A stretch of 57,575 nucleotides of DNA from Acidimicrobiales bacterium (lineage in GTDB: Bacteria; Actinomycetota; Acidimicrobiia; Acidimicrobiales; CADCSY01), in assembly GCA_040905815.1 (NCBI GenBank), contig JBBDQT010000001.1, positions 1 through 57,575 on the forward strand. The letters are read 5' to 3'. The position numbers and the translations under genes are program-made. Below are positions 1 to 57,575 of the stretch, piece after piece (position 1 is the first letter of the stretch; the number at the start of each line of letters is the position of its first letter). The notes under the pieces are model-generated. The model was not told the origin of the DNA. It was given only the letters and a program-made list of their open reading frames with translations, and made no database searches.

Positions 1-352
1 GGGCGATGCTGCCGCCGATCGTGCCGCGGTGGCGGACCTGGGGGTCGCCGACGAGCGAGGCGACGTGTCTGAGGATCGGGACCTCGACATCGAGGACGTC
101 GGAGGTCTCGAGGTCCCGGTGGCGGGTCAGTGAGCCGACGGCGATGTGGTCACCGGCGTCGCGGATGTAGGACAGCTCCTGCAGCCGGCCGACGTCAACG
201 AGGACGGACGGGGTCGCGAGGCGCAGCTTCATGAGCGGCAACAGCGAGTGTCCGCCGGCGAGGAGCTTGGCCTCGTCGCCGTGCTCTCCGAGGAGCGCGA
301 TCGCCTCCTCGGCGGAACCGGCGCGCTCGTAGTCGAAGGCGACCGGGATCAC
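1..352 (-). CDS. FAD-binding (medium) subunit of a CO-dehydrogenase/xanthine-dehydrogenase-family molybdoenzyme; N-terminal part only, gene runs off the window
   Basis: Hand translation of the minus strand from GTG at 352 gives [48 protein letters not shown]...[16 protein letters not shown]. This is a typical FAD_binding_5 N-terminus ([14 protein letters not shown]). GTGA overlap with the upstream 2Fe-2S subunit gene. Confidence 0.75.
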
Positions 353-831
353 TGCACGCGCACCGGTGTGTCAGCCCCCTGGCCGCTCGCAGCCAGGACG
401 GCCCGCACGATGTTGTGGTAGCCGGTGCATCGGCAGAGGTTCCCCTCGAGCCCCTCCCGCACCTGCGCCTCGGTCGGCTCGGGGTTCTCCTCGAGCAGGC
501 TCGTGGCGGCCATGACCATGCCGGGTGTGCAGAAGCCGCACTGGAGGCCGTGCTGCTCCTGGAACGCGCGCTGCATGGGGTGCAAGCCGTCGGCGGTGGC
601 GAGCCCCTCGATCGTGGTGATGCTCGCCCCGTCGGCCTGCACGGCCAGCACGGTGCAGCTCTTGACCGCCTCGCCGTCGAGATGGATCGTGCACGCCCCG
701 CACGAGGAGGTGTCGCACCCGACGTTCGTGCCGGTGAGTCCGAGCGTCTCACGGAGGTGGTGGACGAGCAGCGTCCGTGGTTCGACCTCGTGCGACTCCG
801 CTCGGCCGTTGACCGTCATCGACACCTGCAT
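349..831 (-). CDS. (2Fe-2S)-binding small subunit of a CO-DH/xanthine-DH-family molybdoenzyme
   Basis: ORF 349..876. MQVSMTVNG..., [16 protein letters not shown] and [10 protein letters not shown]...[11 protein letters not shown] supply both [2Fe-2S] cysteine clusters. Start moved to ATG 831, which has a GGGGGA SD about 6 nt upstream. Confidence 0.9.
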
Positions 832-888
832 GGTGATCCCCCGTCCGAGATTGCCGCTCCCCGTTCCCGTCATCATGGCCCGCCCAGG

Positions 889-1710
889 CTACGGAATGAG
901 CTTGCGGAGGCCGCGGGCCGCCCACCAGGCCGAGAGCGCCATGGCGACGGTGATCGCCAGCAGGCCGCCCCAGCACTCCTCCCAGGTGACCTCGCCGAGG
1001 AAGCCGGAACGGGCGAGGCGCAGCACCGCGGTCATGGGGTTCACCCGGGCGACGTCCTGCAGCCAGCCGGTCATGGAGGCGATCGGGACCTGGGCCGTGG
1101 CGAGGAAGATCGTGAAGAAGACGCCGATCTGCATGATCGGTGCAGCCCGCTGGCTCCTGGTCCGGAACGCGATCCCCATGCACCAGAGGGCGAAGGTGAC
1201 GGCGGTGCCGCTCGCCGCCACGAGGAGCGCGACCAACCCGAGCGGGCCGCCGGTGAGACGGGCGCCGCCGGCGACGCCGACGATCAGCACGGCGACGAAC
1301 GGGAGGAGGGAGCGGGCGAAGGCGGCGATGGCGGGGCCGAGGAGCAGCGCGCTCCGGGAGGTCGGCGAGGTGAGGAACCGGTCGTAGAAGCCCGTCTCGA
1401 TGTCTCGGGCGGTGCCCACACCGATCCCGACGCCCGCGAACGCCGACGCCTGGAGGATCGACAGCGGCATGAACCAGTTGAGGATCCGGTCGGTCGGGAA
1501 CCCGGGCAGCTCCACGATCCCGTTGAACGCGCCGCTGAACGCGACGATCAGGAAGATCGGGAAGACGATCGACGGGATGAACGCCGAGGGCAGCCGGGTG
1601 ATGAGGATCAGGCTGCGGCGGGCGATCTCGAGCGCGACCGGGAGGGTTTGGGCCTGGCCCCCGAGGTTCGCCCTCGCCGGAGCAGGTGCCGGCGTCGCGG
1701 CCACGCTCAC
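889..1710 (-). CDS. ABC-2 type transporter permease
   Basis: ORF 889..1857 is a multi-TM protein paralogous to the gene upstream. Start set to GTG 1710, which forms a GTGA overlap with the stop of that gene. It lies downstream of a DrrA-like ATPase. Confidence 0.75.
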   Translation of the reverse strand: MSVAATPAPAPARANLGGQAQTLPVALEIARRSLILITRLPSAFIPSIVFPIFLIVAFSGAFNGIVELPGFPTDRILNWFMPLSILQASAFAGVGIGVGTARDIETGFYDRFLTSPTSRSALLLGPAIAAFARSLLPFVAVLIVGVAGGARLTGGPLGLVALLVAASGTAVTFALWCMGIAFRTRSQRAAPIMQIGVFFTIFLATAQVPIASMTGWLQDVARVNPMTAVLRLARSGFLGEVTWEECWGGLLAITVAMALSAWWAARGLRKLIP

Positions 1711-2537
1711 GAGGTGGAGGCCAGACGCTTGCGGAGCGAGCGCAGGGCGAGGGCGGTCCCGAGCACCGAGATCACCGCGGGCACGGCGATCGCAGTGGCC
1801 GCATCCCTGGTGTGCCAGCCCACGAGCACGAGGTGGCGCAGACCCTCGATCATCCACGTGATGGGGTTGTAGGTCGCGACCGCGTGGAACCAGCCTCGCA
1901 TGAGCTCACGGGGGAAGAAGGCGGCGCTCGCGAAGATCGAGATGAAGATCAACGGGAACGCGCTCTGCACCGCCTCGACCGAGCCGCTCCGGAGCGCCAG
2001 CGCCGACGCGACGGCACCGAGCCCGATCGCGAGCAGCACGGCGACCACCGGCAGTACGAGCATGCCACCGACGCCGGCCTTGACCTCGGCGCCGAAGGCG
2101 CTGAAGACGACGACGAAGACGACGGCCTGGATGGCCCCGAGCACCGCAGCACCGGCGAGGCGGCCGACGAGGATCGCCGAGCGCGCCACCGGCGAGGCGA
2201 TGAGCCGGTCGAAGAAGCCGCTCTCGATGTCGTGGGCGAGCTCGGAGGCGGCGCCGAGCGACCCGAAGAGCACGGCCTGGGTCAAGGTGGCGGGGAAGAG
2301 GAAGTCGAGGAACGAGTCGGCGGCCGGGAAGCCGGGCACCTCGACGGCGCGCCCGAGGGCGGCGGTGCTCAGCGCCGCGAAGAAGAGCGGGAAGACCAGG
2401 GAGGGGATCCACACCTGCGGCGCTCGGAACAGCCCCCGCACGGCCCGTCCCGACAGGGCTCGCGCCTGGGCCGCAGGGTGCAGCGCCCGCTCGTGCTCGT
2501 GCCCGAGACCGAGCGCTGCCGAGGTCTGGAGCGTCAT
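1707..2537 (-). CDS. ABC-2 type transporter permease
   Basis: ORF 1707..2537 (276 aa) has 6 predicted hydrophobic segments. Its start overlaps the ATPase stop by 4 nt. Confidence 0.75.
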   Translation of the reverse strand: MTLQTSAALGLGHEHERALHPAAQARALSGRAVRGLFRAPQVWIPSLVFPLFFAALSTAALGRAVEVPGFPAADSFLDFLFPATLTQAVLFGSLGAASELAHDIESGFFDRLIASPVARSAILVGRLAGAAVLGAIQAVVFVVVFSAFGAEVKAGVGGMLVLPVVAVLLAIGLGAVASALALRSGSVEAVQSAFPLIFISIFASAAFFPRELMRGWFHAVATYNPITWMIEGLRHLVLVGWHTRDAATAIAVPAVISVLGTALALRSLRKRLASTS

Positions 2538-3505
2538 GCCGCACCCTCGGCCGGCGCCTCGGGCTCGGCGCCCTCGAGGCGACGTCCGGTGGCGTCGGCG
2601 AAGACGTCGTCGAGCGTGGGCTGGTGGAGCTCCATCGACTCGACGTCCGCCCTCACCTCGTCGAGGGCGCGCACCACGGCTGCCATCTGGCCGGCGCCGC
2701 CTTCGAGGCCGACGGCGAGCACGCCGGGACGGGTGGGGCGCTCCTCACCGAACGCCGCCAGCGCGGCGCGGGCCAGCTCGGTGTGCTCGGGCATGACCTG
2801 CACCCGCAGGGTGGGCGACCCGACGGCCGCCTTGAGCGCCGCCGGCTCCCCCTCGCGGACGATGCGGCCACCGTCGATGATGGCGATGCGACCGGCCAGC
2901 TGGTCGGCCTCCTCGAGGTACTGGGTGGTGAGGAACACCGTGGTGCCGCGCTCGGTGTTGAGCGAGCGCACCTCCTCCCACAGGTTCACCCGGCTCATCG
3001 GATCGAGGCCGGTGGTGGGTTCGTCGAGGAACAGCACCTCCGGCTCGTGGACGAGCGAGAGGGCGAGATCGAGCCGGCGACGCATCCCACCGGAGTACGT
3101 GCCGACCCGGCGGTCGCCGGCGGCGGTGAGCCCGACTCGCTCGAGCAGCTCCGCACCTCTCTGCCGACCCGCGGTCCGGGCGAGCCCGTGGAGGGTCGCC
3201 TGCAGCCGCAGGAGCTCGTTGCCGGTCATGAGCGGGTCGATGGCGGCGTCCTGCAACGCCACGCCGATCGCACGCCTCACCTGCGCCGCCTGCGTCCGGA
3301 CGTCGAAGCCCGCAACCCGCGCCACCCCGTCCGATGGGGTCAACAGCGTGACGAGCATGCGCACCGTCGTCGACTTGCCAGCGCCGTTGGGGCCGAGGAA
3401 GCCGAAGACCTCGCCGGCCTGGACGACGAGGTCGACGCCGTCGACGGCGACGAGGTCGCCGAAGCGACGGACGAGGCCCTCCGCCTCGACCGGGAGCGCG
3501 CCCAT
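2534..3505 (-). CDS. ABC transporter ATP-binding protein (DrrA/ABC-2 exporter type)
   Basis: Lower part of ORF 2534..4654. It starts MGALPVEAEGLVRRFG at ATG 3505 (ATGA overlap with the ccmH stop). Walker A GPNGAGKSTT, signature YSGGMRRRLDLAL, Walker B LFLDEPTTGLD. Confidence 0.9.
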   Translation of the reverse strand: MGALPVEAEGLVRRFGDLVAVDGVDLVVQAGEVFGFLGPNGAGKSTTVRMLVTLLTPSDGVARVAGFDVRTQAAQVRRAIGVALQDAAIDPLMTGNELLRLQATLHGLARTAGRQRGAELLERVGLTAAGDRRVGTYSGGMRRRLDLALSLVHEPEVLFLDEPTTGLDPMSRVNLWEEVRSLNTERGTTVFLTTQYLEEADQLAGRIAIIDGGRIVREGEPAALKAAVGSPTLRVQVMPEHTELARAALAAFGEERPTRPGVLAVGLEGGAGQMAAVVRALDEVRADVESMELHQPTLDDVFADATGRRLEGAEPEAPAEGAA

Positions 3506-4470
3506 CAGCCCGTCCCGTCGTCCGTGCCGGCCTGGCCCAGGAACCGCTCGATCGTCTGGCGGAGCGCGGGCGGGGGGCGGGAGGCGAGCGCCTCCTCCAG
3601 GGTCTCGGCCGCTGCGCCCTCGTCGCCCTCGAGGCGCTGGATCAGCCCGAGGTAGAACAGCGAGCGGGGGTTCCCCGGGTCGACCTCCAACGCCCGCTCG
3701 ACCGAGGATCTCCCTTCGGGGAGGAGCTGGGGCAGTTCGGCGGCCTCGCTGAGCGACGCCAGCAGCAACCCCCGCTCGGCGAGCGCCTCCACGTTGGCCG
3801 GGTCGTCTTCGAGCACGCCGTCGTACAGCTCGAGCGCGCCCCGCACGTCGCCGCCACGAGCGAGATCCGACGCCTCCTGGAGGCGGTCGTCGGTGAGGTC
3901 TCGGATCTCGCCGCTGGCCGTCTCGCCGGCGTGGCGGGTGCCGGACGCGTTGGCGACCGCGACGCCGGCGGCGAGCCCGACCGCGACCACACCCAGCGCG
4001 CCGAGGGCGAGGCGTGCACGCTTCGGTGCCTCCTGCCCGGCGCCGAGGACGCGGTCGTCGTCGGTGGCGAGGTCGGCGGGGACCGTGCGCCACCGCCGGA
4101 ACGCCATGGCCAGGCCACCGGCAGCGAAGACGAGGGCGGCGACAGGCAGGACCCACACCAGCCCGGCGACGCCCGAGGCGGGCGGGTTCAACAGGATGCC
4201 CTCGCCGTACGCGGCGACGAGCGACGCCTTGATCCGGTCGTCGGACTCCCCGGCGGCGACGCGCCGGTCGATCTCGGCGCGGATCTGCTCGGCGGCGGGG
4301 GCGTCGGAGGCGGCGACGGACTGGCCGGCGCACGTCGGGCAGCGGACGCTGGCGGCGATGGCCTGCGCACGCTCTGGGTCGCTGCGGGGCCCGTCGGACC
4401 CGGAGGCGCCGACGGCGAGGGCGACGACCACGATCGCGACCGGGAGCGCGATGCGCAGCGCCCGCCTCAC
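3505..4470 (-). CDS. ccmH: Cytochrome c maturation protein CcmH fused to a TPR-like CcmI-type C-terminal domain
   Basis: ORF 3505..4470. Signal/TM segment, then the VRCPTCAGQSV (LRCxxC) motif, a second TM and helical TPR-like repeats. Last gene of the ccm operon. Confidence 0.8.
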   Translation of the reverse strand: MRRALRIALPVAIVVVALAVGASGSDGPRSDPERAQAIAASVRCPTCAGQSVAASDAPAAEQIRAEIDRRVAAGESDDRIKASLVAAYGEGILLNPPASGVAGLVWVLPVAALVFAAGGLAMAFRRWRTVPADLATDDDRVLGAGQEAPKRARLALGALGVVAVGLAAGVAVANASGTRHAGETASGEIRDLTDDRLQEASDLARGGDVRGALELYDGVLEDDPANVEALAERGLLLASLSEAAELPQLLPEGRSSVERALEVDPGNPRSLFYLGLIQRLEGDEGAAAETLEEALASRPPPALRQTIERFLGQAGTDDGTG

Positions 4471-5093
4471 GAGCCGGGACCCTGCGGTCCGCCCTGCGCC
4501 CGCTCGAGGAGGTCCTCGAGGCCCTCGGCCGTGATCCCTCCGATGATCTTGGCGACCACGACGCCACCGGGATCGACGAGGTAGGACTCCGGCACGCCGG
4601 TGACCCCCCAGGCGGGGACGATGCCGGTGGTGTCGTCGATGACGGCCCAGTCACCCCCGCGCTGGGCGAAGAAGCGCTCGACGTCGTCGGGCTGGTCGCT
4701 GAACACGACGCTCACGACCCGGGCGTCATCTGCTGCCTCGTGGGCGGCGGCGAAGCGCACGAGGTCCGGGTGCTCGGCGCGGCAAGGCTCGCACCAGGTG
4801 GCGAAGAAGTTGACGACGACCCAACGGCCCCGCTCGTCACGGAGGTCGAACCGTTCGCCCGAGAGCAGCGACGTGCCCTCGATGGCCGGGGCCCGGCGCC
4901 CGAGGAGCGGGCTGTCGGCGAGCCGCGAGCTCGACGGCTCGCTCATGGCGAGCACGGCGATGAGGACCACGAGGACGACCCCGACGGCCAGGGCCGTGAC
5001 GAGCGCCGTGCGGCCCCGGCGGGGGGACAGCACCTCGTCGTCATCGTCGCGCGGGTGGATGGCGAGGTCCTCCTCCGGGTGCCCGAGCGCCAC
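4467..5093 (-). CDS. ccmG: Thiol:disulfide oxidoreductase CcmG/DsbE (TlpA-like thioredoxin)
   Basis: ORF 4467..5093. N-terminal TM anchor and FFATWCEPCRAEHPDL (WCxxC thioredoxin motif). Lies between ccmF and ccmH. Confidence 0.85.
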   Translation of the reverse strand: MALGHPEEDLAIHPRDDDDEVLSPRRGRTALVTALAVGVVLVVLIAVLAMSEPSSSRLADSPLLGRRAPAIEGTSLLSGERFDLRDERGRWVVVNFFATWCEPCRAEHPDLVRFAAAHEAADDARVVSVVFSDQPDDVERFFAQRGGDWAVIDDTTGIVPAWGVTGVPESYLVDPGGVVVAKIIGGITAEGLEDLLERAQGGPQGPGS

Positions 5094-5094
5094 G

Positions 5095-7143
5095 TCAGCG
5101 CACCCCCGTCGGCACTCGTTCGGCGTCGTCCGCGGCCAGTGGCGTGCCGGCCTCCTCGGGCGTGCCGGCGGGCAGCACGGCCTGACCGGCAGGGCGTCGG
5201 CGTCGCGTGGGCCACGCCGCCAGGAGCGTGCCGGCGGCCATGATCCCGCCGCCGACCCACAACCAGGAGGCGAGCGGCTCGATGATGACGCCGAGCACGA
5301 TCGGCCCGCCCTCGCGCTCGGGGACGGCGACGAGCGTGAGGTACACGTCGTCCACGGCGCCGACCCGGACCGACGGCGTGCCGATCGTCTGCGTCGCGTT
5401 CGGGAACTGGTTCAGGGCCGGCTCGTACACCTGCCCGCCGTCGACGCGGACGCGCGCGCTGACGAGCGTGCGCTGGGGCGAGACCTGCGGCTCGTTCATT
5501 CCCTCGTACGTGACGGTGTGGCCCGCGATCGACGCGGAGGCACCCTCGGTGAGGGTGAAGGTCGCGCTCGTCGTGTACGAGGAGGCGGCCGTGAAGGCGA
5601 CCGCCACCACGACCACGCCGACGTGCACGATCATCCCGCCGTTCGAGCGCCCGACGAAGGCGCGCAGCAGTGAGGCGCCCTCCCGGCGGGCGGCGGCCAC
5701 GGCGACCACGAGCTGGCGGACGGCGGCGGCCGCGGCGAAGCCCCCGAGGCCGAACGCGAGCAGCGGCGAGATGCCCCGGGCGCCGACCGCCACCGCGGTC
5801 ACGAGGGTGGCGACGCCGACCCACATCGGCCACCGGAGCCGGTGCCACAACAGCTCGCCCGACGCCTTGCGCCACGGCAGGGCGGGTGCGACCGCCATGA
5901 GGAACAGCAGGGCGAGGCCGATCGGCGCCGTCATGCGGTTGAAGTACGGCGTGCCCACCGAGATGCGCTCGTCGTTGACCGCCTCCACGACGAGGGGGAA
6001 CACGGTGCCGAGGAGGACGACGAACGCGAAGGCGGCGAAGAGCAGGTTGTTGAGGAGGAACGCGCCCTCCCGTGACACCGGCGAATCGATGCTGCCGGGC
6101 GAGCGGAGGCGGTCGCCGCGCCAGCCGATCAGGCCGATGGTGACGACGACGGTGGCGGCGAACGCGCCGAGCAGCCACATCCCGATGGGCGACTCGGTGA
6201 AGCTGTGCACGCTGTCGAGGACGCCCGACCGGGTGAGGAACGTGCCGAGGATGGTGAGGCTGAACGTCGCCAGCAGCAGCGACAGGTTCCACACCCGGAG
6301 CATCCCGCGCCGCTCCTGGACCATCACCGAGTGCAGGTACGCGGTGCCGGTCAGCCACGGCAGGAACGACGCGTTCTCCACGGGGTCCCACGCCCAGAAG
6401 CCGCCCCACCCGAGGACCTCGTAGGACCACCACGCGCCGAGGACGATGCCGACCGTGAGGAACCCCCAGGCGAGAAGCGTCCACCGACGGGTCGCCGCCA
6501 GCCAGCCCTCGCCCAGCCGGCCCGTCACGAGGGCGGCCACCGCGAACGCGAACGGGACGGTGAAGCCGACGTAGCCGAGGTAGAGCATCGGCGGGTGGAT
6601 CGCCATGAGCGGGTGGTTCTGCAACAGGGGGTTCGGGCCGGGCCCGTCGGTCGGGATGGCGCCGGCGACGGTCGTGAACGGGTTGGCCGGTCCCGCCATC
6701 AACAGGAAGAAGAACGCGCAGACGACGAGCATGACGAGCGTCGCCCACCCCACGAGGGGGTCGGTGAGCCGGTCCCTGAACTTGACCACCACCCCGACCG
6801 TGAACCCGGCGAGGACAAGGCTCCAGAGGATGATCGACCCCTCGAGGGCGGCCCACAGGGTCGCCACGTTGTAGAGGGCGGGCGTGGCGGTGCTGCCGTT
6901 GCTCGCCACGTACGAGAGGGAGAAGTCCCGGGTGATGAGGGCGCGCTCCATGGCGACGGTGGCGAGCACGGCGCCGGCGAGGACGAGCGATGCGTAGGAC
7001 CGTCCGAGGCGGAGCAGGGCGGACCGCTTGCGGCGGAGGCCCACGGCGAGGGTGAGGATGCCGATGAGGGAAGCGGCGAGGCCGAGGGCGACGCCGGCGG
7101 TGCCGAGAGCTGCGTTCACGAGCGCGCCGCCTCCCCCGGGCAC
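5095..7143 (-). CDS. ccmF: Cytochrome c heme lyase subunit CcmF
   Basis: ORF 5095..7143 (682 aa), polytopic. Tryptophan-rich WWD motif WWSYEVLGWGGFWAWDPVENASFLPWL. The start may be a few codons downstream, because it overlaps the ccmE end by 28 nt. Confidence 0.9.
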   Translation of the reverse strand: MPGGGGALVNAALGTAGVALGLAASLIGILTLAVGLRRKRSALLRLGRSYASLVLAGAVLATVAMERALITRDFSLSYVASNGSTATPALYNVATLWAALEGSIILWSLVLAGFTVGVVVKFRDRLTDPLVGWATLVMLVVCAFFFLLMAGPANPFTTVAGAIPTDGPGPNPLLQNHPLMAIHPPMLYLGYVGFTVPFAFAVAALVTGRLGEGWLAATRRWTLLAWGFLTVGIVLGAWWSYEVLGWGGFWAWDPVENASFLPWLTGTAYLHSVMVQERRGMLRVWNLSLLLATFSLTILGTFLTRSGVLDSVHSFTESPIGMWLLGAFAATVVVTIGLIGWRGDRLRSPGSIDSPVSREGAFLLNNLLFAAFAFVVLLGTVFPLVVEAVNDERISVGTPYFNRMTAPIGLALLFLMAVAPALPWRKASGELLWHRLRWPMWVGVATLVTAVAVGARGISPLLAFGLGGFAAAAAVRQLVVAVAAARREGASLLRAFVGRSNGGMIVHVGVVVVAVAFTAASSYTTSATFTLTEGASASIAGHTVTYEGMNEPQVSPQRTLVSARVRVDGGQVYEPALNQFPNATQTIGTPSVRVGAVDDVYLTLVAVPEREGGPIVLGVIIEPLASWLWVGGGIMAAGTLLAAWPTRRRRPAGQAVLPAGTPEEAGTPLAADDAERVPTGVR

Positions 7144-7658
7144 TGCTCCAGCTTTGCCAGCTCGAGGCGGTCCGCCTCCTCGGTCCGGTACTCCGAGGTG
7201 TGGCGCACGAGGATCCGGTCGCTCTCGTACACGAGCCCGCCACCGGCGTAAGAGCCTTCGAGAACCACCGGGATGCCCTCCCTGAACAGCTCGGGCGGGT
7301 CGCCGCGGTGGCGGACGGGCACGAAGGCGCAGTCGTAGGCCACCTGGAACACGACCGCCTCGCCGTCCTGGCGGACCGATCCCTCGACCACCGTGCCCTG
7401 GAGGCGGAACCGGTCGTCACCGAGGCGCGCCCGGTCTGCGACAGCCTCGTCGGCGTTGCGGAAGTACGTCGTGGCCGAGCCGAGGCCCTGAAGCAGCAGG
7501 AAGGCGATGGCGCCGGCGATGACGGCGACGACGAGGCCGAGCCTGAGCCGGTTCCGCTCGAAGGTCCGACCGCGTCGCGCCCGGCCCGCCTCGGCGAAGG
7601 GTCGGATGTCGTCGTCGTCGCGGTCGACGTCGAGGTCATCGCTTCCGGGCAGTGTCAT
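7116..7658 (-). CDS. ccmE: Heme chaperone CcmE
   Basis: ORF 7116..7658. Single N-terminal TM, OB-fold-like core (RFRLQGTVVEGSV) and heme-binding HxxxY motif VRHTSEY near the C-terminus. Confidence 0.85.
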   Translation of the reverse strand: MTLPGSDDLDVDRDDDDIRPFAEAGRARRGRTFERNRLRLGLVVAVIAGAIAFLLLQGLGSATTYFRNADEAVADRARLGDDRFRLQGTVVEGSVRQDGEAVVFQVAYDCAFVPVRHRGDPPELFREGIPVVLEGSYAGGGLVYESDRILVRHTSEYRTEEADRLELAKLEQCPGEAARS

Positions 7659-7783
7659 CGAGGCGCGTCCCCGATGTCGGTGATGCGCCCCCGCAGCTGG
7701 CGGGCGCGCCGGAGCACGTGGAGGGCGTAGGCACCGAGGCCCAAGAGGGTGATGCCGTAGCCGGCGGCGACGTAACCGTTCAT
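7655..7783 (-). CDS. ccmD: Heme exporter protein D (CcmD), 42-aa single-TM protein
   Basis: Not in the ORF track because it is too short. Hand translation gives MNGYVAAGYGITLLGLGAYALHVLRRARQLRGRITDIGDAPR. ATGA overlaps at both ends (ccmC stop, ccmE start). Position between ccmC and ccmE is canonical. Confidence 0.55.
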   Translation of the reverse strand: MNGYVAAGYGITLLGLGAYALHVLRRARQLRGRITDIGDAPR

Positions 7784-8559
7784 GCCAGCCCCTCGGCGCG
7801 CCGCTCGACGATCGCCTCCCGCAGGGCGGCGTCAGCCTCGGCGTCCTCCAGCCTCGCCACCCTGACGCGGTGGACGGTGAGCCACGCGTACACGAGGGTC
7901 ATGGCGAGGAAGCCCATCGCCATGGCGCCGATGAAGCCTCCGTCGAGGTCGTTCTCGGGAGTGAGCTGGGCGAGGGAGCGACCCTGGTGCAGGGTGCGCC
8001 ACCACTCCACCGCGAAGTGGTTGATCGGGATGATGAGGACGGCGAGCAGGGCGACGACGGCCGAGCGCGCTGCCCGCACGTCGGTGGCGGCGGGGACGCG
8101 GCGCAGCGCCAGGTACCCGAGGTAGACGGCGAGCATCAGGGCCGACAGCGTGAGCCTGGCGTCCCAGACCCACCACACCCCCCACGTCGGGCGGCCCCAG
8201 ATGGAGCCCGTGACGAGGGTGAGCGCGATGAACACGACGCCGACCTCCGCCGAGGCGCCGGCCAGGTGATCCCACGCCAGCCGGCGCGTCCTCGGGAGGA
8301 GCCAGGCGGCGCTGGCGAGCGCGGTGACGCCGAACGCCACGTACGAGGCCCACGCCAGGCCGGGGTGGATGGCGATGAGACGCGCGTAGCCTCCCTGCTC
8401 CACCGTGTCGGGCAGTGCCAGGCCGAGTGCGCAGGTCGCGCCGAGCGCCAGGCCCGCGGCGATGCCGAGGGCGAGGGTCAGCGCGCTGCCGGGCGGCGTC
8501 GGCCGCTCGGCCGGCGTTCGCTGCTCGGCGCCGGTCGTGATCGGTGCGGTGGCGGTCAT
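7780..8559 (-). CDS. ccmC: Heme exporter protein CcmC
   Basis: ORF 7780..8559. 6-TM protein with WWD motif GSIWGRPTWGVWWVWDARLT. Confidence 0.9.
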   Translation of the reverse strand: MTATAPITTGAEQRTPAERPTPPGSALTLALGIAAGLALGATCALGLALPDTVEQGGYARLIAIHPGLAWASYVAFGVTALASAAWLLPRTRRLAWDHLAGASAEVGVVFIALTLVTGSIWGRPTWGVWWVWDARLTLSALMLAVYLGYLALRRVPAATDVRAARSAVVALLAVLIIPINHFAVEWWRTLHQGRSLAQLTPENDLDGGFIGAMAMGFLAMTLVYAWLTVHRVRVARLEDAEADAALREAIVERRAEGLA

Positions 8560-9230
8560 GCATCCTCCAGCAGCGGGCCGAAGGCGACCACGCCGAACCC
8601 CAGGTAGACCACGGTGAACGTGGCGAGCAGGGCGAGCCAGCTCCCGGCGGGGACACCGGACGACACCCCGGACAGGGCCGTCTCCGAGGCCCGGGTGGCG
8701 GCGATCAGGACGGGGGCGAGCACCGGCAGGAGGAGCAGGGGCAGGAGCGTCTCCCGCACCCGCAAACCGGCGGCGATGACCCCGTACAGCGTACCGGCGG
8801 CCGCCATGCCCGGGGTCGCGACGAGCGCGGTCACCGCCAGCAGTCCGAGTCCGGCCGGCTCGACGCCGTACAGGACCACCACGCCCACCGCGAGCAGGAC
8901 CTCGAGCACGAGCAGCTGCAGCGCGACCGCGCCCGCCTTGCCCAGGAACACGCCCGCCGGGTCGAGCCCGGAGAGGCGCACGGCGTCGCGCGTCCCCTCC
9001 CCCGACTCGATCGCCTGGGAGCGCTGGACGGCGAGGAGGGCCGAGAACAGCACCGCCAGCCAGTAGAGGCCGGCGGCGGCGGTGAGGAGCACGCCCCGGT
9101 CAGGGTCGAGCGCGAAGGCGAAGAGCACGAGGACGAGGAGCGCGAACGGGAGCACCTGGTTGAGGGCGACGTGGGAGCGGCCCTCGATCCGGAGGTCCTT
9201 GCCGGCGACGAGAAGCGCGTCACGCCACAC
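8556..9230 (-). CDS. ccmB: Heme exporter permease CcmB
   Basis: ORF 8556..9230. 6-TM protein between ccmA and ccmC, with overlapping boundaries. Confidence 0.8.
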   Translation of the reverse strand: MWRDALLVAGKDLRIEGRSHVALNQVLPFALLVLVLFAFALDPDRGVLLTAAAGLYWLAVLFSALLAVQRSQAIESGEGTRDAVRLSGLDPAGVFLGKAGAVALQLLVLEVLLAVGVVVLYGVEPAGLGLLAVTALVATPGMAAAGTLYGVIAAGLRVRETLLPLLLLPVLAPVLIAATRASETALSGVSSGVPAGSWLALLATFTVVYLGFGVVAFGPLLEDA

Positions 9231-9906
9231 CGGCAGCCTCCGGGTCGGCGAGGGGCTCCCGGCCGGCGGCCGCGGTGGTCCGTCCGCCCACGATGCTCGC
9301 GGTGCGGCTCGCCAGCGCTGCCGCCCGCTCCAGCTCGTGGCTGACGATCAGGACCGTCGCCCCCCGGCGGGCAGCGCCGGCGACGACCTCGTCGACGAGG
9401 TCCCGTCCGGCGGCGTCGAGCCCGGCGTGGGGCTCGTCGAGCAGCCACAGCTCGCTGTCCCGGGCGAGGAGCACGGCGAGCGCGGTGCGCCGGCGCTGGC
9501 CCGTCGAGAGGCGGGCCGCCGGCACGTCGGCGAGGCGGCCGTCGAGGCCGAGGCGGGACATGGCGTCAGCGGCGGCCGACGGCGGCCGGCCGGCGGAGCG
9601 GGCCCAGAAGCGGAGGTTGTCGGCGACGGTCAGGTCGTCGTAGAGCCCACCCGAGGGGCTGAGCAGCGCCACCTTGGTCCGGACCCGCCGGCGAGCGGTG
9701 CGCAGGTCGATCCCGAGGACCTCCGCGTGTCCACCGGTGACGGGCGCCAGGCCGGCGAGCACCCGCAGGAGGGTGGTCTTGCCCGCGCCGTTCGGCCCCT
9801 CGACGGCGACGACCTCGCCCCGGTGGACGTCGAGGTCGATGCCGGCCAGGGCGGGGAAGCGGCCGAGCAGGCAGACCGCGGAGCGGAGGCGGACGGCGGG
9901 GACCAT
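9220..9906 (-). CDS. ccmA: Heme exporter ATP-binding protein CcmA
   Basis: Lower part of ORF 9220..10365, starting MVPAVRLRSAVCLLGRF at ATG 9906. Walker A GPNGAGKTTLL, signature LSTGQRRRTALA, Walker B LWLLDEPHAGLD. Alternative ATG at 9969. Confidence 0.85.
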   Translation of the reverse strand: MVPAVRLRSAVCLLGRFPALAGIDLDVHRGEVVAVEGPNGAGKTTLLRVLAGLAPVTGGHAEVLGIDLRTARRRVRTKVALLSPSGGLYDDLTVADNLRFWARSAGRPPSAAADAMSRLGLDGRLADVPAARLSTGQRRRTALAVLLARDSELWLLDEPHAGLDAAGRDLVDEVVAGAARRGATVLIVSHELERAAALASRTASIVGGRTTAAAGREPLADPEAAGVA

Positions 9907-10002
9907 GGGGCCGCCCCACGGTACCGGCGGCCCCCGAGGAGGACCAAGGCGAGCTGCGGTGGCCGTCATGGGCGCTCCCACCCCGGACGGTAGGTTGCGA
10001 AG

Positions 10003-10998
10003 ATGCCCGTGGCCCGGATCGTCGGTGCGATCGGCCGCACGCTGATCACCGTCGGCATCCTGCTGCTGCTCTTCGTCGCCTACCAGCTGTGGGGCACCGG
10101 TCTCGCCGAGGCGAGGGCCCAATCCGACCTGCGAGCCGACTTCGAGGCGTCGCTCGAGGCCGCGCTCACCTCGACGACGACCTCGACCTCGACGACCAGG
10201 CCGGCGCGCCGAGCCACGACCACCGAACCGACGGCGCCTCCCACGACGGTGGCGGCGGTCCCCGAAGGCGAAGCCATCGCCATCATCCGCATCCCCCGCA
10301 TCGGCGTCGACAAGGCGGTGGTGGAGGGGGTCTCGGTCGATGCCCTCAAGAAGGGACCGGGCCACTATCCCGGCACTCCCCTACCGGGCGAACCCGGCAA
10401 CGCCGCCATCGCCGGGCACCGCACGACCTACGGAGCCCCCTTCGGCGATCTCGGTGAGCTGCAGGAGGGCGACGAGATCCTCGTGACCACGCGCGAGGGC
10501 GAGTTCCGCTACCTCGTCGACCGCATCTCGATCGTCTCCCCGAGCCAGGTCGACGTCCTCGACCCGTCCGAGGAGGCGAAGATCACCCTGACCACCTGCC
10601 ACCCGAAGTACAGCGCCAGGGAGCGCCTCATCGTCACCGGCGTTCTCGCCGGCGATCCCATCTCGGCCCCGCCGACGACGGAGCCTGACGAGCCCGCCCC
10701 GGAGGAGCCAGCGGAACCCGAGGAACCAGACGCGCCCGAGGAGGAGGGCACGGAAGACGACCCGGTGCTCATCGAGTCGCCGCCCTCGCTCGACGATCCC
10801 AGCCTCGCCGGCGACCCCTCGGCTCGCGGCCCGGCCGCCGCCTGGGGCGGCGCCACCGCGCTCATCGCGCTGGCAGCCTGGTTCGTCGGGGCGCGATGGC
10901 GCCGCTGGCCGAGCTACCTCCTCGGCCTCCCGTTCGGCGCCGTCACGCTGTTCCTGTGCTTCGAGCAGATCGCACGGCTGCTGCCCTCGAACATCTGA
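10003..10998 (+). CDS. Sortase (class E-like) with N- and C-terminal membrane segments
   Basis: ORF 10003..10998. N-terminal TM, catalytic-site motif ITLTTCHPKYSARERL (TLxTC), acidic P/E-rich linker, C-terminal TM. Confidence 0.85.
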   Translation: MPVARIVGAIGRTLITVGILLLLFVAYQLWGTGLAEARAQSDLRADFEASLEAALTSTTTSTSTTRPARRATTTEPTAPPTTVAAVPEGEAIAIIRIPRIGVDKAVVEGVSVDALKKGPGHYPGTPLPGEPGNAAIAGHRTTYGAPFGDLGELQEGDEILVTTREGEFRYLVDRISIVSPSQVDVLDPSEEAKITLTTCHPKYSARERLIVTGVLAGDPISAPPTTEPDEPAPEEPAEPEEPDAPEEEGTEDDPVLIESPPSLDDPSLAGDPSARGPAAAWGGATALIALAAWFVGARWRRWPSYLLGLPFGAVTLFLCFEQIARLLPSNI

Positions 10999-11050
10999 CG
11001 AGTCGCCTCCCGGACAACGGCGCCGTACCGGAAACCGCGACACTGGCGGG

Positions 11051-11323
11051 ATGATCACCTACATCATCCTGCTCCTCCTGATCGGACTGGTCGTCGGGGC
11101 CCTCGGCCGCCTCGCCATCCCCGGTCCCAACCCGATGTCGATCGGCATGACGATCCTCGTCGGCGTCGGCGGGTCCATCCTCGGCGGCCTCGTCGGGCGC
11201 CTGGTCTTCCGCGGCAACGGGGGGCTCATCCTCTCGGTGCTCGGCGCCGCGCTCATCGTCTGGCTCATCGAGCGCAACCGCACGCCCGCCCCCAGGGATC
11301 CCGGTGCCGAGGGGCGGTTCTGA
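11051..11323 (+). CDS. GlsB/YeaQ/YmgE-family (transglycosylase-associated) small membrane protein
   Basis: ORF 11051..11323 (90 aa). Glycine-zipper TM pattern LIGLVVGALGRLAIPG...VGVGGSILGGLVGRLV. Confidence 0.75.
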   Translation: MITYIILLLLIGLVVGALGRLAIPGPNPMSIGMTILVGVGGSILGGLVGRLVFRGNGGLILSVLGAALIVWLIERNRTPAPRDPGAEGRF

Positions 11324-11357
11324 CCTCACGGTCACGGTGATGAACGCCGAGGGGTCC

Positions 11358-12170
11358 TCATCGGCCGCGCCACTCCGGCGGGCGCTTCTCGGCGAAGGCG
11401 GCCAGCCCTTCGGCGGCGTCCTCGGTCGCGGCGGACACCGTCAGCATGGGGTGGAGCAGGCGCAGGGCGTCGGCGGCGCCCATGTCCCAGGTCGCGTGGA
11501 AGCTGGCGAGGCCGAGAGCGAGCACGACGGGCGATTTGGCAGCGAGCGTCGCCGCCAGCTCGTCGACGGCAGCGTCGAGGTCCGCAGTGGGGACGACCCG
11601 GGTCACGAAGCCCAGCTCCCGTGCCTCGGCGGCAGCGACCCGTCGGCCCGTCAGCATGAGCTCGAGGGCGACCTTGGGCGGCATCGACCGCGTCAGGGGC
11701 ACCGTGATCATGTGGGGCCAGAGACCCACGTCGACCTCGGGGGCGCCGAACATGGCGTCGTCGGCAGCGATGACGAGGTCGCACGCGAGCGCCAGCCCGA
11801 ACCCACCGGCGAGTGCGAAGCCGCGGACGCGGGCGATCGTCGGCTTGCCGAGCGTCCACAGGTCCTCGAACAGCCGCGCCAGCTCGCCACGGGCCTCGTG
11901 CAGCTCGAGGGATCCGGCACCCGCGGCCATGCCGCCCAGGTCGACCCCTGAGCAGAACGCCCGGTCACCGGCACCGGTCAGGACGACCACCCTGACCTCG
12001 GCGTCGGCCCCGGCCCTCGCGACAGCGGACCGCAGCTCCTGCACCAGCTCCCACGTCAGAGCGTTGCGCTTGGCGGGGCGGTGGATGACGAGGCGGGCGG
12101 TGCCTTCTGCGACCTCGTAGCGAACGCCACCGCCCGCCTGCCCCCCTTCTGACGGTGCGCCACCTGCCAC
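11358..12170 (-). CDS. Enoyl-CoA hydratase/isomerase family protein
   Basis: C-terminal 270 aa of ORF 11358..13058. VRYEVAEGTARLVIHRPAKRNALT...VVVLTGAGDRAFCSGVDLGGM...GFALAGGFGLALACDLVIAA is the crotonase fold signature. Start placed at GTG 12170. Confidence 0.85.
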   Translation of the reverse strand: MAGGAPSEGGQAGGGVRYEVAEGTARLVIHRPAKRNALTWELVQELRSAVARAGADAEVRVVVLTGAGDRAFCSGVDLGGMAAGAGSLELHEARGELARLFEDLWTLGKPTIARVRGFALAGGFGLALACDLVIAADDAMFGAPEVDVGLWPHMITVPLTRSMPPKVALELMLTGRRVAAAEARELGFVTRVVPTADLDAAVDELAATLAAKSPVVLALGLASFHATWDMGAADALRLLHPMLTVSAATEDAAEGLAAFAEKRPPEWRGR

Positions 12171-12194
12171 GGAGCGGACGCTACCGTTCCCGCG

Positions 12195-12863
12195 GTGGGC
12201 TACACCGCGATCGCCATCACCCTCGGCCTGGTCGCCGGTCTCGTCGCAGGCGGTCGACCCGCCAACGCCGCCCGCCGCTCGCTCCGGTGGTGGCCTGCGC
12301 TGGCTGGTGGGGCCGCGGCCCAGTGGATCCCCGAGCTCCTCGACGTGCCCGAAAGCGCCGCCTTTGCCGCCGTCGTGGCGTCCTACGCCGCCCTGGCCGC
12401 CTTCGCGGTTGCCAACCTGGGCCTCGTCGGCATGCCCGTGGTGCTCCTCGGGCTCGTCTTGAACATCGCGGTGATCCTCGCCAACGGCGGCATGCCGGTG
12501 CGGGCCGAGGCGATCATCGCCGCCGACATCGCCGCGACGCCAGAAGAGATCGCCGCCCTGGACTTCGGCTCGAAGCGCCACCTCGAGGACCGAGACGACC
12601 GGCTCACGGTGCTCGGCGACATCGTCCCCGTGCCGCCGCTCCGGGAGGTCCTCTCCTTCGGCGATCTCATCCTCGCTGCCGGGGTCACCAACGTCGTGTT
12701 CCGCCTCCTGCGCCCGGCCCGGAGCCGGCGCCGCACCGAGAGCTCCGCTCGGGGGGACATCTCCCTGGAGGAGCGCCTCGGGTCCCCGGTGAGCTTCGCC
12801 GAGGCCAGCGTCATCGACCTGGCCGGTGAGGAGCGACGCCTCATCACCACGCCGGGGGGCTGA
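12195..12863 (+). CDS. Polytopic membrane protein, DUF5317-like
   Basis: ORF 12195..12863 (GTG start). Four hydrophobic segments and the ANGGMPV...LSFGDLILAAGV pattern I associate with DUF5317. The family call is from memory only. Confidence 0.55.
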   Translation: MGYTAIAITLGLVAGLVAGGRPANAARRSLRWWPALAGGAAAQWIPELLDVPESAAFAAVVASYAALAAFAVANLGLVGMPVVLLGLVLNIAVILANGGMPVRAEAIIAADIAATPEEIAALDFGSKRHLEDRDDRLTVLGDIVPVPPLREVLSFGDLILAAGVTNVVFRLLRPARSRRRTESSARGDISLEERLGSPVSFAEASVIDLAGEERRLITTPGG

Positions 12864-13181
12864 GGCCGGGCGGCTCGATGTGGCTGGGCCGAACGGCCCT
12901 TTCCGCTCGCTGCCCCTGTTGCCACCGCGCGCGACGCTGTACCTTGACCACACCAGCAAGAGAGCCGCTCGAGCAGCGAGTGGCATGGGATCTCCCGAAA
13001 CCCTCGATCTGCGGGGTTCGCGCCCGACAGTGTGTTGGGACGGCGGTTCCAGATGCACCCTTTGACAACCGAGCTCGAGGGCGAGACGGCGAAAGCGCGC
13101 CGGTCACCACCCAGCGAAGCGGAGCGATCCCCACCTACTAGCGGCGGCGGGGAGACCTGTTCGCCAAGGGAGGTGTTGCAC

Positions 13182-13271
13182 ATGAAAAAGATCCAGATCC
13201 GCTTCGTCGCCATCGCCGCCAGCCTCGCCGGCTTCCTGCTCTCCGCAGGGGCTGGCCTCAGCATCCGCTGA
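13182..13271 (+). CDS. Micro-ORF, 29-aa hydrophobic peptide (MKKIQIRFVAIAASLAGFLLSAGAGLSIR)
   Basis: ATG 13182 is preceded by a near-perfect SD (AAGGGAGG, 7-nt spacer). K-rich N-terminus plus one hydrophobic helix. A hairpin follows. It sits in a 510-bp otherwise non-coding gap. Confidence 0.4.
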   Translation: MKKIQIRFVAIAASLAGFLLSAGAGLSIR

Positions 13272-13297
13272 GAACTCCCGGCACAGAAGAAACAGAA

Positions 13298-13317
13298 GAA
13301 AGCGCCATCGCGCTTTC
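13298..13317 (+). terminator. Hairpin GAAAGCGC-CATC-GCGCTTTC downstream of the micro-ORF (no U-tract)
   Basis: Perfect 8-bp inverted repeat with a 4-nt loop, read directly. Preceded by the tandem 9-mer ACAGAAGAA x2. Confidence 0.3.
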
Positions 13318-13371
13318 GCCGCCTCCCCCTCGTACTCGGTCGCCACGCAGGTCGAGACCCCACGGACCCCC

Positions 13372-14697
13372 ATGCCCACTCGTCAGGTTGCCTTCCAGGT
13401 CGGTGTCGTCGTCGCGACGCTCGCCGTCGTGGCGTTCGCGGCTACCTCGAGCACCGAGGCAGCTCCCGTCGGCGTGTTGGCGTTCGTGGTCCTCATCGCG
13501 GTCGCAGAGAACACCGCTGTGCTGCTGGGTCCCGGCGCCGGGATCAGCCCGAGCCTTCTCATCATCTTCGCCGCCATCGCAACGTTCGAGCCCGGGTCCG
13601 CCGCCCTGTCCGCGGTGGTCGTCGGCGCTGCAGCGGGCATCGTGATCGAGACGATCAGGGCCAGGCGCTGGTCGGCGCTGATCCTCAACACCAGTCAGTA
13701 CGTGCTCGCATCGACCGCCGCAGCCGTCTTGTTCCACGCGCTCGCCCCGCAGAAGAACGGCATGGAGCTGTTTGCTGCGTTGGCCGCCGTGCTCGCCTTC
13801 GCCGTCATCCAGTACGGACTGGTGATCCCGGGAGTCTCGCTCCTGCAGAGCGTCTCGGGACGAGAGGTGTGGGTGGAGGTGCGGCCGCAGCTGCCGAACT
13901 ACCTCGCCTTCGGGCTCGTCGGCCTCGTGGTGGGGTTGGTGCTCAAGGAGATCGGCGCGGTGGCGATCGTGCTGCTCGTCATGCCGGTCGTCATCAGCCG
14001 GCTCGCGTTCGCGTCGTTCCAGCGATCGCACGAATCCCACGAGGCAGCGATCCGGGTGTTCGGCCGGCTCATCGAGGCCAAGGACCCGTACACGGCAGGT
14101 CACACCCAGCGAGTCGCGCGGTACTCGGCGTACATGGCGGACGAGCTGGGACTGAACCCCGACGAGGCGGCCCACCTGCGCCACTCCGCGCTCATGCACG
14201 ACGTGGGCAAGCTCGCGGTCCCCAGCAGCCTGCTCAACAAGCCCGGCAGGCTCACCCCCGAGGAGTGGGACGTGGTGCGGGCCCACAACGACGCCGGGAT
14301 CGGGATCCTGACCCGCGTCGACTTCATGCGGAGCATGACCGTGACCGCCTCCGACCGCCACGGTCACTTCTCGCGGGGCGAGGACGACGGCACGCCCGCG
14401 CACCTCGTGCTCGAGGCTCACATCGTCGCCGTCGCCGACGCCTTCGACGCCATGACGTCCACCCGCTCGTACCGCCTGGCACTCACCCAGGAGGTCGCCT
14501 GCGCGGAGCTCCGGGACAAGGCTGGGACCCAGTTCAACCCCGAGTGCGTCGAGGCGCTCATCACCGCCATCGAGCGCCGTGGCGAGCAGTACGGCCGCGG
14601 CTTCGAGGTCGATCCCCACCAGTTCGCGGTCGCGCCCCCTGACGTCGGTGTCGGCTCCGCCGGGCTCGGCGACCTCGCCCGCGCCACCGCCCCATGA
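13372..14697 (+). CDS. Membrane-anchored HD-GYP-type (HD superfamily) phosphohydrolase
   Basis: ORF 13372..14697. About 6 N-terminal TM segments, then AKDPYTAGHTQRVARYS...LRHSALMHDVGKLAVP...IVAVADAFDAMTSTRSYR (HD and downstream metal ligands). The GYP tripeptide itself is not evident. Confidence 0.8.
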   Translation: MPTRQVAFQVGVVVATLAVVAFAATSSTEAAPVGVLAFVVLIAVAENTAVLLGPGAGISPSLLIIFAAIATFEPGSAALSAVVVGAAAGIVIETIRARRWSALILNTSQYVLASTAAAVLFHALAPQKNGMELFAALAAVLAFAVIQYGLVIPGVSLLQSVSGREVWVEVRPQLPNYLAFGLVGLVVGLVLKEIGAVAIVLLVMPVVISRLAFASFQRSHESHEAAIRVFGRLIEAKDPYTAGHTQRVARYSAYMADELGLNPDEAAHLRHSALMHDVGKLAVPSSLLNKPGRLTPEEWDVVRAHNDAGIGILTRVDFMRSMTVTASDRHGHFSRGEDDGTPAHLVLEAHIVAVADAFDAMTSTRSYRLALTQEVACAELRDKAGTQFNPECVEALITAIERRGEQYGRGFEVDPHQFAVAPPDVGVGSAGLGDLARATAP

Positions 14698-16001
14698 CCT
14701 CCTCCGACATCGCCCGTCGCGAGAGCGCCAGCAACGCGATCATCGGCATCCTGCTCGTGCTCACCGGCGTCGGCGTCGGCATCCTGATCGCCGAGCTCGG
14801 CGGGGAGGAGACACCGAGGCTGAGCGGCCTCGCGCTGCTGCTCGCCGGCGGCCTCCTCGTCCACATCCCCGTCCTGTGGGGCGGGAGCGTGCCGATCGGC
14901 TACGCCCTGCTCATCGCCCTGCCGTCGATCGCCCCGCTCGACGAGGTGGCGATCGTGATCCTCGCCAGCATGGTCGTCGTCGCCGGCGTCACCGTCGCCA
15001 GGGACGCCCCGAAGGCGGCGATCGCGTCCGTCGTGCGCTTCGGCTCCTGCGCCGTCGCCGCTGTGGTGGGAGGCCTTGCCGCCGGCGCCGTCGTCGACGA
15101 CGCGCTCGTGGAGGCGATCGGCGCCGCCTTCCTCCTCATCCCCGTGGAGCTCGCCGTGACCCGGCGCATCCGTGTCGACGGCGCCACGATCGACGTCCGC
15201 TCCGCCTTGCCGGTCCTGCTGACGATCACGTGCGGTGCCGCGCTCATCACCGTGGCACGGGCCGAGGTCGGGTGGGAGATGACCGTCGTCGCCGCCTTCC
15301 CGCTCCTCATCACCCGCTTCTCGTTCCGACGCTCCGCCGACGCCGAGCAGACGCTCCGCCAGACCGTCCAAACCCTCGGCCTCGTTCCCGAGCTCGCCGG
15401 GCTGGCACCACTCGGCCGCAGCGAGCGGAGTGCCACGTACGCGCGGCGCATCGCCCGCCACCTCAAGTGCAGCCGGGCAGTCGAGGAGCGCATCGTGACG
15501 GCCTGTCGCCTCCAGCATCTCGGCGCGGTGCCCCACGACCCGCAGCCGCTGGTCACCAGCACGGCGATCACCGATGCAGGCGGCTTGACGGCCACGGAGC
15601 TTGCGGCGCAGGGAGCCCACATCCTCGAGGAAGCCGGGTTCGCCGACGACGTGATCGACCTGCTGCGGCGCGCCCGAGCCGGCTCGCTCGCCAGCGCTTC
15701 CCAGGATCTGGAAGCCGCGGTCGTCAGGGTCGCGAGCGCCTTCGACCAGGTGGTCGGCGAGGATGCCCACATGGCCAGCCAGGGACTCGGCTCCGTCACC
15801 GCCGCGGCTCGCGACACCCACACGCGCCTGGCCGCTGCAGCGCTCGTCGAGCTGTCCGCCACGGAGCCGACCCTCGTCCGCGACGCGATCGCCGCAGGCG
15901 CCACCTTCCGGCAGGCCGCGCCCGGCCTCGACCTCGATGCACTCGCGCCGGCGGCGGGCGACCTGCTGCCGTTCGCCCGGCGCCGGGCCCGAGGTGCCTG
16001 A
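14694..16001 (+). CDS. Membrane protein paralogous to the preceding HD-GYP-type protein but with a degenerate HD domain
   Basis: ORF 14694..16001, with a 4-nt overlap with the previous gene. Similar TM block. The C-terminal region ERSATYARRIARHL...CRLQHLGAVPHD...VVRVASAFDQVVGE aligns by eye to the HD region but lacks the HD dyad. Confidence 0.6.
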   Translation: MTSSDIARRESASNAIIGILLVLTGVGVGILIAELGGEETPRLSGLALLLAGGLLVHIPVLWGGSVPIGYALLIALPSIAPLDEVAIVILASMVVVAGVTVARDAPKAAIASVVRFGSCAVAAVVGGLAAGAVVDDALVEAIGAAFLLIPVELAVTRRIRVDGATIDVRSALPVLLTITCGAALITVARAEVGWEMTVVAAFPLLITRFSFRRSADAEQTLRQTVQTLGLVPELAGLAPLGRSERSATYARRIARHLKCSRAVEERIVTACRLQHLGAVPHDPQPLVTSTAITDAGGLTATELAAQGAHILEEAGFADDVIDLLRRARAGSLASASQDLEAAVVRVASAFDQVVGEDAHMASQGLGSVTAAARDTHTRLAAAALVELSATEPTLVRDAIAAGATFRQAAPGLDLDALAPAAGDLLPFARRRARGA

Positions 16002-16044
16002 CGAGGTCCCTGAACAACGGAATCCCGCTGGTTACGCTCCGCTT

Positions 16045-16899
16045 GTGAGCTACGATCTGGCCGACGTCGAGCGCGAGCTCTGCCGCATCCCCGAGGTGCG
16101 GGCGGCGCGCATCGTCGCCGACACGAGTGGCCACCCCGTCGAGGTCCACGTCCTCGCCTCGCCGGGCAAGCACGCGAAGCAGGTCGTCCGCGACATCCAG
16201 TCCGTCGCGATGGCCACCGTGGGCCTCAGCCTCGACCACCGCATCGTGAGCGTGGTCCAGCTCGACGATCCCACTGCACCCGGAGCTGCTCCGAGCCCAC
16301 CGAACGCCGGTAGCGGGAACAGTGGGCCGCAAAAGGATCCAGCCGACGACCTGCTCGAACCGGCCGGTGGCGGGGCCCCGGTGAGCGTGCTCGACCAGGA
16401 TCGGGAGACGACCGCCGAGGAGGAGCCGGTCAGGCCGGATCCCGAGTCGTCGCCCACCGTCCCGCCGGGGGCCGACCGCGGCGGCGCCTCGGCGGAGGAC
16501 GCGCCGCGCGTCGTCGTCGAGCGGGTCCTCACCCTGCGCCGTGATCTCACGTGCACCGCCGAGGTCGTGCTCCGGGCGGGCGACCAGGTCGTCACCGGGG
16601 ACGCGGAGGGCTCGGCAGCGGCGAGCGCGACGCTGCGCCTGGTCGCCGACGCAACCTTGGCCGCTCTGCGCCAGCTCCATGCGGGAGCCAGCAGCGCCTA
16701 CGTCGAGACGGTGACGCTGGCACGGGTGAGCGACCGGGCGGTCGCCCTCAGCTCGGTCGTCCTCATCGTGCCGCCGAACGAGGAGCTCGTCACCGGCTCG
16801 GCGCCTGTGCGAGGCGCTGGCGAGCACGAGGCGGTCGCCCGTTCGGTGCTCGACGCCATGAACCGCCGGCTGCAGCAGCAGCGCCCGCCGTCGCCGTAG
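16045..16899 (+). CDS. Hypothetical protein (two small alpha/beta-like domains joined by a P/E-rich linker)
   Basis: Part of ORF 15763..16899. Start placed at GTG 16045 (VSYDLADVERELCRIPEVRAARIV...), just after the upstream stop. High GC3. No family recognised. Confidence 0.55.
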   Translation: MSYDLADVERELCRIPEVRAARIVADTSGHPVEVHVLASPGKHAKQVVRDIQSVAMATVGLSLDHRIVSVVQLDDPTAPGAAPSPPNAGSGNSGPQKDPADDLLEPAGGGAPVSVLDQDRETTAEEEPVRPDPESSPTVPPGADRGGASAEDAPRVVVERVLTLRRDLTCTAEVVLRAGDQVVTGDAEGSAAASATLRLVADATLAALRQLHAGASSAYVETVTLARVSDRAVALSSVVLIVPPNEELVTGSAPVRGAGEHEAVARSVLDAMNRRLQQQRPPSP

Positions 16900-16904
16900 T
16901 CGCG

Positions 16905-17933
16905 CTGCTGTCGTTCCGCCTCGGCGGCATCGACGGGGTCTCCGTCGTCGCCGGGAGCTGGCGGCGCATCCTCTCCGAGGCCGGCCACCGGGTCGTCACC
17001 GTCGCGGGGGTCGGGCCCGTGGACAGGGTGGTCCCGGAGCTGGCGTGGCCCGGTGCCGATGAGGGACCGCGGCTGCCCACACCTGCGAGAGCCGACGTGG
17101 CCGCCGCACTCGCCGACGCGGACCTCGTGGTCGTCGAGAACGTGTGCTCCCTGCCCCTGCACCCGGCCGCGGGTGCGGTCGTCGCCGACGTCCTCCGGAA
17201 CAGGCCCGCCATCCTCCACCACTACGACCTGCCCTGGCAGCGGGATCGCTTCGCCCACGTTTCGGGCTGGCCGCCGCGTGACGAAGCATGGGCCCAGGTC
17301 ACCGTCAACGACCACAGTCGCGACGAGCTGGCGGCCGGGGGGATCGACGCCACCACCATCCGCTGCGGCGTCGACGTGCACGTCCCGCACGGTGACAGGG
17401 CCGCGGCACGGGCGCGTGCCGGGATAGGAGACGACGAGCTGGTGCTCCTGCATCCGGTGCGGGCGATCGCGCGCAAGGCGGTGCCCGTCGCGGTCGCGCT
17501 CGCCGAGGCGCTCGGGGCGACGTACTGGCTGACGGGGCCGGCGGAAGAGGGCTACGGACCTACGCTCGCCTCCGTGCTCGCCACCGCCCGCTGCAAGGTC
17601 GTGCACCACTCGGTGCCCTCGATCGCTGACGCCTACGCCGCCTGTGACGCGGTGGCGCTGCCCTCGACCTGGGAGGGGTTCGGCAACGCGCTCGCCGAGG
17701 CGGCGGTCCATCGCCGCCCGATCGCCGTCGGCCGGTACCCGGCCGCCCGAGAGCTCGTCGACCTCGGGTTCCGGTGGTTCGCCCCCGACGAACCCGACGC
17801 GCTCGCCCGCCATCTCGCTGTTCCCGATCCCACCCTCCACGACGACAACGAGGCGCTCGTTCGCGAGCACCTCTCGCTGGAGCGGGTCTCCACGGACCTG
17901 CTCGGGCTGCTGGCGCGACGGTGGTCCCTGTGA
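16905..17933 (+). CDS. GT-B glycosyltransferase (family 4/1 type); start codon uncertain
   Basis: Frame of ORF 16551..17933. N-terminus ALLSFRLGGIDGVSVVAGSWRRILSEAGHRVVTVAG and C-terminal LPSTWEGFGNALAEAA (EX7E region). No ATG/GTG/TTG lies near the conserved N-terminus; CTG at 16905 is used as a placeholder. Confidence 0.75.
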   Translation: MLSFRLGGIDGVSVVAGSWRRILSEAGHRVVTVAGVGPVDRVVPELAWPGADEGPRLPTPARADVAAALADADLVVVENVCSLPLHPAAGAVVADVLRNRPAILHHYDLPWQRDRFAHVSGWPPRDEAWAQVTVNDHSRDELAAGGIDATTIRCGVDVHVPHGDRAAARARAGIGDDELVLLHPVRAIARKAVPVAVALAEALGATYWLTGPAEEGYGPTLASVLATARCKVVHHSVPSIADAYAACDAVALPSTWEGFGNALAEAAVHRRPIAVGRYPAARELVDLGFRWFAPDEPDALARHLAVPDPTLHDDNEALVREHLSLERVSTDLLGLLARRWSL

Positions 17934-18193
17934 CAGACCCGGGCTCGGACCCGATCCGCGCCCAGCGGGCGAAGGTGGCGCGCAGCGTCGCCGTCGCGAC
18001 CCAGCTCGGCTACGGCCTGTTCGCCCTCGCCATCATGCTCTTCGTGATCGGGTTCGCCACCCGGTTCACCGGTGCGCTGGCCTCGGCGACGGTCGCCTCT
18101 CTCATCACCGGCTGCGTCGTCCTCGCCCCCGCCATCGTCCTCGGCTACGCCGTGAAGTCCGCGGAGCGCCACGACCGGGAGCACGGCCGCTGA
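17930..18193 (+). CDS. Small two-TM membrane protein
   Basis: GTG 17930 forms a GTGA overlap with the glycosyltransferase stop. VTDPGSDPIRAQRAKVARSVAVATQLGYGLFALAIMLFVIGF...SLITGCVVLAPAIVLGYAV. Confidence 0.5.
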   Translation: MTDPGSDPIRAQRAKVARSVAVATQLGYGLFALAIMLFVIGFATRFTGALASATVASLITGCVVLAPAIVLGYAVKSAERHDREHGR

Positions 18194-18284
18194 CGGCGGA
18201 CGGCCCGGTCTCCATGTGGCGCCGGCGGCTCCTCCGATGCGAGCATGCCCACTGACACGTCCATCAGCGCAAGGGGAACGTCAC

Positions 18285-19391
18285 ATGGTCAAGGCCGCAG
18301 TGCTCGCCGGGATCGGCCAGCCGCTCGAGATCCGCGACGACATCGAGGTCGAGGCACCCCACGCCGGTGAGGTGAAGATCCGCTTCGGCGCGTCCGGCGT
18401 CTGCCACTCCGACGTGTCCATGCAGAACGGCACGATGTTCCCGAACTGCCCGATCGTCCTCGGGCACGAGGGCGCGGGCGTCATCGAGGAGGTCGGCGAG
18501 GGCGTCACCAGCGTGAAGGTGGGCGACCACGTCGTCGTCTCCTGGGTCCCGCAGTGCGGCGAATGCTTCTTCTGCGAGCGGGGCCAGGGGTTCCTCTGCA
18601 AGACGGCTGATCCCAGCCTGGCGAGCGGCGGTCTCCTCGACGGGACACCCCGCTTCACCTCAGGCGGCGCGCCCCTCCACCAGATGGCAGCGACGGGCAG
18701 CTTCGCTGAGGTGGCCATCATCCCCGCCATCGGGGCCGTCAAGATCGACGACGACGTGCCCATGAAGGTGGCGGCTCTCATCGGGTGCGGCGTCCTGACC
18801 GGCGTCGGCGCCGCGATGAACACCGCCGAGATCAGGCCGGGTGACACCGTCGCGGTCGTCGGCTGCGGCGGGGTCGGGCTCAACGTCATCCAGGGGGCCC
18901 GCATCGCCGGTGCCGCGAGGATCATCGCGGTCGACATGAACGAGACGAAGCTCCAGATGGCCAGGGACTTCGGCGCGACCGAGGTGGTCAACGCGAGCGA
19001 GGGCGACCCCATCGGCAAGGTCATGGGCCTCACCGAGGAGCGGGGCACCGACGTCTCCTTCGAGGTCATCGGCCTGCAGCAGACGATCGACCAGGTCATC
19101 ACCATGACCCGGCGCGGCGGGGAGGTCGTCCTCGTCGGGGTGCCCAAGATGGACGCCATGGTCCAGATCCCGGCGTTCCTCGGCCTCGTCCTCCAGGGCA
19201 AGACGATCAAGGGCTGCTGGTACGGCTCATCGAACACCCACCAGGACATCCCGGAGCTCGTGCAGCTCTACAAGTCCGGCGAGCTCAAGCTCGACGAGCT
19301 CATCAGCCGGACGATCTCGATCGACGAGGTGAACGAGGCGTTCGAAGCCATGGCCACGGGCGAGGTCGCCCGCAGCGTGATCGTCTACTGA
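18285..19391 (+). CDS. Zinc-dependent alcohol dehydrogenase (class III / formaldehyde-dehydrogenase-like)
   Basis: ATG 18285 with an AAGGGGA SD. GASGVCHSD, GHEGAGVIEEVG, structural-zinc CGECFFCERGQGFLC, and Rossmann VVGCGGVGL. Confidence 0.9.
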   Translation: MVKAAVLAGIGQPLEIRDDIEVEAPHAGEVKIRFGASGVCHSDVSMQNGTMFPNCPIVLGHEGAGVIEEVGEGVTSVKVGDHVVVSWVPQCGECFFCERGQGFLCKTADPSLASGGLLDGTPRFTSGGAPLHQMAATGSFAEVAIIPAIGAVKIDDDVPMKVAALIGCGVLTGVGAAMNTAEIRPGDTVAVVGCGGVGLNVIQGARIAGAARIIAVDMNETKLQMARDFGATEVVNASEGDPIGKVMGLTEERGTDVSFEVIGLQQTIDQVITMTRRGGEVVLVGVPKMDAMVQIPAFLGLVLQGKTIKGCWYGSSNTHQDIPELVQLYKSGELKLDELISRTISIDEVNEAFEAMATGEVARSVIVY

Positions 19392-19644
19392 GGCTCAGCT
19401 CCAGGAGCCGGAGTCGCCCGCCTGCGGCGGCAGGCCGTCACGCAGGCGGTAGCGCCGGCGTCGCAGGCGGACCGAGAGCAGACCGACGCCCGCCTGGGCG
19501 GCGGGGATCGGACGCAGCGGTTCGGCAGGGCGACGGGTCTCGGCCGAGGGTGCGTTGCGACGACTGCTCACGGCACCAATGTTCGCCGTCTCCGCCGCCG
19601 GCTCCTGCTCCGAATGTTGTTACCCATCAGTATGGTGAACGGGC

Positions 19645-20277
19645 GTGACGACCGGGAACCCCAACACGACCAGCGGGATGCGCCTGCCCGCGGCGGCGCG
19701 GCGCCGCCAGCTCCTCGACCGCGCTGTCGAGGTCTTCGCCGCCGAGGGCTTCCACGGCACATCGATGAACGACGTGGCGGAGGCGGCGGGCGTGACGAAG
19801 CCGGTCCTCTACCAGCACTTCAGATCGAAACGGGACCTGTACCTCGAGCTCCTCGACGACGTGGGCCAGCAGCTCCAGGAGTCGATCGTGACGGCGACGG
19901 CCCGCGCCGCCGGCCCGCGCCAGCAGGTCGAGGCTGGCTTCGCCGCGTACTTCCGCCACGTCGACCGGCATCGCAGCGCGTTCACCCTGCTGTTCGGCAG
20001 CGGCGCCCGCCTCGACGACGGGTTCGCGGAGGCGGTTCGGCGGGTCGAGACGGCCATCGCCGAGGCGGTGGCCGCCCTGATCGAGGCCGATGTCGACGAC
20101 GTCCACCGGCGGGTCCTCGCCTACGGCGTCGTCGGGCTCGCCGAGAGCACGAGCCGGCACTGGCTGGCCGAGGGCCTCGAGCTCGACCCGGACGAGCTCG
20201 CCGGACAGGTCGCCGACCTCGCCTGGGCAGGCCTGCGCGGCGTCCGACCGGCGTCGGCCCCGCTGGAGACCTCCTGA
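19645..20277 (+). CDS. TetR/AcrR family transcriptional regulator
   Basis: ORF 19645..20277. N-terminal HTH RRRQLLDRAVEVFAAEGFHGTSMNDVAEAAGVTKPVLYQHFRSKRDLYLELL. Confidence 0.85.
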   Translation: MTTGNPNTTSGMRLPAAARRRQLLDRAVEVFAAEGFHGTSMNDVAEAAGVTKPVLYQHFRSKRDLYLELLDDVGQQLQESIVTATARAAGPRQQVEAGFAAYFRHVDRHRSAFTLLFGSGARLDDGFAEAVRRVETAIAEAVAALIEADVDDVHRRVLAYGVVGLAESTSRHWLAEGLELDPDELAGQVADLAWAGLRGVRPASAPLETS

Positions 20278-20651
20278 TCATCACGGTCGCGAGGTGGGTT
20301 GCCGCGTCGGCGTTCGCGCTGGCGCTCGTCGGCTGCGGCGGCGACGGTGAGGGTGCAGCGACGTCATCGACGGTCCCGCCCGCCACGACGACGGCGCCGG
20401 TCGCGGCGAGCACGACGACCGAGGTCGAGCGAGCGCCGGCGGCTGCCGCCACCGAGATCGGGATCCGCATCGAGCGTCGGGTGGGCGACGAGGCGACGAC
20501 CCGCTTCGCCGACGTGGTCGTGGCAACGCTGGCCGATCCCAGCGGGTGGACGGGGGCCGGCTTCACCTTCACGTTCAGCGACGATGCCCCGCACACGATC
20601 GTGCTCGCCGAGGAGGCTGCACCACCCCCGGCACCCCCGCCCCGGTCATGA
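20274..20651 (+). CDS. Lipoprotein, DUF3152-like N-terminal half; start codon non-canonical or unresolved
   Basis: Frame of ORF 19614..20651. (I)ITVARWVAASAFALALVGCGG is a lipobox signal peptide, followed by IGIRIERRVGDEATTRFADVVVATLADPSGWTGAGFTFTF. The only CTG/ATC codons lie just upstream of the signal peptide. Confidence 0.5.
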   Translation: MIITVARWVAASAFALALVGCGGDGEGAATSSTVPPATTTAPVAASTTTEVERAPAAAATEIGIRIERRVGDEATTRFADVVVATLADPSGWTGAGFTFTFSDDAPHTIVLAEEAAPPPAPPPRS

Positions 20652-20806
20652 TCCAGCAGTCGACGAACCTCGACGGCTGCCTTGCCAACCCGTGGCCGCT
20701 CGACTGGGAGATCGCGTGCGCCGCCACCCGCCTCGAGCCTCTCGCCCCTCCCTACGAGGACGACGCGGTGCCGCTGTGCGGGCCGGACGGCCCGATCGCC
20801 GACTGA
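20648..20806 (+). CDS. Small Cys-rich ORF (52 aa) coupled by ATGA to the lipoprotein ORF, or the frameshifted C-terminal part of that gene
   Basis: MIQQSTNLDGCLANPWPLDWEIACAATRLEPLAPPYEDDAVPLCGPDGPIAD. GC3 is very high, only three codons end in T. ATG 20648 overlaps the upstream TGA. Confidence 0.35.
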   Translation: MIQQSTNLDGCLANPWPLDWEIACAATRLEPLAPPYEDDAVPLCGPDGPIAD

Positions 20807-20827
20807 ACGGGCAGCGATACTGGGGCG

Positions 20828-21706
20828 ATGAGAGCATCCGATCGTTGGCGGCGGCTGGTCCGAGCGCGGTTCGCCGAGATGGAGCGGCTGGCGCCTGGCC
20901 GAGGCGACGTCGGCCCTGCGTTCTGGAACTCCGGGGGGCGCGCCCGCCGCTACGCCGCCGCCGTGGCGGCGACCGGGGGGAAGGATCCGTTCCTCACCCG
21001 GTTGCGCCGGTCCGTCGACCGACGGAGCACGGTCGTCGACGTCGGGGCCGGCACCGGCCGCATCGCCCTGGCGCTCGCGCCGAAGGCGCGCGAAGTCGTC
21101 GCCGTCGACCCGAGCAGCGCCATGCTCGGCATCCTCAAGCGCGAGGCACGGCGTCGGGATCTCGGCAACGTGCGCTGCATCGAAGGCCGGTGGCAAGACG
21201 TGGAGCTGAGTTCAGAGGGCGACGCTGCCGTCACCGTCGATGCCGTCCCGCCAGCCGACGTCCTCATCTGCTCCTACGTCCTCACGCTCGTCGACGACCC
21301 CCGTCCGTTCGTCGAACGGATGGACGCCGCGTGTCGCGGACGAGCGTTCCTGTACGTGCACGGGCTCGGCACCGACGCCCTCCTCGACCCGTTCTGGAGG
21401 CACTTCCACGGTCGCCCTCGCAAGCCGTTGCCCACCTACCTCGACGCAGCAGCGATCGTGCGGGAGATCGGTGCCGAACCCGACATCGAGGTTGTCGAGC
21501 AACCTGCCATGGCCCGCTTCAAGTCGCTGTCGCAGGCGGTGAAGGCGTACCGGGAGACCTTCGTGCTCCCCGACACGCCCGAGGTCCGCGCCGAGCTGCG
21601 CGCGCTCCTCGGACCCTGGCTCGTCGAGGATGACGGCATGCTGCGACCGCCCATCAGGACGGTGCCCGCCGCCATCGTCTCCTGGCAGGGATCGGGCGGG
21701 CCGTGA
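20828..21706 (+). CDS. Class I SAM-dependent methyltransferase
   Basis: ORF 20828..21706. Motif I VVDVGAGTGRIALALA, followed by an acidic post-I residue (VVAVDPS). Confidence 0.8.
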   Translation: MRASDRWRRLVRARFAEMERLAPGRGDVGPAFWNSGGRARRYAAAVAATGGKDPFLTRLRRSVDRRSTVVDVGAGTGRIALALAPKAREVVAVDPSSAMLGILKREARRRDLGNVRCIEGRWQDVELSSEGDAAVTVDAVPPADVLICSYVLTLVDDPRPFVERMDAACRGRAFLYVHGLGTDALLDPFWRHFHGRPRKPLPTYLDAAAIVREIGAEPDIEVVEQPAMARFKSLSQAVKAYRETFVLPDTPEVRAELRALLGPWLVEDDGMLRPPIRTVPAAIVSWQGSGGP

Positions 21707-21741
21707 CCGACGACACGACCCGCGGCGGGGCCTAGTACTTC

Positions 21742-22419
21742 CTATCCGGACTGCTGGCGTTGGCCAGGCTCGTCGCCGGCCCGGTGTGACGGAGCCGCTG
21801 CAAGCCGGTCGTCGTCGCTCGGTCCGGCGAGCCACCAGCCGAGGGGGAGCAGCGAGCCGGCGAGAACCACCTTCAAGATGTCACCGAGGACGAAAGGCGC
21901 GATCCCCAGAGCAAACGCGCTCCCGTCACCGCCGACGACGGGGACGCCCAGCACATGAGCCAGCCAGAGCGTTCCGGGCACCCAGATGAGCACGACGTTG
22001 GCAGCGATCATCGCCGCCACGGACGTCACGACGTGTCGGTCGCCGCCCCGCTCCGCCACGAGCCCCACGAGGCCGGCCGCCGCGATCGCACCGACGAGAT
22101 ACCCGCCCGTCGCGCCGGTCGCGTGCTCCCAGCCGCCGCTTGCACCGGCGTAGAAGGGCAGGCCGATCGCACCGAGCGTCCAGAACAGACCGACGGACGC
22201 GATCCCTCGCCGAAAGCCGTAGGCCCCACCCAGGAAGAGCACGGCGAAGGTGAGACCGTTCACCGGCACCGGAGTGAATCCCAGAGGGATGCGCAGCTGC
22301 GAGGCCGCGGCGGTGAGCAGCGCGCCTCCGATGACGAGCGCCATCGTGCGCAGGCGGGATGCGGGCAACAGATCTGCCAGCACCGCCCGACGGGGCAGGT
22401 GGAGAGAGACGGCGGTCAT
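21742..22419 (-). CDS. bioY: Biotin transporter BioY (ECF S-component type)
   Basis: C-terminal 225 aa of ORF 21742..22620, from ATG 22419. ...QLRIPLGFTPVPVNGLTFAVLFLGGAYGFRRG...GATGGYLVGAIAAAGLVG...FVLGDILKVVLAG. Confidence 0.85.
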   Translation of the reverse strand: MTAVSLHLPRRAVLADLLPASRLRTMALVIGGALLTAAASQLRIPLGFTPVPVNGLTFAVLFLGGAYGFRRGIASVGLFWTLGAIGLPFYAGASGGWEHATGATGGYLVGAIAAAGLVGLVAERGGDRHVVTSVAAMIAANVVLIWVPGTLWLAHVLGVPVVGGDGSAFALGIAPFVLGDILKVVLAGSLLPLGWWLAGPSDDDRLAAAPSHRAGDEPGQRQQSG

Positions 22420-22685
22420 GGAGGATGCTCCGGTGGGACGGGCCAGCGCCAACCGCTCCGAAGTTACAGCGCTCGGGCCTCTCGCGACGCTCCGTTCCGC
22501 CACGCCATCCGCAGCGCCCCGCTCGGCGCGCCGGGCGGAGGTACGCGCGCCCGAACGTGTCCCACACTGCCAGTTCCGCGCACCCCCGCCAGCGCGAAAT
22601 GGATGATCGGCGCGCTCCACCCTCAGGGGGCCGGACCTGCCTCCCGCGACCGAGGATCGGCACGTCGGTGCGCCCGGCCGTGGCG

Positions 22686-22859
22686 TCAGCTCGCGGGAAG
22701 CTCAAAGGAGTCGAGCGCGCCCTCAGGGATCCCGAGTGTCCCGTCCTCCAGTCGAACGCGAGGAAGCCGATGCTCGTACATCGCTTCGATGACGACGCGA
22801 GTCCGGACACCGAGGCGCTCAGCGAACTCGGCAGGGCGCAGGATCTTCGTCTCAGCCAT
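22686..22859 (-). CDS. Excisionase/MerR-superfamily helix-turn-helix DNA-binding protein (57 aa)
   Basis: Hand translation gives MAETKILRPAEFAERLGVRTRVVIEAMYEHRLPRVRLEDGTLGIPEGALDSFELPAS. GGGAGG SD upstream. Start overlaps the stop of the 66-aa ORF by 1 nt. Confidence 0.6.
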   Translation of the reverse strand: MAETKILRPAEFAERLGVRTRVVIEAMYEHRLPRVRLEDGTLGIPEGALDSFELPAS

Positions 22860-23059
22860 CACAGGCCTCCCTCATCAAGTCCAAGCCTACGGTGGACGAC
22901 TCGTATCACCGTGGCGAGCTCGTCTCGCAGCCCGGGCGCGGAGCCGGAGCGCTCGAACTCGAGGAGGGCGTCCTCGAGCACCTCGAGCACTCTGAATGCC
23001 TCGTCGAGGTCGAGGACCAGACCCAGCGGAACAGGGTCTCCATCGGGACCGTCGGCCAT
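22859..23059 (-). CDS. Hypothetical acidic helical protein (66 aa)
   Basis: ORF 22859..23059, MADGPDGDPVPLGLVLDLDEAFRVLEVLEDALLEFERSG.... Coupled to the HTH gene. No family recognised. Confidence 0.4.
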   Translation of the reverse strand: MADGPDGDPVPLGLVLDLDEAFRVLEVLEDALLEFERSGSAPGLRDELATVIRVVHRRLGLDEGGL

Positions 23060-23429
23060 CAGACGGGCGTGCTCGGAAAGCTCATCGCTGAACGCTACGC
23101 AGGCCCGGTGACAGTGACGACTGCTGTCCAGCCAGCTCCTCGGGGACGACCGGGGCGCGGCCTCAAGCCAGCCGCCTGCCGCTCGCGAAGGAATGGTCGG
23201 TGCGCCGGGACCCAGATCCCTGGCTGCTCGCCTGGCGGCCCGGCCAGCGCGACTACCGGCACGCAGTCGGGGAGCTACGTGTCGGTCGTGATGTCATCCC
23301 AGGCCGGACCGCCGTACCCGATGAGCCAGTCGAGTGCGTAGTGCCGCTCCATGACGACGCCGGCATCAAGTCCTTCAACGACCTCGCCCCGGAGCCGTGC
23401 GTAGTCCCGATGCCTGCTGTCGCCGCCGG

Positions 23430-23753
23430 TCAGGTCGGCGTGGTGATCAGGCCGGGGGCCGCAGCGGCGGGGGCCGGGCCTCGCTGGCGTCGGTCGGCGG
23501 AGGGCTCGGAGGCGCCGGTCGGCTCATCGTCCCCGTCACCGGGGACCGCGCCGGGGCGCTCCGGAGCGACGACCCGGTAGCCCGTCACGAGGTGGTCCAA
23601 CCCGCGGGCGGCGGCCCACGTGAGCACCAGGGCGAGGCCGTAGCGGGCGCCCGCCGAGCCGAGCGGGACGTCGCCCCGGAGGGCGTCGAGGAGCACCGGC
23701 CCGCAGAGCACGAGGGACACGACCATGACGAGGGACCGGCGCTGCGGGCTCAC
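23430..23753 (-). CDS. Small membrane protein (2 TM, P/D-rich tail), last gene of the flagellar operon
   Basis: ORF 23430..23753. GTG 23753 forms a GTGA overlap with the PilZ gene stop. SLVMVVSLVLCGPVLL and YGLALVLTWAAARGL are hydrophobic segments. Confidence 0.5.
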   Translation of the reverse strand: MSPQRRSLVMVVSLVLCGPVLLDALRGDVPLGSAGARYGLALVLTWAAARGLDHLVTGYRVVAPERPGAVPGDGDDEPTGASEPSADRRQRGPAPAAAAPGLITTPT

Positions 23754-24364
23754 GGTCGCGACCGGGCGCGCTCGAGGGCCTGGCGCCGGAAGACGTAGGC
23801 CCGGATCCGGTCCGCGTCACGGCCCGGCAACCCGGTGAAGCGGCAGCCCGCGTGGACCCGCCCGCCGAGCTCGTGGACCCGCACGACGTCGCAGCCGACC
23901 TCGAGCGTGGATCCCTCGAGCTCGAAGCGCAGCGTCACCCGCGCCTCCGCCGCGAGCGGGGCAGGCGGGCGGGCGACGACGTGGGCACCGCCCTCGCTGA
24001 GGTCCACCAGGCGTGCAGGGGTGGCGGAGCCGGCGGTGAGCACGGTGGCGGCGGTCAGGTTGAGGGCCCGGACGTGGGAGCGCCGCTGGTCCGACGTCGC
24101 CGGGCCGTCCGCCCTGAGCCGCCAGTGCGGCACCGGGTGGGCCCCGACGGCGACGAGCGTCGTCGCCAGGTGCTGCGGGCCGAACGTCCCGACCCAGGTC
24201 AGCGTCACCCGGTCGCCCACCGGCGGCGGGGTGCGCGCCGGGGGGGACGGATCGGCCACGGTCACCTCCGTGGGCTCGACGTCCTCGATGCGCGTCGAGA
24301 GCGCCTCGTCCCACCCGGTGACCTCGATCCCGACCACCGCGTTCACCGCGAGCGTCGCGAGCAT
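23750..24364 (-). CDS. PilZ-domain c-di-GMP receptor, YcgR/MotI-like two-domain architecture
   Basis: C-terminal 204 aa of ORF 23750..25126, from ATG 24364 (ATGA overlap with the flhF-like stop). PilZ motifs QRRSHVR (RxxxR) and DLSEGG (DxSxxG) with canonical spacing. N-terminal beta-rich domain. Confidence 0.8.
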   Translation of the reverse strand: MLATLAVNAVVGIEVTGWDEALSTRIEDVEPTEVTVADPSPPARTPPPVGDRVTLTWVGTFGPQHLATTLVAVGAHPVPHWRLRADGPATSDQRRSHVRALNLTAATVLTAGSATPARLVDLSEGGAHVVARPPAPLAAEARVTLRFELEGSTLEVGCDVVRVHELGGRVHAGCRFTGLPGRDADRIRAYVFRRQALERARSRP

Positions 24365-25614
24365 CAGCTCGCCAGCCGCTCGACGAGCAGGGCCGTCCAC
24401 GCCGCGGGCGTGCTGCGGCGACCCTCGACCGAGGCGATGGGCAGGCCTGCGCCGAGCATGGACGCGGGGCTCACGGTCTCCGCGCACGCGCCGACCGCGA
24501 GGGCGGAGACCCCGCCGATGGCGGCTGCCCAGGTGGCGACGTCCTCGGGCTTGCGGTCCGCCCGCACCGCGGCCCACACCGCCACCGGCTCGAGGGCGGC
24601 GATCATCTCCTGCACCCACATCCGGCCGGCGGCGCTGTCGTTCGCGCACACCGCCACGACCGTGGGGGAGCAGCTGCGCCAGGCGGGACGGCGGACGGCG
24701 GCCTCCTCGGGACCGCGCAGCGAGTTCACGCCGGCGCGACCGGCGCCGGCGACGACCACGTCGCCCGGCACCTGCCCGAGCTGGGCCGCGGCCACGCCGG
24801 CGGCCTGGATCGCCACCGCTCGCTCCCCGACCACGACCACGACGTCGCCACGGTCGACGATCAGCGGCGGCGGCGGCACCAGCAGCTGCTCGAGGGTGGC
24901 GAGGACCTGCTGGGCCTCGCTGCCGGTGCCTTGGACGCTGGCGAGGAGGTCCTGGGGGACGCCGAGCGCCCGCAGCGACGCCAGCAGCGCGGCGTCGGGC
25001 CGGGAGCCCGCAGGGGCCGCGTCGGCGCGTGGCGCCGGCGCCGCGGGCGGGGGCCCGGCCGGCGCTGCGACCGGCGCCGCGCGCGGGGGCTCGGCCGGCG
25101 CCGCACGGGTCGACACGACGGGCCACACGACCGGCGCGACGACGGGCATGGCAGCAGGAGGAGCGGTCCGGCCGTCGAGGTCGGAGACGGGCCGCTCGGA
25201 CTCGAGGTCGGTTAGCCCGGCCTCGCCGACCAGGCCCCGCAGCACCTCCTGGAAGGTCCTGCCCTCGGTGGACGGCGCGTAGGGCGCGTGCCCGGACGGG
25301 GGGCGCACCGTCGCCGCAGCCGAGGGGGCGGCCTGGCGCTCCACGTCGCTCACCTGGTCGGCGAGATCGAGGATCGAGCGCGGCGTGGCGGCGGCCGGTG
25401 GCTCGCCCACCTCTGTCCTACCCACCTCGGTCGGGTCGGCGTGCTCCGGGAGCTCCACGAGGACCTCGAAGCGCTCACGGGCGAAGAAGCCGCCGAGCCC
25501 ACCGGTTCGCACCTTCTCGGCGCTGAGGATCCGCGCCGCGGAGCCGTGCTCGTCGGTCACCCGGGCCAGAGCGGCCTCGAGGGTGTCGCCGTCAAACGTT
25601 CGCTGTGCTGGCAA
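24364..25614 (-). CDS. FlhF-like protein with a degenerate (motif-less) SRP-GTPase domain
   Basis: ORF 24364..25614. The N-terminus MPAQRTFDGDTLEAALARVTDEHGSAARILSAEKVRTGGLGGFF matches the FlhF B-domain start, followed by a P/A-rich linker. The C-terminal domain occupies the NG position, but G1 reads VVVVVGERAVAIQAAG, with no GxxGxGK[ST]. Position after flhA is syntenic with flhF. Confidence 0.6.
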   Translation of the reverse strand: MPAQRTFDGDTLEAALARVTDEHGSAARILSAEKVRTGGLGGFFARERFEVLVELPEHADPTEVGRTEVGEPPAAATPRSILDLADQVSDVERQAAPSAAATVRPPSGHAPYAPSTEGRTFQEVLRGLVGEAGLTDLESERPVSDLDGRTAPPAAMPVVAPVVWPVVSTRAAPAEPPRAAPVAAPAGPPPAAPAPRADAAPAGSRPDAALLASLRALGVPQDLLASVQGTGSEAQQVLATLEQLLVPPPPLIVDRGDVVVVVGERAVAIQAAGVAAAQLGQVPGDVVVAGAGRAGVNSLRGPEEAAVRRPAWRSCSPTVVAVCANDSAAGRMWVQEMIAALEPVAVWAAVRADRKPEDVATWAAAIGGVSALAVGACAETVSPASMLGAGLPIASVEGRRSTPAAWTALLVERLAS

Positions 25615-27634
25615 GGGTCACCACTCCGATGGTCTCGACGACGAGGTTGGGGCTGAGCTCGGCATAGGACAGGACGGGCAGCCGCGGCGCCGCGCCGGCG
25701 ACGAGGCGCCGGAGGGCGGGCCGCAGTGCGGCGGAGCAGACGAGCACCGGCTGCTCGCCCCGCTGCTCGGCCGTCTCGGCGCGCTGGGCGACCTCGATGG
25801 CGAGGCGTTCGATCTGGCTCGGGTCGAGGGCCAGGAACGGCCCCTGCTCGCCGTGGCGCAGCGACTCCAGCAGGGAGTGCTCGACGAGGGGATCCAGTGT
25901 CACGGCCGCGAGCCGGCCGTCGGTCGCAAGGGAGGAGGAGATGGCGGGGCCGAGCGCGGCTCGCGCCGCTTCGGTGAGGCCGTCGGCGTCCTTGGTCACC
26001 CGGGCCCGCTCGGACAGCGCCTCGAAGATGCGGACCAGGTCCCGGACCGGCACGCCCTCTGCGAGCAGGCCCTGGAGCACCCGTTGGATCTCGCCGAGGC
26101 CGAGCAGCGCGGGCGTCAGCTCCTCCACCACCGCCGGGTCGCCGGCCTTGACCATGTCGACGAGCGCCTTGGTGTCCTGGCGGGACAGCAGCCGCCCGGC
26201 GTTCTGCCGCACGACCTCGGCGAGGTGGGTGGTGAGGACGGAGGAGCGATCCACGACGGTGGCGCCGGCGAGCTCGGCCTGCTGGCGGAGCTCCACGGGC
26301 ACCCACCGGGCGGCCAGGCCGAAGACCGGCTCCACCGTGGCGGTGCCGGGCAGGCCCGCGAGGTCGTCCCCGATCGCGAGCACCATGCCGGTGGGCGCCT
26401 CGCCCCGGCCCATCTCCACGCCGTGGATCTTGATGGCGTAGGTGCGGGCGGGCAGCTCGAGGTTGTCACGGGTGCGCACGGGCGGGATGACGACCCCGAG
26501 GTCCATGGCGATCTTCCGGCGCAGGGCCCGGACCCGGTCCAGCAGGTCGCCGCCGGCAGCCGGGTCGACGAGGTCCACGAGGTCGAACGCCAGCTCGAGC
26601 TCGAGCGGCTCGACCCGCATCTCCAGCGCCAGGGCCTCGGGCGAGTCGGGGGCGTGGGCGGGCGGCTCGTCGGCGTCGTCGTCGGCGACGAGCTCGGCGA
26701 CATCGGGGATGCGGCTGGCGAAGAGGAAGATGAGCCCGCCCACGAGGAGGAACGGCACCTTGGGCAGGCCGGGGACGATGGCGAGGCCCATGACCGCGCC
26801 GGCGCCGATGCGCAGCGACTGCCGCTGGGCGGCGAACTGGCGGAGCATGTCCGTCCCGAGGTCGTCCTCGGTGGCCGAGCGGGTCACGATGATGCCGGCC
26901 GAGAGCGAGATCAGCAGCGCCGGGATCTGGGAGACGAGCCCGTCGCCGATGGTGAGGATGCTGTAGGTGGAGATCGCCTCGCCGATCGGCATGCCGCTCT
27001 GGACCACGCCGATGACGAAGCCGCCGAAGAGGTTGATCAGGGTGATGACGATGCCGGCGATGGCGTCGCCCTTCACGAACTTCGACGCCCCGTCCATGGC
27101 GCCGTAGAAGTCCGCTTCGGCCGCCACGTCGGACCGGCGGCGGCGGGCCTGGTCGTCGGTGATGAGGCCGGCGTTGAGGTCGGCGTCGATGGCCATCTGC
27201 TTGCCCGGCATGGCGTCGAGCGTGAAGCGGGCGCCGACCTCGGCGACGCGCCCCGCGCCGTTCGTGATGACGAGGAACTGGATCACGATGAGGATCAGGA
27301 AGATGACGAGGCCGACGACGAGCGACCCACCGATCACGAAGTTCCCGAACGCCTCGACGACCTTGCCGGCGAAGCCGTCCAGCAGCACGAGCCTGGTCGA
27401 GCTCACGTTGAGGGCGAGGCGGAACATCGTGGCGACGAGCAGCAGCGACGGGAACACGGCGAAGTCGAGCGGCCGCTTCACCTGCAGGCTGATGAGCAGC
27501 ACCAGCACCGCCAGGGCGATGTTGCACACGAAGAGGAGGTCGAGGAGGAAGGCCGGGAGCGGGACCACCATCATCACCACGACGGAGACGATGGCGATCG
27601 GGATGCCGATCTGGCCGGTGCGGCTGCGGGTCAC
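25592..27634 (-). CDS. flhA: Flagellar export gate protein FlhA
   Basis: ORF 25592..27634 (680 aa, GTG start). 8-TM N-domain with the conserved FHIPEP-type region (FVKGDAIAGIVITLINLFGG) and a large cytoplasmic C-domain. Confidence 0.95.
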   Translation of the reverse strand: MTRSRTGQIGIPIAIVSVVVMMVVPLPAFLLDLLFVCNIALAVLVLLISLQVKRPLDFAVFPSLLLVATMFRLALNVSSTRLVLLDGFAGKVVEAFGNFVIGGSLVVGLVIFLILIVIQFLVITNGAGRVAEVGARFTLDAMPGKQMAIDADLNAGLITDDQARRRRSDVAAEADFYGAMDGASKFVKGDAIAGIVITLINLFGGFVIGVVQSGMPIGEAISTYSILTIGDGLVSQIPALLISLSAGIIVTRSATEDDLGTDMLRQFAAQRQSLRIGAGAVMGLAIVPGLPKVPFLLVGGLIFLFASRIPDVAELVADDDADEPPAHAPDSPEALALEMRVEPLELELAFDLVDLVDPAAGGDLLDRVRALRRKIAMDLGVVIPPVRTRDNLELPARTYAIKIHGVEMGRGEAPTGMVLAIGDDLAGLPGTATVEPVFGLAARWVPVELRQQAELAGATVVDRSSVLTTHLAEVVRQNAGRLLSRQDTKALVDMVKAGDPAVVEELTPALLGLGEIQRVLQGLLAEGVPVRDLVRIFEALSERARVTKDADGLTEAARAALGPAISSSLATDGRLAAVTLDPLVEHSLLESLRHGEQGPFLALDPSQIERLAIEVAQRAETAEQRGEQPVLVCSAALRPALRRLVAGAAPRLPVLSYAELSPNLVVETIGVVTLASTANV

Positions 27635-27752
27635 GGGACCTCTCGGGTGGCGCGGCAGCCCATCCGTGGCCTACGCGTCGATCGCGCCTTCCCTGGCGCT
27701 CGTGAGGAGCATCGGCGCGTCGGGCGTGGCACTTGAAGGCAGATGTCCGGGT

Positions 27753-28583
27753 TCAGCGCCCGAGGGCGATCAGGTCTGCGAGGCCCTCGACGCGGCGCTC
27801 CACCCGCAGGCACAGGTCGTCCGCCAGCCGCTCGGCGATGCCGACCGCGCGCAAGGCCGCCTCGAGCGGCCGGCTCGGCTCCTGGGCCCGGCCCTGGCCG
27901 AGGCGTCCGACCACCGACTCGGCGGCGACGAGCACCGAGGCGAGCGTCCGGGGAGCGGCGGGCTCGACGTCGTGGTGGGCGGCGACGGCCGCCACCACGT
28001 CCTCCGGCAGCCGCGCGACCGCCAGCGCCCTGGCGCCGAGGTCCGGGTGGTCGCAGCCGAACCGCTCACGCTCCCACTCGAGGGCGTCGTGACCGAGGGT
28101 CGTCTGGGCCAGGTCGCGCCAGGCGGTGGGATCGCGACGAGCCTGCAGGATGGCCCCCATGTCGTGGAGGAGCCCCAGGGAGAACGCGTGCTCCCGATCC
28201 ACCCCGACCCGCTCCGCGATGACCGACGCCGCTGCTGCGGTGCCGACGGCATGCGGCCAGAAGTCATCGACCTGGTCACCGTCCGCTCGCTCGAAGAGGC
28301 CGAAGGCGGCGCCCGCCACGAGGGTTCGCACGACGGTCAGGCCGAGGATGGGCACCGCCCTCGCCGAGCTGGCGACCCGCTCGCGGAGGCCGTAGAACGA
28401 GGAGTTGGCGAGGAAGACCGCGCGCGTCGACAGCGCGAGGTCGAGGTCCATCATGCGACCGACCTCGGCGGCCGACGTCACCTCCCCGTCGAGGCGCTGC
28501 AGCACCTGGACGGCCACCACCGAGGCCACGGGGACGCCCATGACCTCCTCCAGCTCCACACCGTCGACCATTCCGTCGCTCAT
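27753..28583 (-). CDS. HDOD-domain signalling protein
   Basis: ORF 27753..28583. ...LALSTRAVFLANSSFYGLRERVASSARAVPILGL...FWPHAVGTAAAASVIAERVG...AFSLGLLHDMGAIL matches the HDOD pattern. 4-nt overlap with the flhB stop. Confidence 0.8.
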   Translation of the reverse strand: MSDGMVDGVELEEVMGVPVASVVAVQVLQRLDGEVTSAAEVGRMMDLDLALSTRAVFLANSSFYGLRERVASSARAVPILGLTVVRTLVAGAAFGLFERADGDQVDDFWPHAVGTAAAASVIAERVGVDREHAFSLGLLHDMGAILQARRDPTAWRDLAQTTLGHDALEWERERFGCDHPDLGARALAVARLPEDVVAAVAAHHDVEPAAPRTLASVLVAAESVVGRLGQGRAQEPSRPLEAALRAVGIAERLADDLCLRVERRVEGLADLIALGR

Positions 28584-29689
28584 GCTCCGAGCGCGAGCGT
28601 CGGCGCCGGCAGCCGGTGCGTGCCGGACGCGCTCCCGCGCCGCCGCAGGGCGTAGATGAACGCGAGCACGCGCGCCACCGCGTCGTACAGCTCGGCGGGG
28701 ATCGCCTGGTTGAGGTCACAGGCCTTGAACACGGCTCGGGCGAGGGGGATGTCCTCCACCATCGGCACGCGCGCCTCCTCAGCGGCGGCGCGGATGCGGG
28801 CTGCCACCTCACCGGCGCCCTTGGCGACGACGCGGGGCGCGCCGCTCGTGGCGTCGTACTTGAGGGCGACGGCCACGTGGGTCGGGTTGACGAGCACGAC
28901 GTCAGCGGTCCCCACCTCCGACATCATCCGGTTCCGGCTCATCGACAGCTGCCGGGACCGCATGGCGCCCCGCATGTGCGGGTCGCCGTCCTGCTGGCGC
29001 TGCTCGTCGCGGACCTCCTGCTTCGTCATCTTCATCCCCTTCGCCGTCCGCCGTCGCTGGAGCCCGTAGTCGACGAGCGCGAGGACCAAGCCTGCCAGAG
29101 CCACGTTCCTGGCGAGGCCGAGGGCGCGGGAGCCGACCAGTGCCATCGTGGTCACGACCGGCTGCTGCCCACCGGCCACGAGGACCGGGACGATGTCCAT
29201 GATGGACCGGTAGGCGAGGAACCCGAGGATCATCGCCTTGGCCAGCGTCTTGCCCGCCTCCCAGGCGCTGTGGGGGGAGAACAACCGCTTGAAGCCCTTG
29301 AACGGGTTGATGCGCTCGACCTTCGGCTTGAGCAGCTTTCCCGAGGGGGCCCAGCCCACCTGGAGCAGGTTCATGAGGATGCCGAGGGCCATCAGGCCGA
29401 AGGCGAGCGGCGCCACGACGATGATCCCGCTCACCAGCCCGTCGCCGAGGAGGCCGATCGCCGGCCCCGGCTCCGGCTCGGGCGAGGCCATGAGGTCGCC
29501 TGCATCGATCAGGAGGGCGCGCATCCGGCCGGCGCCCGACGCCATCGTCAGCTGGAGGAGGTAGGTGGCCACGAACATCGCCGTCCAGCTGCCGAGCTCG
29601 GCGGACCGGGGGATGCGCCCCTCCTTGCGGGCATCGCGCTTGCGCTTCGGTGTTGGGTCCTCCGTCTTGTCGCCCGACGGCTTGCTCAT
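28580..29689 (-). CDS. flhB: Flagellar export apparatus switch protein FlhB
   Basis: ORF 28580..29689. N-terminus SGDKTEDPTPKRKRDARKEGRIPRS, 4 TM, autocleavage motif VLVNPTHVAVAL (NPTH). Confidence 0.95.
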   Translation of the reverse strand: MSKPSGDKTEDPTPKRKRDARKEGRIPRSAELGSWTAMFVATYLLQLTMASGAGRMRALLIDAGDLMASPEPEPGPAIGLLGDGLVSGIIVVAPLAFGLMALGILMNLLQVGWAPSGKLLKPKVERINPFKGFKRLFSPHSAWEAGKTLAKAMILGFLAYRSIMDIVPVLVAGGQQPVVTTMALVGSRALGLARNVALAGLVLALVDYGLQRRRTAKGMKMTKQEVRDEQRQQDGDPHMRGAMRSRQLSMSRNRMMSEVGTADVVLVNPTHVAVALKYDATSGAPRVVAKGAGEVAARIRAAAEEARVPMVEDIPLARAVFKACDLNQAIPAELYDAVARVLAFIYALRRRGSASGTHRLPAPTLALGA

Positions 29690-30456
29690 GCCCCGAACAG
29701 CTCTACGATGGCGTTCCCGGTGCGGACGCTCCGCTCGGCGAGCGCGTGGACGACCGCTGGTAGCACGGGCAGCACGAGGCCCACGAGCCCGAGCGTCAGG
29801 AGGATCTTGAGCGGGAAGCCGAGGATGAAGACGTTCATCTGGGGAGCGGCGCGCGAGAGCAGCCCGAGCCCGACCTCGGCCAGGAACAGCGCGGCCAGGA
29901 GCGGCGCGGCGATCTCGACGGCGGCGAGCATGAAGGTGCCGAGGCCGTCGACGTTGACCTCTGCCAGCCGTCCGAGCGGGGGCAGCCGCAGGCCGACGGC
30001 GTCGAACGACGTCATGAAGCCACGGAACAGCAGGATGTGGCCGTTGATGGCGAACAGCAGCGTGACGGCCAGCAGCTGGTAGAAGCGGCCGAACACCGAC
30101 GTCTGCGTCCCGCTCAGCGGGTCGAACGCCTGGGCGATGGTGAAGCCCGCGAACATGTCGATCAGGTCGCCTGCGGCCTGGACGGCAGCGAGGGCCAGCA
30201 TGGTGATGAAGCCGAGCGCCAGACCGACCCCGACCTGCAGGACGATGGCCCCGATGAGCGACGGCACGTCCAGCGACGGTGGCGACGCAGCCAGCCGGGG
30301 CGCGGCAGGCAGCGCGAGCGCGGCGGCGAGGCCGATCTTGACCGGTGCCGGGATGGCGCGGGTGCTGAACGGGGGCAGGAGCACCAACCAGGCGCTCGCC
30401 CGGACGATGCCGAGCACGAAGGCCACGATGAGCGCGGCGGGCGCCTCGATGGTCAC
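29686..30456 (-). CDS. fliR: Flagellar export apparatus protein FliR
   Basis: ORF 29686..30456. Polytopic membrane protein between fliQ and flhB. 4-nt overlap with flhB. Confidence 0.9.
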   Translation of the reverse strand: MTIEAPAALIVAFVLGIVRASAWLVLLPPFSTRAIPAPVKIGLAAALALPAAPRLAASPPSLDVPSLIGAIVLQVGVGLALGFITMLALAAVQAAGDLIDMFAGFTIAQAFDPLSGTQTSVFGRFYQLLAVTLLFAINGHILLFRGFMTSFDAVGLRLPPLGRLAEVNVDGLGTFMLAAVEIAAPLLAALFLAEVGLGLLSRAAPQMNVFILGFPLKILLTLGLVGLVLPVLPAVVHALAERSVRTGNAIVELFGA

Positions 30457-30463
30457 GGCAGGA

Positions 30464-30733
30464 TCAGAGGAGGCCCGGCAGGCTGTCGAGGAAGAGGGCC
30501 CGGGTGAACTGGATCATCTCGTTCAGCATCCAGTTCCCGCCCAGCAGGACCACGAGCCCGACGCCGATCAGCTTCGGCACGAACGTGAGCGTGACCTCCT
30601 GCACCTGGGTCACCGACTGGATCATCGAGATCCCCACGCCGATGGCGAGGGACACCACCAGGATCGGCATGGCCAGCTTTGCGGTCACGAGCATCGCCTG
30701 CAGGGCGATCTGGATGATGGCGGTGTCGTTCAC
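30464..30733 (-). CDS. fliQ: Flagellar export apparatus protein FliQ
   Basis: ORF 30464..30733 (89 aa). ...LVVSLAIGVGISMIQSVTQVQEVTLTFVPKL is a typical FliQ core. Confidence 0.95.
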   Translation of the reverse strand: MNDTAIIQIALQAMLVTAKLAMPILVVSLAIGVGISMIQSVTQVQEVTLTFVPKLIGVGLVVLLGGNWMLNEMIQFTRALFLDSLPGLL

Positions 30734-30760
30734 AGTGCCTCTATCGGTCGTTTCCGGCGG

Positions 30761-31591
30761 TCACCTGAAGCTCGAGAGCAGGGCCCTCGTGATGAGGCCC
30801 CAGCCGTCGACCATCACGAAGAGCAGGAGCTTGAACGGGAGGGAGATCAGCACCGGTGGCAGCATCATCATGCCCATCGACATCAGCGCCGAGCTGACCA
30901 CCATGTCGATGACGAGGAAGGGCACGAACACGACGAAGCCGATGATGAACGCCGTCTTCAGCTCCGAGAGGATGAAGGCGGGGATGAGCGCGACGAGGGA
31001 GATGTCATCGGGGGTCGCAGGCCGCTCGTCACCAGCCGCCTGGATGAAGAGGGCGAGCTCGTCCTCCCGGGCCTGGCTCAGCATCCACTCCCGCATCGGC
31101 CCCACCGCACGGTCGTAGGCCTCGCCGATCTCGATCTCCTCTTCGAGCAGCGGCTGGAGGGCCTCCTCGTTGATCTCGGCGAGCGTCGGCCCCATGACGA
31201 ACAGGCTGAGGAACAGGGCGAGGCCGACGATGACCTGGTTCGGCGGCACGCTCTGCACGCCGATCGCGCTGCGGGCCAGCGACAGCACCACCACGATGCG
31301 GGTGAAGCTGGTGAGCATGATCAACAGGGCGGGCGCGACCCCGAGCAGGGTGAGCAGCAAGATGATGACGATGCTCTGGCTCGGGACCTCGCCGTCCTCG
31401 GTGGGCCCGAGCTCGAGGTTGATCGAGGCGCTGCCGTCATCCTCTTCCGCAGGCGGGGGTTCCTCGACCTGCGCGCTGACGGTGGTCGGGGCAGCGGGGA
31501 GGGCGGCGGCCGGAGGGGCCGCCCCCGCGAGGAGGGCGGCGAGGGTGAGGGCCAGCGAGACGACCGCGACGAGCGGCGAGGGGAGGCGCAT
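30761..31591 (-). CDS. fliP: Flagellar export apparatus protein FliP
   Basis: ORF 30761..31591. Cleavable signal peptide, then FTRIVVVLSLARSAIGVQSVPPNQVIVGLALFLSLFVMGP and MSMGMMMLPPVLISLPFKLLLFV. Confidence 0.95.
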   Translation of the reverse strand: MRLPSPLVAVVSLALTLAALLAGAAPPAAALPAAPTTVSAQVEEPPPAEEDDGSASINLELGPTEDGEVPSQSIVIILLLTLLGVAPALLIMLTSFTRIVVVLSLARSAIGVQSVPPNQVIVGLALFLSLFVMGPTLAEINEEALQPLLEEEIEIGEAYDRAVGPMREWMLSQAREDELALFIQAAGDERPATPDDISLVALIPAFILSELKTAFIIGFVVFVPFLVIDMVVSSALMSMGMMMLPPVLISLPFKLLLFVMVDGWGLITRALLSSFR

Positions 31592-31605
31592 CGGCGAGCA
31601 GTCGA

Positions 31606-31980
31606 TCAGGTCCGGCGGACCGAGCGGTCGCGCACCGCGTCCACGAAGGCACGCACGGACACGGGCATGGCGGGCGCGCCCTCGGCCGGCTCTTCGATCT
31701 CGAGGGACTCGGGGTCCAGCTCGGCGAGCAGGTTGACCGCGGCATCGGTGACCCCGACCACGAACGCCCGGTCGGCGGCGCGGACCAGGACGATCGACGC
31801 GGTCCTGGACAGGGGTTGCCGTGCCACGACCTGGAGGGTGCCGGGAGCGGCGGTGGCCCGCTTCAGGCCCGGCAGCGCGCGGTTGCGCACGACGCGCGCC
31901 AGCAGCGCCATGAGGCCGAGCACGACGGCGAGGGAGAAGACGAGCCGGCCGAGCAGGCTCAGGACCGAGACGTCCTCCAT
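31606..31980 (-). CDS. fliO: Flagellar biosynthesis protein FliO (FliZ)
   Basis: ORF 31606..31980 (124 aa). Single N-terminal TM and LQVVARQPLSRTASIVLVRAADRAFVVGVTD, directly upstream of fliP. Confidence 0.7.
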   Translation of the reverse strand: MEDVSVLSLLGRLVFSLAVVLGLMALLARVVRNRALPGLKRATAAPGTLQVVARQPLSRTASIVLVRAADRAFVVGVTDAAVNLLAELDPESLEIEEPAEGAPAMPVSVRAFVDAVRDRSVRRT

Positions 31981-32799
31981 CTACGGGCGCACCGTCCGCA
32001 GCCCGACGATCTCCGAGATCCGGATGCCGAACTCCTCGTCGATCACGACGACCTCGCCGCGGGCGATGAGCTTGCCGTTGACGAGCACGTCGACGGGGCT
32101 GCCCGCGCTCCGGTCGAGCTCGACCACTGCGCCGGGCGCGAGCGCGAGCAGGTCCCGGACGGTCATGCGGGTGCGCCCCAGCTCGACCGTCACCGCCATC
32201 TCCACGTCGTGCAGGAGCTCGAGGGAGCGCCTGGGCCCGCCCTCCGCCGGCAGGTCCGCCCCGGGCACTGGCGAGAACAGCTCAGGCTCATAGGACGCGG
32301 GCGCGGAGCGTGGCACGCCGTCAGGGAGGAGGTCGACCACGAGGGTGGCGACATGATCACCGTCATCGAGCAGGTCCACGGTGACGGCTCCCGTCCCGAA
32401 GCCGAGGTGCTCGAGGTCGAGGTCTCGCGAGGTGGACGGCTGCAAGGGGTCGGGGTAGTGGGGTTCGAGGGCGGCGATCGCGTCGTCCAGCGACGTCCGG
32501 AGCGCGCCCACCAGGCCGGCCGCGCCCGACGCGCCCTCGGCGATGGCAGCAGCGAGCTCTCCGCTGACCACGAGTGCCAGAGTGCCTGCGGCGCCACCTG
32601 AGATGGTGACGGCCGCCCCACGGGAGTCGGATCCCGGGAGCACGAGGTCGGTGGCTTCGGCGAGGACCTTCGGTTCCGAGGCGACGATGGCCTCCCGGGC
32701 CGGCAGCGTCCGGCCCGCGACGAGCGCGGCGCCCTGGGCGTGGCTGGCGTGGAGCCGGTCCGCGGGCGCGTCGGGTGCGCCCTGCGTGGCGGGGGTCAT
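31981..32799 (-). CDS. fliN: Flagellar motor switch protein FliN (long FliY-like form)
   Basis: ORF 31981..32799. C-terminal SpoA/FliN domain [70 protein letters not shown]. About 180-aa N-terminal extension. Confidence 0.85.
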
Positions 32800-33839
32800 G
32801 ATCCTCCTTCGAGGGCGGAATCGACGATGCGGCAGGCCAGCCGCTTGCCCTGCCGGCCGGCGACGGCCGGCAGCACGACGACCGCGCCGGCGAGGAGCGC
32901 GAGCGGCCGGTCTGCCGGGTGCCCAAGCGGGACGATGTCGCCGGCGCAGAGGCCGACGACCTCCTCCGAGGTGAGGTGCACCGGCGTGAAGCGGACGCTC
33001 ACGTCCACGGGGACGTCCTGCATGGCGAGCCCCATGGCGACGGCCGCGCTGGCGAGGTCGTCTTGTCGGCGGTCGCCGCCCAACGAGTGGCCGGTGACCC
33101 GCTCGAGCGCCGGTTGGAGGGACGCGAAGGGGATGCAGAGGCTGAGCTGGCCCTCCTGTCCACCGATGCGGGTGTCGAAGATGACGGCGACGACCATATC
33201 GGACGGTGCCGCGACCTGGGCGAACTGCGGGTTCGACTCGAGCTGGACGATGGACGGCTGGAGGTGGACGAGGGACTCGAACGCCGAGGACAGCTCCTTC
33301 AAGCTGCGTTCGAGCACCTCCCGGATCAGGCCCTCCTCGATGTCGGTGAGCGGGCGGGCGGGGTACGGGCCGGTGCCGCTGCCGCCGAGGAGGCGGTCGA
33401 GGATCGACATGGCCAGGGGGAGCGGGACCTGGAGGAGGCCCGCTCCCGAGAGCGGTTCGAGGGACAGCTGGGCGAGCAGTGTTGGGTTGGCCGATGAGGC
33501 GACGTAGTCGTTGTAGGTGATCTGCTGCACCGATGCCACCGTCACCTGGGAGACCGCTCGCAGGGTCGTGGAGAGGACGGTCCCGAGCTGGCGGGCGAAC
33601 GTCTCGTGGACGATCTGCAGGGCGCGGACGTGCTCCCGGCTGAAGGTGTTGGGACGGCGGAAGTCGAACTCCTGCAGCCCGCTCGAACGGCCCGGGCGGA
33701 CGGGGTTCGGTGCAGCTGCCCCGGTCGTGCCCGCAGCCTCGGCGATCAGCTGCTCGATCTCCTCGAGCGACACGGCCTCGGCCAGCGATGACGGCCCGGG
33801 GTCGGCGTCGGTTGCCAGATCGTCGCTCATGCTCCCCAT
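32796..33839 (-). CDS. fliM: Flagellar motor switch protein FliM
   Basis: ORF 32796..33839. N-terminal CheY-P-binding-type motif [10 protein letters not shown], then [26 protein letters not shown]. Confidence 0.9.
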
Positions 33840-33891
33840 CCCATCGCCCGCTCCATCATGGCTGCTCCCGCGGGCAGCTCGCGCGGCCCGC

Positions 33892-34383
33892 TCACTGCAT
33901 GACGAACTCGGTGAAGTACACGCCGAGAACCTCCCCTTCGTAGCGCGCCGCCACCCGCTCCGACAGCGCCTGCTTCACGGCGTCACGCCCTCCGGGTGCG
34001 ACCAGCTCAGCGTAGCTGCGGGCGCCCAGCACCGAGATGGCCTCGTCCAGCGCGGGTGCTGCGAACCCCGCGATGCCCGCAGCGTCCACCGCCGCGGCCC
34101 CCTCGACGAGCTGGAGCGCAAGGCCCACCTTCAGGAACCGCCCGTCGGCGAGGTTGAGGGTCACCGGTTCGAGCGGCACGACCTCGCCGCGCACCGGGGC
34201 CGGCTCCTCGATGGCCTCCCCGGCGACCGCCGTGGCGTCACCGCCGCCGCCGGAGGTCATGTAGTAGCCCCCGCCAGCGAGGAGGAGGGCGACGACCACG
34301 GCGGGGACGAGCTTCGACCGCCCCTTGGTCGCGAGCGCGCCGTCCTCGTCTCCCGACGCCTCCCGGGTCTTCTTCCTCGCCAT
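33892..34383 (-). CDS. fliL: Flagellar basal-body-associated protein FliL
   Basis: Part of ORF 33892..34509, from ATG 34383 (GAGGAAGAGG SD). Basic N-terminus, one TM, VTLNLADGRFLKVGLALQL...GEVLGVYFTEFVMQ. Confidence 0.75.
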   Translation of the reverse strand: MARKKTREASGDEDGALATKGRSKLVPAVVVALLLAGGGYYMTSGGGGDATAVAGEAIEEPAPVRGEVVPLEPVTLNLADGRFLKVGLALQLVEGAAAVDAAGIAGFAAPALDEAISVLGARSYAELVAPGGRDAVKQALSERVAARYEGEVLGVYFTEFVMQ

Positions 34384-34475
34384 CGCCTCTTCCTCGGTCG
34401 TGTGGCCCCTTCCGGGCTGTGCTGGTCTATCGACCGCCCGGTGGCGAACCTGCGCGAACCGTGCACGGCCACGAG

Positions 34476-34507
34476 GCTCGGCCGGCCCCTGACGGGGCCA
34501 GCCGAGC
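34476..34507 (-). terminator. GC-rich stem-loop about 28 nt downstream of the flgE stop (attenuator or processing/stability element; no U-tract)
   Basis: The plus strand reads GCTCGGC-C-GGCCCC-TGAC-GGGGCC-A-GCCGAGC, a 13-bp interrupted stem in the 150-bp flgE-fliL gap. Confidence 0.4.
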
Positions 34508-34534
34508 ACGAGACGGCTTGGCTGTGCGGGGGGC

Positions 34535-35773
34535 CTACCGCTTCATGTTGACGAGCTCCTGGAGCAGCTCGTCCGAGGTGGTGATGACCCGGGAGTTCGC
34601 CTGGAAGCCGCGCTGGGCGACGATCAGGTTCGTGAACTCCTGGGCGAGGTCGACGTTGGACATCTCGAGCGTGCCGCCGGCGAGGATGCCACGGCCGCCG
34701 GCGCCGGCGGTGCCGACCTGCACCTGGCCGGAGTTGACGGTGCCGCGGTACATGGAGCCACCGGTCTTCTCGAGGCCGGCCGGGTTGTTGAAGCTGGCGA
34801 GCGCGACCTGGCCGAGCGACTGGTTGCGGCCGTTGGAGAACACGCCGGTGATGACGCCGTCGGGCGAGATCGAGAACGACTGGAGCGAACCGGCCGCTGA
34901 GCCGTCCTGCGACAGGGCGCCGACGGTGTTCACCGAGGCGTAGCCGGTGAGGGGCTGGCCCTCTGCCCCGAAGGTGACCGACGGCTGGGCGGTCCAGCTC
35001 CCGGGCACGCCGGTGAGGTTGAACGTGTCGGCGCTCGTGAGGTTGCCCTCACCGTCGAACGTCACGGTCTGGGCGGTGCCGATGTCGTCGGGCGTCCCGT
35101 CGCCGTCGGTGTCCGCCTGGGGCTGCACCGACCACGTGTCGGCCGCCGCGTCCTTGGTGAACACCAAGCTCACGTCCACCGCGGAGCCCTGGTCGTCGAA
35201 GAGGGTGATCGACGTGCGGATCGCCGCCCCGGTGACCGCGTCGGCCGGCAGGTTCCCGCCGAGCACGAGGTTGCCGGTCGCCTTCGGCGCGTTGAGCTGG
35301 CCGAGCGGCAAGACGATGTCGCCCACCGGGCCGTTGGTGTTGATGCCGCCGTTCCCGTCGGCGGTCCAGCCCTGCACGACGCCGCCCTGGGGGGTCGTGA
35401 GCCGGCCGTTGGCGTCGAAGGAGAAGCCCCCGGCCCGGGTGTAGAGGCTCTCGGCGCCGCTGCGGACCACGAAGAAGCCGTCGCCCTGGATCGACAGGTC
35501 GGTGCTGCGGCCGGTGTTCTGCAGACCGCCCTGGGCGAAGTTCGTGGTGGTGCCGGCGAGGCGCATGCCGAGGCCGACCTGCGCGGGGTTCGTGCCGCCG
35601 GCGCCTGCCGGCATGGCGGCGCCCTGGAGCACCTGGCTGAGGAGGTCCTGGAAGATGGTCTGGCTCGTCTTGTAGCCGGCGGTGTTCACGTTGGCGATGT
35701 TGTTGCCGGTGACGTCCATCATCGTCTGGTGGCCGCGGAGGCCCGAGACGCCTGAGTACATGGAACGGAGCAT
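34535..35773 (-). CDS. flgE: Flagellar hook protein FlgE
   Basis: ORF 34535..35773 (412 aa). MLRSMYSGVSGLRGHQTMMDVTGNNIANVNTAGYK ... RGFQANSRVITTSDELLQELVNMKR. Confidence 0.9.
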   Translation of the reverse strand: MLRSMYSGVSGLRGHQTMMDVTGNNIANVNTAGYKTSQTIFQDLLSQVLQGAAMPAGAGGTNPAQVGLGMRLAGTTTNFAQGGLQNTGRSTDLSIQGDGFFVVRSGAESLYTRAGGFSFDANGRLTTPQGGVVQGWTADGNGGINTNGPVGDIVLPLGQLNAPKATGNLVLGGNLPADAVTGAAIRTSITLFDDQGSAVDVSLVFTKDAAADTWSVQPQADTDGDGTPDDIGTAQTVTFDGEGNLTSADTFNLTGVPGSWTAQPSVTFGAEGQPLTGYASVNTVGALSQDGSAAGSLQSFSISPDGVITGVFSNGRNQSLGQVALASFNNPAGLEKTGGSMYRGTVNSGQVQVGTAGAGGRGILAGGTLEMSNVDLAQEFTNLIVAQRGFQANSRVITTSDELLQELVNMKR

Positions 35774-35787
35774 GTCGTGTCCTTTGA

Positions 35788-35827
35788 GGTTGGTTGGTTG
35801 GTTGGTTGGTTGGTTGGTTGGTTGGTT
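35788..35827 (-). repeat. Perfect tetranucleotide microsatellite, (GGTT)10 on plus = (AACC)10 on the coding strand, in the flgD-flgE intergenic leader
   Basis: Read directly as ggtt x10 at 35788..35827. On the mRNA strand it ends 2 nt upstream of the flgE SD (AACC...AACCTCAAAGGACACGACATG). Confidence 0.95.
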
Positions 35828-35901
35828 GTTGCGTGCGGTTGGTCGAGGCTGGTCTGGCTGAAGGCGGTGGTGCGGTTGGTGCCGGGTACGTGAGGCCAGG
35901 G

Positions 35902-36312
35902 CTAGGTGGTGGCCGTGACCTCCTTGACGGCGCCGAGGGGGACGTCGTGGAGGCCGACGCGCAGCACCGGCCCGTCGGGCCCGACCCGCATGCCGGCGAC
36001 GACGCCGGTCGCGTCGATGCCGTCGGGCCCCGGGTAGGTGATGGTCCGGCCGATCAGGCTGCTGCCGGCCATGGTGCGCTGGCTGGAGAGCAGCTCGGTG
36101 TTCTGGGCGGCGAGCTCGGTGAGCTTCTCCACCATGGTGAACTGGGCGGTCTGGGCCATGAACTCCGCCCCTTCGGCCGGGTTCAGCGGGTCCTGGTACT
36201 TGAGCTGGGCCACGAGCAGCTTGAGGAAGGCGTCCTGGCCGAAGCCGTCGTTGGACGGCTTCGTCGGGGGGGTGGCGAGGGTGCTGGCAAGGGTGGGGTC
36301 GATGGTGGTCAT
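35902..36312 (-). CDS. flgD: Flagellar hook assembly (capping) protein FlgD
   Basis: C-terminal 136 aa of ORF 35902..36948, from ATG 36312. DAFLKLLVAQLKYQDPLNPAEGAEFMAQTAQFTMVEKL is the conserved FlgD N-domain. Confidence 0.9.
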   Translation of the reverse strand: MTTIDPTLASTLATPPTKPSNDGFGQDAFLKLLVAQLKYQDPLNPAEGAEFMAQTAQFTMVEKLTELAAQNTELLSSQRTMAGSSLIGRTITYPGPDGIDATGVVAGMRVGPDGPVLRVGLHDVPLGAVKEVTATT

Positions 36313-36328
36313 GGGGTTCTCCTCGGTG

Positions 36329-37681
36329 TCAGAGTCGGATGTCGATGCCCGCGGCAGGCGCAGCCGCTGCGGTGGTGACGGCGCCGGCGACGACGCGGGG
36401 GGCGGTGCTGGCCGGCCCTGGGCGGCGGGCGTCCCGATCGTCGCCGCGAGGCGCCTCGTGGCCGTTCGCCCCCACGTCGAGGGAGCCGGCGTCGAAGCCG
36501 GCCGCCTCGAGGTCGACCCTGAGGTCGGCGAGGCTGGCCCGCAACAGGTCACTCGTCGCGGGGACGTCGGCGCGGAGGTGGAGGCTGATCTGGTTCCCGA
36601 GCACCCGGACGTCGACGGTGACCCCACCGAGCTCCTCCGGCCGGAGCTGGAGCAACATCTGGTGGGTGCCGTCGGGTGCTCGGCGCAGGGGTGCCACCAG
36701 GGTGACGAGCTGCTCGGGCACGGCGGGCGCAGCCGTGGGGGCGACGGGCGCGGCCGGAGCGGGCCCGTCGACGGCGACGACCGGCGCCACCGCTGCGATG
36801 CCGACCGGGACGCCAGCCGCGCCGGCGGCCGGCGCGCTGGTGGCTCCGGCGGGCGTGGTGGCGCCCGGGGGGGCAGCGGGGTCGGTGGCGGCCATGGCGT
36901 CGTGGCCGTCCCGGACCGCCGCCCCATCGGCACCGCCGGCACCGGCACCGGCGTCGACGTGGACTGCGGCTGCGACCGTCGCGGGTGGGCTCACCGGCAA
37001 CGGTCTCCGGCCGGGCCCGCCGTCCTGACCGGCGCGGGTCGTGGTGTCCGCCTGGGCGGCAACCGCAGCGCGGTGCCCGGCTGCTGCGGCGTCGCCCGTC
37101 CTGATGGCGCCGCCGGCCATGCCCTCGCCGTCGACGACCTCGCCGTCGACGACCTCGGCGTTCGGCTCCTGGCCGGTGACGGTCCGCCCGCCCGCCTGGT
37201 CGGCCACGGCCTCTGCCTCGACGGCCGGGCCGTTCGGCACCTCGCCGATGGCGTCAGCGTCGATGTCGACGGCGCCATCCGGCGTCGCGGCAGGGGCGGC
37301 GGGAGCGGTGGTCGCGGCAGGAGCGGCGGGAGCGGTGGTCGCGGCGGGAGCGGTGGTCGCGGCAGGAGCGGTGGTGGCGGCGGGAGCGGCCTGCAGCGAC
37401 CCCGTCACGGACCCGGCGAGCGCCGATGCCAGCCTGTCGTCCGGCGCGAGCCCCTCCGCCGGCTCGGCAGCGTCGGCGGTCTGCTCCACCGGCGCCTCGC
37501 CGTCGGCCGCGGCCTCGCCAGCGACGGCCGCCAGCTCGGTCGTGAGCGCGTCGACCATCGCCGCGAACGCGGTCGCCAGGTCCTGGGGGGCGCCCGCCCG
37601 GCCCGACGGGCCGGCGGTGCTCACCGGATGGGCCCCGGTGGGGGCTGCCCGGAGCGCGGGCATCGCAGAGGTGGTGGTCAT
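36329..37681 (-). CDS. fliK: Flagellar hook-length control protein FliK
   Basis: ORF 36329..37681. A/P/T-rich, unstructured-looking N-terminal two thirds. C-terminal Flg_hook-type domain [51 protein letters not shown]. Confidence 0.8.
37298..37390 (-). repeat. Imperfect tandem 18-nt repeats inside fliK encoding (APAATT)n
   Basis: The DNA reads ggcgggagcggtggtcgc / ggcaggagcg... about 5 times. The protein reads [36 protein letters not shown]. Confidence 0.8.
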
Positions 37682-38727
37682 GAGAGCTCCTTGACGATGC
37701 GGGCCACGTAGCCCTGGGTCTCGCGGAAGGGGGGGATGCCGCCGTAGCGCTGCACGGCGCCGGGGCCGGCGTTGTAGGCGGCGAGGGCCAGCTCGACGGA
37801 GCCGAACTGGCGGAGGTGGGACCCCAGCAGCCGGGCCGCACCGTCCACGGCCTGGGCCGGGTCGAACGGGTCGGCGACGCCGAGGCCCCGGGCGGTGGCG
37901 GGCATGAGCTGCATGAGACCCTGGGCCCCGGCGCGGCTGACGGCGCGGGGGTTGAAGCCCGACTCGGCCCGGGCCACGGCGGTGAGGAGGGCGGGGGAGA
38001 CGCCGTGGCGCTCGCCGGCGGCCGCGAACAGCTCCGCGTAGGGGCCGCCGGCCGCGCCAGCGCCTCCGCTGCCGGCGACGGCGCCGGGGGCGGGAGCATC
38101 GGGGAGGATCCGCCGGATCACCGACGGCGGCTTGGTGATCTCCTGGATCTTCACCACGTCGCCGCTGCGGGGGGCGACGATCATCTTGTTGTCACCCATG
38201 TAGATCCCGATGTGGTCGATGCCGGGGCGGGCGGCGCTCCAGTCGAACGCGACGAGGTCGCCCGGGCGGGCCTCCGCCAGCGACGCGACGGGCCGGCCGG
38301 CCCTGGCCTGGTCGGCGCTCACCCGGGGCACCGCGATGCCGAGGTCCTTGAAGCTGCGCTGGATGAACCCGGAGCAGTCGAGCCCGACGGCCGGGTCGGT
38401 CCCGCCCCACAGGTACGGCACGCCGAGGTACTTGCGGGCGGCGGCGATCACCTGGTCGCCGCTCACGCCGCCCGCCGGAGCGTCGAGGGAGGTGGCTGCC
38501 GACGCCGACACCGGAGCTTGGGCCGCCCAGCTGGCCCGCAGGCCGTCCGTGCCGGTTGCCGCCCCAGCCATGGCCAGGACATCCTCGAAGCTGACGGGCG
38601 CCGCATCGCGGGAGGGCACCGCCAGCGGGTTGGCGCTCGGCCGCGGCGCCACGATCCCCGTCGGGACGCTGAAGCGGGCATGGATGGCGGCCATTCGGGC
38701 CTGGACCTCCGCGACGGCGGCGGTCAC
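37678..38727 (-). CDS. Bifunctional peptidoglycan hydrolase: NlpC/P60 endopeptidase domain plus SLT lytic transglycosylase domain
   Basis: ORF 37678..38727. P60: [27 protein letters not shown]...IDHIGIYMG...[11 protein letters not shown]: [30 protein letters not shown]...[13 protein letters not shown]. No hydrophobic signal peptide is visible at the N-terminus. Confidence 0.85.
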
Positions 38728-39152
38728 CGGGTCCTCCCGTAGCGCGCGCTGAACTGCTCGTCAGCCTCGGCGTCCTCGTCCCGGCGCACCGCGACGGCGT
38801 GCTCCTCCCGGTGCCGGCCCTCGAGCCGCTCGAGGCCGGTCACCCGCATGCGGGCAGCCTGGAGCGCCCCGCGCTCCTCCTCCACCCTGAGCTGGGCCAC
38901 CTCGCGGGCGGTCCCGGCGGCGAGGACGGAGGCGGCGGTGCGGTCGAGGCCGCCACGGTCGGCGAGCCACGTCGCGGCCGGTCGCGGGCCGGGCTGCTGG
39001 GGCATCGTCGCGTAGCGCGCGAGCGATCCCTCGAGCAGCACCTCGGCGCCGGCAAGGCCGTGGCTGGCCGCCACGAACCCGGCGCGGGCGACGTCCTCCT
39101 GGATGCGGCGGACCCGCAGCACCGGCTCGAGGGCGAAGCGGTAGCGCTTCAC
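38724..39152 (-). CDS. fliJ: Flagellar export chaperone/stalk protein FliJ
   Basis: ORF 38724..39152 (142 aa). [23 protein letters not shown]..., coiled-coil-like, immediately downstream of fliI. Confidence 0.55.
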
Positions 39153-40453
39153 GCCGACACCACCCTGGTGAGCGCCGCCCAGCTCTCGTCGGCGGTGGGC
39201 GACTCGCCCATGTCCTGGCAGGCGAAGGCGTCGAGGGCATCCTTGAGCGCGACGGCACGGTCCACGGTCGGGTTCGTACCGGGGACGTAGGCGCCGATCT
39301 CGATCAGGTCCTTGGCATCGCGGTGGGCGGCGAGCAGGCGCCGCAGCTCACCGGTGGCCGCCCGGCGCTCGGGCGTGGTGATGGCGGGGCCGACGCGGGA
39401 GATCGACTCGAGCACGTCGACGCTCGGGAAGTGGCCGGCGGTGGCAAGGCGGCGGGTGAGCACGACGTGACCGTCGAGGATGGAGCGGGCCGCGTCGCCG
39501 ATGGGCTCGTTCATGTCGTCGCCTTCGACGAGGACGGTGTAGAGGCCGGTGATGCTGCCCCGCTCGGCGGCGCCCGCCCGCTCCAGGAGCTTGGGGAGCA
39601 GTGAGAAGACCGACGGCGGGTAGCCGCGGGTGGCGGGCGGCTCGCCGGCCGAGAGGCCCACCTCGCGCTGGGCCATGGCGAAGCGCGTGAGGCTGTCCAT
39701 CATGAGCACGACGTCGGCGCCCCCGTCGCGGAACCACTCGGCGATCCGGGTCGCGGTGAAGGCGGCCCGCAACCGGACGAGCGCCGGCTCGTCGGAGGTG
39801 GCCACGACCACGATCGAACGGGCCAGGCCGTCGGGCCCGAGGTCGTTCTCGAGGAACTCCCGCACCTCCCGCCCACGCTCGCCCACGAGGCAGATGACAG
39901 AGACCTCGGCATCGGTGCCGCGGGCGATCATCGACAGGAGGCTCGACTTGCCGACACCGGAGCCGGCGAAGATGCCGAGGCGCTGGCCACGGCCGCAGGG
40001 GACGGCGGTGTCGAGCACCCGCACGCCGAGGCTGAGCTGGTGGTCGACCCGCGAGCGGGTGAGCGGGTGGGGCGGCGTGCCCTCGACGGTCGCCTCCTCC
40101 ATCCCGGTGAGCGGAGGTCCGCCGTCGATCGGTCGGCCGAGCCCGTCGAGGACCCGGCCGAGCAGGCCGGCGCCGACGTGGATCGTCGGCGGGCGGCCGG
40201 CGGCCTCGGCCGCGGCACCGGCCCGAACGCCGCGCAGGTCGCCGAAGGGCATGCACACGACGGCCCCGTCGCGGAGCGCGACCACCTCGCCCATGAGCGG
40301 CTCGAGGCCGTCACGGTCGATGCGCAGCGCGTCGCCGATGGCGGCCTCGATCCCGGCGACCTCGAGGTTCAGCCCGACGACACGGACGACCCGTCCTGTG
40401 CGGCGGGGCGCGGCGGCGGCGGTCCCCGCGGCGATGGCTGTTGCGATCGTCAT
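39149..40453 (-). CDS. fliI: Flagellum-specific ATPase FliI
   Basis: ORF 39149..40453. Walker A GIFAGSGVGKSSLL, Walker B VVLMMDSLTRFA, F1-ATPase-like fold signature. Confidence 0.95.
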   Translation of the reverse strand: MTIATAIAAGTAAAAPRRTGRVVRVVGLNLEVAGIEAAIGDALRIDRDGLEPLMGEVVALRDGAVVCMPFGDLRGVRAGAAAEAAGRPPTIHVGAGLLGRVLDGLGRPIDGGPPLTGMEEATVEGTPPHPLTRSRVDHQLSLGVRVLDTAVPCGRGQRLGIFAGSGVGKSSLLSMIARGTDAEVSVICLVGERGREVREFLENDLGPDGLARSIVVVATSDEPALVRLRAAFTATRIAEWFRDGGADVVLMMDSLTRFAMAQREVGLSAGEPPATRGYPPSVFSLLPKLLERAGAAERGSITGLYTVLVEGDDMNEPIGDAARSILDGHVVLTRRLATAGHFPSVDVLESISRVGPAITTPERRAATGELRRLLAAHRDAKDLIEIGAYVPGTNPTVDRAVALKDALDAFACQDMGESPTADESWAALTRVVSA

Positions 40454-41094
40454 GGCGCCAGCACCGCCTTCACGCGGGCGAGCGCCGCGCCGAGCTGCGC
40501 GTCGATCCGGCAGGGCCCCGCCTCCAGGACGCAGCCACCCCGCTCGACCGCCGGGTCTGCCACGACGGTGACCTCCCGGCCCGGGCTCAGCTCGGTGGGG
40601 TCGCCCAGCAGAGCCACGTCGTCGGGGTGCAGGTGAGCGGTCACGGACTCCCGCTCCGGCGCCAGCACGAGCGCCCGACGGAGCGCGTCACGGCCCGGGT
40701 CCGAGGCGAGCGCGAGCTCGCGGCCGACCACCGCGGTCGCCAGCTCGAAGGCGCAGGCCAACACGGCGTGCTCGACATCGGCGAGCGAGCGGGCTTCGCG
40801 CGCAGCCAGCTCGGCACTCGCCCGCTCCAGTGCGGCGAGCGCCGCAGCGCCAGCGTCGGCAAGGGCGGCGCGGGCGACCGCTGCGTCGGCGAGCGCCTCG
40901 AGGCGGCCGGCGTCGTAGCCTTCGGCTCGGCCGGCCGCGTGACCGGCGGCCTGTGCCTCGGCGACGGCGGCGGGATCGACGGCCCGCCGGGCGGGCCCGG
41001 TCAGGAGCCCGAGGTCGGCGAGGACCGGCACGGGGGCGACCGAGACATCGCGCAGGACCCGGGCGCGGCGCGGGGTGTCAGTCGATGAACTCAT
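40450..41094 (-). CDS. fliH: Flagellar assembly protein FliH
   Basis: ORF 40450..41094 (214 aa). Alanine-rich helical middle and C-terminal domain ending CRIDAQLGAALARV. Lies between fliG and fliI. Confidence 0.65.
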   Translation of the reverse strand: MSSSTDTPRRARVLRDVSVAPVPVLADLGLLTGPARRAVDPAAVAEAQAAGHAAGRAEGYDAGRLEALADAAVARAALADAGAAALAALERASAELAAREARSLADVEHAVLACAFELATAVVGRELALASDPGRDALRRALVLAPERESVTAHLHPDDVALLGDPTELSPGREVTVVADPAVERGGCVLEAGPCRIDAQLGAALARVKAVLAP

Positions 41095-42106
41095 CGCCGC
41101 CTCTCGACAAGATGATCTGGCCGGCTTCCTCGAGGGAGCGCACCGCCCGGACGATGTTGGCCTGGGACTCCTCGACGGTCTTGAGCCGCACCGGGCCGAG
41201 CATGGAGATCTCCTCCAGGAGGATCGTGGCGGCGCGCTCCGACATGTTCTTGGTGATCTTGTCCCGCACGTCGTCGCGCACCCCCTTGAGGGCGATCGCC
41301 AGCTCCTTGCCGTCGACCTCCCGGAGGAGGAGCTGCACGGAGCGGTCGTCGAGGGAGGTGATGTCCTCGAAGACGAACATCAGGCTGCGCACCGCTTCGG
41401 CGAGCTCTGCGTCGCGGCCCTCGAGGCCCTCGAGGATGAGGCGCTCGGTGGTGCGGTCCGAGCGGTTGAGGATGTCGACGAGGGGCTTGACGCCCCCGGC
41501 CGCCGCGAAGTCGCCGGCCTGGAGCAGCGAGGAGAGCTTGCGCTCCAGCACGGACTCGACCCGGGCGATGATCTCGGGCGACGTCTGCTCCATGGTGGCG
41601 ACGCGGTGGGCCACGTCGGCCTGGAGCTCCTCGGAGAGCCCGGAGAGCACCATGGCGGCGTGGTCCGCGTGCATGTGCGCGATGACGAGGGCGATCGTCT
41701 GGGGGTGCTCGTCCTGGAGGTAGGTGAGGACCTGGCGAGGGTCGGCCCGGCGCAGGAACTCGAAGGGCACGTCGACCATCCCGGCCTGGAGGCGATCGAG
41801 GATCTCCCGCGCCTTTCCGGCGCCCATGCTCGCCTCGAGCACCTCCTGGGCGAAGCCCATGCCGCCCTGGGTGACGTAGCGACGGGCCACGGCGAGCTCG
41901 TGGAACTCCTCGAGCACCTCGTCGGCGACCTCCACGTTGAGACCTTGGAGGCGGGCGATCTCGCCCATGAGCTCCTCGACCTCGGACTCCTTCAAGGATC
42001 GCAGGACGGTGGCCGAGCGCTCCTTGCCCATCTGGAGGAGCACCACGGCGGCCTTCTGGGGGCCGCTGAGGCCGTGCTGGGGAGGGGAGGCGACCTCGAG
42101 CATCAC
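41078..42106 (-). CDS. fliG: Flagellar motor switch protein FliG
   Basis: ORF 41078..42106. LSGPQKAAVVLLQMG..., EHPQTIALVIAHM, MFVFEDITSLDDRSVQLLLREV, and a C-terminal torque helix region. Confidence 0.95.
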   Translation of the reverse strand: MMLEVASPPQHGLSGPQKAAVVLLQMGKERSATVLRSLKESEVEELMGEIARLQGLNVEVADEVLEEFHELAVARRYVTQGGMGFAQEVLEASMGAGKAREILDRLQAGMVDVPFEFLRRADPRQVLTYLQDEHPQTIALVIAHMHADHAAMVLSGLSEELQADVAHRVATMEQTSPEIIARVESVLERKLSSLLQAGDFAAAGGVKPLVDILNRSDRTTERLILEGLEGRDAELAEAVRSLMFVFEDITSLDDRSVQLLLREVDGKELAIALKGVRDDVRDKITKNMSERAATILLEEISMLGPVRLKTVEESQANIVRAVRSLEEAGQIILSRGGDEFID

Positions 42107-43692
42107 GCACCCCTGCGGTCGGCGAGCCAGCCCCGGAGGAGCTGGGCGACCTCTTCGGGCTGGCGGTCCACGAGCTCCGCCACGTCGGCCCTGACCTCCA
42201 GCCGGTGCGCCGCGCCCGGCTCGAGGGCATGCCCTGCGGCGCCACCGAGCGCGACGGCCGTGGTCTCCTCCTCGGAGTCGAGGTCGAGGACACCGTCACC
42301 GATACGGCGCAGGTCGGCGGGCAGGTGCACCACCTCACGGCGCTGCTTGCGGCTGCTCCGCCAGGCGAGCAGCACGACGACGGCGATGACGACCGCGATG
42401 GCGACCGTGCGGGCGAGCTCCATCATCTCGGCCTGGCGCGCGGCCTCCTCGGCCGCCGCCAGCTCCTCGGCCGCCGCCTCGGCGCCGGTCGTGTCGAACG
42501 CCATGGCGGTGACCTCGAGCGTGTCGCCCCGGTCGACGTCGAGCAGGGTGGCGGCGGCCACGAGCTCGCGGACGGCGGCCTCGTCGGCCACCCCGCCGTT
42601 GCCGTCGAGCAGCACGGCGACCGACATGCGCCGGACCTGGCCCGGTGCGCTCTTCACGTCCTCGACGACCGTGCCGAGCGCGTTCGCCCGCTGGACCTGC
42701 TCCTTCTCGTACGTGCTGTCCGCTGCACCGGGGACGATGGGCAGCCCGTCGGGCCCGAGCACACCGCCGACGGGAGCACCGGCCCCGGTGAAGGTCTCGG
42801 TCGTGGAGGCCTCGGTCACCGGCGGCACGCCCTCCTCCCACAGGTACCGCTCGGTCTTGCTGGAGCGCTCGTCGAAGTCGAGGTCGGCCTTGACCCGCAC
42901 GATGGCGCCGCCGGCACCTGCGACCGGCTCGAGCAGCTGCTCGACGGAGCGGGCGAGGCTGGCCTCGAACGCCGCGGTCCGCTGCGACCTGGCGTCGTTG
43001 GCGGCGCTGAGGAGGCCGTCCTGGCCGGGGGCGGCCAGCATGGTGCCCTTGGCGTCGGCCACGGTGACCTGCTCCGGCACGAGGCCCTCGACGCTCGAGG
43101 ACACGAGGTGCACGATCGACTGGACCTGGCCGGGGGCGAGGTCCTTGCCGGCCTTCGTCTTCACGAGCACCGATGCGGTGGGCTGGCGCTCGTCGTCGGA
43201 GAAGAGGTCCTCCTTCGGCATCACGAGGTGCACGGTGGCGGCATCGACGCCCTCGATCGCCATGATCGTGCGTGTGAGCTCGCCCTCGATGGCCCGCTGG
43301 TAGTCGACCCGCTGGCGGAACTCCGACGCGGTGATGCCCTGCTCGTCGAGGAGGGCGTAGCCCTGCGCGCCCCCCTGGGGCAGCCCGGCGGCGCTCATGT
43401 CGAGGCGGACCTGGTAGAGGTCCGAACGGGGGATGAGGACGGTGCGGCCGCCGTCGGCCAGCTCGTAGCTGATGCCCTGGCCGCCCAGCTTCTCGGTGAT
43501 GGCCGAGGCGTCGGAGGCCTCGAGGTCGGTGTAGAGCGGCGCGTAGGAGGGCTTCGCGGCCCACGAGGCGAAGAAGAGCCCGCCGAGCAGCAAGCCGACG
43601 ACGGCGAGGCCGGTGACGGCCTTCTGGCCGGTGGTGAACCCGTCGAGCAGGCGCCGGACGGAGGTGGTGAGGCCTTGGAGCTGGACCGGCAT
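42103..43692 (-). CDS. fliF: Flagellar MS-ring protein FliF
   Basis: C-terminal 529 aa of ORF 42103..44202, from ATG 43692 (ATGA overlap with the fliE stop). ...TGQKAVTGLAVVGLLLGGLFFASW...YAPLYTDLEASDASAITEKL..., second TM near the C-terminus. Confidence 0.9.
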   Translation of the reverse strand: MPVQLQGLTTSVRRLLDGFTTGQKAVTGLAVVGLLLGGLFFASWAAKPSYAPLYTDLEASDASAITEKLGGQGISYELADGGRTVLIPRSDLYQVRLDMSAAGLPQGGAQGYALLDEQGITASEFRQRVDYQRAIEGELTRTIMAIEGVDAATVHLVMPKEDLFSDDERQPTASVLVKTKAGKDLAPGQVQSIVHLVSSSVEGLVPEQVTVADAKGTMLAAPGQDGLLSAANDARSQRTAAFEASLARSVEQLLEPVAGAGGAIVRVKADLDFDERSSKTERYLWEEGVPPVTEASTTETFTGAGAPVGGVLGPDGLPIVPGAADSTYEKEQVQRANALGTVVEDVKSAPGQVRRMSVAVLLDGNGGVADEAAVRELVAAATLLDVDRGDTLEVTAMAFDTTGAEAAAEELAAAEEAARQAEMMELARTVAIAVVIAVVVLLAWRSSRKQRREVVHLPADLRRIGDGVLDLDSEEETTAVALGGAAGHALEPGAAHRLEVRADVAELVDRQPEEVAQLLRGWLADRRGA

Positions 43693-43991
43693 CAGATCTG
43701 CATCCTCATGATCTCGTTGAACGCCTCGACCGCCTTGTTGCGCACGGCGACCGTCAGCTCGGTGGCGAGCGACGCGGTGGTGGAGGCGATCATGTAGTCG
43801 TGGACGTCGGTGAGGTCGCCGGTGGCGGCCTGGGTGGCGAGGGAGTCGGCGTCGGACTGGGCGGTCTGGAGGCCCTCGATGCCCTTGGCGAGCAGGTCGC
43901 CGAAGCCGGTGGCCTCGGGCTTGGCAGCCTGTGCGGGGCCGTTGACGGAGAGGGGCAGGCTGGCGACCTGCCCGATGGGAGCGATCGACAC
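43692..43991 (-). CDS. fliE: Flagellar hook-basal body protein FliE
   Basis: GTG 43991 with a GGGAGG SD. VSIAPIG...FGDLLAKGIEGLQTAQSDADSL...VRNKAVEAFNEIMRMQI. Confidence 0.85.
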   Translation of the reverse strand: MSIAPIGQVASLPLSVNGPAQAAKPEATGFGDLLAKGIEGLQTAQSDADSLATQAATGDLTDVHDYMIASTTASLATELTVAVRNKAVEAFNEIMRMQI

Positions 43992-43993
43992 GT

Positions 43994-44392
43994 CTACCTC
44001 CCGAGCCCGAGCGCGGCCTGGTAGGCCTCGCGCGCCCGCTCGACCACGGCGACGTTCGCCTGGTAACCGCGCTGGGCGACCATGAGCTGGGCCATCTGGT
44101 CGGCGAGGTCGATGTCGGGGTAGCGCACCATCCCGTCCTCGTCGGCGAAGGGGTGGTCGGGCTCGTAGCGGAGGCGGCCCTCGGGGTCGCCGAACGCGGC
44201 ACCGGCCACCCGGACGCCGCCGGCGTCGCCGTAGTCGACCGCCTGGGCGACCACCATCCGGCTCTGGAACGCGGCCTCGTCCGCAGGGCGGACCGTGTTG
44301 ATGTTGGCGATGTTGTCCGAGACCGCGTCGAGCCAGGTCCGGTGGACCCGGAGGGCGGACTGCGCGGTGTTGAGCGCGGCGAACATCGCCAT
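43994..44392 (-). CDS. flgC: Flagellar proximal rod protein FlgC
   Basis: ORF 43994..44392. FAALNTAQSALRVHRTWLDAVSDNIANINT ... MVAQRGYQANVAVVERAREAYQAAL. Confidence 0.95.
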   Translation of the reverse strand: MAMFAALNTAQSALRVHRTWLDAVSDNIANINTVRPADEAAFQSRMVVAQAVDYGDAGGVRVAGAAFGDPEGRLRYEPDHPFADEDGMVRYPDIDLADQMAQLMVAQRGYQANVAVVERAREAYQAALGLGR

Positions 44393-44736
44393 CAGCGTCC
44401 ACCGCCGATCGAGGTGCGCAGCAGGCCGAACTTGGCGTTCATCGCCTCGATCGCCAGCTGGTAGCGCATGTTCGTGTCGATGTTGGCCAGCGTCTCCTCG
44501 TCGAGGTTGACGTTGTTGCCGTTCACGCCGGTCGGGGCGAGCGAGCGCAGCGACGCCGGCCGCACGGATGCCGCGTCGCCTGTGCCGAGCGCGTCACGCA
44601 GGCTCGCCTCGAACTCGACCTTCCCGGCGAGGAAGCCCGGTGTCTCGATGTTGGCGACGTTGTCGGCGATCACCCGTTGCCGGGCAGCGAGACCCCGGAG
44701 GGCGGCGTGGAGCGTGTCGGTGGTGAGGTCGTTCAC
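44392..44736 (-). CDS. flgB: Flagellar proximal rod protein FlgB
   Basis: GTG 44736. VNDLTTDTLHAALRGLAARQRVIADNVANIETPGF ... NMRYQLAIEAMNAKFGLLRTSI. ATGA overlap with the flgC start. Confidence 0.9.
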   Translation of the reverse strand: MNDLTTDTLHAALRGLAARQRVIADNVANIETPGFLAGKVEFEASLRDALGTGDAASVRPASLRSLAPTGVNGNNVNLDEETLANIDTNMRYQLAIEAMNAKFGLLRTSIGGGR

Positions 44737-44958
44737 GACCGGGACCCGCGGGTGGGCAGCGACGAGAGCAGCATGGGGGGCATGTCTGTCCTTAAGGGCG
44801 ACTGCCGGTCCGTGGCAACCAGGCGAGCGATCCGTGCTCGCCAAGGTCTTCGGCGCCGTCGCTGGGGCACCTGAAGACAACGGAACCACAACTCTGACGA
44901 TGAGGACGACAGGGCGCAGCACGACCGACCTCGGCCGTCGCTCAAGGCGGCACCACCC

Positions 44959-46326
44959 ATGGCCGAAGATCGCTTCACGTTCACCGGTGACGGAGGCCCC
45001 ATGCTCGACGACGCCCTTTCGGGGATCTCCCCGGAGCTCTTCCTCGTGGCGACGACGGAGCACCTCCTCGGCCTGGACAGCACCGCGCGGTGCCGACTGG
45101 TCCACTCCGGCGCAGGCCTCTACTACGGTCTCGCCCAGGACGACCGCCACGTGTACGTGGCGTGCCGGCACGAGACAGTCGGCCACGACGACGCCAGCTC
45201 GCGGGCCCAGCAGACCGGCAGCATCCTGGTGCTCGACATCACGTCCTTGGAGGTCGTGGACGAGATCGAGCCTCCCTTCCCGCTCCGCGACGTCCACGGG
45301 ATGAGCTGCTTCGACGGCTGTCTCTGGGTCACGTGCTCGTACGACAACATGGTCGCCGTCTTCGATCTCGATCTGCGGTCATGGGAGCGGTGGTACCCAG
45401 CGGTGGACACGAGGGCGCAAGGTTCTGACGTGAACCACTTCAACTCCATCGCGCCGATCGACGACGGCCGTGTCGTGGTGGTCGCCCACAACAACGGGCT
45501 GAGCCACCTCCAGGTCCACGACCGGCGTTCGCTGGAGCTGCTCTCCGTCGCGCCGTTGGGCAACCAGGCACACGACGTGTTCTTCGTCGACGGCTCGATC
45601 GGCACGTGCAGCTCTGGTGACGGCCAGCTCATCTCGGCCGCCGGGTGGCAACTTCGCACTGGCGGGTTCCCCCGCGGTGTCGCCTACGGGACCGACCGGA
45701 CACTGGTGGGCGTCTCCCCCCGCGCCTCGAGGACGGAGCGCCACATGCAGTCGCCCCTCGTTCGGGTATTCACGCGCTCGTGGGTGCGCGTGGCCGATGT
45801 CGTCCTCCCCGGGGCAGGAATGGTCCTCGCCATCGCTCGCATGCCGGCGCGGACGCGCCCCGTCGGCCTCCCTGCCTGGCCCAACGCGGTCGTCTCCGCC
45901 GTGCGGGGCAGCCCGATCCGGGACGGGGACGCCTACGACGTCGCTGACGGCGCGTGTTCGGCGCTGGTGGCGTCGGAGTGGCACGAAGCACGGGAAGCGC
46001 ACCGTTGGACCGCCGCCCGACATGCGCGGATGGCGATCGTGGTGAACCCCGGCGACACGACGCTGGCGGTCTCGGCGACGAGCCACTACCCGGGTGCGTA
46101 CGGGGCCACGCTGCACCTCGACGGGAGGCTTGTCGGCGAGATCGGATGGGCGCGCCCGGCCGCGCGGCACGAGCGGTTCAGCCTCCCCGAGGGTGTCGCC
46201 GGGCAGGTCGAGCTCACGATCAGCGTTCCGCACCTGTGGCGACGGTCGGATCGGCTCGCCTACAGCTCAGACGACCGTGTGGTGGGCATCGGCATCGCCC
46301 GCATCGCCCTGGAGCAGCGCCGGTGA
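44959..46326 (+). CDS. Hypothetical protein, beta-propeller-like N-terminal two thirds (possibly DUF4915/TIGR03032-related)
   Basis: ORF 44959..46326 (455 aa), divergent from flgB. Repeated beta-strand-like blocks (HVYVACRH, CLWVTCSYDNMVAVFDL, VNHFNSIAPIDDGRVVVVAHNNG). The family guess is weak. Confidence 0.45.
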   Translation: MAEDRFTFTGDGGPMLDDALSGISPELFLVATTEHLLGLDSTARCRLVHSGAGLYYGLAQDDRHVYVACRHETVGHDDASSRAQQTGSILVLDITSLEVVDEIEPPFPLRDVHGMSCFDGCLWVTCSYDNMVAVFDLDLRSWERWYPAVDTRAQGSDVNHFNSIAPIDDGRVVVVAHNNGLSHLQVHDRRSLELLSVAPLGNQAHDVFFVDGSIGTCSSGDGQLISAAGWQLRTGGFPRGVAYGTDRTLVGVSPRASRTERHMQSPLVRVFTRSWVRVADVVLPGAGMVLAIARMPARTRPVGLPAWPNAVVSAVRGSPIRDGDAYDVADGACSALVASEWHEAREAHRWTAARHARMAIVVNPGDTTLAVSATSHYPGAYGATLHLDGRLVGEIGWARPAARHERFSLPEGVAGQVELTISVPHLWRRSDRLAYSSDDRVVGIGIARIALEQRR

Positions 46327-46350
46327 CAGGATGATCGCAAGCGGCTCGAC

Positions 46351-47940
46351 TCAGATCGACATGGCCGGGGCGACGGGGACGGGCTCGCTCCCCACGGGGA
46401 CGAGCGTCACCCGGCCGTCGATGGCGGTGGCTGCCACGCGGTGCTGCGTGCTGCGGACGATGTAGCGAGCAGCCCGCACGGCGATGACCACGCCGGGGCG
46501 GAGGGCCTGGCGGGCCACGACGCGGGGGCGCGAGTCGTCCTCACCGGGTTGGAGGGCCACGATCCGGTCCTTGATGCCGGCGAGCTGTGCCTCGAGCGAG
46601 CTGGCGATGGTGAGCAGCCGCTCGACGGCGCTGCGCCGGTCAGCGGGCAGGGCGGCGAGCGCCTCCGGCCGCTGCCTGAACGGGGCCACGGCGAGCTGCA
46701 CCCGGTCGGCGGTCCGCTCGTGCTCGGCCTGCTCGGCGACGAGCGCCTCGAGGAGCTCGGCGGTGAAGGGGTCGATCCCGACGTTGACGCGGGTGGCGAC
46801 GCCGCCGACGGCTCCGATCTCGCCCGCGACCACCTGGTGGCCGGCCCACGCCGCACCACCGGAGATCCGGTTGCGTGCTCCCTCGAAGACGAGGTCCACG
46901 CCGGCGAGGATCGTGGCCTCGTGGGCCTCGCGCTCGACGTACACGCTGCGCCTGGCCTCGAGGCGGCCGTGGTGCACGGTGCGCACCTTCACGTCACCGG
47001 CGGAGCGCACCACGCTGTGCTCGCCCACCACCGCGCCCCGCACCCACACGAGCGACTCGCTCTGCACCTCGCCGTCCTCGACGTCGCCCATGACCACGAC
47101 CCGGCCGCCGGCGTGGACGCGGAAACCCGGTTGCACCGAGCCCCGGACGACCACGTCGCCGCTGAAGGAGATGGAGCCGGTCTCGAAGTCGACGTCGCCC
47201 GGCACGACGAAGTCAGGCCGCACCGAGACCTTCTCGGCGGTGACCTCGAGGAGGCCGTCGATGGCCGCGTAGAGCCGCCGGCCGTCCTCGCTGACCGTGA
47301 CGTTCTCGCCGGTCGGCAACGTGGCGTCCGCGCCGGGCTCGGCGGGGACGGCCTCGCCCCGCACCGTGCGTCCCGGGGTACCTGCGGTGGGCGCGACCAG
47401 CACGGCGAGGAGCTGGCCGTTCTGGACGTCGGGGATGGTGGCGACGGAGTGGAAGTCGACACCGCCGTCGCGGCGCGCCTGAGGTCGGAACTCCTGGCTG
47501 ACGGTCACCGTGTACTCGACCTGGCCGTCCCGCCCTGGGGCGGGCTCCCAACCGGTCGCGACCAGGTACTCGCCGGGCACGTGCAGGGGCAAGGCGCCGA
47601 GGAGCAGGTGGTCGACGCCGAGCTTCACGCCCGCCTCCGCCAGCGTCACCTCCACGGCGGCGGGCGTGAGCGGGGCGGCCAGCTCACCGGCGGCCGACAC
47701 CTGCAACGTGGCGGTCATGCCCGTGGGGTCCACGACCACGGCCAGCGCGCCGGCTCGGCGCCGGGCGTCGAAGCGGGCGACGGCGCCCGGCTCGCGGCGC
47801 TGCAGGACCACCTCGACGGCTCCGACGTCGAGCTGCTCGTAGCCGGCCGCATCCGCCTCCCGGATGACCTCCTCCATGGCGGTGACGTCCTCGGGCTCGA
47901 CGGTCAGCCACACCTCCTCCCCCCGCTGCTCCCAGTGCAC
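46351..47940 (-). CDS. FapA-family (DUF342) flagellar assembly protein
   Basis: Part of ORF 46351..48174, from GTG 47940 (AGAGGAGG SD). Central beta-helix-like repeats (GDVDFETGSISFSGDVVVRGSVQPGFRVHAGGRVVVMGDVEDGEVQSE...), then a coiled-coil segment and the C-terminal PGVVIAV...ARY pattern typical of DUF342. Confidence 0.75.
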   Translation of the reverse strand: MHWEQRGEEVWLTVEPEDVTAMEEVIREADAAGYEQLDVGAVEVVLQRREPGAVARFDARRRAGALAVVVDPTGMTATLQVSAAGELAAPLTPAAVEVTLAEAGVKLGVDHLLLGALPLHVPGEYLVATGWEPAPGRDGQVEYTVTVSQEFRPQARRDGGVDFHSVATIPDVQNGQLLAVLVAPTAGTPGRTVRGEAVPAEPGADATLPTGENVTVSEDGRRLYAAIDGLLEVTAEKVSVRPDFVVPGDVDFETGSISFSGDVVVRGSVQPGFRVHAGGRVVVMGDVEDGEVQSESLVWVRGAVVGEHSVVRSAGDVKVRTVHHGRLEARRSVYVEREAHEATILAGVDLVFEGARNRISGGAAWAGHQVVAGEIGAVGGVATRVNVGIDPFTAELLEALVAEQAEHERTADRVQLAVAPFRQRPEALAALPADRRSAVERLLTIASSLEAQLAGIKDRIVALQPGEDDSRPRVVARQALRPGVVIAVRAARYIVRSTQHRVAATAIDGRVTLVPVGSEPVPVAPAMSI

Positions 47941-47965
47941 GCGGCCCGCCTCCTCTGACCGGCCG

Positions 47966-48262
47966 CTACAGAGGACGGTCGACGTAGCGCGCGACGGTGG
48001 GCGCCGTCGTCGCCGAGACGAGGCGACGGACGACCTGGACCTCGGGGCCGGCGAGGCTGGCCTCGAGGTGCGCCTGCACCTCGGCGGCCTCCTGCAGGAG
48101 GTCCTCGGCCCTGGCCCGGAGCTCGGCGGGGAGCGGGCCCATCGACGGGGGCGGCGCGAACGGCCCGACGGCATCCGGCTGGCCGGCGTGCAGGGCGGCC
48201 CGCTGGTCTGCGAGCCGGGCGGCGAAGGCGTCGAGGGCGCGCTCCCACGCGGCGAGGCTCAC
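47966..48262 (-). CDS. Hypothetical helical protein in the FliT position (98 aa)
   Basis: GTG 48262 forms a GTGA overlap with the fliS stop. VSLAAWERALDAFAARLADQRAAL...AEDLLQEAAEVQAHLEASL. No sequence-level family call. Confidence 0.4.
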   Translation of the reverse strand: MSLAAWERALDAFAARLADQRAALHAGQPDAVGPFAPPPSMGPLPAELRARAEDLLQEAAEVQAHLEASLAGPEVQVVRRLVSATTAPTVARYVDRPL

Positions 48263-48642
48263 CGGCCGGACTCCAGGGCGGCCTCGTGCCACGCGTCGCG
48301 CAACGGCTCCAGGAGCTCCCGACATGCCGCCACCCTTGCTGCGTCCTTGGCCACGTTGGCAGCGACGAGCTCGGTCACGACGAAGTCGTAGAGGTCGGCG
48401 AGCGCCGGCCCCCCGCTCCAGGCGCCGACGTCGAGGCTGGTCCGCAGCTCCGTGACGATCGCCTGGGCGTGGAGCAGCTGGTTGTGGGCCGCGGCGCCGT
48501 CGCCGTCCACGAGCGCCTGCTCGGCGGCGACCACGTCGCGCACGAGGCGGTCGTAGAGCATGGTGAGCAGGCGGGCGGGCGAGGCCGTGGCCACCGCCTC
48601 GCCCGAGTACCTGGCGCGCAGCGCCTGGGATGTCATGGCCAT
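48259..48642 (-). CDS. fliS: Flagellin-specific chaperone FliS
   Basis: ORF 48259..48642. YSGEAVATASPARLLTMLYDRLVRDV...AQAIVTELRTSLD...LADLYDFVVTELVAAN. Confidence 0.9.
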   Translation of the reverse strand: MAMTSQALRARYSGEAVATASPARLLTMLYDRLVRDVVAAEQALVDGDGAAAHNQLLHAQAIVTELRTSLDVGAWSGGPALADLYDFVVTELVAANVAKDAARVAACRELLEPLRDAWHEAALESGR

Positions 48643-48651
48643 CGTCGCTCC

Positions 48652-50010
48652 CTACCCGTTCGTGTTGGCGTTGAGGCCGGCGAGCTGGCCGGCGAGCCAC
48701 TGGCTCTGGGACTGCGCCTGCCCCAGCGCCCGCTCGAGCGCGCTGAACTGGCGGGTCAGGTTCGTCCGGCGCAGCTCGAGGCGCTGGTCCCAGCTCGCGA
48801 TGTTGGCGTCGAAGCGGGTTCGCTGCCCTTCCCGGGAGCTGATGGCACTGGTCAAGAGGCCGACATCGGTCGTGGTGCTCTGCGCCTTGGTGGCGATCTC
48901 TGCCAGCGCCTCCAGCCGGCCTGCGAGGCCGCCCGCGCCTCCGAGCACGGCCTCGGCGACCGCCGGGTCCTTCTCGTAGGCGGCGGCGAACTTGGCCTCG
49001 TCGAGCTTGATGGTGCCGTCCCGCTCGACGGTGACGCCGAAGTCCGCGGCGCTGTAGGTCGTGGTCCCGACCGTGACGCCGGCGGCGAACTCCTTCAGCA
49101 CCTTCCCCTGCAGGCCCCGCACGAGGGCGTCTCCCACGAGGACGCCACCCTTCTTGGCGGTGACGTCGTAGGACGTGTGCTTCTTGATGTCGGCGAGGAT
49201 GCCGTTGGCATCCCCGACGAGCTTCGCGACCTGGGCGGTCATGGCCTTGGTGTCGCCGGCGACCTCCACGGTCACGGCCGTCGCCGTGGTCTTGAGGGTC
49301 ATGGTGACGCCCTCGAGCAGGTCGCTGAACGTGTTGGACGAGCGGGTCACCGTGTACGGGTTCGTCCCGCCGACCTGGAGCACGGCGTCCTGGGCCTTGG
49401 CGAGCTCCACCACGTCACCGAGCGTCGTCGCCGTGAACGACCCGGCGGCGACCGACACCGAGGTGCCGGCGCCGGTGGTGGTCGACGACAGCTGGAGCTT
49501 GTACGTGCCGGGCGACACCTGGACGGCGGTGGCGGTGACGCCCATCTTCTCGTCGTTGATCGCCTTGACCACGGCACCGAGGCTGCCGTCGCCCACGTTG
49601 ATGCTGCGGGTGTCGGCGCCCTTCGTGACCGAGATCGTGGCGCCGGAGGCGACGACATCGGACAGCGCCGTGGCGCTCCCGGAGGAGATGGCGGAGCCGG
49701 CAACCGCAAGCTGCGTCACGTCGAACGTCAGGCTCGCGGGCGGGGCGCCGGCAGCGGCGGAGACGGCGACGGCAGCCTCGTTGCTCGATGTCGCGGTGGC
49801 GGGCTGCCAGCCGGTGGCGGTGGTCATCGCCGCCGAGGTGGTCTTCATCGCGAGGAACAGGGTGTTGAGGCCCTGGAGGGCGGTGATCGCCAGCTCGTTG
49901 CGGCCGCGGGCCTGCTGGATGCGCACCTGGGGCTGGCGCTCGAGCTGCATCAGCTGGTTGATCAGCTGGGTCGTGTTCAGCCCCGAGATCAGGCCGTCAA
50001 TGGTCGCCAT
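48652..50010 (-). CDS. fliD: Flagellar filament cap protein FliD
   Basis: ORF 48652..50010. MATIDGLISGLNTTQLINQLMQLERQPQVRIQQ ... RRTNLTRQFSALERALGQAQSQSQWLAGQL. Confidence 0.9.
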   Translation of the reverse strand: MATIDGLISGLNTTQLINQLMQLERQPQVRIQQARGRNELAITALQGLNTLFLAMKTTSAAMTTATGWQPATATSSNEAAVAVSAAAGAPPASLTFDVTQLAVAGSAISSGSATALSDVVASGATISVTKGADTRSINVGDGSLGAVVKAINDEKMGVTATAVQVSPGTYKLQLSSTTTGAGTSVSVAAGSFTATTLGDVVELAKAQDAVLQVGGTNPYTVTRSSNTFSDLLEGVTMTLKTTATAVTVEVAGDTKAMTAQVAKLVGDANGILADIKKHTSYDVTAKKGGVLVGDALVRGLQGKVLKEFAAGVTVGTTTYSAADFGVTVERDGTIKLDEAKFAAAYEKDPAVAEAVLGGAGGLAGRLEALAEIATKAQSTTTDVGLLTSAISSREGQRTRFDANIASWDQRLELRRTNLTRQFSALERALGQAQSQSQWLAGQLAGLNANTNG

Positions 50011-50314
50011 GTCGTGTCCTCTTCTCGTTGTGCGCTCGGTGCTGCTCGAGCAGGAAGGCGACCAGGTCGAGCACCTGCTCGGGCGGGACCTGGTGGATCA
50101 CCTCGCCGGTCTCGGTGCTGACGATGCTCGTGATGGTCGCTCCGGTGGCCTCATGGGTGTCGGTGACGATGTCGATCCCGTCCCTCCCCGCCGCCGGTGG
50201 CGTCGTTGGCGCCGGCGTCCCGCCCTCCCCCTCCGGGACCGACGCCGGCACGCGAGGTGCAGCGGCGACGGGCCCGGGGGGCGAGGGTCGGGCGGGGTGG
50301 GACGGGATCTCCAT
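49997..50314 (-). CDS. flaG: FlaG-family flagellar protein
   Basis: Part of ORF 49997..50494, from ATG 50314 (GAGGAG SD). ...ITSIVSTETGEVIHQVPPEQVLDLVAFL matches the FlaG C-terminal motif. Confidence 0.75.
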   Translation of the reverse strand: MEIPSHPARPSPPGPVAAAPRVPASVPEGEGGTPAPTTPPAAGRDGIDIVTDTHEATGATITSIVSTETGEVIHQVPPEQVLDLVAFLLEQHRAHNEKRTRHGDH

Positions 50315-50328
50315 CAGGTGAGCTCCTC

Positions 50329-50355
50329 GGGGGGAGGCGGCGTGCTCCTCCCCCT
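50329..50355 (-). terminator. GC-rich hairpin between the fliC stop and the flaG start (probable partial terminator of the flagellin transcript)
   Basis: The plus strand reads GGGGGGAGG-cggcgtgct-CCTCCCCCT, an 8-9 bp stem that starts 15 nt past the fliC stop on the mRNA strand. Confidence 0.45.
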
Positions 50356-50369
50356 CGACCGGCCTCGTG

Positions 50370-51191
50370 CTACTGGAGGAGCTGCAGGACGCCCTGCGGC
50401 ACCTGGTTGGCCTGGGCGAGCATCGCGGTGCCCGCCTGGGACAGGATCTGCGCCCGGGTGAAGGCCAACATCTCCTTGGCCATGTCGGTGTCACGGATCC
50501 GGGACTCCGAGGCGGCCAGGTTCTCCGACGCCACGTTCAGGTTGTTGATGGTGTGCTCGAGGCGGTTCTGGACGGCACCGAGGTCGGCACGCTGGCCGGA
50601 GACCTGCTCGATCGCGGCGTCGAGCGACGTGATCGCGCTGGATGCGCCGGTCTGGGTGGTGACGTCGATGGCGTCGATCTTGGTGGTGTCGCCGAGGGCG
50701 GTCGCCCGCATGTCGCTGGCGGTCACGTTCAGCGTCTGGCCGGCGTTGGCGCCGATCTGGAGCGTGCCGCTGAAGCTCCCGTCGAGCAACGTCTGGCCGT
50801 TGAACTCGGTGTTGTTGCCGATGCGGGTGAGCTCGGCCTTGAGCGCGTCCACCTCCTTGCCGATCTGCACGCGGTCGTCAGCGGTGTTGGTGTCGTTGGC
50901 GCTCTGGACCGCCAGCTCACGCATGCGCTGGAGGATGGCGTGGCTCTCGTTGAGGGCCCCTTCTGCGGTCTGGATGAGGCTGACGCCGTTCTGGGCGTTG
51001 GCCACCGCGGTGTTCAGGCCCTTGACCTGGCTGCGGAGCTTCTCGGAGATGGCGAGGCCGGCGGCGTCGTCGGCGGCCCGGTTGATGCGGAAGCCGGAGC
51101 TGAGGCGCTCGAGGCTCTTGGACTGCTGGCCCTGGGTCACCGACAGGTTGCGGTAGGCGTTCATGGCCGTGATGTTCTGGTTGATGCGCAT
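50370..51191 (-). CDS. fliC: Flagellin (short, 273 aa)
   Basis: From ATG 51191 (GGAGGAG SD). MRINQNITAMNAYRNLSVTQGQQSKSLERLSSGFRINRAADDAAGLAISEKLRSQ ... TRAQILSQAGTAMLAQANQVPQGVLQLLQ. Confidence 0.95.
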   Translation of the reverse strand: MRINQNITAMNAYRNLSVTQGQQSKSLERLSSGFRINRAADDAAGLAISEKLRSQVKGLNTAVANAQNGVSLIQTAEGALNESHAILQRMRELAVQSANDTNTADDRVQIGKEVDALKAELTRIGNNTEFNGQTLLDGSFSGTLQIGANAGQTLNVTASDMRATALGDTTKIDAIDVTTQTGASSAITSLDAAIEQVSGQRADLGAVQNRLEHTINNLNVASENLAASESRIRDTDMAKEMLAFTRAQILSQAGTAMLAQANQVPQGVLQLLQ

Positions 51192-51265
51192 GGTGGTCTC
51201 CTCCGTGGAAGTTGACGACCCCCGTCCTTGGGAGCCGCTCGGCCGCAGTGTTGCGGACAGCTGGT

Positions 51266-51273
51266 TCATCGGC
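51266..51273 (-). promoter_or_regulatory. Candidate sigma-28 (FliA) -10 element GCCGATGA upstream of fliC
   Basis: The minus strand reads GCCGATGA, 7 of 8 matches to GCCGATAA, about 75 nt upstream of the fliC ATG. I could not find a convincing TAAA -35 at the canonical spacing. Confidence 0.3.
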
Positions 51274-51334
51274 GCACCCGGCCGGGACCTGCGCGAAATC
51301 CTCTGAAGAACTTCGACGCCACCGGTGGTGGTGC

Positions 51335-52996
51335 TCAGGGGCGGCTCGAGCTCCGTTCCAGGGCGGCCGCCAGCTCCCGCAGCTCGGCGGCCTGCTCGGC
51401 TGCGCCGAGCGCCTCCAGCGCGTCTGCCATGAGGCGGCACCGGGCAGGGGTGGACGCGGCGCCGCGCACGAACGACGGCAACGCGGCCGGGGCGATCTGG
51501 TCGAGCTCGTGGAGCAGCGCGTCGAAGCGCCCGGCGGCGACGAGCGCAGCTGCGTCCGCGATGGCGCCGAGCGCTCCCTCGTCGGCGAACGCGCCCACCG
51601 CGATCGCCCCCGCCATGATCCGGCGCTCGGGATCCTCGGCGGGCGCCCCGGCGATGGCGAGCAGCGGGCAGTGGTCCGGCGCGCCGTGCTGGCGGGCGCG
51701 GGCGGACCACTCGAGCGCCCGGTCGAGGCCGAGGTCGACGCCGATGGTCGCGCCGAAGGGCACCAGGGCGCGGGGTGCGGCGCCGGCCTGCCAGAGCGCC
51801 TCGCCGAACGCGTCGGCGGCCTCGACGGGCCGGGTGAGCGCCTGGCCGAGGGCCACCACGAGCAGGTCCGGCGTCACGGCGGCCGCGACCTCGGCCGCGG
51901 CGTCCACCTGGTGGGCAGCCTCGACGAGCGCCGCCCATGCCGGCTCGTGCTCCGACACGAGCGCGACGACGGGGAGCAGGACGTCGATCGCCTCCCGCCA
52001 ACGCTTCTCCGCGAACAGCGCCAGGCCCCGCCTGGCCGCCACGAGGGCGCCCGGCACCTCGTTGCCGTCCTCGTCGCGCGGCTCATCGATCGCGTCGAGG
52101 CACGACAGGGCGCGCTCCACCGCACCGAGCTGGAGGTGGGCGGTGGCCTCGAGGTAGTCGACGATGCCGTGGACGGAGCTGTCGCGCCGGAGCTCGTCCA
52201 ACCAGGCCAGCGCTTCGCGCGGACGGCCGAGAGCGAGCAGGCACTCCGCCCCCGAGCGGAGCACGCGCCGCCGCACGACCGGGTTGGCCACGCCGACGCC
52301 CCGCAACGAGCGCAGGTGCTCGAAGCCCTCCTCGACCCGATCGGCCGCGACGAGGGAGCGGGCGAGGTTCAAGGCGATGGCGGGATCGGCGCCACCGGCG
52401 GCGGCCATCTGCGCCTGCGCGAGCCTGACGTTGCGCTCCAGCTTGGCGCGCCCCCCCTCCCCGCCTCCGGCGTAGCCGACGTGGACGAGGCGGATCCGCT
52501 CGGTCGTGGCCTCGGTGAGGTCGCCGGCGCCGGACGCGGCGACGACCTGCTCGTGCAGTCGGCCGGCCCACCGCCCGCGGGAACGCTGGAACAGCCGACC
52601 GCCCCGGTGGGTGGAGCGGACCGACCGGGCGGGCCCGGCCACGTTGTCGATCGCCACCGACACCACGTCGCTGCGCTCCCGGCGCAGGTCCTCCCGGAGC
52701 CCGGCGAGATCGCCTTGGACGACCTCGTCGGCATCGACGTGGAGCACCCAGCGCCCCCGGCACTGCGAGAGCGCGGCGTTGCGGGCACGGGCGAAGTCGT
52801 CGTCCCAGTAGCCCTCGTGGACCATGGCGCCGGCCGCCCGGGCGATCTCCATCGTGGCGTCGCGTGAACCGGTGTCGGAGACGACGACCTCGTCGGCCAG
52901 CCCCTGCAGGGATGCGAGGCACGCCGGGAGCAGCTCCTCCTCGTCCCGGACGATGAGGCAGGCCGAGAGGAGCGGCGCGGTGCTGTCGGGAGCCAT
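51335..52996 (-). CDS. Family 2 glycosyltransferase fused to C-terminal TPR repeats
   Basis: Part of ORF 51335..53518, from ATG 52996. LSACLIVRDEEELLPACLASL...VVVSDTGSRDAT...VLHVDADE (GT-A DxD), then about 330 aa of TPR-like helical repeats. Confidence 0.8.
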   Translation of the reverse strand: MAPDSTAPLLSACLIVRDEEELLPACLASLQGLADEVVVSDTGSRDATMEIARAAGAMVHEGYWDDDFARARNAALSQCRGRWVLHVDADEVVQGDLAGLREDLRRERSDVVSVAIDNVAGPARSVRSTHRGGRLFQRSRGRWAGRLHEQVVAASGAGDLTEATTERIRLVHVGYAGGGEGGRAKLERNVRLAQAQMAAAGGADPAIALNLARSLVAADRVEEGFEHLRSLRGVGVANPVVRRRVLRSGAECLLALGRPREALAWLDELRRDSSVHGIVDYLEATAHLQLGAVERALSCLDAIDEPRDEDGNEVPGALVAARRGLALFAEKRWREAIDVLLPVVALVSEHEPAWAALVEAAHQVDAAAEVAAAVTPDLLVVALGQALTRPVEAADAFGEALWQAGAAPRALVPFGATIGVDLGLDRALEWSARARQHGAPDHCPLLAIAGAPAEDPERRIMAGAIAVGAFADEGALGAIADAAALVAAGRFDALLHELDQIAPAALPSFVRGAASTPARCRLMADALEALGAAEQAAELRELAAALERSSSRP

Positions 52997-53007
52997 CGTG
53001 CGATCCT

Positions 53008-55836
53008 TCACGTCGTCCTCGCGTTCAGATGTGGGAGGTCTGGTGCCTGCCGCGCGCGGCCGACCAGAGCATCCCTCGTCAACGACCTCCCGTGCAGCGC
53101 CCGCTCGAGCTCGCCGTGCCACCAGCCCGGAAGCGGCACGCCTGCGTCGAGCTCGACGGGGGAGTCGACGGCGGCGCGGAGGCGGCGCGCGTCCTCGGGC
53201 CCGAGCACCTGGGGGATGAGGAGCATGTCGGGCGCCCGGTCCGGGTCGACGCCGGCGCCTCGAAGGGCTGCAGTGACCGCCTCCACGATGTCGTCGGGCG
53301 ATGTCTCGGAGCCGTCCTCGGCGTAGAGCACGAGCGTGGTCGGCTCCGCTGGACCGAGCGAGCGTGCGTAGCCCACGACCAGGTCGCGCACCGACCTCGC
53401 GCCGCAGACTTGGGCGGCGAACGTCACCCGGTCGCCGGTGTCGAGGGGGAACGGCGAGGCGGCCCGGTCCCGGAGCACCGCCCAGCTGCGGGTCGGCTCG
53501 GTGCCGGCGAGCGTGCACAGCCGCTCCTCGACCTCGGCCGCAGTGCGGTCCCAGGTGAGCGCTTCGAGCACGTGCTCACGGGCCGCCCGGGCGTTCCGGA
53601 GGGCGAGGTCGCGGTCCGACACGGCGAGCTCCATGAGCCGGCCCAGCTCCTCGACGTCGGGCTCCCAGAGCCAGTAGCCCGCAGCGCTCGGCCCGAAGGC
53701 GTCGCCGGCGATGGGTCGCTGCTCGGCGGGGACCAGGAAGGCGCGGTCATCGGTGCAGTAGTCGAGCGCGGCGCCCGCGCCGGTGGTGATGACGGGCAGG
53801 CCAGATGCCATCGACTCGACGATCGGCAGCCCGAACCCCTCCCCCCGGTAGGGGTGGGCCAGCACGTCGCACGTCCGGTACAGAGCAGCGACGTCTCGGG
53901 GCATGAGGTCATCGGAGATGAGCTCGATCTCCGGCGCCGAGGGATCGTCCTGGAGCCTGCGGATCTCGGCGTCGATGCTGGCATCGGCGTAGAACGACTC
54001 GCTGCCGAAGCTCTTGACGACCAGGCAGACGTCGTCGGCGCGGCTGAAGGTGGCGGCGTAGGCGCGCAGGAGCAGGTCGGTTCCCTTGCGAGGGATCGTG
54101 CCGCCCACGAACAGCAGCTTGGTCCCTCGCCGGGTCCGCAGCGGGTAGCGGTCGCCGTCGGGGCGGAACACCGCCGGGTCGACCCCGAGCGGGATCACGT
54201 GCAGCCGCTCCTCGGGCACCCCGGAGTCCCGGTACACGTCGCGCACGTAGCTCGAGTAGCACCAGACCTCGTCGACCTGGCGGAGGAGCGGGGGAAGCCA
54301 CGCGTCCGGTAGGCCGCCGTACTCCCACGGCTGCATGACGACCCACGCTCCCGAGCCAGGGGGCGTCCAGTCCGGGGGCCACTGGTGGCGCACCTCCACG
54401 TCGGCACGCGCGGCGAGCACGGACCCGGTCACCGCTGCCAGCGGCCCGAGCGAGGGATCGGCGTCGGGGTCAGGCGAGCGCCTCTCGGATGTCACTGCTT
54501 CGAGCTCGACCGCACCCCGCTGCACCAGCCGGCGACAGATCTCCCGGTTGACCGACGCGAGGCTGTGGTGGGCGAACTGCTCGCCCCGCCAGCGGACCCG
54601 GGGGGCATCCGGGCGGGACGGCGCGCGCCGCGGGCGAAGTCCCGCGTCGAGCTCCACGAGCCGCTCGCTGACGACCTCCAGCGCCGAGGACCACGTCCAG
54701 CGCCGTTCGACATCGGCCCGTGCCCGCTGCCCGAGGGCCCGCGCCGCCGAGGGGTCCTCCGCCACGTGGCGCAGCAGGCGGGCGAGATGACGAGCGGACG
54801 GTCGGGCCCAGCGATGGCCACGGTAGAACGCCAGCTCCTCGCGCCTCCCGACCGCGTCGATGCTCTGCACGTCGACGAGCAGGCTGTTGTCGTCGTCCAT
54901 GAACTCGAGGTTGCCGCTCCAGCGGGTGCCGATGGTGGGAAGGCCCGTTGCCATCGCCTCGAGGAGGGGCCGCCCCCACCCCTCGCCGCGGCTGATGCCC
55001 ACGTACGCGTCGGCGCTGGCGTACAGCCGCGGCATGTCGGCGGTGGGGACGGGTTGCTCGAGCACGACGATGGGCGCCACGCTCGCCCGGGTCCTCCCCA
55101 TCCGGCGGAGGAAGTCATCGATCCGGCGGCTGACCCAGTCAGGACTGCTCCGGGCGTCCGGGTCGAGGGCGTAGCTGCGGATCACCAGGGAGACGTCGTC
55201 GGTGGGCCCGAACGCCATCGCCCACGCCCGGAGCAGCACGTCCCACGCCTTGCGGTAGCTCCACTCGAAAACCGAGAGGAAGGCCGTCTTCCGGGTGCCG
55301 GTGAGCGCCAGGGGCTCGAGCCCGGGGCGGTAGCGGTCCGCGTCGACCCCCCCGGGCACCACGTGGACCGGTGTGCGGACGCCGGCGCGTCGGAACGTCT
55401 CGAGGTTGAAAGCGGACGGCACCCAGACCTCGTCCACCGCGTTCAGCTGCTGCACCCAGCTCGGCGGCAGCCGGTCCGTCTCGAACATGGTCCGCGCCAC
55501 GTTGCGGACGTGGCCGGCCGGACCGATGGCGTGGGCCGGCATGTGGTGGACCCCGAGGCTGTAGCGGTGCGGCGGCTCGGAGACCACCGCTTCGAGGCGC
55601 CCCCGCTGGACCGGGTCGAACCCGTCCAGGAAGGCGGGCTCCACCGGGTACAGCGGGTGTGCCCGGACCGGCCAGCCCCGCTCTTGAACGCCGAGGACGA
55701 ACGCCCTGGCCTCGTCGGCGTAGCCGCTGTGGTTGAGCAGCGGCGCGTGCCACTCGACCCCGAGCACCTGGTGGGCACCCAGGCTCATCACCAGCCGGTC
55801 CATCGGCTCCGTCACCGCCTCCAGGTAGGGCATCAT
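53008..55836 (-). CDS. Large tandem GT-B (GT4-type) glycosyltransferase, two catalytic modules plus a C-terminal domain of unknown function
   Basis: ORF 53008..55836 (942 aa). Two EX7E-type regions: ISRGEGWGRPLLEAMATGLPTI and HPYRGEGFGLPIVESMASGLPVI. Confidence 0.8.
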   Translation of the reverse strand: MMPYLEAVTEPMDRLVMSLGAHQVLGVEWHAPLLNHSGYADEARAFVLGVQERGWPVRAHPLYPVEPAFLDGFDPVQRGRLEAVVSEPPHRYSLGVHHMPAHAIGPAGHVRNVARTMFETDRLPPSWVQQLNAVDEVWVPSAFNLETFRRAGVRTPVHVVPGGVDADRYRPGLEPLALTGTRKTAFLSVFEWSYRKAWDVLLRAWAMAFGPTDDVSLVIRSYALDPDARSSPDWVSRRIDDFLRRMGRTRASVAPIVVLEQPVPTADMPRLYASADAYVGISRGEGWGRPLLEAMATGLPTIGTRWSGNLEFMDDDNSLLVDVQSIDAVGRREELAFYRGHRWARPSARHLARLLRHVAEDPSAARALGQRARADVERRWTWSSALEVVSERLVELDAGLRPRRAPSRPDAPRVRWRGEQFAHHSLASVNREICRRLVQRGAVELEAVTSERRSPDPDADPSLGPLAAVTGSVLAARADVEVRHQWPPDWTPPGSGAWVVMQPWEYGGLPDAWLPPLLRQVDEVWCYSSYVRDVYRDSGVPEERLHVIPLGVDPAVFRPDGDRYPLRTRRGTKLLFVGGTIPRKGTDLLLRAYAATFSRADDVCLVVKSFGSESFYADASIDAEIRRLQDDPSAPEIELISDDLMPRDVAALYRTCDVLAHPYRGEGFGLPIVESMASGLPVITTGAGAALDYCTDDRAFLVPAEQRPIAGDAFGPSAAGYWLWEPDVEELGRLMELAVSDRDLALRNARAAREHVLEALTWDRTAAEVEERLCTLAGTEPTRSWAVLRDRAASPFPLDTGDRVTFAAQVCGARSVRDLVVGYARSLGPAEPTTLVLYAEDGSETSPDDIVEAVTAALRGAGVDPDRAPDMLLIPQVLGPEDARRLRAAVDSPVELDAGVPLPGWWHGELERALHGRSLTRDALVGRARQAPDLPHLNARTT

Positions 55837-55849
55837 CGCGACCCGGCGG

Positions 55850-56659
55850 TCAGGGCCGGACCGCGGTCGCCGTCATGTTCGGCTCGTGGTCGAGGTCGAC
55901 GACGACGAAGCCAGCCAGGGCCAGGCTCTCCTGGAACGTCGCGGGGGTGAACCCGTGGTGGTGGGCGTCGAAGGCGCCGTCGGGGCCCCACCGGTGCCCG
56001 CCGTAGACGTTCTCGATCACCTCGGCCACGTCGTGGCCCCCGAGCAGCAGTGAGGCGAGCGCATCGAGGTTGGGGACCCGGCACCGCAGCACCCCGTCGG
56101 GCAGGAGGACCCGATGCCACTCCGCCAGCAGCTCCTGGGTGCGGAAGACGGGAACGTGCTCGAGGATGTCCATCGCCAGCACCTCGGCGACGCAGCGGTC
56201 CGGGAACGGCAGTGCCTCCACCGAGGCGACCACGTCGGACACCTCGGTCCGCAGGTCGATCGAGAGGTAACCGGGCCGGCGGTCGTCGCCGGCGCCCACA
56301 TTGAGCCGCAGCTGGCCATCCTGGGGGTCGGTGGGGCTCGCCACGACCGGCGTCGGGTCGGTGAGCGAGAGGCGGTTGGCGGCGACATCGAGGTCGTCGG
56401 GGTCGAGCACCGCGGCACGCTCGATCATGGCCTTGGCCTCGTCGACGAGGTCGCAGGCGTAGAGGACGGCGGCCACGTCGGAGAGGAGGCGGGCGTCCTC
56501 GCCGTGCTCGCGGACCGCCGCCAGCAGGACGCCGAGCACATCGGTCGCCGCGGCACCGGCACGGAGCAGGAGCTCGGCGTGCTGGCGGGCCTGGGCGATC
56601 GCCGCCGGTCGGAGGATGGAGGAGGACGAAGCGCCCGGTCCCGGCTCTGAGCCTCTCAT
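55850..56659 (-). CDS. Class I SAM-dependent methyltransferase (Methyltransf_11/23-like) with an N-terminal helical domain
   Basis: ORF 55850..56659. LRLNVGAGDDRRPGYLSIDL...VLAMDILEHVP...WHRVLLPDGVLRCRVPN. Confidence 0.75.
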   Translation of the reverse strand: MRGSEPGPGASSSSILRPAAIAQARQHAELLLRAGAAATDVLGVLLAAVREHGEDARLLSDVAAVLYACDLVDEAKAMIERAAVLDPDDLDVAANRLSLTDPTPVVASPTDPQDGQLRLNVGAGDDRRPGYLSIDLRTEVSDVVASVEALPFPDRCVAEVLAMDILEHVPVFRTQELLAEWHRVLLPDGVLRCRVPNLDALASLLLGGHDVAEVIENVYGGHRWGPDGAFDAHHHGFTPATFQESLALAGFVVVDLDHEPNMTATAVRP

Positions 56660-56692
56660 GCGGTCAACCCGCCCTCATGCGGTCAACCCGCC
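56655..56692. repeat. Exact 19-bp tandem duplication (ctcatgcggtcaacccgcc x2) spanning the fliA stop and the methyltransferase start
   Basis: Read directly: copy 1 at 56655..56673, copy 2 at 56674..56692. Copy 2 holds the fliA stop codon (tca at 56683..56685). Copy 1 holds the methyltransferase ATG (cat at 56657..56659). Confidence 0.9.
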
Positions 56693-57549
56693 GAGGCGCC
56701 CAGACCCGCACCCACGGGCTGCCGGTCGAGCCGGCTGCGGAGGTCCGACGCGGACGCCATGCTCTCACAGTACGCAGCCCGGCGGCGGGCCACCACCCCG
56801 GTGGCCGTGCCCGAGGCGGTCGCCGCCTCGGGGTCGAGCGCCTTGGACATGGCCTCGTGCATGAGGGACAGGGCCTCTGCCCGCATGTGGGAGGCGCGCG
56901 ACGCGCTCACGCCGAGCTCGGCGCCGAGGTCCTCGAGGGGCCGGTCCTCGAAGAAGTAGCCCACGACGACGTGGCGCAGACGCTCCGGTAGCATGGCGAC
57001 CGCGTCGTGCAGGTAGCCGTTGCGCTCGCGGTCGAGCAGGGCGTCCTCGGGCGTCGCGTGGTCGGCGGGGACGGCGGCGTGGTCGTCAGCGGCGAGGAAG
57101 CCGTCGAAGCTGACGACGGTGGCCCGGGCGACATCGGCGACGACCTGTGCCGCCTCGCCGGCGGACAGCCCGGCCGCCGCCGCGGCGGCCGCCAGGCTGG
57201 TCCCGCCTTGGTCGGCGGCGTCCTGCAGCGACCGGGCCCTCGCCCTGACCCCCCGGGACGCCCAGTCGGCGCTGCGGAGCTCGTCGAGCACGGCACCCCT
57301 GATGCGCGTCGTGGCGTAGGCCGCGAAGGGGACACCCTGCGCCGGGTCGAAGCCCCGAGCCGCCCGGAGCAGCCCCACCATGGCGGCAGAGGTCAGGTCG
57401 TCGCCGCTCACGTGCCGGGGCAGGCGCCCGCGCAGCCCGGTGACGACGTGGTGGACGAGGGGCAGGTGCTGGCGGACCAGCTCCTCCTCGCTCGGTGAGG
57501 TGGGAGGAGCTTGCACTGCCGTTGACCGCATGGCAGGAACGTCGTCCAC
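56683..57549 (-). CDS. fliA: Flagellar sigma factor FliA/WhiG (sigma-28 group)
   Basis: ORF 56683..57549. Region 2 LVRQHLPLVHHVVTGL...DDLTSAAMVGLLRAARGFDPAQGVPFAAYATTRIRGAVLDELR. Region 4 LPERLRHVVVGYFFEDRPLEDLGAELGVSASRASHMRAEAL. The start may be the internal ATG near 57531. Confidence 0.85.
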   Translation of the reverse strand: MDDVPAMRSTAVQAPPTSPSEEELVRQHLPLVHHVVTGLRGRLPRHVSGDDLTSAAMVGLLRAARGFDPAQGVPFAAYATTRIRGAVLDELRSADWASRGVRARARSLQDAADQGGTSLAAAAAAAGLSAGEAAQVVADVARATVVSFDGFLAADDHAAVPADHATPEDALLDRERNGYLHDAVAMLPERLRHVVVGYFFEDRPLEDLGAELGVSASRASHMRAEALSLMHEAMSKALDPEAATASGTATGVVARRRAAYCESMASASDLRSRLDRQPVGAGLGASAG

Positions 57550-57575
57550 CTCCGGCCCGACCTTGACACAACGCC

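What the first reader, a model, noticed from the sequence alone, without database searches (positions are those of the whole stretch)
23430..24364. YcgR/MotI-like PilZ receptor and a translationally coupled 2-TM protein occupy the flhG slot at the operon end
The PilZ gene has canonical c-di-GMP motifs (QRRSHVR ... DLSEGG) and a preceding beta-rich domain, the architecture of the flagellar brake/clutch proteins YcgR and MotI. It starts on an ATGA overlap with the flhF-like gene and ends on a GTGA overlap with a 107-aa membrane protein of unknown family. Co-translation with the export-gate genes implies stoichiometric incorporation or an assembly-stage role rather than a free-standing brake. The coupled membrane partner is unexplained.
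Basis: partly seen in the sequence, partly recalled or inferred. Interest (0 to 1): 0.6.

Follow-up and report, generated by a model that had tools for sequence, protein, structure and literature searches.

The report
Flagellar c-di-GMP sensor plus membrane partner
The last two genes of this actinobacterial flagellar operon encode an ordinary MotI/YcgR-type c-di-GMP sensor and a small, undescribed membrane protein that turns out to be the conserved companion of a GTPase-dead FlhF-like protein, not of the sensor.

Summary
On the minus strand, 23750-24364 encodes a 204-aa PilZ protein (QRRSHVR, DLSEGG). 23430-23753 encodes a 107-aa membrane protein whose GTG overlaps the PilZ stop. One detail is wrong: the flhF-like/PilZ junction is TGATG (1 nt shared), not ATGA.

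The PilZ protein belongs to the two-barrel MotI/YcgR group. The family profile hits MotI (5vx6, E 8e-15) and the model's best Foldseek match is MotI (TM about 0.7).

The small ORF is a real gene of a family absent from Pfam, NCBIfam and PDB. In 301 genomes of the window's class (likely Acidimicrobiia) it occurs in 23 of 36 FlhA-positive genomes and in none of 265 others, always just downstream of flhA.

In most of those genomes it directly follows the flhF-like gene, with no PilZ between. The flhF-like/PilZ/small-protein triad occurs in the window's family, in three other actinobacterial genomes and in Motilibacter deserti.

The FlhF-like protein has an SRP-GTPase fold but no P-loop. No FlhG-type ATPase lies on the contig.

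Stop/start overlaps are the rule in this operon, so they do not argue for stoichiometric incorporation.

Best reading: a c-di-GMP-responsive flagellar inhibitor sits between a pseudo-FlhF and its probable membrane anchor. Targets are inferred.

The parts
24364..25614 (-). flhF-like gene (416 aa): FlhF B-domain at the N-terminus, SRP-GTPase-fold C-terminal domain without a P-loop (pseudo-GTPase)
   Evidence: No Pfam hit. TIGR03499 FlhF matches the N-terminus only, E 4.7e-9. The family profile hits the FlhF B-domain fragment 9en1, E 0.01. AF2 pLDDT 81.5. Foldseek top 50 are all SRP54/Ffh/FtsY/SR-alpha GTPase (NG-domain) structures, E about 1e-7. None of 50 homologues has a Walker A at the G1 position.
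23750..24364 (-). xPilZ-PilZ c-di-GMP receptor gene (204 aa), MotI/YcgR type
   Evidence: PF07238 62.6 bits. Family profile hits MotI/YpfA 5vx6, E 8e-15, over both domains. AF2 pLDDT 94. Foldseek best match is MotI, TM 0.68-0.72. dN/dS 0.20-0.25 against close relatives.
24068..24088 (-). QRRSHVR: RRxxxR c-di-GMP-binding motif in the inter-domain linker (residues 93-99)
   Evidence: Q93, R94, R95 and R99 invariant or nearly so in 106 homologues. Kept in 15 of 15 flhF-linked loci.
23987..24004 (-). [quoted passage not shown]
   Evidence: Kept in 14 of 15 flhF-linked loci; Motilibacter reads DLGEGG. Motif definition from bioRxiv 10.1101/814665.
23430..23753 (-). Small membrane protein gene (107 aa): TM1, short loop, second hydrophobic helix ending in a conserved Tyr, then a Pro/acid-rich disordered tail. 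Undescribed family.
   Evidence: GC3 0.935. 28 clusters in 5.8 billion proteins, all unnamed and without Pfam. Present in 23 of 36 FlhA-positive and 0 of 265 FlhA-negative class genomes. In-frame indels and an ATG or GTG start at the same position in relatives; dN/dS 0.57-0.65. No hit in PDB or NCBIfam.
23682..23732 (-). First transmembrane segment of the small protein (residues 8-24)
   Evidence: Kyte-Doolittle mean 2.35 over 17 residues.
23580..23642 (-). Second hydrophobic segment (residues 38-58) with family-conserved R37, A41 and Y59 at its borders. Weakly hydrophobic in this genome.
   Evidence: Kyte-Doolittle 1.26 here against 2.2-2.6 in most homologues. Invariant columns.
23290..23400 (-). 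Start-less remnant of the C-terminal end of a DUF4272 gene, just beyond the operon end
   Evidence: PF14094 E 4.2e-10, profile positions 171-208 of 208. No start codon upstream in frame.

Best explanation
This is the tail of an actinobacterial flagellar export operon: fliO-P-Q-R, flhB, (HDOD), flhA, flhF-like, PilZ, small membrane protein.

The PilZ protein is a MotI/YcgR-type receptor. It has an N-terminal degenerate PilZ-like barrel and a canonical PilZ barrel with intact RRxxxR and DxSxxG motifs. The inferred mechanism is that at high c-di-GMP it binds the dinucleotide at the inter-domain linker, closes, and inhibits flagellar function. The most likely target is the single MotA stator or the FliG/FliM/FliN switch, as for MotI, YcgR, FlgZ and MotL.

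The small hairpin membrane protein is not the sensor's own partner. It is the conserved companion of the FlhF-like protein, which has an SRP-GTPase fold but no P-loop. The inferred role is to tether this GTPase-dead FlhF-like protein to the membrane next to the export gate. That would be a job comparable to FipA's for FlhF in gamma-proteobacteria.

In the window's family and a few other actinobacterial lineages the PilZ gene sits between these two genes. In most others it is encoded elsewhere or is absent. Its operon position therefore mainly secures co-expression with the basal-body genes.

Shown: gene reality, folds, motifs, synteny, co-occurrence with flagella. Inferred: c-di-GMP binding, the target, the anchoring role.
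For: PilZ identity:
- PF07238 at 62.6 bits.
- 33 of 106 family members hit PilZNR PF12945.
- The family profile hits MotI 5vx6 at E 8e-15 across both domains, then PP4397 and YcgR.
- The AF2 model has pLDDT 94. Foldseek ranks MotI, VCA0042, YcgR and PP4397 first.
- Motifs are kept in 15/15 and 14/15 linked loci.

Link to flagella:
- Two-domain PilZ homologues occur in 16 of 36 FlhA-positive and 6 of 265 FlhA-negative class genomes, Fisher p 2e-12.

Signalling context:
- The genome has at least 10 GGDEF genes.
- One MotA gene lies on the same contig.

Small protein:
- It is a conserved family found only in FlhA-positive genomes, p 1e-25.
- It lies directly after flhF-like, without PilZ, in loci from several class families and in Actinoplanes.
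- The triad occurs in six further loci of five genomes in the window's family, in metagenome contigs, in Motilibacter deserti and in three other phylum genomes.

FlhF-like protein:
- It has an SRP fold without a P-loop.
- No ParA/MinD ATPase lies on the flagellar contigs.
Against: - No experiment exists on any member.
- The window protein's N-domain does not itself reach any Pfam PilZN or PilZNR threshold.
- The target (MotA, switch or FlhF-like) cannot be told from sequence.
- Conserved stop/start overlap of PilZ with the small gene in 14 of 15 linked loci is compatible with a physical triad, not only with co-expression.
- The small protein evolves fast (dN/dS 0.57-0.65). Its second segment is weakly hydrophobic in this genome.
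- Its HMM finds it in only 7 of 54 FlhA-positive genomes of the phylum sample. It is therefore either patchy or too divergent to detect.
- The anchoring role rests only on gene order and on analogy with FipA.
Confidence: 0.6

Rival explanations
1. The three proteins form one complex. The GTPase-dead FlhF-like protein, held at the membrane by the hairpin protein, is switched by c-di-GMP through the PilZ protein instead of by GTP hydrolysis through FlhG. On this reading the module controls whether, where or how many flagella are assembled, rather than braking finished motors.
For: FlhG is absent from the flagellar contigs and the FlhF-like protein lacks a P-loop. The PilZ gene sits exactly between the two conserved partners with overlapping stops and starts in 14 of 15 loci across distant lineages. 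FlhF binds FliG in other bacteria, and a membrane partner (FipA) is needed for its function (PMC11236974 abstract; PMC11620751).
Against: Most flagellated genomes of the class keep flhF-like and the small protein without a PilZ gene between them. The pair therefore works without it. Overlaps are the default in this operon. One genus carries an unlinked sister paralogue. No interaction data exist.
Confidence: 0.22
2. The PilZ protein is a c-di-GMP receptor for a non-flagellar output, such as exopolysaccharide or cell-envelope control, and its place in the operon is incidental.
For: The unlinked paralogue in genus g6 lies beside murF/ddl-like genes and an HD-GYP-like gene. Related representatives sit in non-flagellar contexts (L050, L052). 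Six FlhA-negative genomes carry two-domain homologues.
Against: The position between flhF-like and the small gene is conserved across distant actinobacterial lineages. There is strong enrichment in flagellated genomes. The nearest solved relatives are motility regulators.
Confidence: 0.08
3. The 107-aa ORF is a chance open frame in 78% G+C DNA and is not translated.
For: Weak purifying selection (dN/dS 0.57-0.65). A low-complexity tail. No family in any library.
Against: GC3 0.935 in frame. Homologues with invariant or near-invariant R37, A41 and Y59 occur in Acidimicrobiia, Actinoplanes and Motilibacter, always at the same operon position. In-frame indels and conserved start position. Exclusive co-occurrence with FlhA.
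Confidence: 0.03

Closest known systems
MotI (DgrA/YpfA) of Bacillus subtilis, PDB 5vx6: PilZNR+PilZ c-di-GMP-dependent clutch acting on MotA
   Same: Length (about 210 aa). Two beta-barrels with RRxxxR in the linker and DxSxxG in the second barrel, plus a C-terminal helix. It is the best sequence-profile match (E 8e-15) and the best fold match (TM 0.68-0.72).
   Different: Identity is 16-17%. The window protein does not reach the PilZNR HMM itself. Here the gene lies inside the export operon directly after an flhF-like gene. From my own knowledge, not checked here, motI is not part of the B. subtilis fla/che operon. The target is untested.
YcgR (E. coli, 5y6f), FlgZ/PP4397 (Pseudomonas) and PlzD/VCA0042 (Vibrio): flagellar brake-type PilZ proteins
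   Same: xPilZ-PilZ architecture and a c-di-GMP site at the linker. All are among the top profile and fold matches.
   Different: YcgR and PP4397 have the PilZN (PF07317) form of the N-domain with extra helices (10.1101/814665). PF07317 gives no hit here.
FipA (DUF2802) of Vibrio, Shewanella and Pseudomonas: membrane partner that recruits FlhF (PMC11620751)
   Same: A small membrane protein encoded with or just after the flhF operon and found only in genomes with the FlhF system. This is the working model for the role of the 107-aa protein.
   Different: FipA has one TM segment plus a cytoplasmic DUF2802 domain and partners a GTP-hydrolysing FlhF together with FlhG. The protein here is a two-helix hairpin with a disordered tail and no DUF2802 hit. 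It partners a P-loop-less FlhF-like protein without FlhG. No homology was detected.
FlhF/FlhG switch (SRP-type GTPase plus MinD-type ATPase) for flagellar number and place (PMC12826062)
   Same: Gene position after flhA. FlhF B-domain and SRP-type fold in the upstream gene.
   Different: The G1 P-loop is missing in 50 of 50 homologues. No FlhG-type ATPase lies on the contig. Neither the PilZ protein nor the small protein is related to FlhG.
FtgA of Actinoplanes missouriensis: flagellar rotation-arrest protein acting on FliN (PMC11522434)
   Same: Per PMC11522434, it is a characterised actinobacterial regulator that stops flagellar rotation, and its over-expression also blocks flagellation. This shows that one regulator can act at both stages.
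   Different: It is an unrelated protein, encoded in a chemotaxis cluster. The paper reports identities of 3.5-8.6% with known motility regulators, and c-di-GMP plays no part in its working model.

Membership tests
PilZ domain (PF07238) | Match to the Pfam model above the gathering score | tested here: met
   62.6 bits against a cut-off of 22.5, residues 93-193, full model length.
PilZ domain (PF07238) | RxxxR motif before the barrel and [D/N]hSxxG motif in the barrel | tested here: met
   QRRSHVR (93-99) and DLSEGG (121-126). These columns are invariant or nearly so in 106 homologues.
PilZ domain (PF07238) | Six-stranded beta-barrel followed by a C-terminal alpha-helix | tested here: met
   The AF2 model has strands 99-177 and helix 181-202, pLDDT 94. 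It superposes on the Alg44 and BcsA PilZ domains with TMt about 0.75.
PilZ domain (PF07238) | Binds c-di-GMP | not testable with these tools
   Needs DRaCALA or ITC with wild type and R94A/R95A/R99A.
YcgR/MotI-type xPilZ-PilZ flagellar regulators | [quoted passage not shown] | tested here: met
   Model strands 10-85, no helix. Full-length superposition on MotI, VCA0042, YcgR and PP4397. The profile hit to MotI spans both domains.
YcgR/MotI-type xPilZ-PilZ flagellar regulators | N-domain matches Pfam PilZN (PF07317) or PilZNR (PF12945) | tested here: inconclusive
   No hit for the window protein at E <= 0.1. 33 of 106 homologues hit PF12945 and none hit PF07317.
YcgR/MotI-type xPilZ-PilZ flagellar regulators | Genomic association with flagella | tested here: met
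   The gene lies in the flhA operon. Family homologues occur in 16 of 36 FlhA-positive and 6 of 265 FlhA-negative genomes.
YcgR/MotI-type xPilZ-PilZ flagellar regulators | c-di-GMP-dependent binding to MotA or FliG/FliM and inhibition of rotation | not testable with these tools
   Needs two-hybrid or pull-down assays and motility assays in a carrier strain.
   Neither protein has any P-loop family hit. There is no PF13614 match on the window's contig or on G007:C11.
FipA (DUF2802 membrane partner of FlhF) | Single N-terminal TM segment plus a cytoplasmic DUF2802 domain | tested here: not met
   No DUF2802 hit for the window protein or two homologues. Family members have two hydrophobic segments.
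FipA (DUF2802 membrane partner of FlhF) | Physical interaction with FlhF and requirement for its localisation | not testable with these tools
   Only gene order supports it.
FlhF (neighbouring gene, for context) | B-domain, SRP-type NG fold and GTPase motifs G1-G4 | tested here: not met
   The B-domain is met and the fold is met. The G1 P-loop is absent in 50 of 50 homologues. It is an FlhF relative by descent but not a GTPase.

The most novel reading that the evidence does not exclude
Many flagellated Actinomycetota may have replaced the FlhF-FlhG nucleotide switch by a three-part module. Its parts would be a GTPase-dead FlhF scaffold, a dedicated hairpin membrane anchor and, in some lineages, a PilZ subunit. 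Flagellar assembly or placement would then be gated directly by c-di-GMP. A published survey scored FlhF as simply lost in these classes (PMC10746217).
Probability: 0.2. Interest if true: 0.75.

Novelty: new variant of a known kind. Interest (0 to 1): 0.5.

Why it matters
How actinobacteria place, count and stop their flagella is little known. A phylum-wide survey states that c-di-GMP receptors for motility are unknown there and lists FlhF as lost in the later classes (PMC10746217).

This locus gives three concrete candidates:
- a MotI-like c-di-GMP receptor built into the export operon;
- an SRP-fold FlhF relative that cannot hydrolyse GTP;
- a small membrane protein family, absent from Pfam, NCBIfam and PDB, that in the class sample is found only in flagellated genomes.

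All three can be tested in culturable species. Motilibacter deserti has the triad. Actinoplanes has the pair, and genetic tools exist for A. missouriensis.

The PilZ protein by itself is ordinary. The value lies in the conserved pseudo-FlhF/membrane-protein pair and in the optional PilZ insertion.

Tried and rejected
Organism names came only from protein records.
- Single origin of the flhF-linked PilZ genes: the tree is poorly resolved. Linked copies fall in several subclades mixed with representatives of unknown or non-flagellar context. Only the recent duplication in genus g6 is well supported. No claim on ancestry is made.
- Strong purifying selection on the small ORF: not found (omega 0.57-0.65). 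Coding status rests on family conservation instead.
- Homology of the small protein to any known family: none in Pfam, NCBIfam or PDB.
- Terminator or promoter at the operon end: none found by consensus scan.
- Cellulomonas: the gene after flhF-like is a LapA_dom membrane protein with no match to the family. It was not counted.
- A2 and A7 hits weaker than about 1e-5 in the phylum scan lie inside long unrelated frames and were rejected.

Full report
**1. What is in the sequence**

The region is 75-80% G+C, and its genes lie on the minus strand. Reading downstream, the order is:
- fliO (PF04347), fliP, fliQ, then fliR at 29686-30456
- flhB at 28580-29689
- an HDOD gene at 27753-28583
- flhA at 25592-27634 (FHIPEP, 858 bits)
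- a 416-aa flhF-like gene at 24364-25614
- the PilZ gene at 23750-24364
- a 107-aa ORF at 23430-23753

The PilZ protein carries QRRSHVR and DLSEGG. The 107-aa ORF starts with a GTG that overlaps the PilZ stop as GTGA.

The upstream junction reads TGATG.

All three genes show the coding pattern of this genome, with GC3 of 0.92-0.96. Overlapping ORFs in other frames do not.

The genome is a 2.2-Mb, 76%-complete assembly. Source names on close homologues read 'Acidimicrobiales bacterium'. The class name Acidimicrobiia used below is inferred from those names, because the genome tools give only coded ranks.

**2. The PilZ protein**

- Pfam PilZ matches residues 93-193 at 62.6 bits. Neither PilZN nor PilZNR hits the window protein.
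- An exhaustive HMMER search found 597 representative proteins at E <= 1e-10. Most are 200-220 aa and match over the full length.
- Of 106 aligned homologues, all hit PilZ and 33 hit PilZNR (PF12945, the MotI/PlzD type of N-domain).
- The family profile hits B. subtilis MotI/YpfA (5vx6) at E 8e-15 over both domains. PP4397, YcgR and VCA0042 also appear among its 17 matches.
- The AF2 model (pLDDT 94) has two beta-barrels and a C-terminal helix.
- Its best Foldseek matches are MotI (TM 0.68-0.72 over 209 columns), VCA0042, YcgR, PP4397 and MrkH.

In the terms of Galperin and Chou (10.1101/814665) it is an xPilZ-PilZ protein.

**3. The 107-aa ORF is a real gene of an undescribed family**

- A profile of seven syntenic homologues found 28 protein clusters among 5.8 billion. 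All are unnamed or misnamed, and none has a Pfam domain.
- The alignment shows a first hydrophobic helix, a short loop often reading G-D-x-D-L, then an invariant Arg. A second hydrophobic helix ends in an invariant Tyr, followed by an acidic or Pro-rich disordered tail.
- Some members add an Arg-rich N-terminal extension made of (D/E)RR repeats. By the positive-inside rule this places both ends in the cytoplasm.
- In the window's protein the first segment is strongly hydrophobic (2.35). The second is weak (1.26).
- Close relatives at 64-82% identity keep the frame, have only in-frame indels, and start with ATG or GTG at the same position.
- dN/dS is 0.57-0.65, against 0.20-0.26 for PilZ and flhF-like. 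Constraint is therefore weak, and coding status rests mainly on family conservation.
- The family profile hits nothing in PDB or NCBIfam.

**4. Who is partnered with whom**

In six further loci from five genomes of the window's family, the order flhA / flhF-like / PilZ / small gene is kept; flhB upstream was seen where the contig reaches it. The same order appears in metagenome contigs.

A sample of 301 genomes of the class gave a different picture:
- FlhA is present in 36 genomes.
- The small protein is present in 23 of those 36 and in none of the other 265 (Fisher p 1e-25).
- In 22 of the 23 it lies 1.2-1.9 kb downstream of flhA on the same contig.
- Outside the window's family that gap fits the flhF-like gene alone.
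- The loci read show flhA / flhF-like / small gene, with the small gene starting at or overlapping the flhF-like stop.

Flagellated genomes without an HMM hit also carry a small membrane ORF at that place (L048, L034, L030).

Beyond the class:
- Actinoplanes sp. has flhA / flhF-like / 79-aa homologue.
- Motilibacter deserti has the full triad with 4-nt overlaps.
- In a 401-genome phylum sample, three more genomes from two other families have the triad.
- Only 7 of 54 FlhA-positive genomes in that sample gave a credible hit.

The conserved core is thus flhF-like plus the small membrane protein. The PilZ gene is an optional third member inserted between them.

**5. The PilZ gene's position is facultative**

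- Two-domain homologues occur in 16 of 36 FlhA-positive and 6 of 265 FlhA-negative class genomes (p 2e-12). Outside the window's family they are not near flhA.
- Genus g6 has an unlinked sister paralogue (SH-aLRT 99). It lies beside murF/ddl-like genes and near an HD-GYP-like gene.
- Among 15 linked loci, RRxxxR is kept in all and DxSxxG in 14. Stop/start overlap or abutment with the small gene is kept in all 15.
- Such overlaps occur at 9 or more junctions of this operon. They show operon compaction and not a special stoichiometric relation.

**6. FlhF-like and FlhG**

- The 416-aa protein has no Pfam hit and matches TIGR03499 only in its first 99 residues.
- Its homologues, including those of Actinoplanes, Micromonospora, Actinotalea, Cellulomonas and Motilibacter, also lack Pfam domains.
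- The AF2 model (pLDDT 81.5; above 90 for residues 210-416) matches SRP54/Ffh/FtsY/SR-alpha GTPase (NG-domain) structures at E about 1e-7.
- None of 50 homologues has a Walker A at the G1 position. The window reads VVVVGERAV there.
- No ParA/MinD-type ATPase lies on the window's contig or on the flagellar contig of a 98%-complete relative.
- A published survey scored FlhF as absent from these actinobacterial classes (PMC10746217). No paper on this protein or on the small protein was found.

**7. Signalling context**

- The genome holds at least 10 GGDEF genes.
- A single MotA gene lies on the same contig, outside the window.

**8. Mechanism**

Shown:
- an intact MotI-type c-di-GMP receptor is co-transcribed with basal-body genes;
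- a membrane hairpin protein is confined to flagellated genomes and tied to a P-loop-less FlhF relative.

Inferred (confidence 0.6):
- the PilZ protein binds c-di-GMP and inhibits the motor at MotA or the switch, as do MotI, YcgR, FlgZ and MotL (roles summarised in PMC11522434);
- the hairpin protein anchors the FlhF-like scaffold at the membrane, much as FipA does for FlhF (PMC11620751).

The main rival (0.22) is a single triad in which c-di-GMP, through PilZ, replaces the FlhG-driven GTPase cycle and gates assembly or placement. The conserved insertion site favours it. The many PilZ-less pairs weaken it.

**9. Novelty and limits**

The PilZ protein is a new member of a known kind. The pseudo-FlhF/hairpin pair with optional PilZ is a variant of the FlhF system that I could not find described.

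Earlier scan notes point the same way but were not tested here:
- a flagellar-operon PilZ after flhF/flhG is said to be standard in Clostridia-type operons (e1-3900859);
- a similar PilZ plus acidic-tailed two-TM ORF pair was seen in another genome (e1-3325967).

Limits:
- Nothing here is experimental.
- Complex prediction was not possible.
- Detection of a fast-evolving protein of about 100 aa is incomplete.

Noticed in passing
window 24364-25614 (-): The FlhF-like protein has an SRP-GTPase fold but no P-loop in any of 50 homologues, including cultured Actinoplanes, Cellulomonas, Actinotalea, Micromonospora and Motilibacter. A published survey lists FlhF as lost in these classes.
   Followed up: yes
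window 27753-28583 (-): An HDOD/HD-domain gene sits between flhB and flhA and overlaps the flhB stop by 4 nt. The related loci L021 (G007) and L024 (G016) have flhB followed by flhA without it.
   Followed up: partly
window 23290-23400 (-): A start-less fragment matches the last 38 positions of DUF4272 (E 4e-10), directly after the operon's last gene. It is a gene remnant that marks a rearranged operon boundary. Close relatives carry different genes here, for example an OmpR-type regulator in L053.
   Followed up: partly
L023 (G019:C33), and proteins P0010, P0014, P0016-P0020, P0022, P0029, P0030: Many homologues of the small membrane protein carry a 40-70-aa N-terminal extension of Arg-rich (D/E)RR repeats, such as RSGTDRRTGDRRSR...GNERRAGVDRRSGIDRRQNRG. 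Its function is unknown.
   Followed up: no
L026 (G007:C1:345597-346223), L028, L019: Genus g6 has a second, unlinked xPilZ-PilZ paralogue that is sister to the flhF-linked copy. It lies next to murF/ddl-like genes and near an HD-GYP-like membrane protein gene.
   Followed up: partly
L085 (G646:C1:509338-509520): In one genome of another family a 95-aa open frame matching the small protein (A7 profile, E 5e-6) lies only 99 nt after flhA. There is no room for an flhF-like gene between them.
   Followed up: no
L078 (Motilibacter deserti, 6650-7288): The flhF-linked PilZ protein of this cultured species reads DLGEGG instead of DxSxxG. It may therefore bind c-di-GMP differently or not at all.
   Followed up: no
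genomes G001 and G002 (same genus as the window): Neither same-genus genome gave a hit for the PilZ protein or the small protein. Whether they lack the whole flagellar cluster was not checked.
   Followed up: no
window 23430-44392 (-): At least nine gene junctions of the flagellar operon are 4-nt (or 1- or 23-nt) stop/start overlaps. Overlap is the default layout of this operon.
   Followed up: yes

Follow-up and report, generated by a model that had tools for sequence, protein, structure and literature searches.

The gene between fliJ and fliK

The analysed window, a 57,575-nt stretch of DNA from an Acidimicrobiales bacterium, carries a complete flagellar gene cluster in the order fliC-fliD-fliS...flgB-flgC-fliE-fliF-G-H-I-J-(349-aa gene)-fliK-flgD-flgE-fliL-M-N-O-P-Q-R-flhB-HDOD-flhA. 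The products of fliI, flgD, flgE and fliL have clear profile identities in Pfam and NCBIfam; the assignment of FliJ is weak by profile and consistent by position. The gene for the 349-aa protein, described in the first-pass annotation as lying between fliJ and fliK with 4-nt overlaps on both sides, does share the tetranucleotide GTGA with the end of fliJ and ATGA with the start of fliK (Table 1). Its GC3 is 0.946, as compared with 0.89–0.98 for the neighbouring genes. Neither FlgJ nor any further hydrolase was found within the flagellar cluster of the window. A longer N-terminus that could hide a signal peptide was ruled out, as the start codon of the open reading frame is the first one after an in-frame stop; amino acid conservation in the family, which starts at residue 2, also argues against such an extension.

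Table 1. Sequence features of the 349-aa protein gene and its immediate neighbours (coordinates refer to the window)
Feature	Coordinates	Strand	Details
fliK, downstream neighbour, hook-length ruler	36329..37681	-	PF02120 (Flg_hook), 4.8e-16
ATGA overlap, stop of 349-aa gene / start of fliK	37678..37681	-	Sequence read
Whole CDS, N-module + NlpC/P60 + SLT protein	37678..38727	-	349 aa, GTG start; ORF list, Pfam matches above cut-off
SLT lytic transglycosylase domain	37681..38055	-	Fold residues 225-349; Pfam 233-335 = 37723-38031
SLT AYNAG motif	37765-37779	-	Sequence read
SLT E255	37963-37965	-	Catalytic Glu
Inter-domain linker	38056..38097	-	Residues 211-224; Gly/Ala/Pro-rich, flexible; AF2 pLDDT <50 at 215-224
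NlpC/P60 cysteine peptidase domain	38098..38466	-	Fold residues ~88-210; Pfam 102-199 = 38131-38424
P60 V184	38176-38178	-	Canonical third-triad position
P60 H172	38212-38214	-	Catalytic His
P60 C118	38374-38376	-	Catalytic Cys
N-module part 2, F47-E-D-V-L51	38575..38589	-	F-x-x-x-hydrophobic; short AF2 helix 47-55
N-module part 1, predicted amphipathic helix	38671..38724	-	Residues 2-19; AF2 pLDDT ~83
GTGA overlap, stop of fliJ / start of 349-aa gene	38724..38727	-	Translational coupling
fliJ, upstream neighbour	38724..39152	-	TIGR02473 (1.5e-6) and PF02050 (5e-4), both under cut-off; adjoins fliI
Shine-Dalgarno-like GGGAGGA	38732..38738	-	4 nt 5' of GTG start, within fliJ end; sequence read

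Catalytic domains

Analysis of the protein sequence with Pfam profiles showed an NlpC/P60 domain (PF00877, E = 1.6e-22, 79.9 bits versus a cut-off of 23) followed by an SLT domain (PF01464, E = 3.2e-30, 104.5 bits versus a cut-off of 21.3). The combination of these two domains in one chain, noted in the first-pass annotation, is thus borne out, and the motifs quoted there are all present. By profile comparison with the PDB, the P60 domain matches RipA/B, MepS, YkfC and hydrolases of the Tn916 type, and Foldseek finds the same fold in YkfC, MepS, SagA and RipB (rmsd ~2 Å); the SLT domain matches Slt70, MltF and T7 gp16. The AF2 model has an N-terminal helix and two globular domains that are predicted with confidence and tethered by disordered segments (pTM 0.46). 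We found no solved structure spanning both domains, either by sequence profile or by fold (best query-normalised TM ~0.33).

The SLT domain has the features of family 1, namely the catalytic Glu-Ser pair and the GLMQ and AYNAG motifs; E255, S256 and Y318 are present in all 127 relatives and Y318-N-A-G321 is invariant. The P60 nucleophile C118 and the catalytic H172 are likewise found in 127/127. The third triad position, 12 residues past the His, is different: the polar residue (His, Glu, Asn or Asp) is absent from the window protein, which has V184 in the column aligned with the His of 8v3w_H and 7cfl_A. Among the 127 relatives, this position is occupied by Ala (67), Val (31), Glu (23), His (4), Asn (1) or Asp (1), so that 98 members of the fusion family (77%) have Ala or Val. 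Variants that carry only a P60 domain in the same operon slot (see below) keep His or Asp here. Because of the Val in the window protein and the prevalence of Ala/Val in the family, the activity of the P60 domain may be reduced or atypical.

The N-terminal module

The first-pass annotation had seen no Sec- or Tat-like segment at the N-terminus, and we reached the same result using a heuristic hydropathy measure calibrated on proteins of the same genome. Within the first 70 residues, the highest Kyte-Doolittle averages are 0.85 (19-mer) and 1.56 (10-mer), similar to those of FlgE (0.78/1.16), FlgC (0.64/1.34) and FliK (1.47/1.57); membrane and signal segments encoded in the window score far higher (1.75–2.54 and 2.6–3.3, respectively). 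No twin-arginine (RR) motif was found in the N-terminus, a lipobox is impossible because the sole Cys is the catalytic C118, and none of the 121 family members surveyed has a hydrophobic signal.

The N-terminal module (N-module), in which no Pfam domain was found, consists of two parts. The first one is a helix with small non-polar residues at positions 3–8 (A3, A4, V5, A6 and V8), in which R11 is found in 125/125 aligned sequences and V8, I/M12 and I15 are nearly invariant. In the second one, the aromatic residue at position 47 is invariant in 127 relatives (F in 64, W in 62) and the linker around it is otherwise unconserved. Most family members have an F-x-x-x-hydrophobic motif at residues 31–54; in Geodermatophilaceae, which make up half of the sampled family, its place is taken by W-x-x-A-A. 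The F-x-x-x-hydrophobic motif is also seen in the window's own FliE, FlgD, FlgE and FliK. It is short and expected by chance in any single sequence, so that its weight lies in its conservation.

The export signal of early flagellar substrates consists of small non-polar residues near the N-terminus and an F-x-x-x-hydrophobic gate-recognition motif (PMC8983047). In the window protein, non-polar residues at positions 3–8 are followed by F47-EDV-L51 in the same layout, and its N-module, judged by sequence, resembles this two-part signal. An invariant Arg in the N-terminal helix is not typical of a plain type III signal and may point to a further partner; R11 is also invariant across the SLT-only slot proteins from other phyla. 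As for the rod-binding N-terminal domain that had been suggested as a possibility in the first-pass annotation, this suggestion did not survive: PF10135 had no match at E <= 10 in ten N-termini and hhalign gave a probability of 0.3%. As a positive control, the same profile recognized a protein from a Gemmatimonadales MAG (locus L047, 1.5e-13), which is a true fusion of the FlgJ N-terminal domain with SLT.

Distribution and gene neighbourhoods

Analysis of the gene neighbourhoods showed that the N-module recurs after fliI/fliJ with three kinds of cargo, SLT alone, P60 alone and P60+SLT. The SLT-alone form is found in several phyla and the P60+SLT form in Actinomycetia and Acidimicrobiia. The protein-anchored synteny set included 22 two-domain loci from Geodermatophilus, Blastococcus, Nocardioides, Pimelobacter, Actinoplanes, Couchioplanes, Dactylosporangium, Pedococcus and Acidimicrobiia. 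The fliI gene is directly upstream in all 21 loci with an upstream flank (L011 had no upstream match), and fliK and/or flgD-flgE are found downstream in 20 of the 22 (L018 is too short on that side).

A second sample was anchored on FliI and was unbiased with respect to the hydrolase. Where the FliI identity was at least 64% and the locus included enough DNA, an N-module hydrolase occupied the slot at 16 out of 16 loci (12 P60+SLT, three P60-only and one SLT-only). At more distant FliI loci, such a hydrolase was present in 11 cases out of 30 (10 SLT-only and one P60-only). The named relatives belong to genera that are listed as flagellated or zoospore-forming. On a Blastococcus contig that lacks flagellar genes in its vicinity (L022), the gene is truncated.

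The clade that carries the fusion has been reported to lack FlgJ, FlgF and FlgG (2023 mBio survey of actinobacterial flagella). There is no mention of the fusion gene in the text and three supplements of that survey or in the Actinoplanes TrxA paper, and we found no description in the literature of a flagellar NlpC/P60 and lytic transglycosylase protein in Actinobacteria.

Comparison with known systems

CwlQ (YjbJ) of B. subtilis is a lytic transglycosylase that is secreted by the flagellar T3SS; it lacks a Sec/Tat signal, requires FliF for its secretion, is no longer secreted when residues 2–35 are deleted, and is dispensable for flagellar assembly (10.1101/2021.01.13.426625; J Bacteriol 203:e00029-21). 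Both proteins belong to the flagellar gene set (in the case of CwlQ, to the flagellar regulon) and have a C-terminal SLT-type domain with a catalytic Glu after a non-catalytic N-terminal region (~60–100 residues) devoid of a Sec/Tat signal. Unlike the window protein, CwlQ has no NlpC/P60 domain, is encoded by a gene of its own that is SigD-dependent (late) and does not lie between fliJ and fliK, and has an N-terminal domain that was called poorly conserved. Stand-alone SLT proteins of CwlQ-like size from Bacillaceae have 47–57% identity to the window SLT domain; the F-x-x-x-hydrophobic motif is present in them and the R11 helix is absent. A homologue search with such a Bacillaceae protein returned only generic names, and the 120 matches listed did not include an entry from B. 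subtilis. The earlier claim that the enzyme differs from known solutions had overlooked CwlQ: it holds for the addition of P60 and for the position inside the operon, but not otherwise. The in-operon P60+SLT fusion is new, whereas a signal-less flagellar SLT enzyme was already known.

FlgJ of beta- and gamma-proteobacteria, which combines the rod cap with GH73, has an N-terminal tag or scaffold and a C-terminal catalytic domain and uses flagellar export. The window protein is similar to it as a putative flagellum-specific hydrolase without a Sec signal that would be exported at the rod stage. It differs in having neither the Rod-binding domain (PF10135) nor GH73 (only PF00877 and PF01464 matched) and in having two catalytic domains instead of one. 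Other SLT-family enzymes dedicated to flagellar assembly are SltF (Rhodobacter), PleA (Caulobacter) and BB0259 (Borrelia), which act in the periplasm and reach it by their own route; SltF is Sec-exported and recruited by FlgJ. None of these has a P60 domain or the N-module, and the BB0259 model NF047373 matches only the SLT part of the window protein (5.3e-21, 75.1 bits versus a cut-off of 234).

The combined cutting of glycan strands and of stem peptides (the latter by NlpC/P60 or CHAP), in the service of a large machine that has to pass through a thick wall, is known from CwlT (ICEBs1/Tn916-type), TraG (pIP501) and PrgK (pCF10), and the P60 domains of CwlT-type proteins rank with the best PDB matches of the window protein (4hpe, 4fdy). 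These proteins are not flagellar and have no N-module; they carry the glycosidase before the peptidase, i.e. in the reverse order, serve type IV secretion and depend on a membrane anchor or signal for export. The mycobacterial RipA-RpfB pair brings together an actinobacterial NlpC/P60 endopeptidase and a lytic-transglycosylase-like partner on the same type of wall, and RipA and RipB are strong matches to the P60 domain. However, RipA and RpfB are two separate Sec-exported proteins that act at the septum, whereas the window protein has both predicted activities in one flagella-linked chain.

Proposed role in flagellar assembly

We consider it probable (roughly 0.6) that the 349-aa protein is a flagellum-associated bifunctional peptidoglycan hydrolase that is exported by the type III gate and opens the cell wall. 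The hydrolase would be co-translated with the genes of the rod/hook stage (fliF...fliJ-X-fliK-flgD-flgE, X being the 349-aa gene). Because there is no Sec/Tat signal, it would most likely exit, unfolded, via the flagellar type III export gate. This proposal is strengthened by the early-substrate layout of the N-module, also seen in FliE, FlgD, FlgE and FliK; by the occurrence of the same module in the same slot in different phyla, where the hydrolase attached to it is interchangeable; and by the precedent of the signal-less CwlQ with its FliF-dependent secretion and N-terminal requirement. The small non-polar residues, the R11 helix and the F-x-x-x-hydrophobic motif would jointly serve as an export tag, and the latter motif could dock on FlhB-C, as the gate-recognition motif of rod/hook subunits does.

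Once past the membrane, where the rod/hook is growing, the two domains, joined by a flexible linker, would refold, with SLT (E255) cutting the glycan strands and P60 (C118/H172) cutting the stem peptides, most likely at the gamma-D-Glu-diamino-acid bond. Both cuts together would make a hole, or enlarge one, in the actinobacterial wall, which is thick and highly cross-linked. Should the protein be exported as an early-type substrate, the specificity switch of FliK/FlhB would end its export once the hook is complete, which would limit wall damage in time. As to its evolution, an N-module + SLT flagellar enzyme, encoded within the operon in several monoderm-type phyla, may be the older form, and P60 may have been gained between the tag and SLT in the lineage of Actinomycetia and Acidimicrobiia.

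According to the CwlQ study, no dedicated hydrolase is known in Gram-positives for flagellar wall crossing (10.1101/2021.01.13.426625), the 2023 mBio survey asked how the minimal actinobacterial rod, devoid of FlgF, FlgG and FlgJ, can be built within a thick peptidoglycan layer, and Bacillus has been argued to rely on the porosity of its wall (2026 Salmonella paper). Judging from its sequence and gene context, the fusion enzyme is a strong candidate for flagellar passage through the thick actinobacterial wall, being encoded by a widely conserved gene of the core rod/hook operon and having two complementary predicted cutting activities and an export-like tag. The question is directly testable, as the fusion occurs in Nocardioides and in Actinoplanes, a genus with a genetically studied species. 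The constant N-terminal tag with its swappable hydrolase is a natural system for defining the type III export signals of monoderm flagella, and the N-module could possibly serve as a secretion tag in actinobacterial biotechnology. A bolder version, which we regard as speculative, would have the N-module define a hitherto unrecognised cross-phylum family of in-operon flagellar wall cutters that carry SLT, P60 or both as interchangeable cargo, with the P60+SLT form critical for assembly in the clade devoid of FlgJ, FlgF and FlgG and with the N-module also docking on the rod/hook tip and replacing the FlgJ cap.

Some caution is due in calling the enzyme dedicated to flagellar insertion, because B. 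subtilis assembles its flagella without CwlQ. The same enzyme, exported by the same route, might have an accessory role, such as clearing the wall around the inserted rod/hook or affecting flagellar number or stability, with penetration occurring via natural wall pores. Such a role would fit the behaviour of cwlQ mutants, in which flagella are still made and nothing but swarming is lost, basal bodies and hooks being modestly reduced, the B. subtilis model of mobile basal bodies searching for pores, and the hydrolase activity of Salmonella FlgJ, which enhances assembly but is not strictly required. We nevertheless consider it unlikely, as the gene, unlike the separate SigD-dependent cwlQ, is translationally coupled within a rod/hook-stage operon, the slot hydrolase is kept at every one of the close FliI-anchored loci, and this lineage, which is without FlgJ, has added a second catalytic domain.

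The proposed bifunctional enzyme could also turn out to be an SLT hydrolase only, with P60 as a module for binding or positioning of stem peptides, like the inactive NlpC/P60 domains of the RipD type. The non-polar third triad position in most fusion proteins, together with the His/Asp kept by the P60-only slot variants, would be in line with this idea, but it appears doubtful given that the Cys nucleophile and the catalytic His have been retained by all relatives, whereas inactive P60 domains are known to lose the Cys; furthermore, a Cys-His dyad can be enough in papain-like folds.

Finally, autolysins, conjugative elements and phages often carry P60 and SLT domains, and a tape-measure protein is found among the PDB matches, as are T7 gp16 and Tn916-type hydrolases, but a general growth/separation autolysin or a mobile-element or phage lysin that is merely located in the flagellar operon and released by non-flagellar means (non-classical secretion or lysis) is highly improbable in view of the position conserved over two classes and many genera, the 4-nt coupling on both sides, the presence of the same N-module in slot enzymes from other phyla and the truncation of the Blastococcus gene that has no flagellar genes nearby; a mobile-element origin was rejected in view of the host-like GC3 and the conserved synteny.

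A gene for a putative bifunctional hydrolase in a full flagellar cluster

The first-pass annotation described a gene between fliJ and fliK whose single product combines NlpC/P60 and SLT domains, and this description holds: in profile searches both PF00877 and PF01464 matched the protein far above their curated cut-offs (see the table). The gene begins with GTG, the first start codon past an in-frame stop, with GGGAGGA 4 nt upstream, and the proposed 4-nt overlaps are present on both sides (GTGA with the fliJ stop, ATGA with the fliK start). Its GC3 (0.946) is similar to that of its neighbours. The flagellar gene cluster in the window is full and runs fliC, fliD, fliS, a FapA-like gene, flgB, flgC, fliE, fliF, fliG, fliH, fliI, fliJ, the fusion gene, fliK, flgD, flgE, fliL, fliM, fliN, fliO, fliP, fliQ, fliR, flhB, an HDOD gene and flhA; the left 23 kb of the window consist of housekeeping genes unrelated to flagella. 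The Pfam/ORF scan found no FlgF, FlgG, FlgJ or further wall hydrolases in this cluster.

Coordinates of the fusion gene, its domains and other features mentioned in the text
Feature	Locus	Position	Strand	Remarks
P60+SLT fusion gene, 349 aa	window	37678-38727	-	ORF list
NLPC_P60 domain	fusion protein	residues 102-199		Pfam E 1.6e-22
SLT domain	fusion protein	residues 233-335		Pfam E 3.2e-30
416-aa ORF adjoining flhA	window	24364-25614	-	coding-like GC3, no Pfam match
HDOD/HD-domain protein between flhB and flhA	window	27753-28583	-	PF08668, 1.5e-35
fliL directly after flgE	window	34509-34535
Tandem Ala/Thr/Pro repeats, N-terminal half of FliK	window	~37270-37390	-
455-aa ORF, opposite strand	window	44959-46326	+	coding-like GC3, no Pfam match
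FapA-like protein between fliS and flgB	window	46351-48174	-	PF03961 + PF20250
GT4 glycosyltransferase (942 aa, multi-domain) and adjoining methyltransferase	window	53008-56659	-	just upstream of flagellin-fliD-fliS
flgE-fliL interval in a relative	L001	9802-12185
P60-only slot variant, metagenome	L113	3106-3870
P60-only slot variant, metagenome	L115	3915-4622
P60-only slot variant, metagenome	L116	ORF end 6994
P60-only slot variant, metagenome	L122	1472-2200
N-module + P60 copy, Blastococcus sp. MG754426	L022	5785-6360	+	ends at inter-domain linker
Rod-binding domain + SLT, Gemmatimonadales MAG	L047	5557-6423	+	PF10135, 1.5e-13
Bacillaceae stand-alone SLT protein	L024	5683-6402		outside flagellar operons
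Bacillaceae stand-alone SLT protein	L025	5669-6310		outside flagellar operons
Bacillaceae stand-alone SLT protein	L029	5767-6468		outside flagellar operons

Catalytic domains

NCBIfam matches of the protein were domain-level and all below cut-off (RipA/B/C, MepS, Slt70, MltF and the Borrelia flagellar lytic transglycosylase BB0259). C118 and H172 of the P60 domain and E255-S256 and Y318-N-A-G321 of the SLT domain were invariant in alignments of 52, 69 and 127 relatives. The usual position of the third triad residue, 12 residues after H172, aligns with the catalytic His of solved P60 enzymes; it is Val in this protein and, across the 127 relatives, Ala (67), Val (31), Glu (23), His (4), Asn (1) or Asp (1). 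Thus, the P60 domain has a conserved Cys-His dyad with a non-canonical third position.

The AlphaFold2 model (mean pLDDT 82, pTM 0.46) contains two confident globular domains (~88-210 and ~225-349) separated by a disordered Gly/Ala linker, as well as a confident N-terminal helix (2-19) and a short helix (47-55) with disordered intervening stretches. Foldseek bore out the NlpC/P60 fold (YkfC, MepS, SagA and RipB; rmsd ~2 A), and neither it nor the PDB profile search returned a solved chain matching the whole two-domain protein.

Distribution and synteny

The family is abundant, with more than 7900 matching database proteins, and its annotation is generic: the best 120 matches all combine PF00877 and PF01464 under generic names only. 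Named sources among the matches listed include Modestobacter, Geodermatophilus, Blastococcus, Trujillonella, Nocardioides, Frankiales and Acidimicrobiales. Using the fusion protein itself, 22 two-domain loci were recovered from one-genome-per-species contigs of Geodermatophilus, Blastococcus, Nocardioides, Pimelobacter, Actinoplanes, Paractinoplanes, Couchioplanes, Dactylosporangium, Pedococcus, Micromonosporaceae and Acidimicrobiia. In all 21 of those with an upstream flank, fliI lies directly upstream, preceded by fliG and usually by fliH; fliK and/or flgD-flgE follow downstream in 20 of the 22 (L011 had no upstream match and the downstream part of L018 is too short).

Because these loci had been picked via the fusion protein, the synteny test was redone with FliI as the anchor on 46 metagenome loci whose downstream sequence extended for 1.7 kb or more. 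Where FliI identity was at least 64%, the slot held a hydrolase with the conserved N-terminal region described below in 16 of 16 cases (12 P60+SLT, 3 P60-only and 1 SLT-only); the 30 loci with more distant FliI comprised 10 SLT-only, 1 P60-only and 19 with neither. In 10 further short contigs, a P60 domain starts at the expected distance.

Export signals and the N-terminal module

The earlier claim that the protein lacks a hydrophobic Sec/Tat-like N-terminus was borne out by a heuristic calibrated on the window proteins rather than SignalP. The best Kyte-Doolittle means in the first 70 residues, 0.85 (19-mer) and 1.56 (10-mer), are on a par with the type-III-exported FlgE, FlgC and FliK of the window and far below those of FliL, FliO, FliP, FliQ, FliR and a sortase (1.75-2.54 and 2.6-3.3, respectively). 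The N-terminus contains no RR pair, and the sole Cys of the protein is the catalytic one. For 121 members of the family the best 19-mer value is at most about 1.4.

What is conserved in this region is a two-part layout, here called the N-module: a helix of the form ~[AV]-x-V-Q-x-R-[IMV]-x-x-I-x-x-x-[FL] with an invariant R11, a low-complexity linker and an aromatic-x-x-x-hydrophobic motif (F47-EDV-L51), position 47 being Phe in 64 and Trp in 62 of 127 relatives. No Pfam model matched it even at E<=10. A FlgJ Rod-binding domain was considered and rejected (no match at E<=10, whereas the control, the FlgJ N-terminus of L047, scored 1.5e-13; profile comparison with that domain gave a probability of 0.3%). 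At the sequence level, this arrangement agrees with the export signals that experiments have defined for early flagellar substrates (PMC8983047): small non-polar residues lie 3-7 from the N-terminus, and a gate-recognition motif, F-x-x-x-hydrophobic, follows no less than 30 residues in, at a spacing of at least 19. The same motif is found in the early substrates of the window: FliE (F30-GDL-L), FlgD (F29-LKL-L), FlgE (F41-QDL-L) and FliK (F39-AAM-V).

A constant N-module with variable cargo

The N-module is also present in SLT-only slot proteins, where R11 never varies and F47 hardly does. These proteins come from Armatimonadota (L034, L078), Vulcanimicrobiota (L060), Melainabacteria (L036, L052), an uncultured actinomycete (L040) and many metagenome loci (L085, L130, L131, L136, L153, L157). 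In the slot protein from Chloroflexota (L032), F-x-x-x-hydrophobic is present and no R-helix is evident. The P60-only variants in the fliI/fliJ-fliK slot have the N-module without SLT and a canonical His/Asp at the third triad position, whereas the fusion family mostly has Ala/Val; three of them (L113, L115, L116) end in a short C-terminal tail (e.g. SDALRSLFTSMLQGSSL). The simplest reading of these sequences is that flagellar specificity resides in the N-module and that the hydrolase domain can be exchanged. As to direction, we infer that the SLT-only form is older and widespread and that P60 was inserted between tag and SLT in Actinomycetia/Acidimicrobiia.

The Blastococcus copy at L022 lacks SLT, and neither its ~6-kb upstream nor its ~4-kb downstream flank showed any flagellar gene; the copy may have been left behind when the flagellar cluster was lost. 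The Gemmatimonadales protein at L047, in which a genuine FlgJ rod-binding domain is joined to SLT rather than the usual GH73 glucosaminidase, is another case of hydrolase-domain swapping on a flagellar tag.

Comparison with known systems and proposed role

According to the 2023 phylogenomic survey of actinobacterial flagella (mBio), the lineage with the P60+SLT form (Actinomycetia/Acidimicrobiia) has lost FlgF, FlgG and FlgJ, and the authors of the survey explicitly asked how so simple a rod assembles in thick peptidoglycan. The fusion protein is a concrete, testable candidate for this acknowledged open question; the gene is not mentioned in the text or three supplements of that survey, and our literature search (flagellar, NlpC/P60, lytic transglycosylase, Actinobacteria) found no paper describing a protein of this type.

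As the first-pass annotation had stated, the protein differs from both FlgJ and SltF: it falls outside FlgJ because it has neither Rod-binding nor GH73 domains, and it is not predicted to use Sec as SltF does. Nor does it belong to the BB0259 family, its score of 75 bits falling short of the cut-off of 234. As a wall hydrolase whose export by the flagellum is predicted, it resembles FlgJ and CwlQ; in combining predicted cutting of glycan and of peptide in the service of a machine that crosses the wall, it resembles the bifunctional conjugation hydrolases CwlT, TraG and PrgK. [quoted passage not shown] Stand-alone Bacillaceae SLT proteins of about the size of CwlQ (L024, L025, L029) are 47-57% identical to the SLT domain of the fusion and have F-x-x-x-hydrophobic ~35-45 residues in (GPFQQLL, LFRGLL, MFNSML) without an R11-type helix. 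The fusion protein is no new principle and is best filed with the CwlQ-like kind; new are its in-operon position, conserved N-module and NlpC/P60 fusion, and a conserved N-terminal module with swappable catalytic cargo is newly recognised.

Domain identity, conserved residues, the conserved N-module, synteny and the lack of classical signals are seen in the data; from there we infer an export route, substrate class, bond specificity and physiological role as follows. The protein would be made together with rod/hook-stage components, recognized for export through its N-module, passed unfolded through the flagellar gate and refolded outside the membrane. There SLT would cut glycan strands and P60 stem peptides, jointly widening the wall about the rod or hook as it forms, until the FliK/FlhB switch stopped export of the protein. 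Convergent but indirect evidence supports this overall interpretation, which the first-pass annotation had put forward as export through the flagellar apparatus to open the wall for the rod. The main rival, an accessory, CwlQ-like role rather than hole-making, is plausible because neither CwlQ nor even the enzymatic activity of FlgJ is strictly required; CwlQ itself is needed for swarming, not for flagellar assembly (bioRxiv 10.1101/2021.01.13.426625). Possibly, P60 is attenuated or only a binding module, as its missing third triad residue would allow; its invariant Cys and His speak against this. A general autolysin or mobile-element lysin hitch-hiking in the flagellar operon is unlikely.

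Other features of the flagellar cluster

The HDOD/HD-domain protein may be a signalling or regulatory insert, and the FliK ruler repeat is probably a length-variable, repetitive spacer. Many relatives have ~2.4 kb between flgE and fliL, possibly occupied by motAB or flbD; neither motA nor motB turned up among those ORFs of the window that were scanned. The location of the glycosyltransferase and methyltransferase genes suggests a flagellin glycosylation/modification island.

Follow-up and report, generated by a model that had tools for sequence, protein, structure and literature searches.

Most work on flagellin glycosylation concerns Proteobacteria and Firmicutes, and no experimental example from Actinomycetota was found in the literature that we searched. 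Among the described systems, GmaR (Lmo0688) of Listeria monocytogenes, a flagellin beta-O-GlcNAc transferase and at the same time the MogR antirepressor, transfers GlcNAc to the Listeria flagellin, and its TPR domain has been proposed, though not shown, to be the flagellin-recognition module (PMC9638930). On the type B flagellin of Clostridioides difficile, GlcNAc is attached by a GT2 enzyme, and two rhamnoses are attached, and probably methylated, by another enzyme with a PF08241 methyltransferase domain (PMC5207246). In C. difficile type A (CD0243) and in the b-type flagellin of Pseudomonas aeruginosa (PA1088), the methyltransferase of the island acts on a threonine moiety, not on a sugar (PMC11833859).

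Here we describe three enzyme genes lying between fliA and fliC in a window of 57,575 nucleotides (the whole stretch of DNA that was analysed) from an uncultured high-GC actinobacterium of the order Acidimicrobiales, whose genome is a 76%-complete metagenome-assembled genome. Judged by sequence, this island is probably a local version of a system type already described, less novel than an earlier sequence-only reading had implied. In particular, the GT-A domain of its GT2-repeat enzyme is homologous to that of GmaR over its whole length and is likewise followed by a TPR-type solenoid, and the two are alike in being soluble cytoplasmic enzymes, as far as can be predicted here, tied to a short D0/D1 flagellin. 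However, the enzyme described here has no detectable antirepressor domain, and its gene stands directly upstream of fliC together with putative extension enzymes, whereas the Listeria modification consists of single GlcNAc residues. The peptide S-glycosyltransferases SunS and ThuS share the same arrangement of a GT-A domain and then a helical substrate-binding domain, but SunS acts on a Cys in a ribosomal peptide and comes from a bacteriocin cluster, while the enzyme described here has a helical domain of twice the length and is encoded in a flagellar locus.

The C. difficile islands (type A CD0240; type B GT1, GT2-methyltransferase and GT3), which we liken to this locus by description, follow the same logic of a GT2 gene beside fliC, a multi-domain extender and a PF08241 methyltransferase. 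Their extender, however, is of the GT-A type (PF00535) as opposed to the tandem GT4 (GT-B) here, and the methyltransferase here is a separate gene with a TPR-like head, in an island without rml or other sugar-nucleotide genes. Two GT modules per chain, along with a methyltransferase that caps and terminates the polymer, are known from WbdA/WbdD of E. coli O9a and from WsaE of Geobacillus; these act on membrane lipid-linked glycans, and their likeness to the island is a functional analogy only. What is more, we found no characterised system that uses a tandem GT4 and a TPR-methyltransferase as extension modules. FgtA (PA1091) with PA1088-PA1090 in P. aeruginosa and Fgt1/Fgt2 in P. syringae are likewise fliC-adjacent and combine a GT2 transferase with an accessory methyltransferase (PMC11833859; PMC3402453), but PA1091 is fused to a phosphotransferase and PA1088 serves the dimethyl-threonine substituent.

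Maf of Campylobacter, Helicobacter and Aeromonas and FlmG of Caulobacter also O-glycosylate flagellin Ser/Thr in the cytoplasm, yet with other catalytic folds and nonulosonic-acid donors. FlmG reportedly uses a TPR domain for flagellin recognition, and so does Maf-1 (PMC13317340). The three enzymes have no match to a Maf family (MAF_flag10) in Pfam or NCBIfam, and there is no Maf or Pse/Leg gene between fliA and fliC. Consequently, the sequence-only reading was right to set the island apart from the Maf/Pse systems, but it missed the relationship to GmaR, CD0240 and FgtA and with it overstated the novelty.

Gene layout between fliA and fliC

All genes of this stretch lie on the minus strand, in the order fliA, TPR-methyltransferase (269 aa), tandem GT4 protein (942 aa), GT2-helical-repeat enzyme (553 aa) and fliC, with gaps of 23 nt (fliA to methyltransferase), 13 nt (methyltransferase to tandem GT4), 11 nt (tandem GT4 to GT2) and 143 nt (GT2 to fliC). 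The fliA-fliC interval holds these three enzyme genes and no other gene, and the neighbours of the enzyme genes are fliA, fliC, fliD, fliS, flgK and flgL (Table 1). The coordinates agree with the sequence-only reading, in which three enzyme genes in line with fliA ended about 140 bp before fliC, and its domain calls (a SAM methyltransferase, two GT-B modules with an extra C-terminal domain, and a GT-A enzyme with DxD motif and TPR repeats) are likewise matched by Pfam or by the structure models.

Table 1. Features of the fliA-fliC interval and its flanks, in positions of the window
Feature	Position	Strand	Remarks
fliA, sigma-28 / FliA-WhiG family	56683..57549	-	heads tight four-gene row; Sigma70_r2 and Sigma70_r4 matches
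TPR-methyltransferase	55850..56659	-	269 aa; TPR-like aa ~20-100, class I SAM methyltransferase aa ~110-269 (predicted)
Tandem GT4, whole protein	53008-55836	-	942 aa
Tandem GT4 module 1, aa ~1-399	54640..55836	-	Pfam stretch 259-384, model, GT4 fold matches
Tandem GT4 module 2, aa ~400-777	53506..54639	-	Pfam stretches 503-555 and 573-709, model, fold matches
Tandem GT4 C-terminal alpha/beta domain, aa ~778-942	53008..53505	-	model
GT2-repeat enzyme, whole protein	51335-52996	-	553 aa
GT2-repeat enzyme, GmaR-like GT-A catalytic domain, aa 1-195	52412..52996	-	sequence, profile and fold matches
GT2-repeat enzyme, TPR-like helical solenoid, aa ~196-553	51335..52411	-	model and profile matches
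Spacer between enzyme row and fliC, 143 nt	51192..51334	-	holds GCCGATGA, candidate sigma-28-like -10 box
fliC, short D0/D1-only flagellin, 273 aa	50370..51191	-	Flagellin_N 151 bits, Flagellin_C 105 bits

The sigma factor matches TIGR02479 (FliA_WhiG) at E 7e-41, with a score under the curated cut-off. As for the start of the GT2-repeat gene, the ATG at 52996 is preceded by AAGGA, and another possible start, the GTG at 53011, shares bases with the stop codon of the gene before it (GTGA). A consensus scan gave no convincing internal terminator or sigma-70 promoter in the gene row, with two weak terminator-like matches within genes against 0.7 expected by chance. Since the three genes follow fliA in one compact row, their products would be synthesised alongside FliA, a type of sigma factor that normally switches on fliC.

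The enzymes and the presumed substrate

The GT2-repeat enzyme carries a Glycos_transf_2 domain (55.6 bits, aa 11-131) with D88-A-D90 as its DxD motif. Taken as a single sequence, it matches the GT domain of GmaR (PDB 22ao_A) at E 4e-25 over aa 2-196, and the family profile does so at E 2.6e-47 (profile positions 8-207 on chain residues 3-202); the match to SunS has E 3.5e-11 for the single sequence and 1.2e-26 (7msp) for the profile. The closest fold to its model (pLDDT 91.3) is that of SunS/ThuS (7msn, 7msp and 7msk; E 2e-14, target-normalised TM 0.72). Three stretches, D41-T-G-S..D46, D88-A-D90-E91 and H148-E-Q150, do not vary among 18 homologues. The model contains about 22 paired helices across aa 180-548, a stretch with pLDDT >90; Pfam TPR matches in the enzyme itself stay under the cut-off, homologues carry curated TPR matches, and the family profile matches TPR/PPR solenoid proteins. 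Within the solenoid, a patch of W430, R433, R435, C443, R459 and F470 consists of invariant columns. Profile positions 152-278, that is, the end of the GT domain and the first repeats, match PDB 7x9r, whose chain bears the name 'glycosyl transferase family 2' and which we take to be the GmaR141-637 construct; past position 278 the family profile has no match to this presumed construct, and no similarity to the GmaR antirepressor domain was detectable. By homology, the enzyme belongs to the known GmaR / CD0240 / FgtA class of GT2 flagellin glycosyltransferases. It is probably the initiating flagellin O-glycosyltransferase, and its solenoid is, by analogy, a plausible candidate for the flagellin-binding domain.

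In the 942-aa protein, the Pfam families Glyco_trans_1_4, Glycos_transf_1 and Glyco_transf_4 match twice each, and the AlphaFold model (pLDDT 88.3) resolves GT-B modules at aa ~25-399 and ~413-777 and an alpha/beta domain at ~782-930. Module 1 is a GT-B of the retaining type with an EX7E motif (E285...E293) and an R195-K196 pair, and module 2 has E666...E674 and R583-K584 at the corresponding places, all of them invariant in 31 sequences. The modules match the folds of PimB', GlgM, MshA and PglA, and the PDB sequence matches of module 2, over aa 517-694, are 7qsg and MshA (3c4q, 3c48). As predicted from motifs and model, both modules are GT4 retaining glycosyltransferases with their catalytic motifs intact. 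The C-terminal domain, modelled as a beta-alpha-beta layer at aa 804-916, occurs in only some homologues and is common to P0145, P0139, P0165, P0227 and P0136 (numbers of individual homologues); it has no Pfam match, and a PDB profile search gave nothing below E 0.02. The idea that it is a degenerate half of a third GT4 module was dropped, as profile-profile comparison against the whole-family alignment gave only the self-match. The family as a whole numbers more than 1200 relatives, at 40-55% identity across phyla.

The third enzyme is, by its glycine-rich motif I (LNVGAGDD) and the acidic residue after strand 2, predicted to be a class I SAM-dependent methyltransferase. It matches Methyltransf_11 (PF08241) with 33.3 bits against a cut-off of 21.2 (aa 142-191), and its N-terminal ~100 aa are TPR-like, with weak, sub-threshold TPR_14 and TPR_19 matches that are clear in fused homologues. 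We consider it probably a glycan O-methyltransferase.

The presumed substrate has a central stretch containing DTTKIDAIDVTTQTGASSAITS. Ser and Thr account for 15 of the 56 residues in aa 140-195 as compared with 44 of 273 overall, in agreement with the T/S-rich central segment that had been noted earlier in this short (273 aa) flagellin, which we aligned with 15 flagellins of related loci.

Distribution, gene neighbourhoods and fusions

Among 301 genomes of the order, 49 have both a GT2 homologue and flagellin, 8 the GT only, 14 flagellin only and 230 neither (Fisher p = 5e-35, a value that ignores kinship). In the 8 GT-only genomes the matches cover the catalytic domain only. Full-length GT2-repeat homologues are found in 41 genomes, all of which (41/41) bear flagellin, and in none (0/238) of the genomes without it. 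The homologue is dispensable for flagella as such, given that 14 of the 63 flagellated genomes of the order lack it. Where it is present, it mostly lies close to the flagellin gene: 27 of the 36 strongest matches lie within 2.1 kb of a Flagellin_N match, and it directly adjoins fliC in four genomes (G007, G016, G038 and G035) as well as in 18 of 20 further loci of the order. This adjacency is kept in co-directional and divergent arrangements, in many families and in other phyla. The adjacency of enzyme genes and flagellin is thus not due to chance; it recurs throughout the order and in other phyla.

Does the trio as such recur, as the sequence-only reading proposed to check? In the cultured Motilibacter rhizosphaerae, fliA is followed by a methyltransferase, a tandem GT4 (50% identity at 93% coverage), a GT2 enzyme (38% identity across aa 3-503) and then five genes for flagellin, so that the order holds. 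The methyltransferase, however, is not homologous: the one in Motilibacter is of the Methyltransf_21 and not the PF08241 type (best BLASTP E 6.9), and a search of 25 related loci at E<1e-8 gave no match to the window-type enzyme. Consequently, methylation is an accessory step with a putative target. In Desulfacinum infernum, a tandem GT4, two GT2-TPR genes and more glycosyltransferase and methyltransferase genes form a row that ends at flagellin and fliD.

Gene fusions connect the modules directly. Namely, P0144 and P0136 join a tandem GT4, a TPR region and a window-type methyltransferase, with both LNVGAGDD and YLSIDL kept (full-length methyltransferase against the P0144 C-terminus: 46% identity, E 1e-60), and P0129 joins a tandem GT4 to a window-type GT2-repeat enzyme (42% identity, E 3e-103). 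These fusions tie the three genes to one pathway. Tandem GT4 relatives often stand beside a GmaR-like GT2, and about 24 of 80 loci had fliC nearby (10 kb); a verrucomicrobial fusion relative of 1902 aa has no flagellin gene within 10 kb. Since such relatives also occur in loci without flagellin in that range, the module is not strictly flagellin-specific.

Proposed pathway and its alternatives

Our preferred reading, to which we assign a probability of roughly 0.7, is that the island carries out cytoplasmic O-glycosylation of flagellin before export, with a GmaR-type start, two GT4 extensions and sugar methylation. The GT2-repeat enzyme would bind flagellin via its helical domain and place a first sugar, taken from a nucleotide sugar, on Ser/Thr hydroxyls of the exposed central segment (~aa 140-195); the two GT4 modules of the 942-aa enzyme would add two further sugars, or two alternating linkages, and the TPR-methyltransferase would O-methylate one of the sugars, perhaps to cap the chain. 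We infer the acceptor (flagellin), the step order, the sugar identities and the methyl acceptor (a sugar). A cytoplasmic site is in keeping with the absence of membrane segments from the three proteins (highest 19-residue Kyte-Doolittle means of 1.1 to 1.7, all in Ala-rich helices). No gene for a flippase, polymerase, initiating phosphoglycosyltransferase or ABC exporter lies beside the enzyme genes in the window, and no sugar-nucleotide gene was seen among the non-flagellar ORFs at 1-24 kb, whose translations were read by eye. The sequence-only reading had pointed to O-glycosylation of flagellin, possibly with methylation, and this gains support from the synteny with fliC, the 41/41 co-occurrence, the recurrence of the gene order in Motilibacter, the fusions and the lack of membrane segments.

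Could the methyltransferase act on something other than a sugar? In Salmonella, FliB methylates flagellin lysines, and one can imagine that the enzyme here targets the flagellin polypeptide or a non-sugar substituent, with glycosylation otherwise as above. We regard this as unlikely, even though known flagellin islands have methyltransferases for non-sugar moieties (PMC11833859), its own TPR-like N-terminus could bind a protein and its best curated matches are weak and uninformative. The fusion of this methyltransferase type to a tandem GT4 in many organisms is what one would expect of an enzyme that takes the product of the GT4 as its substrate, the type B GT2-methyltransferase fusion of C. 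difficile probably methylates rhamnose (PMC5207246), the island with its three enzyme genes has no homologues of the CDP-threonine genes, and the whole flagellin has just 7 lysines. Less likely still is the possibility that the three enzymes build a surface or cytoplasmic glycan (for example, a methylated polysaccharide) or modify another protein, and that they lie next to fliC through co-regulation or chance. GT4 and GT2 are generic enzyme types, the PDB entry that module 2 matches best in sequence, 7qsg, is the methylmannose-polysaccharide mannosyltransferase of Mycolicibacterium hassiacum (as named in the fold search), and tandem GT4 relatives occur in loci without flagellin within 10 kb and in lineages labelled non-motile; nevertheless, the restriction of full-length GT2-repeat homologues to flagellated genomes, the fliC-side position kept across families and phyla, the GT2 domain that is specifically GmaR/SunS-like, i.e., protein- or peptide-directed, and the absence of membrane segments and export genes all argue against it.

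The GT2-repeat protein could also be bifunctional like GmaR, which sequesters the repressor MogR with its C-terminal domains (PMC9638930): its helical C-terminal domain would bind a flagellar regulator, besides or instead of glycosylation, and might replace FlgM-type control of FliA. The strongly conserved patch in the solenoid and the position of the gene in the fliA row fit this, and a search of 7 flagellated genomes from the order, of which six are 90% complete or more, gave no FlgM (PF04316) match, but FlgM is short and divergent, so that this negative is a weak one. Flagellin binding would account for the patch equally well, no catalytic residue has been lost, the C-terminal half has no detectable similarity to the GmaR antirepressor, and MogR (PF12181) was matched in 0 of 7 genomes in a search whose control genomes gave no match either. 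We give this the least credence of the alternatives.

Starting from the preferred reading of flagellin O-glycosylation, one can also extend it, by analogy, to something much broader, which we consider improbable. Namely, tandem GT4, GmaR-like GT2 and TPR-methyltransferase might form a set of modules, spread across phyla, that glycosylates proteins in the cytoplasm and in which the tandem GT4 would be a two-linkage polymerase and the methyltransferase a chain-terminating cap, like WbdA/WbdD or WsaE, so that flagellin, or another secreted protein in the non-flagellar loci, would bear methyl-capped chains of controlled length and not single sugars or short fixed glycans. The tandem GT4 and TPR-methyltransferase modules are shuffled and fused across many phyla. 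A tractable organism exists in which the glycan could be determined and each enzyme assigned its role, and a highly conserved, unstudied family of tandem GT4 enzymes is now open to direct testing.

Gene layout and enzyme architecture

The window makes up the first 57.6 kb of its 65.9-kb contig, which belongs to a MAG of 2.2 Mb that is 76% complete and has a G+C content of ~73%; Acidimicrobiales and Acidimicrobiaceae MAGs are the named sources of relatives of its proteins. A check of genes and domain families confirmed the coordinates and domain calls that the sequence-only reading had given for the island, namely, a methyltransferase, a protein with two GT4 modules and a GT2-repeat enzyme between fliA and fliC. 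Successive genes in the row from fliA to the GT2-repeat gene are separated by 23, 13 and 11 nt, and fliC follows after a 143-nt spacer. An exact 19-bp tandem duplication (56655-56692, minus strand; GCGGGTTGACCGCATGAG plus one variable base) extends across the stop codon of fliA and the start codon of the methyltransferase gene; each copy contains a TGA and an ATG, giving a 4-codon mini-ORF ahead of the methyltransferase ATG at 56659. Past fliA and outside the window, the contig (L020:1749-6578, corresponding to 57.7-62.6 kb) carries flgN-like, flgK, flgL and csrA genes, a small FlbD-like gene and motA, with divergent transcription.

Genes of the island and the adjoining flagellar genes
Gene	Position	Strand	Remark
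fliA	56683-57549	minus	sigma-28 family
methyltransferase	55850-56659	minus	269 aa
tandem GT4	53008-55836	minus	942 aa
GT2-repeat enzyme	51335-52996	minus	553 aa
fliC	50370-51191	minus	273 aa
fliD	48652-50010	minus	
fliS	48259-48642	minus	

The GT2-repeat enzyme contains a Glycos_transf_2 domain (aa 11-131), and its top solved-structure match is the glycosyltransferase domain of Listeria GmaR (22ao), covered in its entirety at E-values of 4e-25 with the single sequence and 2.6e-47 with a profile of 18 homologues. The top curated NCBIfam match is the SunS peptide S-glycosyltransferase family, with a score under the model's cut-off. In the AlphaFold model (pLDDT 91.3), a GT-A domain is followed by ~22 paired helices, and the closest folds are SunS and ThuS. 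The motifs D-T-G-S..D, D88-A-D90-E and H-E-Q are invariant in the homologues, as is a patch of the helical domain formed by W430, R433, R435, C443, R459 and F470. In particular, aa 420-475 (gene part 51335-52411) hold an ALEWSARLR...CPL motif together with R459 and F470 within an otherwise variable helical domain; this motif does not vary among 18 homologues (37-89% identity) and is a candidate partner-binding patch.

The model of the tandem GT4 (pLDDT 88.3) consists of two GT-B modules and a C-terminal alpha/beta domain. Each module retains an EX7E motif and an R-K pair, all of them invariant across 31 sequences, and fold comparison matched the protein to ordinary retaining GT4 enzymes. The C-terminal domain is found only in some homologues, and domain-family and structure searches matched it to nothing known. 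The methyltransferase scores over the Pfam cut-off for Methyltransf_11, and its TPR-like N-terminal region is weak in the window protein and clear in homologues.

Association with flagellin in the order

Among 301 genomes of the same order, we found a GT2-repeat homologue (E<=1e-20) in 57 and flagellin in 63, with both present in 49 and neither in 230 (Fisher p = 5e-35, shared ancestry not being corrected for). Flagellin was present in all 41 genomes whose match also spans the helical domain, while in the 8 genomes with a match and no flagellin the matches are confined to the catalytic domain. For 27 of the 36 strongest matches, a flagellin gene lies at most 2.1 kb away on the same contig; the others are on contigs without a flagellin match, in assemblies of which many are fragmented. 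In one genome (G044), the GT2-repeat gene is divided between two contigs, the second of which leads straight into fliC.

Two layouts recur among the 25 loci of the order that we read in detail: fliA...GT2-fliC-fliD-fliS, the same as in the window, and fliS-fliD-fliC divergent from GT2-tandem GT4. At several loci the GT2 enzyme is accompanied by a full-length tandem GT4 (45-55% identity), and at others it has an extra N-terminal GT-A domain instead, giving ~800-aa forms. The window-type methyltransferase was found at none of the 25 loci, and we therefore regard it as accessory. There are also GT2-repeat homologues that form part of open reading frames 1400 to 2569 aa long (G073:C4:58342-59847 and other loci), that is, in very large multi-glycosyltransferase fusions adjoining fliC.

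Could the enzymes serve another purpose? That they form an envelope polysaccharide cluster is unlikely, given that the proteins are soluble (no membrane-type hydrophobic segment was found in the GT2-repeat enzyme, the tandem GT4 or the methyltransferase), that their neighbours are flagellar and that full-length GT2-repeat homologues are strictly limited to flagellated genomes. A second, regulatory role of the GT2-repeat enzyme, like that of GmaR, would be in line with the conserved C-terminal patch and with a search for FlgM (PF04316) that matched nothing in seven flagellated genomes from the order (G000, G007, G016, G038, G035, G122 and G050); this negative is weak, since FlgM sequences are short and divergent and the control failed to pick up Caulobacter. 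Each of the seven has fliA, and six are at least 90% complete. However, nothing in the enzyme resembles the antirepressor domain, and we consider such a role very improbable. Positions 152-278 of the family profile do also match 7x9r, a chain named only 'glycosyl transferase family 2' that is presumably the longer construct GmaR141-637; the matched stretch stops before the presumed antirepressor-domain region.

Relatives in other phyla and natural fusions

Relatives of the tandem GT4 number more than 1200, at 35-55% identity, in many phyla. The cultured Motilibacter rhizosphaerae (assembly GCA_004216915.1) has the gene order of the window: fliA, methyltransferase, tandem GT4 (913 aa, C-terminal domain included), GT2 (717 aa; 38% identity to the window enzyme over aa 3-503), then five flagellin genes, then fliD. 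The flagellin genes are in tandem and encode 271/272 aa, and the arrangement beyond fliA is likewise shared, with FlgN-FlgK-FlgL-FliW-CsrA opposite fliA. The protein between fliA and the tandem GT4 (L052:7132-7950, SGXD01000001.1) is of the Methyltransf_21 (FkbM) type, not homologous to the PF08241-type enzyme of the window, and seems to be its non-orthologous replacement in this slot. Desulfacinum infernum has a row of genes that ends at flagellin and fliD and comprises a tandem GT4, two GT2-TPR genes and other glycosyltransferase, methyltransferase and sulfotransferase genes.

That the methyltransferase, tandem GT4 and GT2-repeat genes of the window belong to one pathway is best supported by natural fusions, which join their parts. 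Namely, the homologous proteins P0144 (46% identity, E 1e-60) and P0136, the latter also with the C-terminal domain known from the 942-aa protein, combine tandem GT4, TPR and the window-type methyltransferase, and P0129 combines tandem GT4 with the window-type GT2-repeat enzyme (42% identity, E 3e-103).

Of 80 loci with tandem GT4 relatives (contigs of one genome per species), ~55 have a GmaR-like GT2 domain next door, and only ~24 have flagellin within 10 kb. What is more, a verrucomicrobial MAG labelled Akkermansia muciniphila encodes a single 1902-aa ORF (L074:8594-14302, CAMDGV010000017.1) in the order GT2, two GT4 modules, TPR, GmaR-like GT2 and more TPR, with no flagellin gene within 10 kb. 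Consequently, the kit probably also acts on other acceptors, or sits away from fliC in some genomes; at this verrucomicrobial locus its use may be non-flagellar. Some 3 kb downstream of the ORF, another gene encodes a protein whose N-terminus has a type IV pilin-like methylation motif. Finally, a contig labelled as a Methanomicrobiales archaeon MAG (CAVWXH010000005.1) carries an ORF of 1306 aa with relationship to the tandem GT4 and with a GmaR-like GT2 domain after it (L082:9077-12997), which could reflect mis-binning or horizontal transfer.

A proposed route of flagellin glycosylation

From what is known of GmaR (PMC9638930) and of the type B flagellin of C. difficile (PMC5207246), we infer by analogy that the helical domain of the GT2-repeat enzyme would recognise flagellin and that the enzyme would place the first sugar on Ser/Thr of the central segment, where these make up 15 of 56 residues. 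The two GT4 modules would add two further sugars and the methyltransferase would then methylate the glycan, all steps taking place in the cytoplasm, ahead of type III export. The main uncertainty within this glycosylation reading is which group accepts the methyl. For the type A flagellin of C. difficile and the b-type flagellin of P. aeruginosa, the island methyltransferase has a threonine substituent as its target (PMC11833859), but the genes required for that substituent are absent from the island described here.

Flagellin glycosyltransferases of the GT2 family are already known, as are flagellin glycosylation islands that encode several enzymes, methyltransferases included; the glycosyltransferases of Listeria and Clostridium are GT2 plus TPR, and FgtA of P. 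aeruginosa is GT2-family. In the literature, we found no description of tandem GT4 and TPR-methyltransferase as extension modules or of their shuffling by fusion across phyla, and no flagellin glycosylation experiments in Actinomycetota. In practical terms, the findings are useful because tests can be carried out in a cultured organism, Motilibacter rhizosphaerae.
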